Assembly: GCA_964016885.1 (NCBI GenBank)
Contig: OZ024747.1
Coordinates: forward strand, 19,778,001 to 19,842,000
Direction: 5' to 3'
Origin: Eledone cirrhosa
Taxonomy: Eukaryota
DNA: 64,000 nucleotides
The notes under the pieces were generated by a model. That model made no database searches, was not told where the DNA came from, and worked only from the letters and a program-made list of their open reading frames with translations. Below, piece after piece: positions 1 to 64,000 of the stretch. Position numbers and translations under genes: made by a program. Numbering within the stretch: the first letter of the stretch is position 1; the number at the start of each line of letters is the position of its first letter.

Positions 1-1132
1 ATTACTTTAGTACAGTATACCTAGGACTATTTATTTGAAACTGGAGCTTGACTTCACCCAAATTATACATCATTCCAAAGAGATTCTTCTGATTACTTAA
101 GATCGACTGTTGGAATTCTAATCAGAAAGCCTGTTTGTGATTTTGTATTTCTATTTCCGTGTTATCTTGCAGAACATATTCTGTTCTTAATCTGTTATTT
201 CATCTTGTAGTGCTTCTGATATTTGCTCAGTAATGAGGAAGGAACAGATATTATAGTTAAAATATTCTATTTTCACATGAATATGGAGTCGCTACATGGT
301 TATTGGAGTGTCTTTGGTTAGAGTAATTACGGCCATGACCAGTCTGTCTTCTGTTGGGCGAATCTAGAATAAAATCATACGATGTCACTTTAAAACGCTA
401 GATTTTGAATTGGCTACTATTTCTACCGAATTCAGCGAACATCTATAGGCGGATCCACTTATTTGAATATATAACGTTATTGGATTTGTAATATCAGTTA
501 CAATGCTATCGCTTCATGCATGACAGTCAATAAATAAATAAATAAATAAATAAATAAATATAAAAAAACTATTTCACCGCTTATGTATGTGGCTTCTTTG
601 AACAGCGGGAATCAAGCAATGGATTTTCTTTGAACAGAATCATTCCGATCAGGGCCACCCAGTCCTTTTCCCATTGTATATCTACTTCCTTGATACCTCC
701 ACATATGTGCATGTGTTGGCGTCGAGTTAGGTTTGTCTAAGGTTCATGCCATGCAGATTGATTTAAGCTGTAAAGAATGTGACTAATTATGTCTAATAGT
801 GCGGGCTTTGGAGGTCATTGGAGAAGTCACGTACACACGAACACTGTCAATTGTGCATTATATCGCATTTTTTTTTGTGAGGAGTGTGGAACGTGTGTTC
901 GTCAGTTGGAGGACAGAAACGTCATTTGAAACTGCCCAAAATCAGGACCGTAACACCTACTGCGAGTTGCCCCAATTGTTGCAACGTCTGTGCAAGAGTG
1001 TACAGGTTCCTAGAAGGACTAAAAAGCCACGATCATGCTGCTCACAATTAATTATCAAGCGATAGCATTACTCGAAATCGAGTTGCTGCTATCATCTATG
1101 TATGTATGTATGTATGTATGTATGTATGTATG

Positions 1133-4100
1133 TTTTCTCTTTCTCTTAATTTTGAGTATATTTTTTGACCGGCCACCATCCTGGTGGCAAGGTTGTAAAA
1201 GAAAAGAAATTGTCATCCCTTGAATCGCAAGAATGTTTTGCAAATTTTGAAGGTGCCAGCTATCGCAGCCATTTGTAGACTATGAATTAGGGAGCTACGC
1301 TTTTTGTCCGCAAATCCAAGTTCAGTCATACTTTGGTCCAAGCGGGTTGATATATAACCCGTAGCACCAATAATGATGGGTATGAAGCTAAAGGTGTATC
1401 TTGGATACTGGATTTGTAAACTCCTCATCAATGGTCCGTAGATGTCCTCCTTCTCCTGTATTTTTCTGACAACGTTTACATCAAGTGGGCAGCTGATCTC
1501 CACAACAGAACACGTTTTCAATGTGTGGTCCCAAACTACAATATCAGGCCGGTTGTGCTTTAATTTGGTGGCAGTTTTTATTTTCAGGTTCCACCAGTAT
1601 TCCTTAGTGCCATCTGTCTCAATATATTCTTCCTCGTTTGTTGTTGATTTTGTTTTCCGAAGTGCGTTCCAGATGGTTCTAGCTATCCCATCGTGTCTCA
1701 TGGGGAGGTAGTAGCGAGATGACATTCTTTCGCAGCTGGCAACAATGTGGCTTACATTCTCGATCTTTGTTTTACATAGCCTACATTTATTGTCAGCTGC
1801 TGGCCCTCCTCTTTTGTGCAGCAGATATTTGGTAGGGAGTTCTTGTTCCTGTATTGCATAGAGATATCCCTCAAGGTGTGATGTCATAAACTTGTCGGAA
1901 CTCCATGCCAGGCTTTTTGAGTGGTTTATCCCCTCTATGGTCTGTGTTTTACGCCTCAAGTATCCATGCACAACTTTTTCTGTAAATTGGTCAATTTTTT
2001 TTTCTTGTTTGAACATTGAATAGGATCTTCCGATTTCTCTGGGTGAGAGATTTATATCGGGCTTTATTCCATATCTCTCCTCCAGATCAGTCGCTATTCT
2101 AATGATATTTCTTTTTTCATGGTCATAAACCTGGGCAAGATGGTTGCCAACCTTTTTCCTCTGTTGAAGGTGTTGCTTCTGTGTCACTATCCAGGTCTCA
2201 TATGTTGTTAATATTGATTTTAGACCCCGGCCACCTTCCTTGCGTGAGAAGTATAGCCTATCCACATCACCATTGATGTTAAAGTTCCCAGTAACACTGA
2301 GAAGTTTTCGAGTTCTAACATCCATCTCACTTAGTTCTTGCAATGACCAGTTCAGTAGGCCAAATGTTGGCGTTAGAATTGGCACAGCATAAGTATTGTG
2401 GGCAATGTATTTGTTGTATGCTGACAGTTCTGATGACCATATTTTCTTTACTCTTCTGAGGTATTCAGTTCTGGTTCTCTCCTTATTTATGGGTCCATCA
2501 TATCTGACATTCTCATCCTGTCCAAGATATCTGTAGTTGTCACCTGACTGCAGAGGTTGTATTGTCAGGCCGTTCATCTCTAGATTTCTAGAGGAGGGCA
2601 CAACTCTTCCACGTTTTACTGCCAAATATGCACATTTGGACTCACCAAATTTCATTTTGATGTCGGTTGAAAATTGTGTAATGAGGTCCAATTGTTTCTT
2701 GATGTCATTGATATTTGGCCCATACAACTTCAGGTCATCAACAAAGAAAAGATGGGAGATACTTCTGGTCCCACTTCTTTGTCGACCTTGTTTCCTGAGT
2801 AGGTAAGATAGTGGATTCAGTGAGAGAACGAAGAGTAGCACTGACAAGCTATCACCCTGAAAGATGCCCTTCTGGTAATGTATCTTATCAGTCTTAACCT
2901 GCTCCTTCTCACCTCTAAGGATCAAACTGGTGTACAAGTTCTTGGTCAGGCGTTCAACAGCAGCTACCAATGGTTGTGGGACTTTAGCTAACTGTAAAGC
3001 CTTAACAATCCACCCATGAGGTACACTATCAAATGCTTTTTGATAGTCCAGCCACACGACAGTCATGTTTCTGCGATTCTTTGTTGTTTTTTCCTGAATC
3101 ATTTTGTTAGTTAGTAGGTGATCTATGCAACCCCACACCTCCCTCTTTCCACCAGCTTGCTCAGGTGTTATGATGTTGTTGGTAGCACAGTGATCCTGTA
3201 AGAACAGGTTAAGGCACCCAGTATATAATTTATACATGATGTTTTGGCAGGCAATTGGGCGGTAATTTTTAGCAAGGGTGGTTTGGCTATTTTGGGGAAT
3301 GAGGAGAGTAGAGGCAGTTGATAACCATCTGGGCAGTTCTTGTGTGCCCTTAATGGTTTCTGTAAACAGCCGTATGAGATCTTGCCGATAGAAAGTGAAA
3401 TTCTTCAACCAGTATCCTGTAATGAGGTCTGGGCCTGGCGATTTCCTATTCGACATTTTCTGTAGAGCTGTTTCCAGTATTGACCCATCTATGTCATATT
3501 GTTTTGTCTGGACATGTTGGCAGTAGTCCTGTTCCAGTTCTTTTAGCCAATTAGCTTGTCTGTTGAATCCGTCATCCGTTTCCCATACAGATCTCCAGTA
3601 GCTCTCAACCTGTTCTTTTGAAGGGGTGTCATTTACAGAGATTGAGCTTTTGCCACCGAAGCTGCGATAAACTGATTTAGGATCTCTGGCAAACAATCTA
3701 TTTAGCACTTGTCGTTTATGTGCTGTTGACTTATATTTTAGTCTTTCTGTTGTAGCTGTGAGTTGTTGTTTCAACTGGTGTAATTTGGAGTTCAAAGTTT
3801 TAAATTTTGTATCTCCAAATCTTCTCTCTAACTTTTTCTTTAGGTCTTCCTGGTGTTGTGTGAAGTTGCTCTCTATGTTGCATTTCATAACGACTGCGAT
3901 GTGTGAGATACTTCGTCTCAGGGACAAAATTTTGGTTTTTAAATTTCGCATCCACGCTGGTTCAGGCTTTCTGTTTGTATCTTGATTGCGTGGTTTTAGA
4001 TGTGTGTTATATGCTAGCAATGTGACAGCTGAATCATATAACAAAACATTAAGCGTTTCAAATGTCGTTTCTACACCTTTAGATCGTATAGCCTTCAGAT

Positions 4101-4158
4101 AATTGCCAGCTATTTCGTTCACCGCTTCCAATTCCAATTTAGTGGGTTCTTTACTGAC
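1133..4158 (-). mobile_element. 5'-truncated R4/Dong-like non-LTR retrotransposon (RT + RLE) inserted in a (TACA)n microsatellite (unit A)
   Basis: Flanked by (TACA)n at ~1098-1132 and ~4159-4257. An ~80-nt 3' UTR ends in a purine-rich tract directly followed by TACA repeats. Homologous coding sequence begins abruptly at the upstream repeat and lacks the N-terminal Myb-like region seen in the 31.8-35.7 kb copy. Confidence 0.92.
1213..4158 (-). CDS. Reverse transcriptase + CCHC zinc knuckle + PD-(D/E)xK restriction-like endonuclease, uninterrupted ~980 codons (track ORF extends to 4290 through the repeat)
   Basis: RT motifs KSPGPD, NYRPIAC, EQAG, WLDYQKAFDSVPH, GIFQGDSLS, FVDD and YRYLG. C-terminal CRLC-x8-H-x4-C, RHD, RPD and EISCP motifs are typical of RLE non-LTR elements. 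Confidence 0.93.
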   Translation of the reverse strand, partial: VSKEPTKLELEAVNEIAGNYLKAIRSKGVETTFETLNVLLYDSAVTLLAYNTHLKPRNQDTNRKPEPAWMRNLKTKILSLRRSISHIAVVMKCNIESNFTQHQEDLKKKLERRFGDTKFKTLNSKLHQLKQQLTATTERLKYKSTAHKRQVLNRLFARDPKSVYRSFGGKSSISVNDTPSKEQVESYWRSVWETDDGFNRQANWLKELEQDYCQHVQTKQYDIDGSILETALQKMSNRKSPGPDLITGYWLKNFTFYRQDLIRLFTETIKGTQELPRWLSTASTLLIPQNSQTTLAKNYRPIACQNIMYKLYTGCLNLFLQDHCATNNIITPEQAGGKREVWGCIDHLLTNKMIQEKTTKNRRNMTVVWLDYQKAFDSVPHGWIVKALQLAKVPQPLVAAVERLTKNLYTSLILRGEKEQVKTDKIHYQKGIFQGDSLSVLLFVLSLNPLSYLLRKQGRQRSGTRSISHLFFVDDLKLYGPNINDIKKQLDLITQFSTDIKMKFGESKCAYLAVKRGRVVPSSRNLEMNGLTIQPLQSGDNYRYLGQDENVRYDGPINKERTRTEYLRRVKKIWSSELSAYNKYIAHNTYAVPILTPTFGLLNWSLQELSEMDVRTRKLLSVTGNFNINGDVDRLYFSRKEGGRGLKSILTTYETWIVTQKQHLQQRKKVGNHLAQVYDHEKRNIIRIATDLEERYGIKPDINLSPREIGRSYSMFKQEKKIDQFTEKVVHGYLRRKTQTIEGINHSKSLAWSSDKFMTSHLEGYLYAIQEQELPTKYLLHKRGGPAADNKCRLCKTKIENVSHIVASCERMSSRYYLPMRHDGIARTIWNALRKTKSTTNEEEYIETDGTKEYWWNLKIKTATKLKHNRPDIVVWDHTLKTCSVVEISCPLDVNVVRKIQEKEDIYGPLMRSLQIQYPRYTFSFIPIIIGATGYISTRLDQSMTELGFADKKRSSLIHSLQMAAIAGTFKICKTFLRFKG

Positions 4159-4227
4159 GTATGTATGCATGTATGTATGTATGTATGTATGTATGTATGT
4201 ATGTATGTATGTATGTATGTATGTATG

Positions 4228-4257
<30 letters not shown>

Positions 4258-4258
<1 letters not shown>

Positions 4259-4772
4259 GGTTTCTTGGTGAGGAGGGTGACTTTGGACATCCTGCAGGAC
4301 TAAAAACAAAACCTGTCAAGGGGCAAAGGAGCTCTTAAGTGTCAATGGCCATCCAAAATCACCTTGAGAGATGATCCCTTAGCCTTTATCAAGGCAGAAT
4401 TCTAGGAGAAGGAAATCTCTGATATAACATCTGCAACCCTGATGGTATCCAATGATGTTGACTTGTTCTTCTTTTTGGTAAATATCATCTTGGTTAAGAG
4501 TGTGGGACTTTCTTTGTGCAGTGCCTTTGCTCACTATAAAAGCTTCACGGCACAGGCATTGCTTTATATCTGGAGATCTCTCTGCACTTGTCATCACATG
4601 GTATCATGGGCCAAGCACTATGTGTCAATAATTGTCACAAGTGTAGTGTTTGTACCAGAGTTTTCAAGTCGCTGGCTGGACTAAAAAGTAACACTCGTTC
4701 AGCCCATCGGTAGGGGTTCTCCTACATGGATATAAAGTAGTGGCCGTACTCGAAAACGAGTTGGCAGCCACC
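4258..4772 (-). mobile_element. ~515-bp non-coding insert between (TACA)n tracts (unit B); putative non-autonomous SINE/SIDE-like element
   Basis: Sharp boundaries at TACA repeats on both sides and no RT homology. Hairpins at the presumed 5' end (GTGGCTG..ACTCG-TTTT-CGAGT..CGGCCAC; CCAT-GTAGG..CCTAC-CG-ATGG). Strand is inferred from neighbouring units. Confidence 0.45.
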
Positions 4773-4796
4773 ATGTATGTATGTATGTATGTATGT

Positions 4797-5706
4797 TCTT
4801 CTGGTTTTATAATTTCACAAAGATTTACCAATAGAATGAGAGTCGGTTTCTAACATAGACACAAGACTCTCTCATTGGAATTTACGCAACATCAACTAGG
4901 TAGATATGTATATATGCATGCATGTGTAGATATGGATGTTATTGTATGTGTGGATGTGTATATTTTGAGTTCTATGTGTGCATGTGTATATGCTTTGTAT
5001 CTGTACATGTGTATATGCAGTTATTAGATGCAAAATGCTTGGAATGTTTTACATATTTTTACTGTTCCATTAATGGATTGTACTTGTAGTTTCCTAACTA
5101 GTTGTGTTATTTCTGTTCCTGTAAAGCCTAGCTTCTCAAGATTTGTATTGAGGCAGTTACTAACATATCCTAGTGCCCCAATAATCATAGGCATAAATCT
5201 GAAGGTGTAATCAGGGTGGAGTATCTGCAGATTTCTCATCAGTTCTGAATAAATATACTCCTTTTCACTAATCTTTGATATTATATTGGCATCTGCTGGG
5301 CAGCTAATTTCCACTACTGTGCATGTTTTCTTCTCCCCGTCCCATATCATAATATCTGGTCTGTTATGCCTGCATTATCATAATATTTGGTCAGTTCTGC
5401 AGAGTCGGCACTTGTTATCACATCTAGGTGTTTTGCCCGCATCCCTATCTCTTTTGTGAATCAGGTATTTCGTGCTAATCTCCTGTTCCTGAATTGCAAA
5501 AGCGTATACTTCAAAGTGGAAGCCCAATATAGCGGTTGTTGGTCCAAGATAGACTACTTTCCTTATCTATATTACTCTCACTCTGGAGCTCCTGTCAACA
5601 TATCCATGCACGGCTTATTGCTGATAGGCATGCAGTTTTTCATCCATGGATTCACTGCGATACTGCTTAGCGACATCCCTGGGTGTGAGTTTTTGATTAT
5701 CACACA
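4797..5706 (-). mobile_element. Degenerate 3' fragment of a second TACA-associated R4/Dong-like family (unit C)
   Basis: Translates in pieces to AIQEQEISTKYLIHKR..DNKCRLC / HNRPDIMIWD..VVEISCP..GTVKICKTF, a clear paralogue of the unit A C-terminus. It has stops, frameshifts and an internal deletion, with (TACA)n on both sides. Confidence 0.88.
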
Positions 5707-7270
<1,564 letters not shown>

Positions 7271-9168
7271 CTACTCATCAATGTTCATGAACGAGGCTCA
7301 TAACAATTCATTTACAATCGTTTATTTTCGTTTTGATAAATATTGGAGAGAGACCAGTGAAAAATATATCATACAATTTATAAATAAAAAAAGAAATTAA
7401 TGCTGATCGTTTATTTTAAAATCATCTGTTATTTAATGTCGTTTTTATTCTGTATTATGTAGCATTCTTGGAGTTGAATTAGTCTTCTGTAGCAAACATT
7501 TTTATAATTTCTTGTAAGTTTGTTTTAAAGATACGTTGTTATATATCTTGTTGGAGTTAGTATCTTTTTTTTACAGTGGTTGTTTATGGTGGCTAAGAGA
7601 AAATATTCTTGTACACAATGTGTTTTCTCTTGATTCCAACTCCATTAATATTTTCTTCAATTTCCATCCTCCCAACTGCGTTCAGATATTTATACAATTG
7701 TACGGAAAATGTGCTGTCAATTCTATGAAATATCAATGTTTACCGGTTGCATCTGCTTGGCCTTGTATTAATAAGAAGCATGATTATTGTTAATAGGACA
7801 AATGCTGGCCTCTGATACAACCTGATACTTTGTGGCCTGGATATTATGATAACCGAATACACTGAAACAAAACCAATGTTTTCGTACCTTATTCACAATC
7901 GGTTACTGTATCCATACATTAATAAGGTAATGGTAAACACTCTCAAGGACTTCTATATCCATTCAAATTGCATAATTGTGTGTATGTGTTTATAATAAAT
8001 TTAGGTAACAAAACTTGTTAATTTTATGAGTTCGTTCGGTACACGTGCGTGTGTATGTATTAAGTAATGGTAACATCACTATCAAAGAGTAATGACGTTC
8101 AAAGCTTTCAACATGCTATGATAGACATGTCATTCATATATCAGGTATCAATAGATCAATAAATTTTAATTTACTGGAGTTACTGTTCACTTCAAACCAC
8201 TTTCACTGTAACAAAATGAAAAACAGAGGAATTGAGATTCAGAAATATTAGGATATGTCCCCTGACATGCATTCTCCTAAATTCTCCTGAATAAATGCTC
8301 CTAAATACACATGTTTTCTTCTACCAGAAGGTACCTGCTATAATTTGTAATACGGTTTCTGATTGAGAAAAATTCGTTTCACAACATAAAAATTCGTATG
8401 AAATTAAGAAACGTCGAAATTAAATATGACCACCAGGGCATACTTAGAATTATGTCGTCTTGGATTTCAACAAAGCCGTCTACACATGGTAAATTCTAAG
8501 CTTATTCCATCACTAGCTCCATTCACACAGATACATTTTACTATATTTACCACAGCTTATTCATGCGAGTAGAAATATGGTATTGAAGTTAATAAGAATT
8601 TATTTGCACCATATAGGAATGACATGTAAATGAATTGATAATTTATCTGAAAACCTGGTGAGTTTTTGTATAACGGAAACAAAGAACGAATCGAAAGAAG
8701 TAAGTTTATTACTGCCAAATACTAATTATTATTGTTAGAATGTACGTCTAAATAAATTCATATAAAACATGAACGTCATAACACATGGACTGATGGATCA
8801 AACTGATGAAATACATTAATTTCAGTGAGGCATTGTTTCTAATTTCTCAAAACTCTGCATGAAAAAAATATATTCTAAAGAGGAATATAACAATAAATAT
8901 TACTGTTCTTCACAAATCATATAGCGCTCATTAATGTAGCTAACTTTCTGTTACATTTTTCATCACTAATTTTATGGCCATATTTTATCAATTATTCATT
9001 TGTCTAATCAGTTAAAATAAACATTAAACTTTTATGGTAACAAGCATGCTGATCATTTGATCATTTGACAGCCAAACAAGAGGAAATAATGAACTGTAGC
9101 ATAATAGTTGAAAGAGTTCGGAAATGTAGCTAATTTCGTCATGCTGCTGATTATATGAAAATAATTGA

Positions 9169-9275
<107 letters not shown>

Positions 9276-9292
9276 ATATATATATGTATATA

Positions 9293-9426
9293 TGCTGAGG
9301 ATCCGCTAAGGTGAAACAATTGTTCTAGGAATGGTGAACTAACTGTTGTGTAACCACTTCTACCTAACTTGTTCCATGGACTGAGTGCTCTACTACTACG
9401 GATATTACCTTCCAGTGGTCCACCAC
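9293..9426 (+). mobile_element. PLE pseudo-LTR-like fragment in (TA)n with a truncated minimal hammerhead
   Basis: CTGAGGA-(TCCGCTAAGGT)-GAAA with palindromic AACAATTGTT stem III; the 5' arm of stem I is missing. Downstream ACTGAGTGCTCT motif resembles other PLE-like tails in the window. Confidence 0.55.
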
Positions 9427-9517
<91 letters not shown>

Positions 9518-9519
9518 AC

Positions 9520-9563
<44 letters not shown>

Positions 9564-9572
9564 ATTGCAAAC

Positions 9573-9780
9573 TTGACTGTCACCACACATTATGAACCTG
9601 AAAATTGCGAAAGCATGAAAGTACTTGTTCAATTAACACTTAACATTTAATATTCTATCATACTATTTCATTATAATACCATTATAAATGTTAAAGGATT
9701 GTAAATAAAACGAGTAAATCAGACAAAGTTGGAATTCCTCTTATTAACATAATCTTCTATACACAATCATACACACCCGT
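9573..9780 (+). mobile_element. ~210-bp TA-flanked HHR-bearing mini-element (copy 1: core and tail co-oriented)
   Basis: TGAAC-CTGAAAA-TTGC GAAA GCAT-GAAAGTACTT-GTTCA at 9593-9631; second copy at 23001-23206. Confidence 0.75.
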
Positions 9781-10407
9781 GTATATTTATCTATCTATCT
9801 ATCTATCTATATATATATATAATATTATTGAATTGAGTACATACCATTTTCAATATATTATATTTTCTGTTCCTGCTTTTTTAAAACAATTCTTACTAAT
9901 AATAAGGAGCATTTTTTTACAGTGTTGCTTGTCTGTCATCGAAATGATAAGTTTCAGGGTACCCAACTGCAGATGTTCTGCCTTACTGGCCGTTGTAGAA
10001 CCTGGGTTTATTATTATGCAACTCCACCCAAATCACGAAATACTATTGTCCAGGAGGGCGGGCGTAATTTTTTCCTAAGTCACTTTTTTTTTATTTATTA
10101 GCATTGGAATGCCACGTGCTCCTTCTTTTAGTAACTAGTTGTTTACTTACCAAGCAATCTCTCTCTCCCCTCTCTCTATCTTTCTATCTCCCCCTCTCTG
10201 TTTCCACACTTCTTTGACGAAAGTCTATTTATGTCACCCTCATTCAATCTTAATTTGTCTGAAGCATATCTTAAGAAGTTTCCATCGTAAGAGGTTTACT
10301 CTTATTTATCTATGTACTCTCTATGCAGTCCTGGTAGATAGACTATCGCTGTTTTCCACCGTCTCTCTGTTGTTTGTTGTCTCATATACATACATATACA
10401 TACATAC

Positions 10408-10447
<40 letters not shown>

Positions 10448-10645
10448 ATATGTGTGTGTGAAGGTTTATGTTTTGGGTTTGTTTATGACCCGTAATATAA
10501 GGGTTTTGTCAAAAATTCGCAGAGAAAAATATTTATTTGTTCGATTAAATCTCTTCAAGTAGATGCCACATCATGGTCGAAAGCTAATGAATGAAACAGC
10601 TAAAAGAAATAGACAAGATGCAAAATTATCTCCACATATCACACT

Positions 10646-11818
10646 ATGTATTTAAATCATTTACAATGGTATAATCCTATCAACATTTATAATTTTGATG
10701 ATTACTATAACGACGCCTTAGCTAGATCCGGCTTTAGGGACAAATTGTATTACACCCAGGGAAATAATGGTCCTAATAGTAGCTCTACCAGTGTTGTTAT
10801 AACACATAATATGGCCATTGGTAATCGAGGTGTCGCGAATGGGAGGGTTCTAAATGCCGGTGGAATGAAACAGCAGGGCACCATTAGTCTAAGTAATAAC
10901 AATAGAGGTGTCGTGAACGGGAGGTTTCTAGATGCCGGTGGAATGAACCAGCAGGGCACCATTAGTCTAAGTAATAGCAATGGTGGGCCTCGCAGCTCCC
11001 CGCATGGACTAGGTGAGCATAGGAACCGTAGAAATAATAATGCTAATAATACTGATGGAAATAGAAAGAATAAAAAGAATAGAAGAAGATTGAATACATA
11101 CTTCAACCCCCCTTTTAATTCTGAAGTGGCTACAAATATTCCTAGGGCCTTCTTCTCTGTGCTAGAACGGAACTTCCCTCCTGGTAATAGGTACCACTCT
11201 ATCCTCAATAAGAATGTTGTTAAACTTTCATATTCTACAACCCAAAATCTAGCCTCTCATCTGGCCATTACTAATAATAAGAAAATAAAGGAAGGCCTGG
11301 ACAACCTAAGCCTAGGGGAAAACACGGTAGTGGATAGAGTGGGCAGTAACACTGGTGGTGATCTTTCTGAGAATAGCATCACCAGAGGTTGTAACTGTAG
11401 AAGGGCTTCGGGCTGCCCCCTGAATGGTTTCTGCCTTGTTAGAAACATAGTTTATGCGTGTGATGTGGTAACTACGGCGTCCACTATGTCCTATATAGGA
11501 TCAACTTCCACCCCCTTTAAGACCAGGTTTAACTCTCATCAATGCACTTTTAGACATAATAAACTGAAGAACTCCACCTCCTTGGCAGCGTACGTCCATA
11601 ATTTAAAAAATGCACGAACACCTTACACACTTACTTGGCGGCAGGTTGCTAAATCCCATCCATATACTCCTCATAGTAGAGTATGCAACCTGTGCCTTGC
11701 CGAATCCCACTCTATTATATTTGCTAAATGCCCTCTACTAAATAGAAAGTCTGAAATTTTTTCCTCTTGCCCCCACCGAATATTAAGCTCTTTCTTCTAC
11801 TTTAAACCTGTTAGCTAG
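10646..11818 (+). CDS. PLE C-terminal linker + zinc-binding region + GIY-YIG endonuclease, no RT core (5'-truncated; first ~15 codons probably foreign)
   Basis: YYNDALARSGF, YFNPPF..V.TNI, CNCR-x4-CPL-x3-C, IVY..YIGST..FKTRFNSH, CNLCLAE and LLNRKSEIFSSCPH match Penelope-like element C-termini. Confidence 0.88.
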   Translation: MYLNHLQWYNPINIYNFDDYYNDALARSGFRDKLYYTQGNNGPNSSSTSVVITHNMAIGNRGVANGRVLNAGGMKQQGTISLSNNNRGVVNGRFLDAGGMNQQGTISLSNSNGGPRSSPHGLGEHRNRRNNNANNTDGNRKNKKNRRRLNTYFNPPFNSEVATNIPRAFFSVLERNFPPGNRYHSILNKNVVKLSYSTTQNLASHLAITNNKKIKEGLDNLSLGENTVVDRVGSNTGGDLSENSITRGCNCRRASGCPLNGFCLVRNIVYACDVVTTASTMSYIGSTSTPFKTRFNSHQCTFRHNKLKNSTSLAAYVHNLKNARTPYTLTWRQVAKSHPYTPHSRVCNLCLAESHSIIFAKCPLLNRKSEIFSSCPHRILSSFFYFKPVS

Positions 11819-13410
11819 CACGTCCTTATTCCTCCAGTTGGGCTGTCTTGTGTAACTGTCTCTGACTGAGTGTAACTGTCTCCTAATGTTGGTCGTCTAT
11901 GTATACGAGTCTGTGAATGTATACGTATGCCTGTGGGAGGATATTGATCTTGATATTGGGGTGTGCAGGGGAGTGTATGTTAATAAGCACCCCTGTTTGG
12001 TACAGTGGATGTAACCCATCCACGCTGGCCTACCCACCATTAGTGCATTGGTGGACCTATCCTGACGTATATCTTGTTGATCTGTACCTCTGTATGCGCA
12101 TGAGTTGTGATGTAATGTATTTATGTAAAGCGTGTACTGTGATTTAGGCTGCACTAGTAGAAATTTAGCCTGTAACTGTGGCGGACCCGAGCCATCCTGC
12201 CGTAAGCAGTGGATACGTGGCGCATATATGTGTTGCCCTCATATTCTGTGGTTCAAGATCTACAGGCTGACCTCTGGGAACTCTTACCCGGGGTTGTAGT
12301 CTTTATAGCACGATCGGCCTTCCTTATATTGATGGTCGTTTTTATGATCCCGAAAGTAACGTTTTGGCCCCGATGGCCCTCCGTAGTTACTAACGGTCTG
12401 TGTACACTCGAATCGGTCAATGGCACGTGCAGACATGAATATCTCCGTAGGATTTCAACTTTATTTTAATACATCTCATCGTATGTATTTGTTTTGAATA
12501 TATTACCTGTGGTGGTGGGTCTGATCTAATGTGGTATTTCGGTGTTTAATATTTAATATTGTATTTAATATCGTATTTAATATCGGCTTTGACCCGGGTG
12601 TCCTACGCTGTGTGTGTGTGCGTGTGTGCCCGTGTATACATTTATATGTGTATGGGTGTAGGTGGTTATATGTGTCTGTGTGTATATATAAACAAATATA
12701 TATATATATATGTATACCGTCTCTGCATGTGCATGTGGTGTGTATACGTGCATATACGTACTGAACATATTGATGTGTACAATCTTGTGATGTCCCAATG
12801 CGGTGACTTAATGGCTTTTATATTTTGTATGCGCTACAACTGTATCTGCTTGATTTAACATCACGCTTGCTAATGCTAATGCATGTGAATTCTTCTACCT
12901 CCTTTGATGCACCTTTCTGACCATTTGACTCCTGCCCGTGTTGAACCGGTTTGTGATTACCCCACCGCTCGAGTGATACTGGTGACTGTGACACTTAGCG
13001 CCTTCGTGGGCCCCTGATGTTTTCAAGAAATATTTAAAAAAAAAATTGGTGTGTGAACCGGTTTGTGATTACCCCACCGCTCAACTGTGTGAATGCACAC
13101 CCATGACTTTCGAGTGAACTTTCGAGACTGCCCAACCTGGGACGCCTCCATTGCCTTGCAATGGTCAAGTGATACTGGTGACTGTGACACTTAGTGCCTT
13201 CGTGGGCCCCTGATGTTTTCAAGAAGTGTGTTTTGAAAAATTGGTCAAGTGATACACATAACTGTGACATTTAGTGCCTTCGTGGGCCCCTGATATATTT
13301 AAGAGATATATTCTAAAAAAATATATATCTTATCTCAATTTACTTTATTTCATTTTATTTTATTTCATTTCATGTTATCTAATTTTATTTATTTACTTAC
13401 TTGACTCCAT

Positions 13411-13461
<51 letters not shown>

Positions 13462-14331
13462 TATTTAAATTTAGATTTTAATTTTAACATTTTAAAATTT
13501 AAATTTAAATTTTATTTCTTTATTTATTTAATTTTTATTTATTTATTTATTTCTTTATTTATTTAATTACATTTAATTACATTTAATTATACATATAATT
13601 ATAATTACACATTTGATTTTAATTTTAATTTAGTCTATGTTATTTGATTTTAGTTTACCTTATTTTATCTTATTTTACGATTATACTATATTATGTTCTA
13701 TGTATATAATTTTTAATTTTTAATTGTATATTATTTTATCTCATTCCTTACCCTATATTTTATATTTTATATGTAAGTTTGTTATGTATTTCTTTGTATT
13801 TCTTTTTATATATATTATAAGTCTGTTTTTTACCTATTTTTTACCTATTTTTTACCTACTCTTACCTAATCCCATTATCTTATCTACTCTTGTCTGTTCT
13901 CTTATCCATGTGTCTACTCTTATCTGTTCTCTTATCCATGTGTATGCTTGTATGTAACTATATGTTGACAGCACACCGCCCAACTGTGACAGATAGCACC
14001 ACTTATTTTTATTTTTATTTTTATTTATTTTTACTTTTATTTTTATTTTTTATTTTTTATTCTTATCCTCTATCGTCTATTATTACCTTTCATTCTTCAA
14101 TGTCTTGGATTTGTTATTGCTTGTATGGTATGTAATTAACCTTTATGCTCTGATGAGTCCCACTTATAGTGTGGATGAAACAATGTTAGCAAGTAAAGAT
14201 ATGCATATGCTATAAGCGTTCTTTGTTATTTATTTATTATATTACGGCTCTGTCCTCAGACATTGAGCTAACCTCATACTGCCTGCTGGATAAGTGGAGT
14301 GTTATACACCCCTGATCCTTTCCCTAGCATA
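10690..14331 (+). mobile_element. 5'-truncated Penelope-like element with ~2.5-kb 3' non-coding region ending in (TA)n
   Basis: GIY-YIG ORF, then a non-coding region with internal direct repeats (12940-13300), an HHR at 14141-14198 and a TCCTCAGACATTGAG tail motif, then a long (TA)n. Continuity of the 3' region as one element is inferred. Confidence 0.7.
14141..14198 (+). ncRNA. Type I hammerhead ribozyme (minimal, PLE-type)
   Basis: Stem I CTTTA-TGCT / AGCA-ag-TAAAG; CTGATGA at 14150-14156; stem II GTCC-CACT tat AGTG-t-GGAT; GAAAC-aat-GTT. Predicted GUU cleavage after 14187. Confidence 0.8.
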
Positions 14332-14439
14332 CTATATATATATATATGTATATATATATATACATATATATATATACATATATATACATATATATATATA
14401 CATATATATATGTATATATATATACATATATATATATAC

Positions 14440-14514
<75 letters not shown>

Positions 14515-14515
14515 C

Positions 14516-14574
<59 letters not shown>

Positions 14575-15410
14575 TATACATATATTTATATATGTAAATA
14601 TATATATATATATATATATATACTGTGATTTTCTTCTTGACCTTATCGACTCTATGTGTCTATCTATATCTCAATTTCTATATCATCAACTTCAATCACA
14701 CAGCGCGGAACCAATTACAGCAAGTTAGCCGGATGTTATTTCGAAGCAGATATTTGACACAACCATATTGGATGAATAATGAATTATGTTAAAAACTGTC
14801 AAAAGTTCAATGCCTCCTTCATTTATCGACCACCTTCCATACAATATTTGCTTTATAGGGCTGACAGTAGCACGGCAACTATTCCATTCTTTACTTTCTC
14901 TCTTCTATAACAGGTTTGTCAAAATGTTTACATGCTATCATTCAAAATATGTGACAATAGTACTTCTAGAAATATCATGGGATATATTATTGCCTACAAT
15001 GTATACATAACACAGCACTTTCACAATATATAACGTCAAATATAATCCAAGTGTTGTGATTAAGTGTTCTTTGTTTCATGTTTCTCTTGTTAGATATATA
15101 TTTACGGTCAATTTTCATGAATAACCGTAAAAAATGGGTTAAAATGTATGCTTTTTGTTCCAGCTGTAACTATAAAACAAGAAACATTTCGAAATAATTG
15201 ATTTATCACTGCAATGCATGCTAAAGTGTTTGGTTTACTAAAGCATGGGTATAATACCATTAAACCGGGTAGCGATATTTATCTTAAATCAAGCTCATAT
15301 TGAATCGCATTACTGAGAGAGGCTGAAATGTGTACTATTAGATTAATTCAACTATTAAATTCCACTATAAAAAAACAACAACAAATTATTCCTTATAGCA
15401 ATAGCGTTTT

Positions 15411-15562
15411 GAGAGTAAATAGCAACATTGAGAGTAAATAGCAACATTGAGAGTAAATAGCAACATTAAGAGCAAATAGCAACATTGAGAGTAAATAGCA
15501 ACATTAAGAGCAAATAGCAACATTGAGAGTAAATAGCAACATTGAGAGTAAATAGCAACATT
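15411..15562. repeat. Minisatellite, 8 x 19 bp (GAGAGTAAATAGCAACATT)
   Basis: Direct reading; copies 4 and 6 carry the variant AAGAGCAAATAGCAACATT. Confidence 0.95.
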
Positions 15563-16227
15563 ATGGAGGAATATTTCAACTCAGCCTTTACTAAAACATT
15601 CAATCCCCAGAAGTCTTAGCATTGAACCTTTCGATTTTTGGATCGAACAGGCTATGACATCTCCATATACATTGTTGGTCACGATGTGATTTAATTCCTT
15701 TCTTGTTTGCTCCATCCTCTTTGATGCAAACCCCGTGATTATATAGTTTTCCCATGGATTCTAGCTCTTTCAAGTAGTTTCTTCCGATCTCTTATACACC
15801 TATCGACAACTGCACGGGTCCACCTGTTGTCTCTAAACATTGTGACATGTCTGAACGTCCGGAAATTTTGCTTTCGGGATCTGTTATCATATCACTCACT
15901 TCTTCCATTCTCAAATACTTTCGTTTTGGATGTGCACTACGATGATATGCTTTTCGACTGACGTCATCGCCATCGTTGTAGTTATTGTTGTTGATTATGT
16001 TGTATGTTGCAACTGTGGTGAAGGGAGTTGTTTCATTGGGGTTGTTAAATATATGTTATCTGTGTTTTTGAAGGGTATGAGAAAAGATGATTAACATTTT
16101 TAAAAAAATCCTAAACGTTCAGAATATATTTTAGAATTTATGTTTAGAAGAGTGTGAAACAAAATGTCCTGAGCAGGCGAAAGGGGAGCAGTACAAATTA
16201 AAATACCAAATTCCTATGCGGGTATAT

Positions 16228-16246
16228 GCTACTACTACTACTACCT

Positions 16247-16306
<60 letters not shown>

Positions 16307-16362
16307 ATACTGCTATTGCTGCTGCTGCTGCTGCTGCTACTACTACTACCACCACACCCACC

Positions 16363-16408
<46 letters not shown>

Positions 16409-16409
16409 T

Positions 16410-16452
<43 letters not shown>

Positions 16453-16460
16453 GCTGCTGA

Positions 16461-16526
<66 letters not shown>
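16228..16526. repeat. (TAC)n trinucleotide tract with TGC/CAC interruptions
   Basis: Direct reading. Confidence 0.97.
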
Positions 16527-17000
16527 ATTCAGTATACAAAGATGCAGGACAGTACAGGAAAGTAGTAACAACTGAACACGTACATCTATATAATGAAGCT
16601 AACCTAATTCCAGCTTCCAATGCAACAAAGCCAGAATGTCTAAAATCATTTAGTGAAAAATGCACGGCCAATTCCCACTTCACATCCACTTGTCTTACTA
16701 TTAATGAAAACCATCCTGATATTGTTATTAAACATTTTAAAAACAAAACCTACCTACTATTTGACATGACTATAAAATGTGATAAAGATGTCCAAACAAA
16801 AGTGTATGAAGAACTTATAAATATAAAGATCTTGATATTCAAGGAAATAGAATGTGGTGCCTTAAAACAGAATTATTCCGTTAGTGATAGCACTAACTGT
16901 CATAAGGAATGGTGCTCAAAGTTTTCTAGAAAACGTACGTGGTAAACGTAGCATCTATGAAATCCAAAACAATGTTGTAAGAAGTAAACTGTTGTATTTG
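16527..17000 (+). mobile_element. Decayed 3' fragment of an R4/Dong-like element (RLE domain) adjoining (TAC)n
   Basis: NHPDIVIKHFKNKTYLLFDMTIKCDKDVQTKVYEEL parallels NRPNIILKDFKKRVCLLIDMSVPIDKNVSIKTFEKL at 32.1-32.2 kb; followed out of frame by SIYEIQNNV. Confidence 0.75.
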
Positions 17001-17916
17001 TTTTACATGTCAACACACTATATTTTCTGTTTAATGTTTTTTAAAAGTAAAATAATATTGAATACTATTAAAATATTCTTAATGTAAAACTAATTCATAT
17101 CTTTTATACTCTTTTATATTTCATTTTAGCCCCACCCCCTGTCTTCCTATGCTTATATTCTCAATATATTGGTTTTACATATCAGCTTTTGTGATATGAA
17201 TCCTGACGTGAATGTGAGCATGCAACGATATCAAAAACCTATCGAAAACAGTCAAATCATCGATGCCTGCCGTAAGTATCTGGTTGATATTCGGCAGCCA
17301 TTGCATATAAAGCGAAATCAAAGGGAAAATACAACTATTAATAATAATAACAATGGCGTTGATAATAATCTTGTAATATTTGCAATTTCACTTTATGAAA
17401 TATACTTCACCTAAAAATATTCAACCAGATCGTACAGAATACCAGGTGAATACTGTGTTGAAATAATACTAATAACAATGGAAAATAAAATAGCGGCAGT
17501 GACATCGACAACATTAATATCAACGTTACTAAAAATACTAAACATTATGACCAAAGTAGTCACAAAGAATTGCAACAACAGCAATAAAAGCATTAACATC
17601 CCCAGAAACAATAGAAAGCTACCATCAACATTAACAAGATTAGAAAAATAAACAAATACAAAGCAACACATACAATATAAACATTCAGATAAATACAACA
17701 AATGAAAAATAAGATGAAAAGCACCTAAAATCAGTAAAAATATAAAAGCTTATAAGAAAGAAATAATAAAAATAATACACAGACACAAACACACTCTTAT
17801 AAAGATATATGTCCGCCCGTGTGTGTGTGTATGTTTGTATGTTCGTGTGTATAGATGTATACACACACACACACCCATATATATATATATATATTATGTA
17901 CATATATATATATATG

Positions 17917-17996
<80 letters not shown>

Positions 17997-18061
17997 CATA
18001 TATATACATATACACACATATATATATATGTATATATATATGTATATATATATATTCACAT

Positions 18062-18102
<41 letters not shown>

Positions 18103-19567
18103 CACATACACACACACACATATATATAGATATATAGATATATAGATATATGCACACGACAACAAAAAAGCTCAAAAGACTAGGCCTATTGTTGTTGTCT
18201 AAAATGCCAGACTTCCCAACCAGTTCATTTGTCAACAAAATACGATTTCAATGAAACAAACCTTATTGACTATATGCCAAGTAACAAGACATAACTAATC
18301 AATTTGGATAATAAATTGTTATTTGGTGTTATTGTTATGGTAGTCGTAGTAGTGTTGATAACATGTTTGCGCTGAGATCGGTGGTGGTGAGGCTTTAAGT
18401 GATGGGCTTTGTGGCGGTTGCGATGCTGGTGGTAATGGAATTATTACTACTGATACCAACGGCCGTGGCATTGCTTATGATAATGTTAATAAGCGTACTT
18501 GTTTTGCTACTGGTAATTGTAGGAAAATAAGTGATGCTGATAATACGAATAGAGGTAATTTCGGTGGTGATTATTGAGTAGTTATTAGTGATAGTGGTGT
18601 TGGTGTGCGGTTGATAGTTGATAATGGTGTTCAATATGGCTGTGATCGGGATATTTGTGTTGCAAATGGCTCTGGTGGAGATTGTGGTTACTTATAAATC
18701 AAGATCACCTTGAAAAAGCAGACCTACGGTAAAAAAATTACTTTCCAAATGTAACGGCACCGTGGGCCTTTCAGACATTGCGTAATTATTGATTTGAGAG
18801 AAATATCACTGTTATTTCTAGTCGTTTGTGAGACTATGTTGAAGATTTGTCATCATTTAGGTAATTTACTAAATGGCGGTTGTGGTGGCTTTATAAATGG
18901 GAATGGTGTCGGTTACGATAAAGTCGATATTGCTGGTGATGGTAGTTGTGATTTGTTTGTGATGGTGATGGGATGATAAAGGTCCTGTTAACTATAATGG
19001 ATTTAGGCTTCATGGTATTGATGTAGACGGAATAATGTTTTGTGGAAGAAATATCTGTGTAGTGTTGGGTGGGGTATAGAATGAATGGCTTTCTTTAGAG
19101 CTGTGTCTGATGAAACACAGGGGTGTATGTATAATTAACTATGGGAGCGCCTGTATAAATAACTATGTTAGCGTATACACATGTCCCAGTAGAAGTTAAT
19201 TGTATATGTGCGTATGTAACTATACTTATCTATATGTATAGAGATAAGTGAAGTATGGAACAGGCGATCGAACTGGTAGAGATTTTAAAAGGTGATTAGC
19301 AGATTTTTACAGATTTGCTACACATATAGCTCGATAAAGTTATTTTGTTATCTTTCCACTGTGAATCTTTCTCTTTCTCTCTCTCCTTCTCTCCCCCTCG
19401 CTCGCCCTGCCTTTGTATCTCTGAAGCACTCTACTTAGATAAATTGTTCTGACATTCTTCTTTCTATGTTCACTTAATTTCCCTATCAATATTTTGCTTT
19501 CGTTTTTATCTGACTGCTTTCTTTTCGTGATTCAAATTATTTCTGATATACTTCACGTTTCCCTAAC

Positions 19568-19684
<117 letters not shown>

Positions 19685-20056
19685 TTCTTTCACACACACA
19701 CGCACATATATACATATATATATATGATGGCTGCCCCCTCGTTATCGAGTATGGCCATTGACGATATAACATTATTAATAATTATTAATTAATTCTATCA
19801 TACATATAGTACAAGGACCGGTTATCGAAGAAACAACACCATACGTTCGGTGAGACCCTGTATCATGATGAGAAAAACCGTTTTTCGGGGGAAATTATTA
19901 GATTTTTCCAAATTTAAAGGTTTCTTAAGAAGCTTCTATGTTTATTTTAAGTTTTGCCGTCTGAAGAGCTCAGGCTTTTCATAATTGACAGTCCTCACTG
20001 AAATATTTATAACGGAGTTTTAAATAAACCCGAATCAACTGAATATGGCCTCCGAT

Positions 20057-20663
<607 letters not shown>

Positions 20664-20674
20664 TATATATAAAT

Positions 20675-20707
<33 letters not shown>

Positions 20708-20721
20708 GATAATATATATAT

Positions 20722-20778
<57 letters not shown>

Positions 20779-20789
20779 TATAATGGGCC

Positions 20790-21730
20790 CTCCCGTCGGA
20801 TTTCGGTATATGATGGGACAGAAGTCTTTGCAGTTCATTTTTATGATTATGTCTTAGATGCCACTTGAATGTAGGCGATGTTTTACAAATGAAGCCGTAT
20901 TTAGTTCAGAGGACAGGATTTCGAACAGAGCAGAATGGAAAGTTTGACTGAATCTTGGTGTTAGATTTAGATCATGTTGAAGGACCAGACGAGATTTTCC
21001 AAACTTTTTTTATACCTTCATGGCAGACTGTCCTCCATTTTGCTCGGTCAGCAGCTAGGGCTTCACTAGAAGTAAGAAGTATGTTCACAATTTAAGATTG
21101 TACTTCAGTTTATTCGTGTAGTGGTTTGCCTATATTACGTGCACCATTATGAAGTTATTGTATATAAACAGTACATTGGCTGTGCGATCTTCAGTCATCC
21201 GTAGGATATGTTTAGCCCATCTAAATTGGGATTGCATCAGAAATGACTCAATTCAAATGATGTTGTACACCGTGAACAGATCGGTATTGGAGATACTGTC
21301 AGAAAGTGCATAAACACTGAGCGAAGAAAATATATGTGGATGCAATAAAGTATCCATGACTCCGAGTCTTATAAGAGTTTCTCCCTATCCTTGCACGATA
21401 AACTGCAACTTTTGTCTTCAGACATTTGCCTTTGACATACCATAGACGCTGATTCAGTTTGCTTAAAGCGTCATTTGCTATGGAGACACATCATCCAGAG
21501 ATGCAGAGGCGATCACATTTCTGCCAAGGTAAGTATACGAGTTCACATACCAGATACTTGCCATCAACAATGACGGAAACAAGATGATGCTCGTGCCCCA
21601 GCCGTCTCTGCATAACATCTACTTGTCTGCGGGGGGGGGGGGGCTTTTTTTGATACACCACCTCAGTCTTCTTGACAGTGATTATTGAAATACTTGGCGG
21701 CCAACGTTGTCTTATTTCCTTACAATTCAA
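20790..21730 (-). mobile_element. Decayed RTE-clade (BovB-like) LINE 3' fragment
   Basis: ITVKKTEVVYQ, IANDALSKLNQRLW, KTKVAVYR and QSQFRWAKHILRM remnants across frames. Confidence 0.7.
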
Positions 21731-22678
21731 TATTACGATTAATATAAATAATCATTTCCAACACCCACACAAATATTCATGCTTTCTTTGTCATAATAAA
21801 ATCTGTTTTATAGAGTGAAATCATTATTTATTCATCATCAGATGAACGAAAACATTTTAAAATAATCGTACAGCAAAAAAAAAAAAAAAAAATTTAGATA
21901 TGATAATAATCATAGTTGCAATATAACATTTAACAAAACAGACAAAACATCCAGTTTACAATATATGACAACATATGTAAAATATCTATTTTTTTAATAG
22001 CTACTTTTTGTCTTTCTCTCTGCCTTCTATAATATACCATTATATCTGTATACATGGTACATTTTTACAAGATCACCTATCTCGAGTTTGTGAAGAAATA
22101 CATTTTCTCGTATGTTTGTGTGTTTGCAGTGACTGTGACCTCCAGACCTGTTGGAAATAAATTATTTTAGAAATATTGGAGAAGGAAGCGGTGAACCTCT
22201 CCGAGGCTTCTCACACTCGGACATACCATTACAATCACAGCTACCTCTTCGTGGTGGAAATTTTGGCCTACGTTTTTTACTGTTTTGAAAGAATCTGACA
22301 TTGAAACCGGACGGAAATTATTCGTCGTCTAGTTACATAGTTGCGGTGCTAACCTTAACTCTGACCCTTACTCTAATCCTTAAACCTAACAGTAGCCGTA
22401 AAATTAACCTTGACTAACATTAACCCGAGAATGGAAAAAACGCACCTGTAAACTAGGTAAGATATTTTCCCTTGAAATACGAGAAAGGTGTCCTTGTAAT
22501 AAAATCTCCGAGCGTGGGAAACTCCGCGGTTCGATCAACAACCTTGGCTATATTCAAAACAAACTATGGAGGTTAAATTCATCGAAAATATGAAAGAAAC
22601 AGAGGAAAAAAATATGTGTACAGTAACTACGACTGATATACTTGTTCAAATAAATAAATCTATATATATATATATATA

Positions 22679-22982
22679 GAGGACAGTTTAAGGATTTACA
22701 GAAACCCAAGAAGCTAGATTTACCATCTTTCTAGCGGGTCCGGGTATGCTTTTTACATTCATTTGATTTATTGATTTATTGATTTTTTATCTGAGTGTCC
22801 CGAATCTTCCAGATCGCAATTTTTCGGTCGTATGTTTGATTATAGACTTGTTCTATGTGTGACGGTATTTTAACGATAGTTATAGCTCTGATTTATCTAA
22901 ATTATTGAGCCCTCTGCCGCTCATATCGAATTTTGTTTATCGTGAACTCGTGCGCCGATTTTCCGATACTCGATTATTCAAC
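22679..22982 (+). mobile_element. TA-flanked insert with PLE-like tail motif
   Basis: Bounded by (TA)n; ATTGAGCCCTCT lies ~75 nt before the 3' TA tract. Confidence 0.35.
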
Positions 22983-23000
22983 TATATATATATATATATA

Positions 23001-23204
23001 TTAATAAAAGGAATTCCAACTTTGTCTGATTTACTCGTTTTATTTACAATCCTTTAAAATTATAATGATAATATTATAAAATAGTATGGTAGAATATTAA
23101 ATGTTAAGTGTTAATTGAACAAGTAGTTTCATGCTTTCGCAATCTTCAGGTTCATATTCAGTGGTGACAGTCAATATAATATTCTATACGCAATCATACA
23201 CACC

Positions 23205-23206
<2 letters not shown>
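23001..23206. mobile_element. HHR mini-element copy 2: core (23001-23174) on minus strand, tail (23176-23206) on plus strand
   Basis: The core is the reverse complement of 9573-9747 and the tail matches 9749-9780 directly. The minus-strand HHR at 23116-23154 has an intact CTGAAGA. Confidence 0.8.
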
Positions 23207-23250
<44 letters not shown>

Positions 23251-23252
<2 letters not shown>

Positions 23253-23353
23253 CGAAGGAGATGGGGTAAGGAACCTAACGCACCAGCGTACTCAATACTT
23301 AGGGTAGTAGAGTTGGCAATAGGAAAAGGTATGACCCAGAGGTCATACCTTTT

Positions 23354-23358
<5 letters not shown>
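23251..23358 (-). mobile_element. Fold-back mini-element, short form (18-bp arms)
   Basis: ATAGGAAAAGGTATGACC-caga-GGTCATACCTTTTCCTAT plus the family tail; (TA)n on both sides. Confidence 0.85.
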
Positions 23359-23391
<33 letters not shown>

Positions 23392-23397
23392 CATATA

Positions 23398-23770
23398 GTA
23401 TTATTCCTTTGCTATTATTACTCCAAGAAAAGGCTGCCTAGGAACTTTCTTAAACTGGCCACCCGAATAAGGAAACTTCTTGTTAGGTCTAACAACGCCG
23501 TACGTTAAAACTATCCTCGACAAAGAGTACTCAAAACCCCTAACTGGATTACCTTAAACGATACCTTGTTATCTTTTATATATATATATATACTTTTCAA
23601 CAACTAGTTCGACAGCTTCTTCCAGTCTGGAACTAACTGTTGAAACGGAAAAGTGCAGTCGTCGTGCTCCGAATCTTTATAATATAACCATACTATATTA
23701 TCCCAAGTATCGAGTATTCTGTTGAGTAATGGTCTAACTAGTTTAAAACTGGTTGTTACCTCAGAGGATG
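23398..23770 (+). mobile_element. Two further TA-separated PLE-like termini (23398-23577; 23592-~23770, a diverged relative of the fold-back family)
   Basis: TCCTCGACAAAGAGTACTC and TATCCCAAGTATCGAGTATTCTG tail motifs. Confidence 0.45.
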
Positions 23771-24839
23771 GGAAGAAATTCATAGAACGCTGGTTGACAG
23801 ATGTAGAAAAATTCAGAAGCGCTTGCCTTTCTTCATTCTTTTCCTGGAGGTCTTGAATGTGTTGTTATGTTGTGAAAGAAGCACCACTTTTATTATGTCT
23901 TTCTTTGTGTTATAAGGGAATATACATCTAGATTACACCAGGGGTGAAATCATTGAATATATTATCCAATAAATGCTTCTTGATGTAGTGTTATTAAGTA
24001 TGACATGATGAAAAGTACCTGTTAACTCTAGCAGGATTATTTAACCGGAGGATTCTACAATACAGTAGAAGCTCCCAATTTAGGTTGATGTAGTGTATGT
24101 GTAAATGATGTATGGAAACACAAACATAATTTTCAGAGTGGGCACCTGATTGCTAAGAGTTGAGTTATATTATATTGTGGACTTACAGCAAATCGATTCA
24201 GCAAAGCAATTAGACAAACATAGTTCCTTTCTTGCTAACTCGCTGACTTTTCAAAATGAGAATAATGATATATTGATTTATTATATAAATATTGAACCAC
24301 ACATTTAGTTGTGTATTTCGATGCATTAATATATACATAAAAGCACACACTCCCATACATATGTACTTAAATACAATGCCAAAGCGCAAAACAGCAAACG
24401 ATCGTTAGATAAAAAGAAAAGGAAAAAGAAAAACAATTGACTTAAATAAGTAAATATTTAATTTACGAAAATACAAGAAAATCTCATTAGAAAAAATATA
24501 GAGAAAATTAAGAAAAATATTATCATAATAATCTTTTAGATGTATTTTTAATCAATATGTTTTAAATGAGTTGATCATTCAAAAATAGACTAACCTAGAA
24601 ACACACACGCATACAGAACTACAGGCACTATAGACATAATTGCATACATACATGCGTACATAGTACTTATATACATACACGCACAAGCACACACACACAT
24701 ATATATATTCACACACACATATAGATGAATACAAGCATATATCGCAAATATGGGTTTGTGGTTAAGGAATTTCCTTGACAACCACGTGGTTTCGGTTCAG
24801 ATACTATAGCTAGTGAAGTAGTGACCTCTAGGTCAGGAA

Positions 24840-25060
24840 ATGCTGAACGCAAACAAGACGACTACTATATTCTGTGATCTCTGTTCCAACAAGTACGTTA
24901 GGGCTACCTCCCTACTCACCACCATAGGCACTGAGCTGGCCAGCCGCAGGTGTGGGCCTCGGGAGGTGGAATGGCTCTTCCAACGCAACTTCCTTACCAT
25001 CCTCCGGTGAAACGCCTTCTCCATTCTGTCAGCCGGGCTGCTCACCATACCGAGAGATAG
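24840..25060 (-). mobile_element. GC-rich decayed fragment, possibly the C-terminus of a CRE-type RLE retrotransposon
   Basis: Local GC island; MVSSPADRMEKAFHRRMVRKL loosely resembles CRE RLE C-termini. Confidence 0.3.
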
Positions 25061-25179
25061 GGAGGGCGAGAGAGATGGAGGAGATGACAGTGGGAGTTGC
25101 GCTCTTCCACGTTCGAACCGTATCGTTGTGGTTGTTTTCATTATCTATAGAGTTCATTCTATTATTTAGTTGTTATATG

Positions 25180-25372
25180 AAGGGCGGTGGATTGGCAGTA
25201 TCAGTAGAGGGTCGGACGCCATGCTTTGACGTATAGAGTTACGGCTCTTGCTATTCTGAGTTCAAATCCCGCCGAGGTTAACTTTGCCTTTCATCCTTAC
25301 GGGGTCGATAAAATAAAGTACCAGTAATACACTGGGTATTTGCTGGCCTTGTGCCAAAAGTAGAAACAATTA
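25180..25372 (+). mobile_element. tRNA-derived SINE with Meta-like domain; 18-bp TSD
   Basis: A-box-like TGGCAGTATCAG, B-box GAGTTCAAATCC, GCCTTTCATCCTTACGGGGTCGATAAAATAAAGTACCAG. TSD ATTATTTAGTTGTTATAT at 25161-25178 and 25369-25386. Confidence 0.9.
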
Positions 25373-25880
25373 TTTAGTTGTTATATACCTACTAGATTAT
25401 CTGAGGAAATCGACATATCCTGGATTGGCACATGTGCCAGTGTGAGATTTCTAAAGTAATCCCCGTTCACTTGGCACCTGCGACAGTAACTAAGATAAAG
25501 ATTTCGTGTCTGAGAAACCGCGTACATGTGGGTTATTATTAATCTTATTAATTCATCCCCTTAGACTTTCTTCGTGTATTGTCGACCTCTCGTAAAATCT
25601 AAGGAGTCCACTCTGATAAAAAAATGTCCCTATTTCTTGCTGCATTGAATAAGTAGGGAGAAACTGTAATTAATCCGACGTTTGATGTCATCTGTCAAAA
25701 CAACTTCGGTAATTTCTCTATTATATGTATATATATATGTACGCCAATACTCTCCCTTTTCTATTTTAAACAAGGCCAACATTTCTTCAGTCACAAATAC
25801 AGCGAAAGCTTCTATTTTTCTACTAAATTTCAAACTTCGGTCGCTGTTTCAAAACAAAGTTATGTATGTATATATATATA

Positions 25881-26062
25881 AACAAACAGGGTGTGGTAAC
25901 ATACCAGGTGGACCATAATGCACCAGAGTATTCGATACTTAGGGTAGTAGAGTTGGTAATAGGAAAAGAGTCAGGACCCCGACGGCTGAGCTCCAGCCGT
26001 TTAGGCTCTAGCTGTCAAAACGGCCAGAACTCAGCCGTCGACCATGTTATTCTTCACTCTTT

Positions 26063-26064
<2 letters not shown>
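25881..26064 (-). mobile_element. Fold-back mini-element, diverged copy
   Basis: Family tail CCAGGTGGACCATAATGCACCAGAGTATTCGATACTTAGGGTAGTAGAG plus an imperfect palindrome; (TA)n on both sides. Confidence 0.8.
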
Positions 26065-26117
<53 letters not shown>

Positions 26118-26473
26118 TTAATTCGTTCAATGAGTGAGTACATTATATATATGTACATAATACTAGTTGTGTCTCAACTAGATATATGAAATAGATCTTT
26201 TCGTGTATCGCGCGGGGTTCGAAATTTTAATGTCTTTTCATTTAATTTCACTTAAATCTGCTTCCATACAAACAAGAGTATCCGATCGATTTTGAAGTCT
26301 ATCATAAGGTTACTCCCTTGATAAGGGGTTTTTAAACATGAACATATTTGGGATTGTTAAATTTGATTCTTTTGTTATCTTGGCAATGTTTAGCAATCTT
26401 CATAACGCATTGTATTGGTCTTCAAAATTTGATTTTGTGTTTCCTATTAAACAATCCTTCAAGCAAGCTACAA

Positions 26474-26518
<45 letters not shown>

Positions 26519-26520
<2 letters not shown>

Positions 26521-26721
26521 CGAAGGAAATGTGGTAAGGAACCAGGTGGACCATAACGCACCAAAGTACTCGATACTTGGGGTAGTAGAGTGGGTAATAG
26601 GAACCAGTAAGACCCCGACAGCTGAGCTCAAGCCGTTTCGACGGCTAATTCTGGACCAGAATACTGGACCAGAATTAGCCGTCGAAACGGCTTGAGCTCA
26701 GCTGTCGGGGTCTTACTGGTT

Positions 26722-26726
<5 letters not shown>
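26519..26726 (-). mobile_element. Fold-back mini-element with perfect 58-bp arms
   Basis: 26597-26654 is the reverse complement of 26669-26726; ~78-nt unpaired tail; (TA)n on both sides. Confidence 0.9.
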
Positions 26727-26769
<43 letters not shown>

Positions 26770-27239
26770 CATTGATTATCTGTTACTTTGAAATTTAATA
26801 TCAGCGCAGCTCAAATACTACCCAACAATCATCCTCAGTGCATTTAAGTTTGACAGTGAATCTGATTAAAAGGGCGCCTACAAGATCGCGACCAAATTCC
26901 TGATTCACCACACACAAACAGCGAGCGATATTCAGAGCACAGTGAACAGGCGAGTATATAAAGATAATTTAACAAACTGCTGTGCAAATCTACAACATAT
27001 GACCCAGATGAATTATGATGCCTCAAGTTAAACTCAGCGTAATATAAAAGCAAGCAATCAATAGATTCATTGCACAACTATTTGATTTGCGATCCCCAGC
27101 TCGGTCAAATTAAGTAGCATAGAACGAGGAGATCGCAAAAGCACACAAAAAATACACACCAGCCACATAAACATATCACACACTAGCACATGAACACATC
27201 CACATCCACATCAAACACAAATACAAACACACATACACA

Positions 27240-27313
<74 letters not shown>

Positions 27314-28643
27314 TATGTGTGTGTATGTCTGTGTGTATGTTTGTGAGTGTGTGTGTGTATGCGTGTGTGAGTGTGTGTATGTGAGTGTGTGCGTGTGTTC
27401 TACTGTATCTTTTTTTTTTCTATCATTATATCTCAGTCCATCTACTTCTCTTCATTTTTCCTATATTTTCTCAATTATTTCCTCTTATTTCTAATAACCT
27501 CTTTTATTTTTTCAACTGAACCAAAAAGTGAATATTTCACTTCTTTAGTTGTGTTTGTTTGTATATACGTCTGAGTGATTTCACAAATCACAAGAGAGGC
27601 AAAATCTCAAATTCAGTTTCCAGTTTATTTGGTCAGGTAAAATGAAATGAAATTTGGAGATATAAGATTGAAAAGGAAAAACTAATTCAACTCATAACGA
27701 AAAACGAAAAATACACTAAGAGCAACAAATATATTACCGACAATATCTAGTAGACAAAACACATTCTTTTTCTCTATATCTTTTTCTCTACATCTGATAG
27801 GATTTCTTATTTGAATATTATTTAAATTTTATATTTTATAAGGGCAAACACAAGCCTTCATATATCTTTTACTATATAGTTTTACATTGAAACATACGCA
27901 AACATACGTCCAAATATATATACATATTCACAGACACACGCACGCGCATAAATAAATAAATATATATATATATACATATATATACATATATATAGACATA
28001 TATATAGACATATTTATATATACATATAAATAAATATACATATCCGTATATATATACAAACATAGGTATATATATAGAGATACACTCACGCTCTCACACG
28101 TACAGATATATATATAGAGTATTCTTTTTAGATCAAACTCTACATGGGTACAGTGTGGTTCACTTTTGTCCAAAACTCGCAGTGGATGACATTCTAAACT
28201 CAGGTTAAGAGCGAAACAAGTTAACCTTTTTTCGCATTAGGTTAAACATACTGTGACATGTCCCTTTGTCTTCCGTGACATACATTAACATAACATTAAG
28301 AAATACCTCTAATTATAAAACTAATTGCCATTGTCCGTGGCTTACAAAGATGCATGCTTTAATGGTACGGATTCCAATATTCTTAATATATCATAGGTTT
28401 CCAATATGACAGGTTTCCAATATGACAGGTTTCCAAATATATATCTGAATTGAAAAGTTTTGAGGAATAGCCTGGCAATAGTTTTTTGCATGACATATAA
28501 GATGACACACAATATGATCGAATATAGTCTATCTCTTCCACACAATGAGAATGAGTAAGTAAAAACAGATATAGTTTATGTACCGGGCGGGCATAATTTA
28601 TTGACCTCGAAAGGACGAAAAGCAAAGTTGACCATATACGTAT

Positions 28644-28732
<89 letters not shown>

Positions 28733-29251
28733 TGTGTGCGTGTGTATGTGTGTGTTTATTTATGTATATGTGTTTGTGTGCGGTTTAAATGCAGGACAAA
28801 TTGGAACTGCCTTGGATAGATTAAGTAAACAAATCTGTATTAAAAAATATCCATACGATAAGAACGTCAGTAAACAAAATCCGTAAACAACACAGCTTCT
28901 AAGAGATAATATAAATATAAAAAATTCATTTATTCATATTTTTTAGTTTTTATGCTACCCGAAGCATTATGTGTATATTTTTGGACAATTTCTTGCCTTG
29001 TGTCTTCTAAGAAATATTTAATGTAAATTGAATTACTAAAAATAACAGGAACTTTCGGATATAATCCCATCTTTCCACCGGGGAGCAAATTCTAAATGCT
29101 GTTTTAATATTTATGATGGGAAGTCATGGTCGTCTTTAATATATTAAAATGTATTATTCTGTGCAAAAACGCGGATACATAAACACATGTTGCTTTTGGC
29201 TATAAACATATGTATGTATATACAGGCATAGACACAATAGCCATAAAAATG

Positions 29252-29310
<59 letters not shown>

Positions 29311-30002
29311 CACAAGAACCAAAGCTATGTTCAAAGCATTTATTCACTTACAATTGTTTCATCCATCCCGAGGCTTGGTGTCTTCGGAGCATTTTTCAAT
29401 GTTTGTACACATAATTGACCTCCTTTCCAACGCAAGAGACATACAGATACATATATATATATTGATGTACAGTGGGGTGACATATATTATACTATACTAT
29501 TTTTGTACAGCAATTCAAATTCAAAATCAAAATCAAAATCAAAATCAAAATCAAAATTAAAATCAAAATCAAAATTAAAATACATTCGGCAGATAACACA
29601 GATAATGCAAGAGGATAGTTTGATAGTCAGATCTAGTAGGTAGTGTATGCGTTAGTTACACATGGAGCATGCAAGTGTGTCTCATTTTTATACGATTATT
29701 GTGTGGCAGGGTGTTACATATAATGCAAGCACTTTAAGTGGGTAAGCAAGAGTATTATGGTGGTTGTAGTGGTAAGGTAATTTTTGTATAGAACAAAAAT
29801 GTATGTGTGCAGAAAAAGGCTTTCAACATAGCTTTGTATTCTTGTGAATTCTATATAACAGCTTGTAGAACAACCGATGTTATTACATTGAGCTATTTAT
29901 CTTACTGGTAATAAGGTAGTAATAAATTACTGACCTTCACTGTTTTGGGTTTAAAATATACATAACTATAAAAAGTTTTAATATATACATAACCATGTAT
30001 CC

Positions 30003-30052
<50 letters not shown>

Positions 30053-30054
<2 letters not shown>

Positions 30055-30113
30055 GAAAATATTCAAGACCCCGACGGCAGAGCTCCAGCAGTTTCGACGG
30101 CGGCTATTTCTGG
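30053..30113 (-). mobile_element. Solo inverted arm of the fold-back family
   Basis: GGAAAATATTCAAGACCCCGACGGCAGAGCTCCAGCAGTTTCGACGG..CTATTTCTGG directly after (TA)n. Confidence 0.8.
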
Positions 30114-30127
30114 ACGCATCTAGTGTA

Positions 30128-30816
30128 TGGTGGTTTTTCCCTGTTTTATTGATGGCGCAGTGTATCTCTCTCTAGTACTTTACCTTTTCAACATGTATTT
30201 TAAAGAGCCCAGGATTTCCTCTCCTTTGAGCACATTAATTACAGGGAACGGCGAGATCTATGGCTCCGTTAATGTATCGTGATATTTCGCTCCTTATAAC
30301 AGTCTTTCTCATCTCTCTCTCTCTGTTTGGTTGAGCACACTTCTCTGAGTGGTTTTGGGCTGCCCTTTCTAGCAGCTCGTTCCTCAGAGGCCACTGGTTC
30401 ACTGCCCTTAAACACGCTGTGACTTCTCTCTCCCACGTGTAGTTGGACGGCCTCTTTAAAAATGCTCTTAGTGTTGTCTGAAATGTATGGCCTAACACAC
30501 GCTGATGAACCTGGGTTATTTCATTTCCGTCAACAACTTACTGGCGAAACCGATCACTTTGGATTTATACGTGTGTTATATAGTTATAGAGGTATTTATT
30601 TACGCTTTAATTTATATTTTTAATTATCGTGTCTATAGTCTGCCTTTCATAGGTTATAGATTCCATACACTGGTGGTTCTTTTCCCTGTTTTATTGATAG
30701 CGCACTGAATCTCTCTTTACATATTGTATATATATATATATATATAATACAAACCTTAATCTAAACATCGAGTATTCATCTGGGATAATCTACAGGAACT
30801 ACACGTGTCACTCTCT

Positions 30817-30819
<3 letters not shown>
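30128..30819 (+). mobile_element. Decayed PLE 3' end: partial direct pLTR repeat, GIY-YIG C-terminal remnant, degenerate HHR, tail
   Basis: ~45-bp direct repeat at 30128-30172 / 30671-30717; APYNSLSH..CLVEH..CPLN remnants; CTGATGA (30502)..GAAAC (30546); AACATCGAGTATTC tail motif. Confidence 0.5.
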
Positions 30820-30913
<94 letters not shown>

Positions 30914-31742
30914 CATATATATACATATATATATATGTACATGTAAATAAATATATATATATATATGTGCGTGTGTGTGTATGTGTATGTATATATATAT
31001 ATGTACATATATATATACACATATTTATTGAAATATACGTAGAGATTGTATGGATGGCTGAGCGTTAGGTAGAAAAAATGTTAACTACATATATAGCTAT
31101 ACGAGTAGAAAAACGGGTATATCGACATATAACAAGAGTGAGATATCAAAGAGTGGGAATGAGTTATGGTAATAGCATCATGGTCTGGTAGATTGACTAA
31201 TGGACGGCATCAGCTGCTAATAAAACTGATGCAAACACTTCAGCTGTCCCGATGTACTTCCGTCTAACATGGAAGTCGTAATCACTAATTACTACCTGAT
31301 TAATATTATTGACTTCGTATTCTCACTCACAAACATTTTATACACATACATACGTATACATACTCATTAATGAAGTAAACATAAAAAGTGTAAATATTAT
31401 ATATATATATATATGTGCGTGTGTGTATGTATGCACTTCTGCATGAGTGTGTATTGCAATATGCCTAAATACAAAAATAAAAAGGAAAGTGAACATGTAA
31501 AACCGAAAACAAAAAAGTCAACACTTGAAAGGAAAGCTAGAATCACAGATTTAAAGATAGGACTTAGAAATGAGTGATTATTTCAACATTTTTATCGGAT
31601 TTAAAATTCAGGTTTTAATTATTATTTATATATCATTTTATCATTCGTATTTTGTTCATTTTATGATATAGTATGCGAACTATAAGTATTTTTATTATTA
31701 CTAATAGTAATATAGTTGTTGTTGGTGTTGTTAATATTATTA

Positions 31743-31780
<38 letters not shown>

Positions 31781-31782
<2 letters not shown>

Positions 31783-34700
31783 AGTTGCATTTATCTTGCT
31801 TTATGTTCATACGAGTTATCACCAAGTCACAACCAGTGACCCCAAGAGACAACAAGCTCCGCCATGTTCAAGAAAGAACATACATACTCACACATGCATC
31901 TTTAGGCGTTTAGACTTGTGATGTACTTATATTGACAGAATCTTCCTTAGTATATGGGCAGTTCCAATTAGTACTATCTTTTGTATTTCTCCTATACGCG
32001 AGTTTCCTGGGATGTGCGATAAGTAATCATTAGACCCCTAGTGACCTTACAACCACTGGTATTGTTTTAGTTCTCAATTTCCACATTTTTCCAATTTCTA
32101 TCACCAGGTCCTAATATTTGCTCAATTTTTCAAATGTTTTTATAGATACATTCTTGTCTATTGGAACGGACATATCAATTAGCAGGCATACTCTCTTTTT
32201 AAAGTCCTTCAGTATTATATTAGGTCTATTTGCATCTATTTTTCGGTCTGTTTGGATGCTAACGTTCCGCCAAGATTGAGATGTGATCTTTTTCAAGTAT
32301 GGGAGGGTTGATGCTCTCACCAATTCTTTTGATGGGGCAGGTCAAAATGCTTACACATTATCCAATGTATGTATTGTGCAGCTCTGTCATGCCTGTTTAG
32401 GTATTCGGTTGGAGCTATAGGACTGCACATTGAAATTATATGATCATGGTCTCTGGTTGTTTTTCACATACACGCCATAATGGGTTGCATCCATTTTTTA
32501 TTATGTTGGCTTGGTAATTTTTTGTTGGCAGACACTGATCTTGTGCTGATATAATCAGTCCTTCAGTCTCCGATTTCAGTCCAGAGGATGCCAACCACTG
32601 ATGGGTTAAAGCTTTGTCAACATCTGGATTGTTAGCTCTTTCTGGGTATTTTCCATACAGAGGCTTTTCTTGCCATTTCTTAGCCAGTTTCTGGAGCAGT
32701 TCTTTCTTTGCAGTTACTTTTACCTGCTTTGCTTTTTCTGTGTTTACCATTTCAGCAGTAAATGGGATTTCTGTAATTTGTAGTCCATTACTGTACCTTT
32801 GTGCATCTTTTGTAATAGAGTATGATCTGTTGATGCTTTCGTGTTTCAAAATGAGTTTGATCATCCAATCATGTGATTCCTTTAGATATGTAGATAATCC
32901 AATTGTTGCAGTTTTCAACGCAATATCTAACTGGATTAACCCACGCCTCCTTCTTTCCTAGCGAGATATATTCTATCTGTATCTGCCTTAGGGTGATGCA
33001 TTCTGTGCATGGTTAAGAATTTTCTGATTTTTGTATCGAGCCTACGGATCTCTGTGCTTGACCAGTTGATGACATTGTTACTGTAGGTTACTACTGGTAT
33101 AGCAAGCGTGTTTAGTGCATCGATCCTATTCCTTGCATTCAATTCCGTTCTTAAGATTGCTCTTACTCTGCAGTAACATTCCTTCCTTATTCTTTCCCTC
33201 ACTGACGAGTGCTTGATTCCGTCTCCATCACAAACACCTAGATATTTGTAAGTTTCCTCTTGATCAAGTTCTCTTATCACATTCCCCCGATCAAGATTAA
33301 TGTCTGAACTTTTCAGCAGCTTTCCTCTGGTGAACGTTGCTTTGGCGCATTTATCTAGTCCAAACTCCATTTTAATGTCATCACTGAACTGCTCCACAGT
33401 GGATAATAGCCCTTGCAATTGTTCATAATTTTATGCAAATAGTTTCAGGTCATCCATGTAGAACAAGTGATTAATGGTTTTGTCATAGACTTTATATCCA
33501 TGTTTTGTTTCATTGAGCATTTTACTTAATGGTATAAGTGCGATGCAGAATAAAAGCGGTGATAAAGAGTCACCCTGAAAAATTCCACAATTAATATTAA
33601 CTTCTCCAGCTTCCAGTGATTCCTTTTCACTATTCAAAAGGAGTGTCGTTTTCCATGTCTTCATACTGAATGACAAGAACCTCCTGACAACGGTAGATAT
33701 TTTGAAAATCTCTAAACATTTTTCAATCCAACTGTGTGGCAAACTATCGAATGCTTTTTTATAATCTATCCAAGCAATTGATAGATTTTTGTGTCTATTA
33801 TGACAATCTTGCAGTATCATTTTGTTAACCAAAAGCTGATCCTTACAGCCATATGAGCCTCATTTACACCCTTTCTGCTCATTGGGAAATAGGTCATTTG
33901 TTATCAGGTGGTCATATGTATCTTCAGTTAGAACTGATGTTAACATTTTATACATTGTGGTCAAGCAAGTTATCGGTCTGTAATTTTTGGGGTTGTTTGT
34001 CTCATCATTCTTCGGAAGTAGGAATGTAATGCCGTTAACTAGCCATGATGGTATCTTTTCTGGCTCCTTAACTATTTCATTGTAAAGTTGGGCTCATGAG
34101 ACTCTGTGAAGGCATTTATCCAAACATTTGGTATTTTGTCTTTTCCTGGGGATTTCCATTTGCTGGTTTTTCTAAGAGCCAAACCCAACTGTTCAACTGT
34201 TATATTTTCCCATATTTGTTCCTCAAAGTGAGCTGTATATTTCATTTGTCTGTCTATCCATTGGGCATGTATATTATGAACTTGTTCTTCGGCCCAGATC
34301 TTTTTCCAGAATTCTTGCACTTCCTCCTTGGGTGGTATTGATTTAGCAGTTATTGTTGACTTACCAATTTTTCTGTAGAAGTTTCTTTGGTTGTTTTTGA
34401 ACATATTATTGTCCTTATAGAATCTAGATCGTTTTTCAAAGCACCTTATACGAGCAGCTTTGGCCGACACTTTTTGCTTGATTATTTCTATCACCATGTC
34501 TATCTCACTTGTTGATTTTATACTGTACTTTCTTTTCAATTTTCTAAGTTTAGTTTGTTTACCATGTTCACCTACTTTATAGTTTGTTAAAATTTCTATG
34601 TCAGATCGGAGAAGGTTTATTTGGCGATTGATGTTCTCTTGCCAAGTAGATTTCTTGTGTGAATTCCTTTGTTTTTCCATTTTCACTCCACATAAGTGAG

Positions 34701-35736
34701 TGGTGACTTTAGCCGATGCATAATAGAGATGATTTAAATCAGTAATGCTTAGTTTGTTTGTGATGATAATGTTTTTGAGAATTATGTTAGTCTTGTGTAT
34801 TATCTTTTAGTTCTGTTTGGAGTTCTGGACCTTAGGGAGGGTGTCTCGTTCCCCCATGTCAGATTCTTTCATTTTCATCCATTCGTTCATAATTTCATCC
34901 TTCAAGTTGGCAAGTTCATTCTCATTCATTTCTTTATCATTTACGATCTCATTGTTTTCATTTTGAGTTTCATCTTGAGCATGCACTCCCTCCACTTTTT
35001 CGATCCTTTCTTTAATTTGTTCTGTTGTCAGTGATTCCGCCCCAACCCTGGGATTCGAAGTGTTACAATTTACCTCGTTTTCACTGACACATGTTTCATT
35101 TTTCCCTTCGCTGACTTTGTGCTAATAGCTTGATCTGATCAATTTCTATATCAGTTAGTAACTTTTTAAAATCAATATTTCTTCGTATATTGGCTAGTTT
35201 GTTACTGTCAATATAGCCTCTGTTTTCGGGATGTTCCTTTTTCCAGTTGATATATGTCTGTTCTGTATTCGATGTATTTGATGGGTAGTACATGGCAGTG
35301 TAGAAAGCCTCAAGGACTTCTTTATTATCTTCCCTTGACCATTTTTCTCTCTTTTTCTTTGGATTTCTTGGTGGTAAGCATGGAGGGCCAACAGTAGGAG
35401 TATTCCGGTTATGGGAGGTCTCCAGCTCCGAAGTGATGGGAAGGTTTGAACCATTAGCTGATTTTTCGACCCCAGTCTGGTTCCTCTCTGAGGGACGCGG
35501 CCCTTTTTGACCCGGGTGACGACCGATCCGGTATGAGATTTTATCATTTGACATTTACTTTTATTTTGTCGCGTTTTATTGTTATCCGCCAAGGGGTAAT
35601 CATTTCGTGTTACCACTTCTAGGCCGAGTGTCAACCAAGACTAGAGGGGTCGTCCTCCCCTAGAGATACGGCTATTCCCCCCCGGCCGCCATCCCGGTAT
35701 TTCTTGGTCACGGGGTTTTCTTTTTTGTTGTTCTTT
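31781..35736 (-). mobile_element. Near-full-length, frameshifted Dong/Rex6-like (R4 clade) non-LTR retrotransposon in (TAA)n
   Basis: ORF pieces in correct order: Myb-like KWSREDNKEVLEAFY (35096-35554); KSPGKD (34072-34686); WIDYKKAFDS, GIFQGDSLSPLLF, YMDD (33431-33832); YKYLG (32936-33418); ETEGLIISAQDQ (32436-32918); RLE (32111-32323). (TAA)n at the 3' end and short TAA runs 5'. Confidence 0.93.
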
Positions 35737-38700
35737 AAATTATTATTATCACGAGTGGTTCCTTAATGTGAGCATTACGTGGCTTGAGAATGAAATTATT
35801 AATTATTATTATTATTATTATTATAATTTATTCATTTATTTGATAGATATATCCTTGCTTGTGGACACTAATTCGTCAATTAGAATGCAGTCCTTTTCCA
35901 AGTGAATTTTTACTACAACATCTGATCTTCCTGCCTATGTGCATTGACATATCCTAGAATATGGTTTATATGTCAAACCCTAACACTGTTTATGATGTAT
36001 GACTGCACTCTCCATTCGTACTTGGTCATTATCATTAATACTTCGAATGTTTGTCTCAAATCAGTCATGCCTGTGGATATATTCTCATTTGGTTGAGAGT
36101 GAGCTGTCAGAGACAATGTAGTTATTTTTTTCTTCCCCAGCTCCACATAGCAGTTGCTTGATGTGATCTGCTTCATTATTATCGGTTTGCAGTTTCTTGG
36201 GGTGGGGGATTTGGCCTTTTGCTGCAATTAAGAATTGCTCTGCCTCGGCTTTGAAACCAGCGCTCCTGTGAACTTTCCTAGTGAATTTTCAAGTCTTTGA
36301 ATTATTTTTGTCTATTTTCTCTCTATTCAGCTTTTTCGGGTATTAGCCTTTCAGAGATTTTTGTTGCCATGGTTTTAGCATGCTATTCTGGACATCAGTT
36401 TTAAAATTACATCCTAACCTTGCCGCCATTTCTGTTGTTTCTTTTTTTATTTCTATTTTTAAAAATAATTATCTGTCAATTCAACTTCTATTTTCATCTG
36501 TTGGCTTCACCGAAGATAAAAAATACAGTTTGATTTGTTCATGAGTCGTACCTATTTGTATTAACTCTCCATTATTTTTCATTGGGTAATATAATCATCC
36601 TACAGTAGATATGTTATAATAGTTTTCTAGTTGAACAAGGCCCCTACCGCTCCGACTTCATTGCGAGTAAAACTTTTGTATGTCTAATTTTCTGTAGTAT
36701 ATTCTAAATGCAGTCATTCGTTTTTGCTCTATCTGACTAATCATGCAATTTTGTATAGTGTACAATAAAAAATATTAAAGCTGTACCTTACAACTGGCAT
36801 CTTTAGAGTATTGTTCACATTTCTTGTAGTTTAAAGGGGGTCCTGACATATATACCTCTCTGTCTGTTAAACGCTGTTGTGTTTAATATTTCCCTATAGT
36901 CCTTCGGTAAAATAAAAGCTCTATGACAAGGGTGATCTATGGATATATGAGTTATGATTAGGTCATAATGACTGAGGATCTTAATTCCGATTATGCTCCG
37001 AGTGTCTGAATTAAAAGCTCCCTTCGATCGTCATTTATTTTCTTCTTTCAAGGGCATTTGAATCAGTATGGGTTACAATAATGTGTCAGCTATAATGCTT
37101 AGTAAATATACCCTCCGTTCCTGTGTAAGAAGACCATGTTATTTTTAATTTTCAAACCAGGTACTTTCAATATTTTCATATTTTACCGCAGCACTGCGAT
37201 GTTTTAGAGTGGCCAGCAATGACATTGAGTACGTATTTCGTGTAATATTCTGTTTAGTTAATTTTACTTTCCACCCAGTACTTTTATAAAACGAGTATTC
37301 TCTTTATTATCAAGTCCACAACTTCCCTATCTTAATTTCTAGTTTATTGTTAGCATTACGTATTATTCTGTGCAATGATTTAGTTATCAACAGAGAATAT
37401 GTCTATTATATAGTGACATATCTATGTGATTTATTCTCCCATCTGTATCAACACATCTCAGGACATATATAATTGTCACGTAGTCTACATGGAACAAGCT
37501 TATGGAATATATTTTCAGTTTTGAATCGAATGCTTTTGAATATATATTCGATGGTTATATAATTATATATGAAGTCGCATCTGGGATGTGTTCTGTATTA
37601 TATGGAAAGGAAAACCGGAAATCCTATTCTCAACGGATTCTGATATTCATTACACCGACTGTAGCCGATGTAATCCTCATTTTAACAATTTCTTTGTCAC
37701 TGACCATTGATCATGTGCTATAGTTAAATCAGACATTCAATTTTCATCTTTAGTAGAAAACCTTTACACCATTGTTGCTTTTCATATTGCCCCAGCCATA
37801 CAGGAAACTAAGAATGGAGAAGGATTTTTAATTATTGCTTTTCTATATAATGTTAGTATTTTTGGATTTCTCTCTTGTTTCGTCCTTTACATAAACCTGT
37901 ATCTTCAGTACAATTACATTCAGGTTTTCACTATATTGTTTAATTACACAAAGAGAAGTTTTTTGGTTTTCTTTTTGATGTTTCTTTATATTAATCAGTC
38001 TATATTTGCTTTACTGTAATTAATTATTGTTAAATAATACTGTCTGTATGCAGGCCCGTTCTTTCTCTCACTGTATAAAAAGCTTATTATTGTAAACTTT
38101 AGTATGCTTTTTATTATTACGTATAATTCTCTATACAATACCCTCACTCAGTCGTTCATGACTGAAATATCTCGGGTATATAAGTTTATTTGTGGGATGT
38201 CGTTCAATTGTTCATGTTTTATTCTGAGTTTTCTGTTATAATCCTTTCTAACATTTACATTTATATTTGCATTTGTATAATGATTTCTGGTCGAAGGAAG
38301 TAGCTGTGACCATGAGCTTGCTCTGACCTGCCAAACCAGGATCATTGCTCTCGTGAAAACTCTACTTGAATTATTGAAATCGATGAATGTTCTGGTGTAG
38401 AACGAAGTGATGTAAAACGTAATGTGCTGTCTGTAACGTGAGCACAATGTGCTTGATGAGAGAAGGAAAGTAGTGATTGCTTTATTGAAGTAACAGGGAA
38501 ACCGATATGCATTGAGATACCTACACAAGTGCAATAGGGGCGTCCAGAAAATTAGTAGAGGAGACAGCTTGTCTGTGGGCTAGATTATGGCATGTTTTAG
38601 AATGTGACTTTATGCAGTTGCGTCGTATTACAGTGTATATGATGTCGTACGTGCGTATGTGTGTGTATGCAGACATCATCATCCTAGATGTTGGATCATT

Positions 38701-38939
38701 TCTCAATTCAATGGTGTATTTTCACTGAGTTTTCTAGCCTATTAGTAGAGATGTTTTGTAAAGTATTATCTGCCTCTGAATATGAGGGTCACTAATTGTT
38801 AAATATATAATTTCCTACATATTCCTTGATTGTGTCTATTCATAGTCTTTATGAATAGGATTGGCATGTGCTGTCGGGTGAAGTTGTATCATAATCGATG
38901 GTTGTAGGATCAGTCAATTGATATTTCAGACGACGCAGT

Positions 38940-39345
38940 GCTACTACACTCTCCGGTACGGACAAAGTATACTGCCGATTGCCGGAAGAAAGGAATAAAT
39001 ATCACGACTGCAAAAACTGAGTAATTTATCATCTCAAGACATCGTGTCATTCTAAATTGAGCCATTACCTCTTTGCGCCGAGAAATAACGGCTCAGGTAC
39101 TATGGGCATGTGTTTAGAATGTCTATGGAAAGAATCACCGGACAGGTTTTACAGACAAAGAAAACCCACAGACGATGTCGAGCAAGATGGTTTGATAACA
39201 TGGAAAACTGCTTGAGTGTCTTTTGGGGATCCAGCTAGATAATTCTGTGACGGTTGATTCCGTTACTATCCCCTGGGAAGCATTTCTCAGACCTATGTCC
39301 CCCACAACACATCTAATAAGAGGAAAATGAAGACGAAGAAAAAAT
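38940..39345 (+). mobile_element. Decayed RTE-clade LINE 3' end
   Basis: IEPLPL..RLRYYGHVFRMSMERI..RARWFD remnant followed by a purine-rich 3' UTR. Confidence 0.6.
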
Positions 39346-40948
39346 AAGTATCTCTTTTGTTTAAAAGAATACACTAATAGAATGATATCAAAGCTCAACA
39401 CTTGCACGTGTTCTGTTTATGAAGTGTGCGCAAACTTGAGTCAAGTTGCGGGATGGAGTGGGTGGCTAGACAGTAGACATTGTTGTTGTTAATTATTGTA
39501 GGAGTTCCACGATACAGACACGGTGGGAAGCGTTACTGATATCAAGTCATTGCATTCAAAACATTTCTTGTGACTAAACCTGATATAGGAGACTGTGTCA
39601 CGATCGGATGTGACTTAATGGACACAGTAATATTAATTAACTGGAAATCCGAATTCAAATTGTTGACGACGACGACTATTGTTAAGGTATCTCTCCATCA
39701 TATTTGAAGAAATGGAAGCAAATGAAATGGAAGCGAATGAGAAAGATGGACATGTTTAAGAGAACAATGAAATAGATATATAGATCGGTTGAGAGAAAGT
39801 GGGAGGTGAAAAGATTTTTCCTGTTTTGGGTGTATTGCTGAAGTGTATTAGAAGAGACATTTTACAACGTCGATGGACTTACTAGTTTCACATAATAGGT
39901 TGTAAATAAGCAATTCATGGTTTCCTCACTTTGTGTGTTACATTAACACTTCGTGGAATTCTCCAAGGGTAAATGTTGTTTTATGTCTTAACTTTTGTAA
40001 GATATTCCACAGGGAAAATTGGCGCCGTGAGCTTTTTGCGGACGGGTATTATTAGTGCTATAAATACTGACGAGTTGCATTATATATTATTGGTTTTACA
40101 TTTTGTGGCCCTGATGACTATTCTGACATAGCAGCTGAAATTGTAAATGTTGATAATGGTGATGTTGATATAGAAAAGGAAAAGTATTCAGTGACAAGCA
40201 AGCATTAAATACTAACCATATCAATAAGGATGACAATGATAATAAGGATAATTGCTATGCTAAAAGGGATTGTGCTGATAATCCAGAAAGTTATACTGAT
40301 ATTGAAGAAGATGATGAGTAGGATGGTAATCATGGTGATGATTAGGTGGAAGGGGACAGTGTTTACTGTGGTCATTTTAAGAATGTATCTTTTGTTTAAC
40401 AAAATGTTACATCACGAGACCTTAATTACGCCTTCTGATATCCCATCGTTTACTAATACGCAGTAGCTACGGAAATCCTTTTATGCTAGACTTCAAATGG
40501 AATATAGCAAACCAATAGCAACAAAAGTGAAATCAGTAGCAATACACATAGGCTTGAAAGCTAATAGTATAGAATGAAGGGAGCACGTAATGTTGCAATA
40601 AAACACCATATGTGAAGCATAGAACGTTGCGACTTCAGAACATTCATTATAGTATACAGAAAGAAAGGAAAAGAAGAGACGGAAAACGAATAGTAAAGAT
40701 AAATATCATGACATATGTACCGAAATGTATTAAGAGTGTTCATGACACATTTTATGTTGAAATGTAATTGTTTATGAAATCACAAGAACATAGATCGCAT
40801 CATGTACATGCACACACACACACATACACATACACACGCACACACAGGCACACACACACACACACATATATATATGTTGAAGTATCGGGTTTTGTGAAAC
40901 TTTAAAGAACTACATGTGCAGAAATTTGGGGATGCAGATTTGGATGTG

Positions 40949-47275
<6,327 letters not shown>

Positions 47276-47338
47276 TTATATATACATATATATATATATA
47301 TAAATGAAAAGTATAGAAATTATTGTAGCAAGAAGCCA

Positions 47339-47414
<76 letters not shown>

Positions 47415-47419
47415 ACATT

Positions 47420-47458
<39 letters not shown>

Positions 47459-47692
47459 GGAGAGAAAGAGAGAGAGAGCAAGAGAGAGGGAAAATAACTG
47501 TAACAAAAGTCGGTCAGTATTTTTGATAGTGATTGACTGTTATTAGAGTTATTTTAACATTTCTTACACACCCAGCGCATCGATTCTATCTAGCTAAGTA
47601 TTGCTCTCTCCCACTCCCTAAATGTATATATATATGTATATATATACTAGCATGGAAACCTTATGCTAGTCCCGTTAACTTCTTATTACATA

Positions 47693-47731
<39 letters not shown>

Positions 47732-47740
47732 TTATATATA

Positions 47741-47915
47741 TAGGAAAAAGTATGACCCCGACGGCAGAGCTCAAGCCATTGCATAGCCGTCGAAACGGCT
47801 TGAGCTCTACCGTCGAGGTCATACTTTTTCTTATTTATTTCCAACTCTACTACCCTAAGTATTGTGTACTCTGGTGCGTTATGGTCCATCTGGTTCCTTA
47901 CCTCAATTCCTTTGT

Positions 47916-47916
<1 letters not shown>
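47741..47916 (+). mobile_element. Fold-back mini-element
   Basis: AGGAAAAAGTATGACCCCGACGGCAGAGCTCAAGCC is inverted to GGCTTGAGCTCTACCGTCGAGGTCATACTTTTTC; family tail; (TA)n on both sides. Confidence 0.87.
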
Positions 47917-47946
<30 letters not shown>

Positions 47947-48053
47947 TCTTAGTAACGTTGTAGTTCTATGCAGGGGAATGCAGAACAATTACATGAAAGA
48001 TGGAGTGAAATTTTAGTAAGTAAGTCAATTTTCATAACTTTCTTATTTATGTC

Positions 48054-48118
<65 letters not shown>

Positions 48119-48558
48119 GAAATATATATACATTTATGTAGGCGTTTGTGCGTTACTGTCTTTGTCTATAGGTTTCTTCGTATTTCCATATGTGTAAGAA
48201 TCAGTATCTACACACATCCATTAAAAAATATAAATAAACATATAAAGCCCACATCTATTATGAAACTGTATTAGTTCAAATGAAATGAAGAGCCATGCAA
48301 ATACATCCTAGAAACAAATAACTAAAATATGGTAATTGAAGGCGTTATCTTAAAGTATGTTATTTGAAATTGATTTGCGCTCTCATATTCTCTTACATTT
48401 TTATGTATTTCCCATATATACTCTTTCTTCGTTTAGTGGTCTCATGATATCCACTACATACTCATAAACATGCATATATACATACACATGCATGGATATA
48501 TGCATATACACACATACACACAAACACACATGCACACGCACACGCGCACATACATGGG

Positions 48559-48591
<33 letters not shown>

Positions 48592-48635
48592 ACATATATA
48601 CATATTAATATATATACATATATACATAATATAAA

Positions 48636-48824
48636 TAATTGTTTCTACTTTAGGCACAAGGCCAGCAATTACCAGTGCATTACTGGTACTTTATTTTATC
48701 GACCCCGTAAGGATGAAAGGCAAAATCAACCTCGGCGGGATTTGAACTCAGATCGTAAACGGACGTAACTATGCTGGAAAGCATGGCGTCCGACCCTCTA
48801 CCGATACTGCCAATCCACCGCCCT
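48636..48824 (-). mobile_element. Meta-like SINE, copy 2; 19-bp TSD
   Basis: Reverse complement of the 25.2-kb SINE. TATACATAATATAAATAAT at 48621-48639 and 48826-48844. Confidence 0.9.
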
Positions 48825-48891
48825 TTATACATAATATAAATAATATAAATACAATATATATATAAATATGCGTATATATGTATATATATAT

Positions 48892-49014
<123 letters not shown>

Positions 49015-50475
49015 AATTTTAGTACAGCATTGACGAAGCTTTAGAATACGGCCAAGCTAGCGTATATGCATAATCGGTCTGTAGCTTGAGCACTCAGATG
49101 AGGAAAGACCCCTGAGTAATAACATTACGTTCAGACAGCTTAGCAAATCAGATATAACGGTCGGCAGTCCAGCCGCATCACTAGAGCAACGAAAATACAG
49201 GACCCAGGAAAAGATGTTATACTGACCCGGACATAGTGGTGAGGCTGAGTGCAAAATATATAACTTACATATATAGCATCCAACATCAGCGCTAAGCTTC
49301 TGCAAATCCAAGATCGACAAATTCCTATTTCAGGAATCTGCAATATAATGGTTTTTGACGACAGAACATAGGGTTTACTTCTTCAGCAATGTTGTAGGTT
49401 TAAATGTCGCCACAGACACGTGGTTTACTCCAAGGGAGGTAACCCCCGCTTAGGCGGTGAATTCTAATTTGAGATAAAGGAATGAATCCCTTTAGACAAA
49501 CCGAATAAAGCACTCAACCAGAAGTTATCAAACAAACTTAAACAATTAATCAATCAATGGAATCATCTAATTAAATTATACAGTTAATCATTAATTCTAG
49601 GAGTATGGTAGTTTATTAGGTTCGCGCTTTTGAGAGTGGGGTTGGATGGGGGTTTATATATATGCACGTGTATGTGAGTGTGTGTGTATTAGTGTGCGCT
49701 TGTGCTTTGACGTGTATATGGAAACGTATACAATATATATATATATACACGCGCATATATATATATATATATGTGTGTACGTATGTAAAAGGTAAACAGA
49801 AATAATAACACCATCAGTATATGGAAAGAATATATGTGAGTGTGTGTGTATTAGTGTGCGCTTATGTTTTGACGTGTATAAGGAAACGTATACATTAAGT
49901 TTATGTATAATAAATACGCATTATTTTGACTGTGCGTATTTTCCGATGTGATCACATCACAGATAGTTTCGAATCGATTTTAGAGATGTCTACATTACTA
50001 ATCGCTTGGTCTCGCTTACCTATGATGTGTTACCGTAGTATTAATGTAGATTTTGTATGCATATCTTTTACTTTTGCAATCGTTTTACGCATATGTAATG
50101 TATAGTAGTTAGTATTTACTAGTGATAGCTCAAAATGTTTCAAAATCTGTGCTACTGCTGGGAATAATAGGTCAATATTAGGGACTCGATGGCATTGGAG
50201 CTCAAGAAATGAAGAGTCGGCACGTCATACGTCTCACATATTGCTTCGTCTTTAGAGACTCTGCCAATATGACTTAATATATAATTACATTTTTGTTTCT
50301 GTTTATAAAATAGTACAAATAATATAATTATGTAATGCGGTGTTTAATGTACATCTAGATGTATGGTCAACATATGAAATTCTCCCTATATATCTCTAAA
50401 ATCCCCGACATGAGAATATATATACATACATATATACATACATACACACGCACACACACACACACACACATACAA

Positions 50476-50543
<68 letters not shown>

Positions 50544-50690
50544 AATGGAACATAACTTTAAAAACCATATTTATTTTATTATACATATTTCAAGGGTACT
50601 ACAATTTTAGTACGCTTTCGTCAGATAAAATATAATATTTGTGTTAAGATAGTGATATACCTTCGTGTGATCTTAATGGTATAAGCCCAC

Positions 50691-50748
<58 letters not shown>

Positions 50749-50761
50749 AATATAAATATAT

Positions 50762-50820
<59 letters not shown>

Positions 50821-50823
50821 AAT

Positions 50824-50868
<45 letters not shown>

Positions 50869-51219
50869 GTTGGCACCCTTAACTCACGGTTGGGTGCGGA
50901 TGCATTCATGTATATGTGTGTGTCCGCATGTATCTGTGTGTTTCTAAATATATTGTTAATAACTCCCTCTGGTCGAGCAACCTTTGAAGTGTGGGGACTG
51001 CTGAAAAGCTTCCATTAGTCATACTTCTCGTCTCCTTCACCACCTCTTCTACGGCTTCGATATAAATACCCCCTCCGCCTCCGTGGTATTTTCTTCGGGG
51101 TTATAAGAGGCTTAGCTCTGTTTCTCGACCGTTATATCGCGTGACTATCTCCCCCTCCGCCTTTTGGGATTCTTTCTCACGTCGTGTAGACGCGTTCTTG
51201 AGACTAGTAAAATGAGGTA

Positions 51220-51309
51220 TCCTCTTGATAAGTCGGCAGACCTCGCAGGGACTCTATATCTTTATGATGTATTGTTTTTGTTTATGCCACGAAACTACGT
51301 AGTCGAGGA
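51220..51309 (+). ncRNA. Type I hammerhead ribozyme with U3-A8 core variant, inside a TA-flanked pLTR/retrozyme-like insert (~50865-51380)
   Basis: Stem I TCCTC/GAGGA; core TTGATAA; stem II GT(C)GGCA..TGCCAC; GAA plus palindrome ACTACGTAGT; GUC triplet, predicted cleavage after 51304. Confidence 0.65.
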
Positions 51310-51404
51310 ATCTAGGAGCAGTTTAGGTATGATACATTTTATTACTAATTATATCTAAATGTTTCTTCTCTCTTCATAATGTATATTTATATATATATAT
51401 ATAT

Positions 51405-51596
51405 GAAAATGTTCAAGATCCCTGCGGCACAGCTCAAGCCGTTTCGACGGCTATTTCTGGTATAGACATAGCCGTCGAAACGGCTTGAGCTCTGCCGTCG
51501 GGGTCTTGAACATTTTCCTATTACCCACTCTACTATTCTAAGTATGGAGTACTCTGGTGCGTTATGGTCCACCTGGTTCCTTACCACACTTCGTTC

Positions 51597-51600
<4 letters not shown>
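51405..51600 (+). mobile_element. Fold-back mini-element with intact 3' half-hammerhead
   Basis: Arms ~51405-51454 / 51468-51517; GAA-ACGGC-ttgagctct-GCCGT-C-GGGGTC; family tail; (TA)n on both sides. Confidence 0.88.
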
Positions 51601-51634
<34 letters not shown>

Positions 51635-52523
51635 GTAAATATATATATATATCTGTGTGTGTGTGTGTGAAAGTATTCCATTCCCGTTGTGCACACGGTA
51701 ATGGTGTTTGCCTCGTTTGTGTATATACATATCGTTAACTGAGTGCAATTAACCTGCCTTTAATCTAACACAATAGACTAATCGGTATGCATCTTAATAA
51801 ACTCCTGACTTGCAGATTAATTCTAACTTGTTGAAAAGAAATAAGGTGCTACTTGATGGAAATATGGAAATGTTCAACGGAAACTGGGCATGTAAGGCCT
51901 TGGACTGTTTGTGCTGTCAATCAATGCCAAAATGCACGAATGTTATGTAAGCACCTCTTAAAGGAAACTGAAAAGTAGAAAATCAAACTTTCAATGCGTG
52001 TATTAAAAGCGGGTGCATGACACTTATAATCATGCAAATAGACATCTAATTCTACTGTCATCTTCATTGTATCCTATTAAATGAAGCGTGCAAGTATATT
52101 CCCCATGAGATGCAAAATTATCTGAATCTCTTTAGGTTTACACGCACTCACACCTTATATCTGTTTTCATAGATCTAACAGAACAAGTCAAAATATATTA
52201 GTATACCTAGACTATAACGTATGTAACCTTCATTGACAACCTGAAAATCTGATTCCATAACGAACATATGGGAATATATAGAGTGAGAAATTGCGTGAAT
52301 GACGACCAAATGAAGAAAACATGAAAAAACAGCTTATATATTATCTACGTCATATTAAAGAAAATAAGTTCCTAGATATTATAGTGTATGTATAAGTTAC
52401 GAGATACAGACCTTGGTGAAAACTATATATCAATAAATGTATGTAAATATATCCTCCAATATATGAAGAACTATATTCAAATAATTTTTTATTAAGTTGT
52501 TTCAGAATATATTTCTAGAAGAA

Positions 52524-53900
52524 CTACAATGATAGCATGTTGTTCCAGACAATGAGACATCTTTGACGAAAACCGCTTAGAGAAGAGTCAATGCGGGCTC
52601 CCAAGAATTTGAAGTCTGTAAAGATTTCTATGTTTGCCAGACCAGATCGTTTGGGTTCGGCACGGGTGTAGTTTATATGCATGGTTTTTGTATTCTCTGG
52701 GTTAAATCTAAGGCCAACCTGGGTGGCAGTATGTTGCTGCAAGAGCTTGGGACGTGTCTGAAAAGTCTAAATCATATAGAACAACTTCAGATTTTTCTGG
52801 ATGCATTTTTAATCCATGTTTGAAGATTGTCTGTTTATTAATATAGTCAGGTACAACCATAAAAAGGAAGGGGTTACGTGTGTCCCCTTGTAAAACACTA
52901 ATGACAAGTTGAATCATGTAATTGCCAAGAGGGATACGGTTTGTGCTGTTGGAGTAGATTGAAGCAATAACATCAACAATTTTGGAAGCGATTAACTTGT
53001 GTCGTAGTTTTTCCCACATGTTATTCCAGCTGATAGAGCCGGATGCCTTGTTGATATCTACAGAGGTGGCAATAAGTGGTAGCTAGCGTTGGTGGTAAGC
53101 CTCTATTATCATTCTCAGTACATCTATTTGTACGAGACAGTTTCACCTCCTGCTAAATAATTGTTTCTACTTTTGGCACAAGGCCAGCAATTACCCAGTT
53201 GCATTACTGGTACTTTATTTTGTCGACCCTGTAAGGGTGAAAGGCAAAGTTAACCTCGGCGGGATTTGAACTCGGAATGACAAGGGCCGTAACTCTATGC
53301 GTCAAAGCTTGGTGTCCGACCCTCTACCGATACTGCCAATCCACCGCCCATTGCTAAATAATACTGGTTGGTATGTTCGAAGGATTGTATTTACTCGTTT
53401 TAAATGCGAATCGGGAGCTTTGTCTTACCTTTACAGAAGCTGACATTAGTGATATTCTTCAGAAGTTTTCCATGTCCAATTGAATAGGTATGATAACATT
53501 TTCTCTCAATTGCTTTGTTGCTTCTTTTTGATTGAGAACAAAGTTTGTAATCTCAATGAGTGTTGAATTTTGTTTTGTACCACCACATTGGAAAGTTTCT
53601 GCAGTTACAAATGTGTTGATTTCTGGAGTTTTGTTGGATTTTATAGATGTGTTAATATCTAAGTCCAATAATGCTTCCAGAATGTTAACTATAGCAGTAG
53701 AGGTGACTTCAATTGTCAAGGGTTCTTCGAAATATTTCCACAATCTTTAAATAGCTCAGTTACATCTGAAAAGGGTTCTCCATTTCTTTTATTCACGATT
53801 GATGCATTATTTGTTGAAGATTTTCTGCAGTTGTTACGTATAATTGAGAAGACTGTGCATGGCTGATTTAGTATTGCGGCTTATTCTGCTTCATTGCATA
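52524..53900 (-). mobile_element. Decayed LINE RT fragment (RTE/RTEX-like), interrupted by a SINE
   Basis: VLQGDTRNPFLFMVVPDY, DLDFSD, VGLRFNPENTKTM and FKFLGA remnants; right boundary approximate. Confidence 0.7.
53158..53349 (-). mobile_element. Meta-like SINE, copy 3; 11-bp TSD
   Basis: Reverse complement of the 25.2-kb SINE. TGCTAAATAAT at 53151-53161 and 53352-53362. Confidence 0.9.
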
Positions 53901-54654
53901 CTTGTTAAAGATATGCCGAATTCCCGGTAGCTTCCACCATCTGTCAACAGAGTTAGTAATATTCAGTTATATACAAGATAAAAATTATGAAACAAATACA
54001 GTCCTATATAACTTGAGGACAGAAATGAATAATTAACTGCAAGTTTGGTTATGAGGTTCAGCAGTTTCCTGTTGCAGATAATGTGGTATGATGATGCATT
54101 CAAATGCAACAAATGGCAATCACAATATACCCTCTACACTTTTTTATATTATCTTCAGGATCAGGCTCCTGTGCTAACGTAATTTGATTGTATTGCCTTT
54201 TATTGCTTGTTTTGTTGCAATCAGTAGAGTTAACATCATCATAATGCTATTGCTATAACAGCATTAGAAATTTTAGTAATAATATTTTCATCATCTTAAT
54301 CATCAATAACATGTCCAATATCTGCTGCAGTTGATGTTTGTTACTGTTGTTGCTCCAATGTATGTTTATGCGACTGTTCTAGCTACTACTGTTTTAACCG
54401 GACCAAGCTTGTTTTAAGAGATGCCTAAAATTGACGGTAAATCTCTACGTGTTTATGTTGATTTATAATCTCGGAATGCATGTATAGATATAAGATATAA
54501 AATAAGCATATATATACATATCTATACACACACAAGTATGTATGTGTGTCTCACTATATCTCTCTATATATATATACACACACATATATATAAATATATA
54601 TGTGTGTATACATATTAAATATATATGTGTGTGTACATACCCCCACACACACAT

Positions 54655-54687
<33 letters not shown>

Positions 54688-54726
54688 CACACAGAGGGAG
54701 AGAGAAAAACAGGGTTAGATTCAATC

Positions 54727-54775
<49 letters not shown>

Positions 54776-54776
54776 C

Positions 54777-54888
<112 letters not shown>

Positions 54889-56491
54889 TATATATATACT
54901 TATATATATATATATATATAATGCTCTTATCTGTTGTCATATTTCAAGAAAACAGCACAAAACTAAAATAATATACTGCAAATTTGTTCTGGCTGTCAAG
55001 ATAATGGTGAATCTTTGCGATGAGCAACATGCAAGGAATACAAACTACTGTAAGCCAGGAAAAAGAGAATAATGCCTCTACATTATATATTTTTTTTTTT
55101 CAGGTGTTCTTGCTTCTTACGATGTTTCTTATATTTCTTTCTTTCATGTTTATACAGGATATATTTATTGGGTATGAGATATTTTGTTTTTTGGGGTCAT
55201 CATTGTTTTAATTTTTTTGTTCTGTTGCCAGGTAATGTTTCAAATTTCGCTGGTGTATTCTATACCAAGCTAAAACGCAGATGGGGTTTTTGCCTATCAG
55301 TACACTGTCTTGCTTTATGTCCTAGGCTACAACTGTTTCAATTTACATGTATACACTTCGCCTATGAAAATGCCCTCTCGGTCCCCTATTCTATGTTTTC
55401 ATTTCCAGCTCTCGAGAAACAAAACGCCTATATACTTAAACCAAATAAAACTTGTTATACTTTCTCTCATTTTAAAGTATCATGCCCCGATTTAATAATG
55501 TAGTTTAAATGGTACTTCCCATAGTTTAAGCTGATTATTTCACCAACAATCTGCTCCAACAAAACTGTTCCTTTACATAGAGCTTTACAATATAGAGCTT
55601 GTCTATTAGGTCAAAGATAATACATATATTTCAATAATTTGTCCCAGAACGTAAGAAGTAAATACTATATTATAATTTGTGGATCAAATATTATTCGTGG
55701 TTGCATCTATTTCATTTCACAAATGGTTCTACATCCTTGAAGAAAACCAAAACACAATATTATTTTAATCATCGTACGTTATATAATATAATAAATTATT
55801 CTCTAGCAATATGCACCGGCAACATTGGTAATGTATCTATATACTATGTTTGTACAAATAGTTGTAGCTCTTGATGTCTTTGTTTAATTCTGAATCAAGC
55901 GTATATGAAGAAAATTTAACAATCCACTATCTTACTCAAAAACGTTAGGTAACCTATTCCACGATGTAACTAATTCAGTGGCAATTAACTGTTAATTCTG
56001 ACATTTTGAGTAAACAAGTTATTGTATGATTAATGCAATGTTTCTTTATACGTTGATGAATTTCCAAACCAATTTTCAAAATAAGTTTCAGCATACAGAG
56101 TTCAAACATCAAAACTTCTCAATTCTTCGATGTATATTTTCAGCTTTATTTTATATGATTTCAGTGACATTTGAATATAAATCTAAAGAATGTTTATTTA
56201 CGTTTACATGACTCTTTATCTTGTAAAATCACAAACACGATGGAGTTATTTTAAATCCTTACTACAACTATAAATATCATGGTTAACAATTGATTATCCC
56301 GCTAAAATTGTACACTATGTTTATTTACCAGAAAAAGAAACTACATAAAATATAGATTTTCCCTAACATTATATTTTATTGGGAGGATAATCAAACACAT
56401 TATTGATTGTTTGTTTGAATATCTCAGTCCGGCACACACACACACACACTTTATATATATATATATATATATACATTATAGATACACACAT

Positions 56492-56693
<202 letters not shown>

Positions 56694-57547
56694 TTGTATA
56701 TATATATATATTTATATATGTATTTGTGTGCGTGTGTAATAGTCTAAACATAAGGTTTATAGATCGCCTTCTTCTGAATTAAATGCCATTAATAAATCAC
56801 GTTTATTTTGTATATTAACTTATTCTATATCTTTAATGGTACGCATGTTTCCTGATATACTATTATATTTGTCAGATATGCGTTTAGAATTGGTATAAGT
56901 GCTACAAACATACGTTAGCATTCTTAAATTAGATATAAACATGCGTATATAGTTGTCAATTTAATATATACATGTGTTTATATTTAACAAACCTGATACA
57001 AAAGTATGTATATTTATTTGAAAATTTGGGTTGAGGACTTTATATATTTCTCTCCTGTTTATTGTTTATTTCACTTATTTTGAAAGGGAGATATATTTTC
57101 TCATTTATAAAAAAATAACTTAAAGTTATTCAAACTATTTAACGTTTCAGCTGTAGTAATTATTATTCTAATACTGTGATACGAATATTATTTCCGCCTT
57201 GTTGTACTTCATCATTACGAACTAATTAAGATCGATTAAATTCTCATTTGAAATAGTAGACAAGAGGAAGAAGGAAATCGAAGATTATGGAAATTATCTA
57301 AACATTCGATACACGTATTTCACAATGAAGCTAAATATTTGATATATGTATTTCATTTAAGAAGTCTATCGAAAGAAATGTTCGATAGAGAGGTGTATTA
57401 GTAGTTATTGTCTCCCCCCTCTCTCTATAAATATGCATATATATATTTATTCATATATATATATTTATATATATATATGAATAAATATATATATATGTAG
57501 ATATATATATAGAGAGAGATAAATATATATAATTAAATAAATAAATA

Positions 57548-57626
<79 letters not shown>

Positions 57627-58109
57627 AAAAATATATATACATATATATAGTGTAAAATAGTGTGTATATGTGTGTCTGTTTCTGTGTATGTGTGTTTCAG
57701 TTCAAACATGCGTGAGATTAAGTTTTTATGCTTCTGTGCATTTTGATGTTAAACTTCACATGTGTGTTTATTGCCATTCGATTATAATTGATAAAAAAGG
57801 CCTTAAAAATCAATAATAAATCATATATTACACTGATTCGAATGAACGTAATATACCAATATATATATATATATATATCTTTTAATTTCTATTTCTATAC
57901 AGAATGTATTTTATTTCTTCTCTTTCCATTCCTGGCATATATATTTTTGCCATGATTATACAATATATTGCGAAGTAGAATTACTAAACCTGAAATACAC
58001 ATTTTAAGAATATAAACCTTCATATACTGTCTTTTAAAGGAAAGAAGAAATGTTGGCTGCTAGATTTAATATAATCATAAATTGGCAGGATAGGTTTGTC
58101 AGTTTAAAC

Positions 58110-58800
58110 AAGGTGTCTTAGATATACTCAGCATTCTGTCAATCGTAATCATGAATATAATGAACAAAAGAAGTGACTACGTACGCTTGACAGAATCCAA
58201 CTCCCACATTGAATGGTTTCGGAACACAAATACTTGGGTATTCGTCTAGTGATATCAGGGAGACAAGAAGCTGACAAATGATCCCATACTCCTGCAGAAC
58301 CTTCCACAGCATGTCCCGTATAACGCGGTTATATGCCTTTTCGAGGTCTCCAAAGCAAGTATACATCTCTTCGCAGTCCTCTCGCGATTCCTCAATGACC
58401 TACTACAGTGTAAATATTTGGTTGTCGTTGCTGCTTCCTCGTTGAAAATCAAAATGTTCATCAGCTAATTTGGACTTGACAATCTCCCAACATCGCTTTG
58501 CCATATACTTATCATACACTTTAGAAGGGAGGTTTAACAAGGAGATCTAACTATAATTGGAGCAATCTCTCTTGTCCCCCGTTTTGAAAATTGGTACCCT
58601 ATTGCCATTGCTCAGTTGCCTTTCCAGACATCCTGGCCACTTGGCACACACGAGTCAACCAGAGAATATTTTCTCTATTTAAGTCTGAACTTCTCTGACT
58701 GAATTTCATCATCCTCAGCCGCCTTGCTACATTTGAACTCTTTACTTGCTCATGTAACCTCGGTCTCCGAAAGATTAGTCATCACTCCTAGATGCATCTC
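58110..58800 (-). mobile_element. Decayed RTE-clade (Rex3/Expander-like) LINE RT fragment
   Basis: CFGDLEKAYNRV..LWKVLQEYG..FNVGVG; upstream KAAEDDEI and PIFKTGD remnants. Confidence 0.75.
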
Positions 58801-58953
58801 GTGACCAACAGAATATGCTATTGCGATCGGGTTTAGGAGATCAGCAAAGTATTCTCTCCACCTCGTGAGAATGTACTTCTCTGATGAGAGGAGAACCCCC
58901 GACGCTTTCCTGAAAGCTGACGTGCAGAAATAATTCTTGTGTGTGTGTGTGTG

Positions 58954-58984
<31 letters not shown>

Positions 58985-59618
58985 GTGCGCGCGTGTGTGT
59001 GTAGGGGGATGTGTGAATGTGTGTGTGTGTAATTAAGACCACAAATTGTTCAAACGTAACAAAAATACATAGCTATCCACAGTAACAATTAAATACAATG
59101 ACAGTCGACACCACAATGGACCCATACACATTTATATATAAGAGTCACAATACCTGTCTCTTGTCGTCACGTGAAGTTCTATGTGTACTTGTCATAGCTT
59201 AACTGCTATATATTGTTATTTTGTCTCGTCTCTTGCTTCATAGGAGAGTGCTTTGACTTGTCAGAGGCTATGACCCCTGGTCGACTAACAGTACCCTTAG
59301 TAGGGATCGAAACTACTAAAGTTCATCTTAACTGCCGATGACCCTGGAGTTCTTTGACTTTCTTTTATTTTTATATTTTCAAAAATAGCTTTTTAAGGTT
59401 TAAAAAAATGCTTTTCGTTTAGGCTTATCATTCCTTTTCTTGTCCCCTCTTTGTTGATTTTCCTAAGTATATAACTATATATATACATCGACAGTCGATC
59501 GACTTTCGTCAAATCGGACTGAAGGAACAATGTTTCCATTGGTCTTTCCAATTGCTAATAACCTCATGACTGGGAATCCAACCACTCAGCCACGCGCCTT
59601 CATATATATATATATATC

Positions 59619-59778
<160 letters not shown>

Positions 59779-60731
59779 TGTACGTATGTGCGAGTTTGTA
59801 CATGTCTTCTTTAATATGAAACTAGTGTATACAAAGTAGTACAAAAATCCTCGAACATATTTCTGAGTTACACTGTATTAGATGTGCAGACGACCATTGA
59901 GATTCGAAATGCCAATAAATAAATAAATAGACAAAAACATAATTAAAATAAAATTGCTGAAGTGAATTTCAAGAAAAAAGTCAACGTAGCGTTTCTTCAA
60001 TAATCTAGTTGTATTTCCTCTGCTCTAACTATTGCAGAATTTAGTGTATGAAGATTATAAGCAGAGATAGGACATCCTTTTATTATACCCACTAGTATAT
60101 CAGATTATACTTCCTATTGATATTTGGCTATTTATCTTTAATATTGATATTCAAACATCATACGAAAGGATTCTTAATCGGTGTCCTCTGTTCATGACCT
60201 TCAAAATCAATCATGTTATTGAACAGTATTTGATATGTGTTGAACTATAACCTGCTCTTTGCCTATATCATCGTTATCTAAAGTGTAAATACTTGTAGCC
60301 CTCATTCTCTTTCTTTATCTCTTTGAACCTCTTTTATTCATCTTTCTTAACCTCCATCACTCTCCCTATCTATATTTGTTACATACGCTCTCACGCTACA
60401 GGATTAGTCTACATTAACCGTCAATCAATCACATAATAATTAGTGTATTTAATACAAAGTAGATAAATGGATACAATTACCATCCTTTCTGGTTGAAAAT
60501 AGTCATTTATTGATGAATTTGTTAGTCATCGTGAGAATTGAAATATGCATTATATCCAGTGAGGCTTATGAACCTGAACCGTTCTGAAAATACTCAACTA
60601 ATTATAATTGGTGCATGCTTTAATCACAGGTTCCTTTTCATATTGCCTATGTTTTATTTTAAACATGAGAATGATAACATTATATTTCGATATCAATTGT
60701 AATCATATACGACGAAGATTGTAATTGTAAA

Positions 60732-60804
60732 GTCCCTGTAGCGCAGGGGATAGCGCGCTGGACTTCTAATCCAGAGGTCGTGGAGTCGAATCATACCAGC
60801 TATG
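60732..60804 (+). pseudogene. tRNA-Arg(UCU) pseudogene or tRNA-derived SINE head
   Basis: D stem GCGC/GCGC and anticodon arm CTGGA-CTTCTAA-TCCAG are intact. The T-loop reads GTCGAAT, and the T stem and acceptor stem are mispaired. Confidence 0.75.
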
Positions 60805-63631
60805 AGGAACACTACTGCTTTTCAGCAACCCGGCTAGCTCACTTAATATGCTTTTACGTCATGAGTACTGATAAATTAAAGTCAAACATCTGACACTGGT
60901 CTTTAGTGTCTATCAAGGGACGTGAGTTCGCAATATTTCGACTGTGTAGCTCCTCACTGTAATCAGACATATGTAGGCCGACACAATCACAAAGATTGCA
61001 TTGCATATTCACAACAAAAGGAAATGTATTCATGTGTTAAGCAATCTGCAGTGAATATACAGCGAATCTCCTGTTGTAATTTGTGACACTATGACACTTT
61101 GATTGCTTTTATGGAATGAGACTGAATCAATTGTAATTGCAAATCAGCTATTGTAAACATACACAGCGGTATATAATTCCTAAACATAACTGTATCATTG
61201 ATTTTTCTAGCAATGTGCTGTTTGATGGATATATATTGGTTAAACTAAACAATTAATTCACTATCTCTTGCCGTACATATTTTCAAACATGGAGCGTTAA
61301 ATCCCCCGCTGTGTGCATATGAAATTCTTGTCAATTTAAACATACTGGAATTGCTTACAACAGTGAATTATGCAACTATGGACGTTGAATCGTTTTTGAT
61401 TATAGATTATTGCGAGATAAATATATATTTCTATTTACCTTCTCTCCAATTGCTTATATTTCTCGATAATTACTTAATGTTCATTAATTGAGACAACTTT
61501 CCTAACGCGTTTCAGCTTAATAAAACACAATATGCATACATTTAGGTTCTTAATCTCGTGAATAAATCCAAACCATCAGCTATGTTTTTCTTTTCTTCAT
61601 TTTCATCTTTCCCATTTTCGGAGTGGAGTGGGGTGGATTGATATCCTTGTCAGTGTCAGCCTGGGAACATTATTAGCAAATACGTACATTGTTTTAACAA
61701 TTATTAATTAAAATGATGACAGCTCCATTCCTATTTCAAAATCGAATTCAAGATTAAATTGTTTTGTTCGTGAAGGAAAATCCTACTCGCAATTTGTTGG
61801 TGAGCGGCGAACGTAGCTGTTAAATGTTCTATGGAGCACAACCCAGCAGCTGTAGCCTATGAATTTGATTGAAATACTTTACTATAAGGCTCCAGTTCCC
61901 TGATAGATGTAAATTGATTTTGGAATGAGATAGTATGTAGCGGTATATCTATATTGTTATAGTCCAATAATTGTTTGTGATACAATTAGAGTGTAGTAAA
62001 GGTCTCTAATATAATATTTATATTGCCAATTTGTTTATATTTCTGTTCTTTTTTACTATTCGTTACTTTATAATGCAATTGGACGAAACTAGTCGTTGTC
62101 TATCGGTTTGCGATTGACTAAACACTCATTCCTGTATTTCTAGTGGAATCTTTTTAACTCGATGCAGAATGTATCAGACTGCCGATAACACTTACTCATT
62201 AACAGATCATGTATCCAACCTCTCCCTTCTACCCCTTTTCTCTCTCTTGCTCGCCCTCTCGCTCGCTCTATCTCTGTATATATGTATTGTAGTTATATAC
62301 ACATAAACACAGACAGTTGTATTTTGTTATATGTAAGCTTCGTATTTCATCACCGAGATTAAACGACGACTGACCAGATGACCTATTTACTAATACAAAT
62401 GTCATCATCATCCCAGAATATTCAGACAAAGAATCATGTTAGAGAAGAGCATCTTGAATGTCTCCATTCTTTAGACAGTCTAGTGTTTTCTGTATTATCT
62501 CTAGTAAACACACTTTGAAATAATTTCTTTTCCGCAACAGCAAACTCAAATATTCAATTGTTCTTTTGTCTTCTTATCAAAACTTGTAGCACTTATTTGG
62601 CATACAATTTTTACATGCCTAGATGAACATGTAAAATGGGATGTGTAATATTACGGCCCGCCGATGGACAATATTCAATGTGACAGAAATGTTTTGATCT
62701 TTGAGAATCAATTCTTCCGTTGATTGAATAGTTACATTATTCACGAATGTTGAAGGCCAACCTAAATGAAAATTCCCCAGCAAATTGTAGCTTTCCAATT
62801 CTATTTTACTTATATATATCTCGTGATTATGAATTATATAAACTACAGCATTTTTGAATAACATTTATATATACTTGAATATTGCTGCATAATTTATAAT
62901 GCATTTGTTTAGAAATATTACTATGTATATTACATGTGCATACATCGTCACTAATTCGAATAAACAATAGTAAATATTACAAAAATAAAAATAAAACGAT
63001 GAAGTATTGTTATAAATTCCAGAGGAAAAAAGGTGTTTGTATATGTACACATACATCAACTCACATATAATCTACATATCAGCTACAATTGTAGCAAAGA
63101 TCAAATAATGTCATATTCCTGCTATTGATAAGATTGGTATTTAAATATCAACTAGGTAATTGGCCTACTACTAAGCGCAAAAGAATAAATATTTTATCCC
63201 CGTTATTATCAAAAGTGTCCAGGCATGGGATTGATTGTATGTCTCGTATGGTCGTATAAAATGAAATTAATGAAGAATATCTGGTCCTGGAATCCTGTCG
63301 CAATTATACTTCAAGTATCATTAGCCCAAGCTAGCTTGTAGTGTGAAGACATCTCAGTTACAACAGATGAGATTTTACTTTCAGCCATTGCGGTGCCAGG
63401 CAAATCACCCTGTCCGGTTATAGTGACTTTGGGTAAGCAGATCCTAGTAATATGGCGTTGAAGTATTTTTAATTATATTTAGTCAGTTCCTGAAAATATG
63501 TTCGGGACAAAACACGCGATCCCACGCTTACATCTATTACGAGAACGTTTGACCGAGTGTCAGTATTTGGGAGGAAATGTGGCACTCAATAGAAATGCCA
63601 GTTATTGAATATATAAATACAATGTAATATA

Positions 63632-63702
<71 letters not shown>

Positions 63703-63873
63703 GTACACACACACACAAATACATATATATACACACACATATATGTATATATATATATATGTGTATATATATATATACATACACACACACACACAAATAC
63801 ATATATATACACACACACATATATGTATATATATAATATATAATATATATAGTATATATATATATATGTATAT

Positions 63874-63985
63874 GAAAAGCTTCAGGACCGTTTCGACAGG
63901 TAGATCGGTACTCATATTACCCACTCTACTATCCCAAGTATCGAGTACTCTGGTGGGTTAGGCCTAGCTGGTTTTTACCACACCC
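63874..63985 (+). mobile_element. Diverged fold-back family copy (tail plus arm remnant)
   Basis: TATTACCCACTCTACTATCCCAAGTATCGAGTACTCTGGTG..TTACCACAC; CCGTTTCGAC remnant; TA flanks. Confidence 0.75.
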
Positions 63986-64000
63986 TATATGATATACATA

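Follow-up and report, generated by a model that had tools for sequence, protein, structure and literature searches.

Two insertions resembling Penelope-like elements in TA tracts of Eledone cirrhosa, one with its core inverted directly on an unreversed tail

Two short insertions in a stretch of 64,000 nucleotides from Eledone cirrhosa (contig OZ024747.1, positions 19,778,001 to 19,842,000 of the forward strand; hereafter the window), called copy A and copy B, carry the same core in opposite orientation relative to a tail that is read in the same direction in both. This opposite orientation is real and far beyond chance. Masked self-BLAST aligned the cores 9573–9746 (+) and 23174–23002 (-) with 92.5% identity over 174 nt (E 6e-67), and a global alignment gave 13 differences in 175 columns. 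The tails, both on the plus strand, are identical in 31 of 34 aligned columns with a score of 53, while the maximum reached by 300 shuffles was 25. An earlier sequence-only reading had described core and tail as co-oriented in A, and the core as reversed with the tail unreversed in B, and these alignments uphold that description. The masked search was used for the whole window; unmasked self-BLAST and an inverted-repeat finder were drowned in microsatellites. Masked self-BLAST and a motif search found two copies of this family within the window. The tail of 34–35 nt is present once, at one end only, in each of them, and a 14-mer taken from it matches exactly only in A and B, two more matches with two mismatches falling in microsatellite. 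An exact 25-mer gave no match in bacterial and archaeal genomes. We consider it probable that A and B arose by independent insertion of the 3' end of a Penelope-like element (PLE) and have since decayed, this end consisting of a pseudo-LTR (pLTR) with a hammerhead motif followed by the tail, and that their source was a PLE that targets (TA)n and whose hammerhead resembles that of the Hydra clade; this judgement is made jointly with the insertion mechanism proposed below. The coordinates are collected in Table 1.

Table 1. Coordinates of the main features, numbered from the first base of the window.
Feature	Position	Strand	Remarks
Seven non-microsatellite bases 5' of copy A core	9566..9572	+	no counterpart in B; longer 5' end or junction filler
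Copy A core	9573..9747	+	orientation as its own tail
Copy A hammerhead-like motif	9593..9631	+	G8->A at 9603; palindromic stem III intact; predicted cut 9626/9627
Copy A tail	9748..9781	+	~34 nt; followed by TA/TATC microsatellite
5'-truncated PLE ORF	10613..11818	+	C-terminal GIY-YIG endonuclease, Hydra-clade motifs; context only; alignments showed no link to A or B
(TA)9 target tract left of copy B	22983..23000		
Copy B core	23001..23174	-	inverted tail-less pLTR-like arm; outer end at core/tail boundary, adjoins (TA)9
Copy B minimal type I hammerhead-like motif	23116..23154	-	core intact; pair 15.2-16.2 of stem III broken, C at 23126; predicted cut 23121/23120
Copy B tail	23175..23209	+	~35 nt, AC-rich; fused directly to 5' end of inverted core; followed by (TA)21
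Second family, eight copies	23252-23355, 23595-23745, 25888-26063, 26520-26723, 30054-30113, 47743-47915, 51406-51598, 63872-63986		from masked self-BLAST
Second family, symmetric end of series	26520..26723	-	60-nt inverted arm, 4-nt spacer, 60-nt forward arm, 80-nt tail, in (TA)n
Second family, B-like copy	63872..63986	+	inverted core (~20-nt internal deletion) directly on tail position 1; forward arm absent

Both copies adjoin TA tracts, in agreement with the (TA)n insertion preference of the Hydra clade, although with 134 tracts of at least five TA in the window such adjacency alone is a weak indication. The flanks of A and B align through TA runs only. Since the flanks are unrelated and each lies in (TA)n, A and B are separate insertions and not the two states of one inverted segment. 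The core/tail border is common to both within an ambiguity of 4 nt, which arises because the tail of B begins with TATA beside (TA)n. The inverted arm of B starts where the tail of A begins and its forward tail starts at the first tail base, with no base lost or duplicated at the tail boundary. At the inner junction, where the 5' end of the core meets the tail, there is a 2-nt microhomology (AA). The 5' ends of A and B differ by at most 7 nt (n=2, the common 5' end being by construction that of the shorter copy), and the inverted match between the two core ends covers three of four bases and does not extend past 4 nt. Of the claim that both copies use the same core endpoints, the common core/tail border therefore stands within its ambiguity, and the 5' ends do not, as A has seven extra bases. 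The endpoints had also been called unexpected. Their border corresponds to the fixed tail boundary of PLEs and is expected, and the 5' agreement holds only within 7 nt in two copies; the fixed boundary mostly explains the earlier surprise.

The assignment to PLEs follows from a comparison with published ends. A tail-less inverted arm and a tail of 30–40 bp are established PLE features (PMC8557442, PMC3846280, PMC2377424, PMC8969392), and the earlier statement that PLE insertions can have an inverted 5' pLTR lacking the short tail matches this literature (PMC8557442, PMC3846280). In EN+ PLEs with such an inverted pLTR and tail, as Drosophila virilis Penelope and Adineta vaga Pen2a (PMC2377424, PMC3846280), the inverted arm is tail-less and the tail stands at one end, as do the 34–35 nt of A and B. 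The copies described there retain a forward pLTR or an ORF between inverted arm and tail, so that the core is duplicated, whereas B duplicates nothing. By sequence features, our copies show the hammerhead motif in the pLTR, the one-ended tail in the 30–40-bp range and, in B, the inverted 5' arm beginning at the tail boundary that characterize EN+ PLEs.

The closest known counterparts are Hydra-clade PLEs (Craig et al. 2021, PMC8557442), e.g. Penelope-3_HM, Penelope-5_HM, Penelope-13_HM and Hydra-1_cRog, for the second last of which a 5'-truncated inverted copy has been noted (Penelope-13_HM, PMC8557442). Shared features are a stem II that starts with TGC and is flanked by one extra U on either side, cleavage after U, a (TA)n target and a ribozyme at some 100–210 nt from the 3' end. 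By our own count by eye of the 26 Hydra rows in File S2 of that paper, the U flanking stem II on both sides recurs in 14 and cleavage after U in 10. In this comparison by eye A and B have a canonical hammerhead of Hydra-clade layout near the 3' end with a shorter stem III, 6 nt as opposed to about 9. As we read the position column of the same file, the distance between ribozyme start and consensus end is 87–425 nt (mostly 87–210); here, counted from 20 nt before stem I to the end, it is 175 nt without and about 210 nt with the tail. Published Hydra-clade ends agree with A and B in the layout of the hammerhead, the (TA)n target, the length of the tail and the distance of the ribozyme from the 3' end, which supports the PLE reading, with no ORF linked. 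Differences from the Hydra-clade elements are the lack of an ORF in A and B and a forward part of B made up of the tail alone. Four short motifs of the window, each taken on one strand, had no match in the supplement text of PMC8557442.

The hammerhead-like motif opens with a stem I of 5 bp and the core box. An extra U precedes stem II (3 bp, GAAA loop), after which come another U, GAA, the stem III region of 6 nt and, at the cleavage site, a U. The predicted cut lies 121 nt from the tail start. By motif match all conserved hammerhead boxes are found in at least one of the two copies. That each copy keeps the part of the hammerhead which the other has lost could be confirmed: A has G8->A with stem III intact, B an intact core with the stem III lesion G15.2->C. 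Two differences between A and B fall in the 39-nt motif and 11 in the other 136 columns. The motif is therefore no better conserved than the remainder of the core, and the complementary loss needs no special explanation; it looks like neutral decay, and to judge from these lesions both ribozymes are probably dead. Minimal hammerheads whose stem III is palindromic have been described before, often as the single motif of a truncated PLE (PMC4209133). The motif scan of the window had no chance control and required a stem III pair; because B lacks this pair, it was reported only under an alternative parse. Local Rfam scans gave no match on B and three unrelated weak matches on A, none of them a hammerhead, and a scan of the whole window with 172 matches showed no hammerhead among the 150 matches listed, which were mostly microsatellite look-alikes of miRNA families. 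Folding z-scores (+0.48 and +0.95 for A, -1.79 and -0.14 for B) gave no convincing single-strand signal. Relative to two monomers, co-folding of two identical copies was more stable by about 8 kcal/mol in A and by about 2 in B, values obtained without controls. Alignments of A with other hammerhead-like islands or with 10460–10700 were not significant, 36–265 of 300 shuffles reaching the score. An ATG inside the motif closes after 11 codons, and the idea of the core as the start of an ORF was dropped for this reason. Nothing points to a present function of either copy.

The ORF at 10613–11818 contains the motifs CxCX5C, CxxC and CxH and lacks CCHH. Its search for relatives returned 6153 at E up to 0.001; among the six long relatives inspected, YRDD is found in all six, the CxC linker in five and an RW[KR] motif at residue 36 in three. 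Pfam assigned no family to the ORF and gave one sub-threshold GIY-YIG match among the six long relatives, while a word-index protein search of the endonuclease against longer proteins accepted 0 of 1168 candidates. The ORF also has an Asn/Gly-rich insert with a 78-bp tandem duplication (10823–10981), which we take to recall the N-rich inserts in Adineta Penelope ORFs. The CxCX5C linker without CCHH fits the description of the Hydra clade (PMC8557442), and judged by these motifs a PLE of GIY-YIG, Hydra-like type is present in the genome. The best alignment between the flanks of the ORF and A was reached by 2 of 300 mononucleotide shuffles, which in AT-rich sequence is not convincing. A was also considered as the 5' pLTR of this ORF, and this was dropped as A is not repeated downstream of it. 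Inside A and B an ORF combining RT with a C-terminal GIY-YIG endonuclease (CxCX5C, no CCHH) is absent. We therefore do not claim membership in the Hydra clade; by their architecture A and B appear to work like PLE 3' ends.

The flipped form is not restricted to copy B. A second, unrelated family in the window is made up of units some 140 nt long, inserted in (TA)n, in which the boundary of the 80-nt tail is fixed and the hairpin arms vary in length and have copy-specific variants in common. The tail, or most of it, is present in seven of the eight copies. On the 5' side an inverted tail-less arm is followed by a forward arm of about 60, 48–60, 47, 39, 15–17 or 0 nt; the copy at 23595 is too decayed for scoring, and that at 30054 is a single tail-less arm ending at the boundary. 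In five of six copies displayed the start of the inverted arm is no more than 1 nt away from the tail boundary, and the copy at 25888 has a similar start with an insertion. The arms reach reference positions 1–6 in five of eight copies, the reference having been taken from one of these five and another limit being that one of the five scores weakly. In the symmetric copy at 26520 the spacer repeats the first four tail bases. The copy at 63872 represents the other end: its inverted score was 24–26 against four of five family references and 21.5 against the fifth, its forward score 10–11, and the inverted score was reached by 0–6 of 1000 dinucleotide shuffles and by 0–13 of 3000 random genomic 43-mers. 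The motif scan showed no hammerhead in this family, an ORF is lacking, and the tail is twice as long as usual for PLEs; the family is PLE-like by architecture only, so that PLE identity and orientation are assumed. Reading it backwards as a tRNA-derived SINE was dropped, the A- and B-box-like stretches being seen by eye only. From this series, running from 60 to 0 nt of forward arm and including the B-form copy at 63872, copy B is the zero-forward-arm end of the known inverted structure of PLEs. The flipped form is thereby no one-off, which would have counted against the sequence-only reading, and of the two integration modes suggested there, more than one integration outcome is borne out, but as a continuum of forward-arm lengths and not as two modes.

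Further inserts of this kind were seen in the window. In the one at 29308–29900 the inverted arm begins at (TA)26 and carries a hammerhead-like motif (29387, minus strand); a short forward arm and a putative tail lie at a distance of about 470 bp. The motif at 29387 is related to one in forward orientation at 14150 (0 of 300 shuffles), whose similarity to the tail at 29.8 kb is not significant (94 of 300 shuffles). The insert at 20106–20545, between TA tracts, has two inverted 35-bp arms separated by about 270 bp, and an extension of about 97 nt that resembles a tail. In both inserts the inverted arm begins at the tail boundary, and in all four families (A/B, the second family, 29308–29900 and 20106–20545) the tail begins with TA-rich, target-like bases. 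An insert of about 180 bp in (TA)n at 50530–50700 (-) has an intact hammerhead core with an 8-bp stem I and a long stem II, and is a single copy in the window.

The core and tail orientations, the junctions, the unrelated (TA)n flanks and the series of arm lengths in the second family lead us to favor, as the rather likely explanation, reverse transcription primed from both nicked strands of a (TA)n target, at the tail end and at the tail start, with the cDNAs joined head-to-head. Since (TA)n reads alike on both strands, the GIY-YIG endonuclease of a PLE would first nick both of them. One 3'-OH would then prime reverse transcription at the distal start, the end of the tail, and the other at the proximal start, where the tail begins, possibly aided by the short TA microhomologies seen at the junctions, and the two cDNAs would be joined head-to-head. 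If the distal primer alone succeeded, core plus tail as in copy A would result. If both acted and the first polymerase passed the second start, the known palindrome plus tail would be formed, and if the first polymerase halted at the second start, as on one shared RNA, the product would be an inverted core plus tail with no duplication, the form of copy B. Copy B would then correspond to L1-like twin priming with a fixed internal priming site, and both ribozymes would have decayed neutrally afterwards.

Several steps have precedents. Nicking of both strands was demonstrated in vitro for the anole PLE on AT-rich DNA, the PLE protein cuts and extends both strands, and two starts of reverse transcription bracket the tail; the protein is predicted to be a dimer, and insertion proceeds without need of ribozyme cleavage (PMC11167929). 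The inverted 5' copy with a 30–40-bp tail is typical of PLEs (PMC8557442; PMC3846280). Against priming from both strands, the anole study reports initiation without target homology, whereas microhomologies are present here (PMC11167929). The A/B family also comprises two copies only, neither with a linked ORF. A more far-reaching version, which we regard as doubtful, is that PLE polymerase dimers routinely copy one RNA from two fixed starts on opposite target strands, a programmed twin priming in which the length of the forward arm would reflect the extent of strand displacement, B would be the product without displacement, and the templates would include short non-autonomous RNAs of defined length in more than one family.

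Among known systems, PAc Poseidon of Anolis carolinensis (Frangieh et al. 2024, PMC11167929) shares an AC-rich tail downstream of the hammerhead, an AT-rich target and two fixed boundaries bracketing the tail. The distance from cut to tail is about 85–92 nt in PAc as compared to the 121 nt found here. The ORF of PAc starts inside the ribozyme and initiation shows no target homology, in contrast to the early closing ATG and the boundaries with TA microhomology in our copies. Inverted products are not described for PAc in the portion of PMC11167929 consulted. The twin or dual priming of L1 (PMC2837659) likewise gives an inverted upstream and a forward downstream part, no duplication and small microhomology at the internal junction; L1 differs in its variable internal priming site and its poly(A) end, whereas here the site appears fixed per family and poly(A) is absent.

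Where the template came from is a separate matter. It may have been a non-autonomous RNA of defined length (about 210 nt) mobilised in trans by a PLE, a tentative proposal, made in part by the sequence-only reading, which concerns the source of the RNA and is compatible with priming from both strands. At their 5' ends A and B agree to within 7 nt, which by a rough estimate would happen by coincidence in 1–7% of cases under random truncation over 200–2000 nt, the second family shows the 5' clustering of five in eight copies given above, and non-autonomous PLEs have been reported in Chlamydomonas (PMC8557442). Yet there are only two copies in the A/B family and A has its 7 extra 5' bases, the second-family reference comes from one of the five clustered copies, one of which scores weakly, and the same clustering would follow from a strong stop of reverse transcription immediately upstream of the ribozyme, or from a start at the pLTR promoter of an autonomous element.

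The main rival of double priming holds that B arrived as an ordinary PLE palindrome, produced e.g. by snap-back self-priming, from which breakage of the hairpin and repair through microhomology afterwards removed precisely the forward arm. Long palindromes are unstable. A near-perfect palindrome of 60+60 nt exists in the second family (26520–26723), where a deletion between the spacer and its repeat at the tail start would give the flipped form, and the junction of B has the AA microhomology (three of four bases matching). We nevertheless find this account unlikely: both flipped copies, B and 63872, keep the tail from its first base and the inverted arm to approximately the 5' limit of the family, and a random one-sided deletion would hit the boundary within 2 nt in a few percent of cases per copy (rough estimate). 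Several copies of the second family are near-symmetric hairpins, which fit snap-back self-priming (PMC3846280) equally well.

That the unit is a metazoan retrozyme spreading through hammerhead-cleaved circular RNA is very unlikely. Its size of about 210 nt, low GC and type I hammerhead with palindromic stem III would fit, metazoan non-LTR retrozymes also being short AT-rich non-coding units with a type I hammerhead, and an active retrozyme ribozyme of the axolotl has a U-U pair at the base of its stem II (PMC7229834). Those elements are tandem repeats cut at the ribozyme (PMC7229834), whereas A and B are dispersed single units with ends away from the cleavage site: masked self-BLAST showed no tandem copies in the window, the predicted cleavage site is the start or end of neither copy, and inverted arm and tail are PLE features.

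A precise inversion of the core in place after insertion, by recombination between end repeats, had been suggested earlier and is highly improbable. The tail boundary without lost or duplicated base and the 3/4 inverted match of the core ends would agree with it, but the match is limited to 4 nt in AT-rich sequence, the flanks of A and B have only (TA)n in common, the extra 7 bases of A are absent from the left end of B, and an unrelated family shows the same flipped form; the inverted recombination sites and identical flanks of a site-specific invertible segment are lacking. An assembly error at a hairpin or microsatellite is equally hard to credit for B, even in a window with so many TA tracts (134 of at least five TA) and a 2075-bp triplication at more than 99.6% identity, as B differs from A at 13 positions and was not built from its reads, collapse of a palindrome would not normally fuse the 5' end of an arm to the tail, and the junction of B follows the family-specific boundary.

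Other repeats accompany these inserts in the window. The triplication just mentioned (41079–47118; unit of 2075 bp, three tandem copies, 99.7–99.9% identity) is either a very recent duplication or an assembly artefact. A stop-to-stop frame of 1028 codons at 1213–4299 (-) with RVT_1 and zf-RVT Pfam matches is presumably a R4/Dong-like LINE, and decayed relatives lie at about 5024–5700 and 32436–35554. A SINE-like repeat of 220 bp, which we take to be of tRNA/CORE type, occurs in three copies (25157–25377, 48632–48848, 53153–53363; 87–93%) with direct flanking repeats, and an Rfam tRNA match at 60732–60804 (+) scores 39.6 bits, above the gathering score.

The origin of the tandem and inverted structures of PLEs has been named an open question (PMC8557442). 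Neither the form without forward arm nor a twin-priming account of PLE inversions was found in the literature searched, a scope outside of which lie the 2005 and 2006 PLE reviews, Repbase and Dfam, and the form may be known to curators. What keeps the lopsided form of interest is its recurrence in an unrelated family, together with its power to discriminate between rival models of PLE inversion. Snap-back self-priming (PMC3846280) gives symmetric arms and cannot yield an inverted core straight on the tail, while priming from both target strands at the two known starts (PMC11167929) can. Because the models predict differently, the mechanism can be tested at little cost by a genome-wide count of such copies. 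For annotation, inserts of 100–250 bp in TA tracts which resemble foldback elements or unknown repeats may be the ends of PLEs.

Follow-up and report, generated by a model that had tools for sequence, protein, structure and literature searches.

The short palindromes found in the window, i.e., the whole 64,000-nucleotide stretch of Eledone cirrhosa DNA analyzed here, are almost certainly short by-products of an autonomous Penelope-like element (PLE). They are the short end of a continuum reaching 14-kb insertions and not a separate mini-element, as had been supposed in an earlier note on this stretch, which described a PLE-dependent mini-element. More specifically, we consider it likely that the palindromes represent the shortest insertions of an intact Hydra-type PLE, primed on both target strands, and that RNA ends are recorded at their centers.

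Palindromic Copies in TA Tracts

The window has a GC content of 34% and abundant TA tracts. All seven copies listed in the earlier note were recovered in a window scan, each adjoining (TA)n or a TA-rich run, together with an eighth, weak tail remnant missing from that list (23692–23743, forward strand; 79% over 52 nt, E = 1.5e-7). The copy at 26520–26726 lies between TA runs at 26482–26519 and 26724–26765, the left and right halves of its (TA)n target. Its tailed (B) arm (26520–26656, reverse strand) corresponds to positions 3407–3543 of the parent unit described below, i.e., to the last 137 nt of that unit, of which 135 are identical, and ends 1 nt before an Inr-like A. The outer part of this arm (26520–26599, reverse strand) is the 80-nt PLE tail (unit 3464–3543), with its outer end at site B (CGT/TAT in the tandem RNA, the slash marking the boundary). 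A junction filler at 26657–26668, a local duplication of arm-end sequence of the end-joining type, separates it from the tail-less (A) arm (26669–26723, forward strand; unit 3409–3463), which ends at site A (TTCC/TAT). The hammerhead 3' half, as assigned from the predicted parent fold, occupies 26673–26711 on the forward strand and comprises the 3' strand of stem II (26673–26683), GAAA (26684–26687), stem III, GUC with the predicted cut after 26706, and the 3' strand of stem I (26707–26711).

The remaining copies were an older copy of the cut-site class (23252–23358; tailed arm on the left, tail-less arm on the right, 18-bp arms), in which both arms end at or before the predicted ribozyme cut; an old, decayed two-armed copy with the tail on the left (25881–26064); a tail-less arm alone, followed by unrelated sequence (30053–30115, reverse strand); two two-armed copies with the tail on the right (47740–47915 and 51405–51598); and an old, decayed copy with the tail on the right (63874–63992).

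Most of the structural description in the earlier note was borne out. Its complete copies, made of a tail plus a palindrome, do have an 80-nt tail and two arms, but the copies at 30053 and 63874 are one-armed or decayed. The fixed outer end that it gave to the palindrome was found in the well-kept copies, where the tail-less arm ends at TTCC/TAT. The within-copy match of up to 58 bp was confirmed as a perfect arm pair (26597–26654 and 26669–26726) in the copy at 26520–26726, for which predicted RNA folding gave −146.3 kcal/mol (z = −19.6), a value equaled by 0 of 200 shuffles. As claimed, GAAA, stem III, GUC, and the 3' strand of stem I are present in every window copy, and the hammerhead 5' core is missing from all of them. 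The placement of the palindrome center at stem II was correct in part: some centers fall inside the stem II loop, but others lie at the cut site, and the left-hand GACGGCTA is merely the reverse complement of the right arm; the 5' strand of stem II is a different sequence, CGGCTATTT in the parent. The proposed check on the distribution of centers showed that they vary in position.

Several other features were observed in the window. A non-LTR retrotransposon with a long ORF (1216–4299, reverse strand) had matches to RVT_1 (E = 1.3e-23) and zf-RVT, and a (TATG)n tract interrupts it near its start. A segment of ~2,075 nt is present in three tandem occurrences at 42137–47173 (pattern at 42137, 44212, and 46289), and a tRNA-like sequence at 60732–60804 on the forward strand (Rfam, 39.6 bits, several mispairs) is either a pseudogene or a SINE head. 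The 3' end of a different repeat (22990–23200, reverse strand), with a canonical CTGAAGA...GAAA hammerhead-like core near 23149, adjoins the copy at 23252; the same family occurs in loci L047 and L071.

In the 3.0-Gb genome, a 31-mer from the arm had 44,855 exact matches, vs. 0 for the reversed control. In 854 kb chosen blind to the element 44 clusters were counted, 26 of these in 600 kb across many contigs, and scaling from the 600-kb sample gave a rough figure of ~1.3 × 10^5 insertions. The insertion samples consisted of the first places on one contig from pattern-anchored lists and are biased toward a long anchored arm. Opposite-strand joints at the same places were also present in contigs of the DNA runs X2 and X5, indicating that the hairpins are not restricted to this assembly (although X2 may come from the same sample).

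The Parent Element

The linked RT/GIY-YIG ORF that had been anticipated was found in a parent element, and the link to PLEs holds. The sequence 5' of the arm gave 2,889 matches, and in the 29 loci read it led into a 3' UTR of 700–1,100 nt and then a GIY-YIG ORF. Intact copies exist: of the 106 matches scored, many have open frames of at least 784 aa. At one locus, units of 3,542–3,543 bp that are 99.8–100% identical are repeated in tandem. In each unit, the 719-aa RT-EN ORF and a long 3' UTR precede the whole predicted hammerhead fold, which is followed by site A and, across the 80-nt tail, by site B; the next ORF comes thereafter. Sites A (3463) and B (3543) are internal in the tandem, and TAT comes next after each, which matches the (TA)n target. 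TATAT followed site B in 48 of 51 ends; at site A, once the ends reading on into the tail are set aside, it did so in 51 of 54. A tandem or partial-tandem pLTR structure with an inverted 5'-truncated copy is also present in the element.

The structure model of the 719-aa ORF (pLDDT 92) had telomerase TERT as its best Foldseek match (E = 5.4e-8), and the ORF contains YRDD (RT) and YIG..R..H motifs. Its GIY-YIG match in Pfam was weak (E = 0.069, below the cut-off); the whole ORF gave no match against Pfam, a sequence search of the PDB likewise gave no name, and no named reference proteins were among the ORF matches in the homologue search. Hydra-clade RWR and DKT were found (R in 94, W in 92, and K in 67, and D in 92, K in 94, and T in 89 of 94 aligned relatives), as were the Hydra-clade motifs CNCPDRSIC (CxCX5C linker), CNLC (CxxC), and CKH (CxH), whose cysteines are kept in 93–94 of the 94 relatives. 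No CCHH was seen in the ORF by eye. Judged by its sequence, the parent is an EN+ Penelope-like element with Hydra-clade motifs, an assignment based on motifs rather than on a tree with reference Hydra proteins.

Within the tandem locus, the frame at L131:5078–8620 (unit 3435–93 across the tandem junction) is open for 65 codons 5' of the first ATG, extends into stem III of the ribozyme, and measures 784 aa from stop to stop. At the head-to-head junction of this locus (L133; L131–133 block, 21170–24741), a 55-nt ORF segment (unit 1617–1674) is repeated ~65 times, which resembles reiterative, telomerase-style copying or may reflect later slippage. The window also holds the 3' part of a second PLE ORF (10613–11816, forward strand), 40% identical to the parent over 239 aa; it has a Gly/Asn-rich insert and shares the CxCX5C, CxxC, and CxH motifs with the parent.

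The Predicted Hammerhead Fold

The arm is the 3' half of what sequence predicts to be a type I hammerhead fold. In the parent, this predicted fold consists of stem I (ACCCC/GGGGU), the core UUGAnAA, stem II with a long loop of 33–35 nt, GAAA, stem III, and GUC. With positions numbered by the hammerhead convention, the type I core layout is complete, including a paired 3-8, G10.1-C11.1, GAAA, NUH (GUC), and stems I–III. The core region had 5,907 matches in the genome. The core read UUGAnAA (U3-A8) in 72 of 81 copies and CUGAGAA in 7 of 81; in a further count, CUGAnAA, in which 3 and 8 cannot pair, made up approximately one-fifth of the cores. All four bases occur at position 7; TGA and A9 are constant, and the ribozyme stems are invariant rather than covarying. 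The fold was not more stable than those of shuffled sequences (z = −0.21 and −1.58), and an Rfam scan of the window and of the parent end returned no hammerhead, so that the ribozyme status rests on the motif layout together with the junction evidence given below.

The parent envisaged in the earlier note, GACCCC-CTGAnGA-GACGGC (GACCCCCTGANGAGACGGC), had 0 matches, the real core being mostly UUGAnAA. A looser search for CTGAnGA gave 38 matches; of these, 30 were read, and all proved to be junction fillers or to be fused to other elements, with no parent among them. In L033, L034, L031, L048, L040, and L056 (around position 1500), an arm is fused to other PLE-like families without a TA spacer, the partners carrying GIY-YIG ORFs in L033 and L034 and canonical hammerhead-like cores in L031, L048, L040, and L056. 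These fusions may be cross-family template jumps or deletions between neighbors in one TA tract and, having been picked by the CTGAnGA pattern, say nothing of frequency. Arms without stem III occur in L227, L230, and L378, the gap lying exactly between two GCCGTC-like direct repeats, by a hairpin skip of the RT or by later slippage.

Arm Plan and Arm Ends

Insertions from 0.1 to 14 kb share a common plan: of two head-to-head arms, one ends at site A and the other at site B, 80 nt beyond it. A script assigned A+B to 115 of 120 short two-armed copies, and after the five exceptions had been read by eye the count was 119 of 120, the sole true exception being one B+B copy. Both outer ends are visible in 10 of the 15 long loci, each of them A+B; the remaining five run beyond the sequence read at the locus or show one arm. 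Of 119 pairs, 103 could be assigned to subfamilies, and the two arms agreed in 97 of these (0.25 expected).

Arm 5' ends were examined in the first 100 positional matches, which yielded 118 arms. Of these arms, 84 stop 11–22 nt 5' of GAAA, 15 stop earlier, none at 23–24 nt, and 19 reach beyond. This edge is formed by an Inr-like TTAGT/TCAGT within the loop of stem II, the A of which lies 18 nt 5' of GAAA. In 81 matched full-length ends this motif reads TTAGT in 72 and TCAGT in 8, and all 81 carry a TATA-like octamer at −29 to −31 (TATTTAAA in 41, TATTTATT in 25); both labels follow the respective consensus sequences. Starts at AGTCC after a letter other than T accounted for 10,886 matches, of which 3 of the first 30 belong to a natural TCAGT subfamily. 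The letter before AGTCC was G over A by 43:10. In several copies, poly(A) tracts follow the cDNA ends at the Inr-like site. A cap-copy signature was not found, the letter past the run-off point being A in 30, G in 12, C in 9, and T in 3 cases. Arm stops had modes at 14 and 17 nt, mostly a few nucleotides short of the Inr A, so that a reading as transcription start needs trimming of the ends. The single RNA run covered (share 0.05) contributed one contig of 200 nt, and starts are not visible in contigs. Read from these DNA junctions, it is fairly likely that the RNA starts at the A of TTAGT or TCAGT. RT from the 5' copies of A and B would then run off after 57 and 137 nt, respectively, leaving miniature copies without the 5' core. 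A reading of TTTAG/TCCAG as a splice acceptor was set aside, as no common upstream exon was seen in 30 loci. In L079, run-off at the Inr-like site and a short A-run are followed in the arm by the antisense of the ORF start, likely through a template jump.

In 180 insertions of the young subfamily, both arms end at or near the predicted GUC cut. Each of the first 50 of this class, read by eye, had one or both arms ending exactly at the cut (both in 31), and in 3 one arm went past it. In 12 of the 31 junctions with both arms at the cut there is only A/T filler, C17 being absent on both sides and an A present on either cDNA; 12 blunt GACCCCGGGGTC junctions are equally explicable as CG-microhomology joins. 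Of the cut-class loci examined, 14 of 15 were A+B. In L369, the 3' product is followed by T28-GT and by the antisense of the 5' product ending exactly at the cut (unit 3447/3446), i.e., a putative jump onto an A-tailed cleavage product, and in L363 both arms end at 3447 around a captured ORF piece. A first tally of arms at the cut vs. one base further (148 vs. 64) was a poor control, since many control matches also end at the cut. Because both arms often stop at this rare end, the same RNA molecule is suggested as template for both. The DNA junctions make it highly probable that the PLE hammerhead cuts in vivo.

Proposed Mechanism and Alternatives

In the mechanism proposed here, the endonuclease would cut both strands of (TA)n, and each DNA end would prime its own reverse transcription on the element RNA, the nicked 3' ends of (TA)n pairing with the TATs at A and B, mostly on the same RNA molecule. 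Two cDNAs, one from A and one from B 80 nt downstream, would then be joined head to head. The shortness of most cDNAs would follow from the position of A and B, which are also found just behind the RNA 5' end, so that RT would never reach the UUGAnAA half; long arms would be primed in the downstream repeat of uncut RNA. A promoter nested inside the ribozyme would mean that the 5' copy in the RNA holds half a ribozyme and cannot self-cut. Read-through RNA with the whole ribozyme would be cut after GUC and its 3' product copied, giving palindromes centered on the cut. The cDNA 3' ends would receive untemplated A's, be trimmed, and be joined bluntly, by microhomology, or with templated fillers. 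The earlier suggestion that the ribozyme guides integration would hold for a minority of insertions, shaped by cutting of the RNA (both arms stop at the cut), but not as regards a hairpin primer. On balance we lean toward the joint reading, in which a pair of proteins copies a single RNA, starting at two fixed sites, the promoter lies inside the ribozyme, and the read-through hammerhead cuts in vivo, with the 3' and even A-tailed 5' products serving as templates.

The earlier note had instead inferred a cDNA that snaps back at stem II, and self-priming has been modeled for PLE palindromes (PMC3846280): a cDNA started at the tail would fold back, at stem II or at its run-off end, copy itself, and stop at A. 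The agreement of arms within copies is what this would produce, although the low arm edit distance (over 38 nt in 120 pairs, mean 1.87 within copies vs. 4.97 between copies) cannot by itself tell dual priming on one RNA from snap-back. Arms also often stop nearly together (within 10 nt in 32 of 62 copies, and in the cut class), and one copy has a rare variant in both arms, a count (1 of 99 pairs with private variants common to both arms, 21 of the 120 pairs being outside it) that is uninformative. However, the stem-II junction had 0 genome matches with two loop variants covered, its context occurring 58 times in the loci read. Of 62 copies, 21 had an A arm reaching further 5' by at least 10 nt and 9 had a B arm doing so; in seven copies the B arm ends inside the tail and has no sequence in common with the A arm, and tail-less arms are kilobases longer in long loci, one of which has an A side of 10.4 kb vs. 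a B arm of 123 nt. A copy-back strand cannot outreach the tailed cDNA, and a copy of a tail-less cDNA cannot gain a tail, so that snap-back does not fit. Runs of A at the ends of both cDNAs (in L008, A15 followed by T16; elsewhere a single A on either arm), the two clear mixed-subfamily pairs (L084 and L275), and the lack of an A+A class point the same way. Overall, snap-back appears very unlikely and is largely ruled out by the asymmetries of the long loci. Since the tail-less arm is often longer and snap-back junctions number zero, the target strands likely prime separately, and we regard such dual priming of reverse transcription by both target strands as very probable.

Perfect palindromes are unstable, and this instability would favor an origin by erosion of long symmetrical palindromes, the piles of 5' ends then being hot spots of deletion or RT stalling rather than RNA ends. 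Microhomology of 1–4 nt at many junctions, the fit of the blunt cut-class junction to CG microhomology, and the position of the Inr-like site, in the 3' strand of a small internal hairpin, would agree with it. Against erosion, the centers are already in place in young copies at 99% identity, untemplated A/T fillers lie exactly at unit 3447 with C17 gone on both sides, and L369 has a poly(T) bridge between exact cleavage products; moreover, the cliff in arm ends is one-sided and at promoter spacing after the TATA-like box, and RT gets past the stronger stems I, III, and II. We consider erosion unlikely. A TA-targeted family of fixed-TIR MITEs, or of non-autonomous elements copying themselves from a palindromic master, would account for the very high copy number of the short forms, and the 30 best matches to a window copy mostly have one common center, by which, however, that set was selected. 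Among 75 unselected copies there were 66 distinct centers, the tail is one-sided, lying outside one arm, the sequence is that of the 3' terminus of an RT-EN element, and the miniature copies are without the TATA-like box. Such a family is extremely unlikely and is refuted by the parent and the diversity of centers, in agreement with the earlier opinion that this is not a fixed-TIR MITE.

Comparison With Known Elements

The tandem and inverted structure, tail, (TA)n target, and hammerhead are features already described for PLEs. Hydra-clade PLEs have this motif set, a (TA)n target, and a hammerhead in the pLTR, with units generally <3 kb and PLE tails of 30–40 bp (Craig et al., 2021; PMC8557442). 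The present element is like them in its single ORF with a C-terminal GIY-YIG, in RW(K/R), DKT, CxCX5C, CxxC, and CxH (CxxC and CxH lying around a conserved E and N in both systems) and no CCHH, and in its (TA)n target, predicted pLTR hammerhead, tandem and inverted insertions, and one-sided tail. It differs from them in its 3.54-kb unit and 80-nt tail, in a U3-A8 core and 33–35-nt stem II loop that depart from the canonical hammerhead, and in its ~10^5 insertions, most of them miniature (PMC8557442).

Dual priming has an in vitro precedent in the protein of the green anole Poseidon PLE, PAc, which both cuts and extends the two strands, beginning at a pair of internal RNA sites that bound the tail (Frangieh et al., 2024; PMC11167929). 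Common to both systems are a pair of internal RT start sites, a hammerhead just 5' of the start sites and, as proposed here, cutting and extension of both strands. PAc belongs to another clade, and its start sites are reported to have no homology to the target, whereas TAT follows both sites here; cleavage is dispensable in vitro with no reads ending at the cut, whereas a minority of arms stop exactly there in the present element; and site choice is not tied to strand, whereas here one arm is A and the other B (PMC11167929).

PLE promoters lie in the pLTR (PMC2377424, PMC3846280). Drosophila virilis Penelope and the Adineta vaga PLEs are also similar in having partial tandems, head-to-head inverted repeats of variable size, a tail on one pLTR, an Inr promoter in the pLTR, and junction microhomology (PMC2377424, PMC3846280), with a putative TATA in the pLTR promoter of A. 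vaga PLEs (PMC3846280). For the latter, self-priming on an antisense template was proposed (PMC3846280), whereas the junctions described here argue for dual priming on sense RNA. The type I fold is common to the present element, PLE hammerheads, and non-LTR retrozymes (PMC4209133, bioRxiv 10.64898/2026.07.22.740005), and covariation of the U3-A8 core was reported in a Schistosoma PLE hammerhead (PMC4209133). Opposite-strand motif pairs 100–700 bp apart have been regarded as probable truncated PLEs (PMC4209133, bioRxiv 10.64898/2026.07.22.740005). Non-LTR retrozymes differ in being tandem with a whole ribozyme per unit and in a minimal stem III, whereas stem III is long here (at least 5 bp) and the miniature copies are inverted, hold half a ribozyme, and appear to be by-products rather than replicons. 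A retrozyme identity was rejected for these copies, which are inverted and without the 5' core, not tandem units with a complete type I hammerhead.

In the open literature searched, no report was found of the A+B pairing rule, of a promoter-like site inside the ribozyme as source of the half-ribozyme miniature copies, or of junctions recording cleavage in vivo.

The origin of inverted insertions and tails in PLEs, and cleavage in vivo, are described as open questions in PMC8557442 and PMC11167929. If the reading presented here is true, the origin of PLE inverted repeats and tails would be decided against self-priming, and the junctions would be evidence from the genome that a PLE hammerhead cuts in vivo. 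With its intact ORF in many near-identical copies, defined target, two start sites, and two probable RNA 5' ends, the family provides a test system at base level. Abundant mini-palindromes flanked by TA in invertebrate genomes are readily classed as MITEs or SINEs but can be by-products of PLEs, and the ~10^5 short perfect hairpins in this genome, when transcribed by host genes, might putatively feed dsRNA pathways.
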